The position numbers were made by a program, and so were the translations under genes. From an uncultured Erysipelotrichaceae bacterium (GTDB lineage Bacteria; Bacillota_I; Bacilli_A; Erysipelotrichales; Erysipelotrichaceae), in NCBI GenBank assembly GCA_964457525.1, contig CAYWGS010000074.1:1-7236 (forward strand): a stretch of 7,236 nucleotides of DNA, given 5' to 3'. The first letter of the stretch is position 1, and each line of letters starts with the position of its first letter. The notes beneath the pieces were generated by a model. That model made no database searches. It was not told where the DNA came from and saw nothing but the letters and a program-made list of their open reading frames with translations. Shown here piece after piece: positions 1 through 7,236 of this stretch.

Positions 1-3
1 ATT

Positions 4-9
4 TATAAT
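4..9 (+). promoter_or_regulatory. Candidate -10 box (TATAAT) for the permease/thioredoxin-like operon; the -35 lies beyond the left window edge
   Basis: Exact TATAAT at 4-9. The predicted TSS (about 16-17) falls inside the palindrome at 11-32. The -35 cannot be assessed, and chance TATAAT-like matches are common in AT-rich DNA. Confidence 0.35.
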
Positions 10-10
10 C

Positions 11-32
11 TATATAGATAATTATCTATATA
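11..32. promoter_or_regulatory. Perfect 22-bp palindrome, candidate repressor operator
   Basis: TATATAGATAA|TTATCTATATA is its own reverse complement with no mismatches. It sits between the TATAAT (4-9) and the AAGGAG RBS (32-37), the classic position for a dimeric repressor to block initiation. Operons of this permease/thioredoxin-like type are commonly ArsR/SmtB-regulated, but no regulator gene is visible in the window. Confidence 0.55.
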
Positions 33-43
33 AGGAGTCTCTT

Positions 44-1042
44 GTGTTTCAATGCTTTAATGATATCTTTCTTAAGATGACCTGGTTAAATGACTTAATT
101 GGTAACTTGGTTCAGTGGACTGGCTTAGATCTTCAAAGTCAAATAGGTCTATCTGTTCAGTTCTTTTTATACGATGTGATTAAAATCTTTATTTTACTTT
201 CTGTATTAATTTTTGTTGTTTCATTTATCCAGAGCTACTTCCCACCAGAGCGAACACGAAAGATACTTGGAACATTCAATGGAATTAGTGCAAATATTCT
301 AGGGGCATTACTTGGAACCCTTACACCGTTCTGTTCTTGTTCATCGATTCCTTTATTTATTGGTTTTACATCCGCAGGATTACCAATCGGAGTAACATTT
401 TCATTTTTGATTTCTTCACCGCTTGTTGATTTGGCATCCATTATTCTACTTGCGAGTATTTTTAATTGGAAGATAGCGTTGGCTTATGTTGTAGTGGGAC
501 TTATTCTCGCGGTTGTAAGCGGAACAGTTATTTCTAAGCTTCATATGGAAGATCAAGTAGCGGAGTTTATATTTAATAAAACAATAAATTCAGAACTTGA
601 AATTGAAGTATTAAGTTATAAGGAACGAATTGATTTCTCTGTAATAGCTGTTAAAGATATCATTCAAAAAGTTTGGATTTATGTATTAGTTGGAGTTGGT
701 ATTGGGGCACTCATTCATAATGTCATTCCAGAATCTTTTATTACTGCTTTATTAGGCTCTGATAAATGGTATTCTGTGCCACTTGCGACACTTGTTGGTG
801 TACCTATGTATGCGGATATCTTTGGAACTTTACCAATTGCGGAAGCGCTTGTTTCAAAGGGTGTTGGGATAGGGACTGCCCTATCATTTATGATGGCAGT
901 AACAGCATTATCCTTACCGAGCATCGTAATGTTAAAGAAGGTCATCAAGGATAAATTACTTATTGTGTTTGTGACGATTGTGGTTATAGGGATTATGATT
1001 ATTGGTGTGTTGTTTAATCAATTTGGTTGGATACTACTTTAA
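44..1042 (+). CDS. Multi-pass membrane permease, ArsP_1/DUF318 (COG0701-like) family
   Basis: 332-aa ORF that is hydrophobic throughout. GTG start at 44 lies 6 nt after AAGGAG (32-37). The family-typical TPFCSCSSIPLF motif carries a vicinal Cys pair (C97/C99, nt 332-340). The second half (VPMYADIFGTLPIAEAL) looks like the inverted-repeat half typical of this family. Substrate unknown. Confidence 0.85.
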   Translation: MFQCFNDIFLKMTWLNDLIGNLVQWTGLDLQSQIGLSVQFFLYDVIKIFILLSVLIFVVSFIQSYFPPERTRKILGTFNGISANILGALLGTLTPFCSCSSIPLFIGFTSAGLPIGVTFSFLISSPLVDLASIILLASIFNWKIALAYVVVGLILAVVSGTVISKLHMEDQVAEFIFNKTINSELEIEVLSYKERIDFSVIAVKDIIQKVWIYVLVGVGIGALIHNVIPESFITALLGSDKWYSVPLATLVGVPMYADIFGTLPIAEALVSKGVGIGTALSFMMAVTALSLPSIVMLKKVIKDKLLIVFVTIVVIGIMIIGVLFNQFGWILL

Positions 1043-1056
1043 AAAAGGAGAAAAAT

Positions 1057-1290
1057 ATGATTATAAAGGTATTAGGGTCTGGATGTAACAATTGTGTCAA
1101 ATTAGAAGAGAATGCTAAATTAGCAGTAAAAGATTTAGGCATAGAAGCAGAGTTTATTAAGGTAAAGGATATGGAAGGAATCGCATCGTATGGAATTATG
1201 CGAACTCCAGGTCTTGTGGTAGATGAAAAAGTTGTTTCATATGGGAAAGTTTTGAGTGTTGAGCAAATTAAAGAATTGCTATCGAAATAG
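1057..1290 (+). CDS. Small thioredoxin-fold protein (redox-active disulfide protein 2 / Thioredoxin_3-like), CxxC = CNNC
   Basis: 77 aa from ATG 1057, 6 nt after AAGGAG at 1045-1050. The ORF-track start at 1027 overlaps the permease and has no RBS. MIIKVLGSGCNNC...TPGLVVDEKVVSYGKV matches the pattern of this small family. CxxC lies at nt 1084-1095. It is a common partner gene of DUF318 permeases. Confidence 0.85.
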   Translation: MIIKVLGSGCNNCVKLEENAKLAVKDLGIEAEFIKVKDMEGIASYGIMRTPGLVVDEKVVSYGKVLSVEQIKELLSK

Positions 1291-1312
1291 AAAGGTGTAA
1301 TGCCTTTTTTTT
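1289..1312 (+). terminator. Weak candidate rho-independent terminator
   Basis: AGAAAGG(T) at 1289-1296 pairs with (G)CCTTTTT at 1302-1309 around a GTAAT loop, and a run of 8 T lies at 1305-1312. There are only two G:C pairs, so read-through into the next genes is plausible. Confidence 0.35.
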
Positions 1313-1327
1313 AGTTCAATTTGATTA

Positions 1328-1336
1328 TGTTAAAAT
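1328..1336 (+). promoter_or_regulatory. Candidate extended -10 promoter (TGtTAAAAT) for the central operon
   Basis: TGTTAAAAT at 1328-1336 is a TGn plus 5/6 match to TATAAT. The -35 is poor (TTTTTA at 1308-1313). The predicted TSS near 1343 would leave the GGGGA RBS and ATG 1366 intact, which favours 1366 as the start. Confidence 0.3.
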
Positions 1337-1365
1337 GGTTTCATAAACAAATCGTGGGGAAATAT

Positions 1366-1629
1366 ATGGAAGCATTATTAGATTTTTTTGTGCATGTGTT
1401 AGCAGAGACAACAATCGGCATTGCTCAATCAAATAAGAGTTCTAAAGCTCTAAGATTATTTGTTGTTGTTTTAATGATTATCGTAATGACTATCTCATTT
1501 GTTCTTGCCTATTTTTATAGAGGGAATATCATTTCAATGTGGACACTCTTATTATTTGGAATGATTATTGCAATTTTCTTAGTTAGATTATGCGTAGAAG
1601 TTATAAAGATTAAACAAAGGAAAGAATAA
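1366..1629 (+). CDS. Hypothetical small membrane protein, 2 predicted TM helices
   Basis: 87 aa from ATG 1366, with the GTGGGGA RBS at 1354-1360. Alternative starts are TTG 1321 and ATG 1327. Two hydrophobic segments (LRLFVVVLMIIVMTISFVLAYFY and MWTLLLFGMIIAIFLVRLCVEVI) are followed by a basic tail (KIKQRKE). I recognise no family. Confidence 0.5.
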   Translation: MEALLDFFVHVLAETTIGIAQSNKSSKALRLFVVVLMIIVMTISFVLAYFYRGNIISMWTLLLFGMIIAIFLVRLCVEVIKIKQRKE

Positions 1630-1646
1630 ATGGTTTGTACTAATAT

Positions 1647-2630
1647 ATGCCATTAGAAATTATTCGAGATGATATCAGTCGATTATCGACAGATGCGATT
1701 GTACATACAACTAATACAAATTTAATAAGAGGTCGAGGTTCAAGTGAGTCTATTTTTAAATCGGCTGGGTTCAAGTTGGAAGAAGCTCTTCAAGAAATAG
1801 GACATTGTGAAGTGGGGGAAGCTGTCATAACCCCTGGATTTAATCTTGCATCAAAATATATCATTCATACGGTTGGACCTGTTTGGATTGATGGTTTACA
1901 TAATGAATCCAAAGTATTAGAAGCGTGTTATAAGGGTTGTTTAGCACTTGCGCTAAAACTTGAGCTTAAATCCATCGCGTTTCCACTCATATCAGCAGGT
2001 ACATATGGATATCCAAAAGATGAAGCACTTCGAATGGCGACATCTACGATCCAGTCATTTTTACTAAAACATGAAATGAAGGTTTATCTTGTCGTGTTTG
2101 ATAAACAAGTCTATCAATTAAGTACACAGTTGTTTGATTCTGTTAAACAATACGTTGATGACCATTATGTGGAAATAAGGGGATCGAGACAAAGGATCAA
2201 TAGTGAGGAAACCAATTTCCGTACTTATAAGAAGATAAGCTATGAATCAAGTACCTCGATTGATGATATTTTATTAGAACTTGACTCATCCTTCTCAGAG
2301 ACCTTATTAAAACTCATTGATCAAAAAGACTTAAGAGATGTGGATGTATATAAACGGGCAAATATCTCAAAAGCCCATTTCTCAAAGATTCGGTCTCATA
2401 AAGATTATCGTCCAACCAAGACAACAGTCCTTGCATTTTGTATCTCGCTTAAACTTAATTTATCTGAAACACGAGACTTACTCGAAAAAGCAGGATTTAG
2501 CTTATCCAATAGTTCTAAAGGTGATATTATTGTCCGATATTTTATTGAAAACAAGAGATATGATATTTATGAAGTGAATGAAGTACTCTTTGAATATGAC
2601 CAACAACTTCTAGGAAGTAATACAATTTAA
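1647..2630 (+). CDS. Macro domain (ADP-ribose binding/hydrolase fold) fused to a C-terminal helix-turn-helix module
   Basis: aa 1-165 align by eye along their length with MacroD/YmdB-type macro domains: DAIVHTTN, GEAVITPGFNL..YIIHTVGPVW, LEACY, SIAFPLISAGTYGYP. aa ~215-320 (SFSETLLKLIDQKDLRDVDVYKRANISKAHFSKIRS...TVLAFCISLKLNLSETRDLLEKAGF) have an XRE-like HTH pattern. An in-frame TAA at 1641-1643 fixes the start at 1647. There is no canonical SD upstream. Confidence 0.9.
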   Translation: MPLEIIRDDISRLSTDAIVHTTNTNLIRGRGSSESIFKSAGFKLEEALQEIGHCEVGEAVITPGFNLASKYIIHTVGPVWIDGLHNESKVLEACYKGCLALALKLELKSIAFPLISAGTYGYPKDEALRMATSTIQSFLLKHEMKVYLVVFDKQVYQLSTQLFDSVKQYVDDHYVEIRGSRQRINSEETNFRTYKKISYESSTSIDDILLELDSSFSETLLKLIDQKDLRDVDVYKRANISKAHFSKIRSHKDYRPTKTTVLAFCISLKLNLSETRDLLEKAGFSLSNSSKGDIIVRYFIENKRYDIYEVNEVLFEYDQQLLGSNTI

Positions 2631-2663
2631 AGTTGCCTCACAGTTGACCTTATGATATTTCAT

Positions 2664-2696
2664 TTCCTCTATTCTATGAGTAGAAAGAAGAGGGAA
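2664..2696 (+). promoter_or_regulatory. Imperfect hairpin pairing an anti-SD-like CCTCT with the vWA gene RBS
   Basis: Inner stem 2672-2676 (TTCTA) pairs with 2681-2685 (TAGAA) around a TGAG loop. Outer stem 2666-2670 (CCTCT) pairs with 2689-2693 (AGAGG), with two further A:T pairs beyond a 1-nt bulge. The 3' arm contains the SD (GAGGG, 2690-2694) of the ATG at 2701. No U-tract follows, so it is not a terminator. Confidence 0.35.
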
Positions 2697-2700
2697 TTAT

Positions 2701-3339
2701 ATGAGTAAAATAGAATGTGTTTTTATCTTAGATCGTAGTGGTTCAATGGCTGGTTTAGAGAGTGATACGATCAATGGATTTAATGGATTATTGAATAAGC
2801 AACGTCAAGAAGAAGGAGAGGCAATCCTTACGACTGTTTTATTTGATCATCAAGTAGAATTATTACATGATCGTATTCCAGTGAAGTCCGTACAGAATAT
2901 TACCGAGAAAGAATATTATGTTAGAGGATCCACATCCTTATTGGATGCGATTGGATCTGCGATTGATAAGATTGGGAATGTACAGAAAATGACCAATGAA
3001 GCCGATCGTGCAGATAAAGTACTGGTTGTAATCACAACCGATGGGTTAGAGAATTCAAGTCGAAAGTATAGTTATAAGCGAATCAAACAAATGATTGAAC
3101 ATCAAAAACGCAAATATAACTGGGAGTTCATCTTTATGGGTGCGAATATGGATGCGATTGAAATGGCGAGTCAATTTGGGATTGGTGCAGATCGTGCAGT
3201 AAACTTCCATTCAGATAAAAAGGGGACTCAATTAAACTATGAATCGATGAGTAAAGTGGTAAGTCATCTTCGATCCAATCAAAACTTAGATGAAGACTGG
3301 AAGAAAGAGATTGAAGAAGATTATAAGAATAGACAATAA
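2701..3339 (+). CDS. Cytoplasmic von Willebrand factor A (vWA) domain protein with a complete MIDAS motif
   Basis: 212 aa with RBS GAGGG 6 nt upstream. MIDAS residues are D11-x-S13-x-S15 (DRSGS, nt 2731-2745), T78 (RGSTSLLDAIG) and D114 (VVITTDGLEN). There is no signal peptide or TM segment. The acidic/basic C-terminal tail (DEDWKKEIEEDYKNRQ) lies outside the fold. Confidence 0.9.
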   Translation: MSKIECVFILDRSGSMAGLESDTINGFNGLLNKQRQEEGEAILTTVLFDHQVELLHDRIPVKSVQNITEKEYYVRGSTSLLDAIGSAIDKIGNVQKMTNEADRADKVLVVITTDGLENSSRKYSYKRIKQMIEHQKRKYNWEFIFMGANMDAIEMASQFGIGADRAVNFHSDKKGTQLNYESMSKVVSHLRSNQNLDEDWKKEIEEDYKNRQ

Positions 3340-3390
3340 TTAGTGTTTATCGAAAAGAAATTTGGTAGGATGTATTTGCGAGGTATCGAT

Positions 3391-3942
3391 ATGAACTTAA
3401 CAATACGTCCACTGGATCCACAACATCCAGAACAATTACCAAATTTTTTTGATTCATTAGATTACAGTCATGCGCCACATTGGAGTGGGTGTTACTGTAG
3501 ATATTATCATAATGAAGATGGTGTACATAAAGATTCAAATATCAATCGTAAAGAAGCAATTGAATCAATTAGTAAATGTGAGATGAAAGGCTTTCTAGCA
3601 TTTGATCAAGATAAAGCCGTGGGTTGGTTAAACTCACAAGATATAAAACAATATAAACGCTTAAAATCAATATTTAACGACTATCGAGTCGATGAATATG
3701 CGTTAACCATCTGCTTTGTGATTCATCCAGATGTACGTAACCAAGGGGTTGCGACTCAAATGTTAGCGTATGCGATTGAATATTACAAATCATTAGGCTA
3801 CAAAGGGATGCTTGCACTACCACCTAAAGAGGTTGTTGAGATGCAAAAGACTTATCGTGGGCCTTTGAGTATGTATTTGAAGTTGGGGTATAAAGTTGTA
3901 TATGAAAAAGATGATTATTGTCTTGTTAGACTAGAATTCTAG
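3391..3942 (+). CDS. GNAT family N-acetyltransferase
   Basis: 183 aa from ATG 3391, with RBS GAGGT at 3380-3384. The GTG at 3343 in the ORF track has no RBS. The acetyl-CoA pyrophosphate-binding motif R-N-Q-G-V-A lies at nt 3736-3753 in VIHPDVRNQGVATQMLAYAIEY. The N-terminal segment HWSGCYCRYYH is His/Cys-rich. Acceptor substrate unknown. Confidence 0.85.
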   Translation: MNLTIRPLDPQHPEQLPNFFDSLDYSHAPHWSGCYCRYYHNEDGVHKDSNINRKEAIESISKCEMKGFLAFDQDKAVGWLNSQDIKQYKRLKSIFNDYRVDEYALTICFVIHPDVRNQGVATQMLAYAIEYYKSLGYKGMLALPPKEVVEMQKTYRGPLSMYLKLGYKVVYEKDDYCLVRLEF

Positions 3943-3949
3943 GGTAATT

Positions 3950-4762
3950 ATGATTATTAGTAAAAAAGAGAAACGAATTGTGTTAGTTGTTTTTATAAGT
4001 CTGTTTATTATATTTACATTCTATGATCTAAACTTCTCAAACTGGATCGTAAATCGCGAGAGTTTATTTGGTCAGTTTTTCTATGTTTTTGGGGAGTTAC
4101 CAGGAACGTTTATTGGATTAGTATCTTTATCAATCTTATCGGTCAGTGGTATAAACTCCAAGAAACAAACAATCAACTTCTATGGATTTGGATTACTAAG
4201 CTTTGTGATGAGTTTTGTGATTATGTATCGTACACTTAATTATCTCGATATTAATCTATTTCCATTAATTGGTTTGGGTGTATTTCCACCTATCATTTTA
4301 ATATACACGCTTAATCAATTAAGTGATGAGAAAAAGATATATCTAAGGAAGTATGCAGTTGTAGGTGTATTAACACTTATTGTTGGTGTGCTTGTGCCTA
4401 ATCTCGTAAAGATTGGTTGGGCTAGACCAAGATATCGTATTCTGGATACTACAGTACTTTTTAAAGCTTGGTACAATCCATCTGGATTCACTTTGAATGA
4501 TGATTGGAAGTCGTTCCCATCTGGACATTCAGCTGCGGCCGCAATATCACTCGTATACTTATACTTACCTCAATTGTTTGAACGATTAAGAGGTAAAGAG
4601 AAATGGATTAAACTGTTTGTTTGGGTATGGATTATTTTGGTGATGTTATCAAGAGTTGTGAGAGGTGATCATTACGTAACTGATACACTTGTAGGAGCAG
4701 GTTTTACATACTACGTTTTTGTTTATTTACATCAGAGGTTTATTGAGAAATCCAAAAAGTAA
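3950..4762 (+). CDS. PAP2 superfamily integral-membrane phosphatase
   Basis: 270 aa with about 6 hydrophobic helices. PAP2 signature motifs are C1-like KIGWARP (shorter spacing than canonical Kx6RP), C2 PSGH and C3 SRVVRGDHYVTD (SRx5Hx3D), all within nt 4409-4684. The start lies 7 nt after the GNAT stop, and its RBS (AGGGT) overlaps that stop. Confidence 0.85.
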   Translation: MIISKKEKRIVLVVFISLFIIFTFYDLNFSNWIVNRESLFGQFFYVFGELPGTFIGLVSLSILSVSGINSKKQTINFYGFGLLSFVMSFVIMYRTLNYLDINLFPLIGLGVFPPIILIYTLNQLSDEKKIYLRKYAVVGVLTLIVGVLVPNLVKIGWARPRYRILDTTVLFKAWYNPSGFTLNDDWKSFPSGHSAAAAISLVYLYLPQLFERLRGKEKWIKLFVWVWIILVMLSRVVRGDHYVTDTLVGAGFTYYVFVYLHQRFIEKSKK

Positions 4763-4772
4763 AGTAAATGTT

Positions 4773-4809
4773 AAATTCAATCTAAAAGACCTTTAGTATG
4801 AATTTTTTT
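4773..4809 (+). terminator. Candidate AT-rich rho-independent terminator closing the central operon
   Basis: AAATTCA (4773-4779) pairs with TGAATTT (4799-4805), and CTAAA (4782-4786) pairs with TTTAG (4792-4796) around an AGACC loop, with a 2x2 internal loop between the stems. A run of 7 T lies at 4803-4809. There are only 2 G:C pairs, so strength is uncertain. Confidence 0.45.
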
Positions 4810-4817
4810 GATAGAAT
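4809..4817 (+). promoter_or_regulatory. Candidate extended -10 promoter (TGaTAGAAT) immediately upstream of the 4824 ATG
   Basis: TGATAGAAT is a TGn plus 5/6 match to TATAAT. The hexamer ends 7 nt before A4824, so the predicted TSS coincides with the start codon. No good -35 is present. Confidence 0.3.
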
Positions 4818-4823
4818 AGGAAT

Positions 4824-5849
4824 ATGAAAATTATCAGAACCAAAGAGATAGATCGATTCTTTAATCGATGTCTACACAATATACAAAATGAAACTAAGAA
4901 TGAATTCTTAGGAATGCCAGTTACAAAACAAACCGAAAAAGAGATTCAAAGACGGATGAAGAAAGCTGGGTTTTTGGAGTACCAAGGTTCAGTTGATACT
5001 TGGCCTAGTTTGTATATATCATCTAAAGAATATATGAGTCGACCTTATCATAAAACAATTCAATTGGATAAGATTCAATCAAAAGAATTTGCTTATAAGA
5101 AAGAACTTGTTCAAGCAGATGAACTATTTAGTTTATCAAGTATACAATTTGATCCTGATCGTGAACTTAATGACTCCATGCGATTGGTTGCCTTAGATGA
5201 ACCGATGGAAGTCACAATCCTCTATCAGAACAATGAAGTTTGGATGTTAGATGTTCCATCAGAAGCAGAAACTATTGATCCTTATGCAAAGAAAGCACAT
5301 GGGAATATATTAACCTTTGGTTTAGGGATTGGATATTATCCATTTATGGCTATGTTAAATCCAAGTGTTGAGAAAATAACAGTAATTGAGAAATCAAAGC
5401 CAGTTATTGAATTGTTTAATCTATATTTAAGACCACAGTTTCCCAATCATATTACACTCGAAATTATTGAGGGTGATGCGTTTGATTACTTCAATGAGAA
5501 ATTTTTAAGTCAATATGATTCGGTATTTGTGGATATTTGGCAGTCTAATCAGGATGGCTTAGTACTGATTGAGAAACTTCTTGAGAATTATCTACCTGAT
5601 TTTAATCAAGTTGATTTTTGGATTGAAAGTTCTTGTTTCGAGATAATTCCAACTTTAATCTTCTTATATTTTGAAGCCTTAACGAGAAATAAACATGCGA
5701 AAGTTTATAATAAGGATGATCAGAGGATTATGCGAAAGATTGATACTTATTTTAGGAAAATAGATCAAACCATCGATGATGTAGATCAATTAAAAGATTA
5801 TATGTATAATCTAAAAATCCATCGAGAAATACTATCGATAAGACTATGA
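4824..5849 (+). CDS. Spermidine-synthase-like / class I SAM-dependent methyltransferase-fold protein with an uncharacterised ~135-aa N-terminal region
   Basis: 341 aa. Rossmann motifs occur in canonical order within nt 5307-5540: ILTFGLGIGY (GxGxG), ITVIEKS (acidic end of beta-2), IIEGDAFDYF and DSVFVDIW. The preceding VWMLDVPSEAETIDPYAKKAHG resembles in layout the LDG..Q..E.DE..YHE segment of aminopropyltransferases. The start is uncertain because the SD-like AGGAA sits too close to the ATG. Confidence 0.65.
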   Translation: MKIIRTKEIDRFFNRCLHNIQNETKNEFLGMPVTKQTEKEIQRRMKKAGFLEYQGSVDTWPSLYISSKEYMSRPYHKTIQLDKIQSKEFAYKKELVQADELFSLSSIQFDPDRELNDSMRLVALDEPMEVTILYQNNEVWMLDVPSEAETIDPYAKKAHGNILTFGLGIGYYPFMAMLNPSVEKITVIEKSKPVIELFNLYLRPQFPNHITLEIIEGDAFDYFNEKFLSQYDSVFVDIWQSNQDGLVLIEKLLENYLPDFNQVDFWIESSCFEIIPTLIFLYFEALTRNKHAKVYNKDDQRIMRKIDTYFRKIDQTIDDVDQLKDYMYNLKIHREILSIRL

Positions 5850-6142
5850 TCGAACACTATAATCATTTCCTACCACGATGGATGAAAGTAAGTGCAGTTA
5901 CACTGGGTAGACACGTTTTTTATGTGATGGATTCCAGTCGTGTAATAAGCCGATTACGTAAGCATGAGTATGCGCATGTTTTGCAGTATCAATCGAATGG
6001 ATTGATTAAGTTTCTTTATTTGTACTTCAAAGAATATCTTCATTATCGATTTAAAGGGTATAAGCATTACGATGCGTATTATCAAATCAGTTTTGAAGTT
6101 GAAGCAAGAAAACAAGAAACGCTTAACGAATCGATTGTATAG
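5846..6142 (+). CDS. 98-aa HExxH mini-metallopeptidase-like protein (DUF4157-like)
   Basis: The ATG at 5846 overlaps the upstream TGA (ATGA, 5846-5849), and there is no independent SD. SAVTLGRHVFY...ISRLRKHEYAHVLQYQ matches my recollection of the DUF4157 pattern A.T.G..I.F...LLAHELxHVxQ. HEYAH lies at nt 5963-5977. A downstream SFEVEAR offers a possible third-ligand Glu. Confidence 0.6.
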   Translation: MIEHYNHFLPRWMKVSAVTLGRHVFYVMDSSRVISRLRKHEYAHVLQYQSNGLIKFLYLYFKEYLHYRFKGYKHYDAYYQISFEVEARKQETLNESIV

Positions 6143-6210
6143 TGTTACTATTCTTAATGTGTTTATAAATAGAAATAGAATCATGGGTAACCATGTTAAA
6201 TAGGTGAAAT

Positions 6211-7230
6211 ATGTTAAAGAGATTTGCGATGTTAGGACTTAGTTTAATGATATTAGCTGGATGTGCTAAAGAAGTTGAGAACATTCCAAATGAAGAGAAT
6301 GTTCCTATTGAGGTCGATCCAAAAGAACTTATCGATTTAAGCTTAAAGCCGAATGAATCAGGCAAAATTATGATATTGATGTATCACAATATTGGAGAAG
6401 AGGAACAAACCTGGACTCGAACAGTGGATAACTTAAAAAAGGATTTAGAAACACTTTATGAGAAGGGTTATAGACCAATTAGTTTATCAGATTATGTGAC
6501 TGGTAATATCACAACAGAATTGGGATATACACCAGTTGTGTTAACCTTTGATGATGGAAATTTAAATAACTATCGATATCTTGAAGATGGTAGTTTAGAT
6601 CCAAATTGTGCTGTTGGCATTCTTGTGGAGTTTAATCGTACTCATCCGGATTTTCCGCTTGAGGCAACATTCTTTATTACGAGTTCCAATCCGTTTAAAC
6701 AATCTCAGTATGCAAAAGAGAAGGTTGAAGCACTCATTGAAATGGGCATGGATATTGGGAATCATTCAAAAGATCATATGAACTTTAAGGATGCGTCTAA
6801 AGATGACCTTGAGGAACAACTCGGTTATCAAGCACAGTATTTAGAAACATTTACTCCAGAAGGTTATCGAGTCAATACATTGGCTTTACCATATGGTTCA
6901 AGACCTAAAAATACCGATTTAGAAATATATTTACAAAAAGGGCAGTATGAAGAGTATTCGTATGAGAATGTTGCGATTCTAAATGTAGGTTGGTTTCCAG
7001 CTGTTTCACCTTATCATATTGACTTTAATCCACTCAGTTTGCCTAGAGTTCGTGCAAGTGAAATGAATGTGGATAATGTTGGTATGTATAATTACTTAAG
7101 TTATTTTGATAATCATCCTGAAGAAAAGTTTATCAGTGATGGCAATCCAGATATTATTACGATTCCTGAAGACTTGGTGGATAAGTTACCAATAAATGAA
7201 TCTAAAGAGTTGTATACTTATACTAGATAA
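6211..7230 (+). CDS. Lipoprotein, polysaccharide deacetylase (CE4 / NodB homology), PgaB/IcaB-like subtype
   Basis: 339 aa with RBS AGGTGA at 6202-6207. The signal peptide carries the lipobox LAGC (Cys18, nt 6262-6264). CE4 motifs are LTFDDG (aa 111-116), HSKDH (aa 185-189) and LPYG (aa 226-229). The N-terminal IMILMYHNIG...W..T...L..DL..L...GY..ISL segment is typical of the PgaB/IcaB-like branch. Confidence 0.85.
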   Translation: MLKRFAMLGLSLMILAGCAKEVENIPNEENVPIEVDPKELIDLSLKPNESGKIMILMYHNIGEEEQTWTRTVDNLKKDLETLYEKGYRPISLSDYVTGNITTELGYTPVVLTFDDGNLNNYRYLEDGSLDPNCAVGILVEFNRTHPDFPLEATFFITSSNPFKQSQYAKEKVEALIEMGMDIGNHSKDHMNFKDASKDDLEEQLGYQAQYLETFTPEGYRVNTLALPYGSRPKNTDLEIYLQKGQYEEYSYENVAILNVGWFPAVSPYHIDFNPLSLPRVRASEMNVDNVGMYNYLSYFDNHPEEKFISDGNPDIITIPEDLVDKLPINESKELYTYTR

Positions 7231-7236
7231 TTGATT

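Follow-up and report, generated by a model that had tools for sequence, protein, structure and literature searches.

The adjacent Macro-HTH and vWA genes described here form a widespread, uncharacterised bacterial module, in which the first gene most likely turns on the second, and often also an ADP-ribosylglycohydrolase (ARH) gene, upon ADP-ribose signals. Bacteria meet ADP-ribosyltransferases (ARTs) from phages, toxins, and their own defence systems, and how they sense ADP-ribosylation is poorly understood. Hundreds of Bacillota species from the gut and the environment carry the module. It was analyzed in a 7,236-nucleotide stretch of DNA (the window) from an uncultured Erysipelotrichaceae bacterium, for which an earlier sequence-only reading had described a macrodomain and helix-turn-helix (HTH) fusion beside a vWA gene with a complete MIDAS. 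Both genes were borne out, on the + strand and separated by 70 nt, and the following features were assigned:

1647..2630, + strand: Macro-HTH gene, predicted one-component regulator (ORF, 327 aa)
1647..2165, + strand: MacroD-type macrodomain, residues 1–173 (Foldseek, invariant residues, catalytic-position survey)
2181..2255, + strand: interdomain linker, residues 179–203 (pLDDT <50; disordered)
2259..2627, + strand: C-terminal helical domain, residues 205–327, a predicted Cro/C1-like five-helix HTH with two extra helices (HTH matches, AF2)
2364..2378, + strand: predicted recognition helix, start, I240-S-K-A-H244 (S-type variant; family consensus I-D-R-K-L)
2631..2649, + strand: operator-equivalent site AGTTGCCTCACAGTTGACC (alignment with L246, L248, L249, and canonical loci)
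2670..2675, + strand: −10-like hexamer TATTCT, exactly 20 nt past the operator-equivalent site (sequence, family geometry)
2690..2694, + strand: Shine-Dalgarno (SD) sequence GAGGG of the vWA gene (sequence)
2701..3339, + strand: stand-alone vWA gene, predicted regulated output (ORF, 212 aa; complete MIDAS)

Conservation of the pair was investigated in loci of HTH-domain relatives, which were found through the HTH domain alone in one-genome-per-species contigs (n = 80). A Macro domain lay upstream of the HTH in 76 of the 80 loci. In 73, a vWA orthologue (42–62% identity) followed downstream on the same strand, and the two genes were immediately adjacent in 56 of those 73 (median gap 92 nt). The vWA gene was missing in seven loci, one of which (L051) ended at a contig edge. 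Loci with the pair spanned Clostridia, Bacilli, Erysipelotrichia, and Coriobacteriia, and a reciprocal search starting from vWA recovered the HTH in 39 of 52 testable metagenome loci and 47 of 74 IMG/VR loci. The neighbourhood comparison across distant genera proposed in the earlier reading was strongly positive on this count, and the pairing of Macro-HTH with vWA is not due to chance.

All-against-all ORF clustering of the 80 loci for a third conserved gene yielded only ARH (nine loci) and a generic ABC ATPase. Genes lying between the pair were heterogeneous (esterase, YaaA-like, GNATs, ArsC-like, glutamine synthetase, Nmad3) and were rejected as components. The GNAT, PAP2, 341-aa, 98-aa, and small TM ORFs of the window were also rejected as module parts: their conservation is limited to the clade of the window, and none of the window neighbours, GNAT and PAP2 included, was conserved in the 80 loci. 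As the earlier reading had stated, no ART, sirtuin, or DarT partner was present: the ten window ORFs lacked any such match. Neither ARTs nor sirtuins recurred as neighbours in the 80 genome loci, the DarT toxin gene was absent from the window and related loci, and no Ser/Thr kinase or PP2C phosphatase was found beside vWA in either. The window ORFs also lacked an ARH gene and a coupled phosphatase.

The N-terminal domain of the regulator was assigned to the MacroD type. Pfam Macro (PF01661) matched residues 19–131 well above the gathering score (E 2.4e-36, 124.7 bits against a cutoff of 22), and PDB sequence matches of the macrodomain included PARP14 macro, DR_2288, and YmdB (E 1e-29 to 1e-33). 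Foldseek comparison of its AF2 model with YmdB and MacroD2 identified a macro fold (E 1e-14 to 1e-15, TMt 0.86–0.89 to YmdB); among the matches listed, PDB sequence and structure matches of the Macro region were of MacroD, YmdB, and macroH2A type. The full-length AF2 model had a pLDDT of 84, and of the 8000 Macro-HTH homologues scored, the 120 best were nearly all full length. D16, G29, G31, G118, and the FPLIS motif were invariant across the family macrodomains, including that of the window protein. From macrodomain structures, we take D16 to be the adenine-contacting Asp and the Gly-rich loops to be the phosphate loops; these ADP-ribose-binding elements are kept in the window macrodomain.

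The catalytic positions were less uniform. Equivalents of MacroD1 N174, D184, and H188 were N-D-H in 31 genome loci and N-C-F in 32, and the window protein carried H20, S33, and F37 where the canonical N, D, and H are expected. It is consequently a macrodomain, yet not a canonical MacroD hydrolase. In the window's clade, the macrodomain has lost N/D/H and only the proximal half of the DNA site described below is conserved; here, the protein is probably a pure binder, working on a modified site.

The linker alignment across the family was gappy, variable, and poorly conserved. Beyond it, AF2 confidently modelled a helical domain over residues 205–316, with helices at 216–226, 231–237, 242–250, 258–267, and 272–281 plus two more. 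HTH_26 matched the window protein with E 1.7e-3 at full length and E 2.8e-4 for the domain alone (21.5 bits against a cutoff of 22), and HTH_26, HTH_19, and HTH_3 were matched by nine, seven, and six of 15 family members, respectively (E 1e-3 to 1e-4). A PDB profile search with the HTH domain returned nothing significant. The HTH-domain family comprised 7894 representative clusters at 50% identity, with the domain C-terminal in almost all of the 150 best matches listed. Other architectures were rejected, the shorter proteins checked being mostly fragments or degraded Macro fusions. Indirect evidence suggests that this domain may bind a dyad DNA site sequence-specifically, since the half-site of a conserved inverted repeat co-varies with its recognition helix.

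Membership of the second protein in the vWA family rests on structure and motif because its Pfam score fell under the gathering cutoff (VWA_CoxE only, E 1.3e-3, 18.6 bits against 26.4). PDB sequence and profile searches with this protein gave no significant match. Its AF2 model was of high quality (pLDDT 91, pTM 0.90), and Foldseek returned 373 PDB matches at E ≤ 1e-3, of which the 50 best were nearly all vWA or integrin I domains. The MIDAS residues D11, S13, S15, T78, and D114 were invariant in 36 homologues, which upholds the earlier description of a stand-alone vWA with all five. The chain opens at strand beta-1 without a signal peptide or TM segment, so a cytoplasmic location is a reasonable inference. 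The sequence was unusually conserved, with at least 60% identity across classes. It fell within the phrog_7371 subfamily (HMM E 2.9e-55; BFVD TM-scores 0.82–0.84); JGI annotations use the label 'YegL', and ArnB was among the structural matches. Members of the family also occurred alone in cultured phages and, with a signal peptide, in Fusobacterium, in both cases without Macro-HTH or the operator, which argues for a vWA function independent of Macro-HTH. The vWA gene was also alone in many metagenome loci.

Upstream of vWA, the family conserves an inverted repeat, T-GTCGC-N7-GCGAC-C. In 747 kb, 63 exact copies of GTCGC-N7-GCGAC lay no more than ~150 nt ahead of vWA, against an estimated chance expectation of ~0.7 occurrences. 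The repeat stayed before vWA even where up to 4.4 kb of genes, some on the opposite strand, had been inserted. Its geometry is conserved as well: a −10-like hexamer, often TG-preceded, lay exactly 20 nt past the repeat in 125 of 153 distinct family sequences, with a spacer not conserved in sequence. The half-site co-varies with the protein. Recognition helix xDR[KR]L was paired with GCGAC in 120 of 120 cases, and xS/T-x-Q/A-H/L with TTGAC or TTTAC in 16 of 17; this association (naive Fisher p = 6e-20) is uncorrected for phylogeny and may reflect few events, and the S-type helix sequences fell into six groups in an NJ tree. The inverted repeat could also serve as an RNA hairpin in read-through transcripts, and symmetric half-site changes fit both roles.

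In the window, no canonical repeat was found within two mismatches; the operator-equivalent site lies where the family carries its inverted repeat. In its clade, only the promoter-proximal half-site AGTTGACC (2642–2649), which is unique in the window, was conserved, and the left half-site was degenerate. A generic −35/−10 scan before the window vWA found nothing, and no −35 element was present. A partial SD complement, CCTCT, lay at 2666–2670, upstream of the predicted transcription start. Across the family, 38% of loci had, ahead of the predicted start, an anti-SD complement of 6 nt or more (shuffled mean 2.3 nt), and none was found in the transcribed leader. This suggests that read-through transcripts would be poorly translated and vWA thereby kept tightly off by default.

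Control by the regulator appears to be directed at vWA and, in some loci, at ARH. The operator-promoter cassette was duplicated where ARH lies ahead of vWA, with a copy before each of the two genes in L107 and L110, and it also preceded the Macro-less regulator gene of L115. An ARH gene (PF03747, E 1e-31 to 1e-41) lay in the same unit as the pair in 9 of 80 genome loci and 22 of 79 IMG/VR loci, and its place in the same regulated unit in this subset reinforces the ADP-ribose link made in the earlier reading. Enrichment of k-mers and palindromes in 69 regions upstream of the Macro-HTH gene gave only −10-like AT-rich words; with no common motif there, autoregulation is not general. Further regulon members were sought by scanning IMG/VR for AATGTCGC-N7-GCGACC and were rejected. 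Only 8 of the 120 stretches returned were upstream of vWA, only 2 of the others had the −10 geometry, and the remainder look like chance in a very large collection.

We lean towards Macro-HTH being a one-component, ADP-ribose-responsive transcription factor that targets vWA and sometimes ARH. The N-terminal macrodomain would sense ADP-ribose or an ADP-ribosylated or related ligand, which it probably also hydrolyses in about half of the family. The Cro/C1-like HTH, presumably as a dimer, would bind the inverted repeat, whose centre lies ~42 bp upstream of a transcription start belonging to a −35-less, often extended −10 promoter directly before vWA. The state of the ligand would then set the level of vWA transcription, with ARH, where present, under the same control. 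That the HTH couples to transcription had already been suggested from the sequence; this part stands as a prediction, now supported by a conserved vWA operator and promoter cassette that co-varies with the recognition helix. Activation is only slightly favoured over repression, because the geometry resembles class II sites such as CRP at galP1 and lambda cI at PRM. As the predicted output, vWA would most likely use its MIDAS to contact an acidic residue on a target or partner protein; candidates would be the regulator itself or, as has been put forward for related systems, host proteins that are ADP-ribosylated.

A conflict role would be compatible with this regulatory model and would add a specific biology to it. 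The macrodomain would sense the ART activity of an invader or NADase-derived ADP-ribose, the induced vWA, an effector or a chaperone, would either neutralise the damage or bring on dormancy, and ARH would strip the marks, be it in anti-phage or anti-toxin defence or as anti-defence cargo of mobile elements. We regard this as possible, if on the doubtful side. The logic matches that of the predicted ARG-centric systems, which combine a sensor transcription factor with ARG and a vWA chaperone and lack a neighbouring ART (PMC9503650). In the same direction point L115, which combines vWA, a PHP-like phosphatase found only there, ARH, and an HTH; the many IMG/VR loci located on mobilisable elements that carry MobC, relaxase, HsdM, and UmuC/YolD; and a locus on a Selenomonas plasmid whose flanking genes encode Nudix, nucleoside deoxyribosyltransferase, and DUF262 proteins. 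In L029 and L075, Nmad3 separates the two genes; many phages encode vWA homologues, one of which is fused to a restriction-enzyme-like protein; and the catalytic residues of the sensor are variable. However, the PADLOC check suggested earlier gave no match for vWA and no defence system for Macro-HTH, whose only hit in PADLOC-DB v2 was a marginal CARF-related match to the linker region (E 9e-5). The genes flanking the 80 genome loci were housekeeping genes of various kinds, among which neither defence nor mobile-element genes recurred, and the window locus was an ordinary chromosomal site, stably syntenic in its clade and without defence genes nearby. The high identity of vWA across classes is also the opposite of the rapid evolution expected for conflict effectors.

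That same very strong purifying selection, with the broad, vertical-looking distribution in Bacillota and the stable synteny in the window's clade, would suit a housekeeping regulator of NAD/ADP-ribose homeostasis, analogous to NrtR. Its ligand would be free ADP-ribose or O-acetyl-ADP-ribose released by sirtuins or NAD turnover, and it would tune the expression of a vWA with an everyday function in the cell, such as metal handling, assembly, or chaperoning. NrtR (Nudix-HTH), cited in PMC9503650, is a precedent for an ADP-ribose-binding regulator. We nevertheless consider this role unlikely. NAD-salvage, sirtuin, or Nudix genes did not co-occur in the loci, the sole recurrent extra gene (ARH) is of the protein-ADP-ribose hydrolase type, and the pair is found on mobilisable elements and vWA in phages.

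It is quite improbable that the inverted repeat instead acts as an RNA element, be it a hairpin, an attenuator, or a site of processing, in a bicistronic Macro-HTH-vWA transcript, and that the C-terminal domain has another task, such as anchoring a hydrolase on DNA or RNA. The repeat could form a 5-bp stem, G-U-compatible pairs are kept (GUUGC/UUGAC in the window's clade; GUCGU/GCGAC in L036, L052, and L070), and many loci have a second, SD-sequestering hairpin. However, the stem is just 5 bp long, its loop varies, a U-tract is missing, and an Rfam search of the window and five loci returned tRNAs only, leaving the intergenic region without a family match. The −10 box is fixed 20 nt downstream of the repeat, which would leave the repeat out of transcripts made from this promoter. 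The co-variation with recognition-helix residues of the HTH, and the persistence of the repeat before vWA despite unrelated insertions, some on the opposite strand, also argue against an RNA role.

Very improbable is a toxin-antitoxin-like pair as in Xre-RES or DarTG, with vWA as the toxic effector and Macro-HTH as antitoxin and repressor: the order of an HTH protein and then a small partner, with tight control of vWA translation, resembles such operons, and macro domains act as antitoxins in DarTG, but the operator lies between the genes rather than before the first, where the search for an autoregulatory site was negative, vWA stands alone in phages, Fusobacterium, and many metagenome loci and lacks an enzymatic toxin fold, and no PADLOC or toxin-antitoxin family match was obtained.

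If the transcription factor model holds, Macro-HTH would be the first macrodomain-based transcription factor in bacteria, and the module would provide a testable sensing circuit composed of a Macro ligand domain, a T-GTCGC-N7-GCGAC-C site at about −42, and vWA/ARH outputs. A very conserved, completely uncharacterised vWA family that is common to phages would also become open to functional study, and the natural switching of catalytic residues (N-D-H, N-C-F, H-S-F) would offer a built-in experiment on binder versus hydrolase sensors. A more speculative proposal, which we find rather doubtful, is that a macrodomain transcription factor reading ADP-ribosylation, possibly that of macromolecules and not free ADP-ribose, activates a dedicated and tightly insulated promoter cassette for a highly conserved MIDAS-vWA effector, with or without ARH, as a widespread Bacillota ADP-ribosylation stress response against phage or toxin ARTs; it would be the first in bacteria, and phages would have captured the vWA (phrog_7371) for their own use.

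Among known systems, MacroD and YmdB hydrolases share the fold and the ADP-ribose-binding loops with the module, and about half of the family keeps N/D/H. They are single-domain enzymes without a dedicated vWA partner, whereas the macrodomain here is fused to an HTH and H/S/F occupy the catalytic positions in the window protein. DarTG and SirTM-Macro likewise couple a macrodomain genetically to a partner in an ADP-ribose context, but the module has no DarT or sirtuin writer and its partner is a vWA, not an enzyme. A small intracellular MIDAS vWA of YegL/TerY type is shared with the TerY-P triads and ArnA-ArnB; unlike these, the module lacks Ser/Thr kinase, PP2C phosphatase, and FHA partners, and its regulation appears to be transcriptional, via Macro-HTH. 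Phage proteins of phrog_7371 (e.g., Streptomyces phage Jay2Jay gp102) belong to the same vWA subfamily but are solitary, without the Macro-HTH gene and operator. NrtR combines a Nudix fold with a winged helix and represses NAD biosynthesis and salvage genes. It is similarly a one-component regulator in which an enzyme-derived ADP-ribose-binding domain controls a DNA-binding domain; no NAD biosynthesis or salvage genes lie near the Macro-HTH/vWA module.

The closest described kind is the ARG-centric anti-ADP-ribosylation systems, a class that is itself a computational prediction only (PMC9503650). Burroughs, Aravind, and co-workers (Viruses 2022; PMC9503650, section 3.8) predicted ARG-centred systems with a sensor-HTH factor and a vWA 'chaperone', in which Macro is an occasional accessory. 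The claim of the sequence-only reading that its three elements are unmatched in any described system was therefore too strong; the literature searched contained no description of a Macro-HTH or Macro/vWA system. In both kinds, a predicted one-component sensor-HTH is coupled to enzymes that process ADP-ribose and to a vWA 'chaperone' that stands alone, and there is no ART in the vicinity. Some of the module's relatives have ARH/ARG and one variant has a phosphatase, and the predicted order of events, sensing ADPr and then inducing the operon, is alike. The sensor is a macrodomain in the module and Nudix or WYL in theirs. The invariant core of the module is Macro-HTH and vWA, with ARG, the core gene of their systems, optional and absent from the window, and it occurs in Bacillota and Coriobacteriia, whereas their systems were from actinobacteria, planctomycetes, and proteobacteria. 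Finally, the operator geometry of the module suggests activation, whereas those authors assumed negative regulators.

The window has a G+C content of 33% and contains ten ORFs, all co-directional. Two of these, separated by 70 nt, encode Macro-HTH and the vWA protein.

1647-2630, + strand: Macro-HTH gene, 327 aa (ORF call)
Residues 1-173 of Macro-HTH: macro fold (AlphaFold2 model)
Residues 179-203 of Macro-HTH: disordered linker (AlphaFold2 model)
Residues 205-316 of Macro-HTH: eight-helix C-terminal domain (AlphaFold2 model)
2701-3339, + strand: vWA gene, 212 aa (ORF call)

The sequence-only reading had described these as an adjacent, co-directional Macro-HTH gene and complete-MIDAS vWA gene, which was correct based on Pfam, the models, Foldseek and the invariant MIDAS residues. 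The Macro domain was strong in ORF 1647-2630 (Pfam E 2.4e-36), and its PDB sequence matches included PARP14 macro, DR_2288 and YmdB. The Macro-HTH model, which used 34 homologues as input (pLDDT 84), resembled YmdB and MacroD2 in Foldseek. Matches of the C-terminal part to Cro/C1 HTH families were all sub-threshold (HTH_26, E 1.7e-3 with the full protein and 2.8e-4 with the domain alone), and the same domain in 15 homologues matched HTH_26 in nine, HTH_19 in seven and HTH_3 in six. Residues 195-320 aligned to the last 125 positions of the 626-position phrog_4031, a PHROG of unassigned function (E 9e-12), so this domain may be reused in larger phage proteins. Residues 140-260 (linker/HTH) gave a marginal PADLOC match to the CARF_STK_AAA model (E 9e-5).

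Pfam scarcely detected the vWA ORF (VWA_CoxE, E 1.3e-3), and a PDB sequence search of this protein returned no match. Its model was confident (pLDDT 91, pTM 0.90) and had 373 Foldseek matches in the PDB at E<=1e-3; vWA or integrin I domains made up almost all of the best 50. The MIDAS motif, DxSxS...T...D, corresponded to D11, S13, S15, T78 and D114, invariant in 36 homologues, and the window vWA lacked a signal peptide. Speculatively, the invariant motif YIDDxY (Y169-Y174), with which the macro domain ends, could serve as a MIDAS ligand.

Homologues of both proteins numbered in the thousands. The window locus was found again in metagenomes, in copies that are probably from Erysipelotrichales. 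Neighborhoods of homologues from distant genera bore out the pairing. Alignment of the Macro-HTH C-terminal domain alone, in a collection restricted to a single genome for each species, retrieved 80 loci, on which the window proteins were placed by tblastn. A Macro domain lay upstream of the HTH in 76/80, and in 73/80 a downstream gene on the same strand encoded an orthologue of vWA (42-62% identity; E 1e-46 to 1e-88); the two genes were directly adjacent in 56, separated by a median of 92 nt. The GNAT, PAP2, 341-aa ORF, 98-aa ORF, small TM ORF and deacetylase of the window were unconserved across these loci by tblastn. Hosts included many families of Clostridia, Bacilli (Psychrobacillus, Lysinibacillus), Erysipelotrichaceae and Coriobacteriia, to which a Selenomonas plasmid carrying the pair added Negativicutes. 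Searching in reverse from vWA, the HTH was present in 39/52 testable metagenome loci and 47/74 IMG/VR loci. All-against-all clustering of neighboring ORFs identified only one further recurrent specific family, ADP-ribosylglycohydrolase (ARH; PF03747, E 1e-31 to 1e-41), in 9/80 genome loci and 22/79 IMG/VR loci. ARH adjoins vWA, mostly directly 3', and stop and start codons often overlap.

Genes inserted now and then between Macro-HTH and vWA were heterogeneous. In two Oscillospiraceae-type loci, the inserted gene encoded Nmad3 (nucleotide-modification-associated domain 3, E 7e-51; L029 878-1684 and L075 6361-7167). In many IMG/VR loci, the pair sits on mobilisable elements alongside MobC, relaxase and HsdM, and genes encoding a UmuC-like polymerase and a YolD-like protein are inserted between the two. 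In contrast, the flanks of the 80 genome loci were ordinary and heterogeneous, the window clade kept a stable site 3' of an ArsR/ArsP/thioredoxin cluster, and PADLOC, run on both proteins, matched the pair to no described defence system. A defence or anti-defence role would therefore be no more than possible. Six contigs classed as viral (L088, L093, L096, L099, L102 and L094; ~2400-5900) look like integrative mobilisable elements: a 502-aa UmuC-like Y-family polymerase, a 140-aa YolD-like protein and sometimes an uncharacterised 510-aa protein part the pair, followed by MobC, relaxase and type I HsdM. On Selenomonas ruminantium pSRC2 (L251, 932-9879), the pair sits in what looks like a nucleotide-centred island, amid several genes related to nucleotides: an endonuclease/exonuclease/phosphatase-family gene, an AAA ATPase, a Nudix (d)NTP pyrophosphohydrolase, a nucleoside 2-deoxyribosyltransferase and a DUF262 protein.

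Other genes in the window were also annotated. The genes for an ArsP-family permease (44-1042) and for a Thioredoxin_3 / redox-active disulfide protein 2 (1027-1290) share 16 nt, and a weak stem and T-run (~1291-1312) lies 3' of the latter. This cluster is syntenic across the whole window clade, and relatives (L001 2207-3834) have an ArsR-type HTH_5 gene and a DUF2703 gene just 5' of it. A small ORF (1321-1629; 100-102 aa), whose product is predicted to form hydrophobic helices, stops 17 nt 5' of the Macro-HTH start; it was present only in near-identical metagenome copies, with other genes in its place in the clade relatives L246, L248 and L249, and is unlikely to belong to the module. At 4824-6142, two ORFs of 341 aa and 98 aa share 4 nt (ATGA), and both are kept in the relatives L001 and L249. 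The 341-aa product fell in no Pfam family; it matched a PHROG methyltransferase (E 4e-14) and, weakly, a spermidine-synthase-like protein. The 98-aa product contains the zincin-like motif HEYAH and had weak matches to eCIS_core/DUF4157 and to a PHROG protease (E 8e-7). They are a possible methyltransferase/small-metallopeptidase pair.

When the intergenic regions between Macro-HTH and vWA were listed, an inverted repeat emerged, T-GTCGC-N7-GCGAC-C. Exact copies occurred 65 times across the 80 loci (747 kb in total), compared to ~0.7 estimated by chance. Fifty were directly 3' of the Macro-HTH stop, 13 were 68-154 nt upstream of vWA where other genes (up to 4.4 kb) part the pair, and two lay elsewhere. 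Because of this placement relative to the chance estimate, even with intervening genes, the repeat is, judged by position, an element belonging to vWA. When 153 distinct sequences were anchored on the repeat, 125 contained a -10-like hexamer, TATnnT, exactly 20 nt 3' of it, often preceded by TG; the spacer was unconserved and there was no -35 element. This fixed distance places the dyad centre near -42. Two loci with the order Macro-HTH, ARH, vWA (L107, L110) carried the repeat-plus-promoter cassette twice, before ARH and before vWA. In L115, ordered vWA, PHP-like phosphatase, ARH and a Macro-less protein with a Macro-HTH-type C-terminal domain, it preceded vWA and the Macro-less regulator gene.

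Residues at the start of the predicted recognition helix co-varied with the half-site (naive Fisher p 6e-20, kinship ignored). The helix xDR[KR]L paired with GCGAC in 120/120 cases, and xS/T-x-Q/A-H/L with TTGAC or TTTAC in 16/17; sequences of the S-type helix variant fell in six groups of an NJ tree. The -10 box downstream, this co-variation and the persistence of the repeat before vWA after gene insertions argue against the alternative that the repeat acts as an RNA hairpin. No Rfam family matched the intergenic region. Between the repeat and the predicted start, 38% of loci contained a complement of at least 6 nt to the vWA Shine-Dalgarno (shuffled mean 2.3 nt), and none was found in the transcribed leader; this segment would mute vWA translation from read-through transcripts. 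The region upstream of the Macro-HTH gene itself yielded no shared motif.

The vWA protein was conserved more than its regulator (at least 60% identity across classes). Solitary vWA corresponds to phrog_7371 in 217 cultured phage genomes (BFVD TM-scores 0.82-0.84), and a Fusobacterium copy has a signal peptide and lacks the operator. Given these copies, vWA activity is not intrinsically tied to Macro-HTH. The position of the operator and these solitary genes both argue against a toxin-antitoxin pair. The Fusobacterium copy (F. animalis pSB029A, L250 4896-5633; 58% identical) has a signal-peptide-like N-terminal extension, MNKFLIALFIAIFSFSFS..., without Macro-HTH or the inverted repeat, and appears to be an exported form of the family. 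Phage-like IMG/VR contigs (L141-L165), mostly tens of kb and up to ~150 kb, carry a vWA clade (46-51% identity) amid many small co-directional ORFs, without Macro-HTH. Cultured-phage copies (33-40% identical) included those of the Streptomyces Jay2Jay group, with the gene adjoining terminase/HNH in Jay2Jay, and of Microbacterium, Pseudomonas and jumbo phages XacN1 and RsoM2USA. One BFVD match, 472 aa long, carries a restriction-enzyme annotation.

The simplest model for these sequence patterns would be a one-component regulator: the macrodomain of Macro-HTH would act as sensor, its Cro/C1-like HTH as output domain, the dyad at -42 as operator, and vWA, plus ARH where present, would form the regulon. 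With its dyad near -42 and an extended -10 promoter lacking a -35 element, the arrangement matches that of class II activation (CRP at galP1, lambda cI at PRM), so activation would be slightly favoured over repression. Regulation of vWA through the dyad is likely for the family as a whole. Any specific vWA function is doubtful.

The window clade is S-type (helix ISKAH), and the window contained no canonical repeat within two mismatches. At the repeat position (2631-2649) it reads AGTTGCCTCACAGTTGACC, and only the proximal half-site AGTTGACC is kept among the clade relatives L246, L248 and L249. The downstream elements are as follows.

2670-2675, + strand: -10-like TATTCT, retaining the 20-nt spacing from the repeat position
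2690-2694, + strand: GAGGG (Shine-Dalgarno)
2701, + strand: vWA start ATG

For this clade, the odds lean just slightly toward regulation through the dyad. The MacroD catalytic positions N/D/H are H20, S33 and F37 in the window macrodomain. Genome loci split about evenly between N-D-H (31) and N-C-F (32), whereas the adenine-contacting D16 and glycine-rich phosphate loops are invariant in the family, which suggests ligand binding, not hydrolysis, as the common denominator. An ADP-ribose-type ligand is somewhat probable. The window copy is a somewhat degenerate member of this kind of module.

In the literature, we found neither a Macro-HTH factor nor a Macro/vWA pair described. The closest published idea is that of the ARG-centric anti-ADP-ribosylation systems, predicted computationally, in which a Nudix- or WYL-HTH regulator is combined with an ADP-ribosylglycohydrolase (ARG), a phosphatase and a vWA or other chaperone; Macro joins them in some cases, and no writer enzyme lies nearby (PMC9503650). 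The sequence-only proposal of an uncharacterised ADP-ribose-linked module was partly supported: the pair is conserved and the dyad lends support to a coupling of the HTH to transcription, but a closely similar logic had already been predicted. The overall logic is common to the ARG-centric systems and the present module. Unlike the ARG-centric systems, the module has a macrodomain rather than Nudix or WYL as sensor, a core of Macro-HTH and vWA to which ARG is an optional addition, missing from the window, a distribution in Bacillota and Coriobacteriia, and a defined, predicted operator. Given the common logic and these four differences, we place Macro-HTH/vWA with the predicted ARG-centric kind, as a variant.
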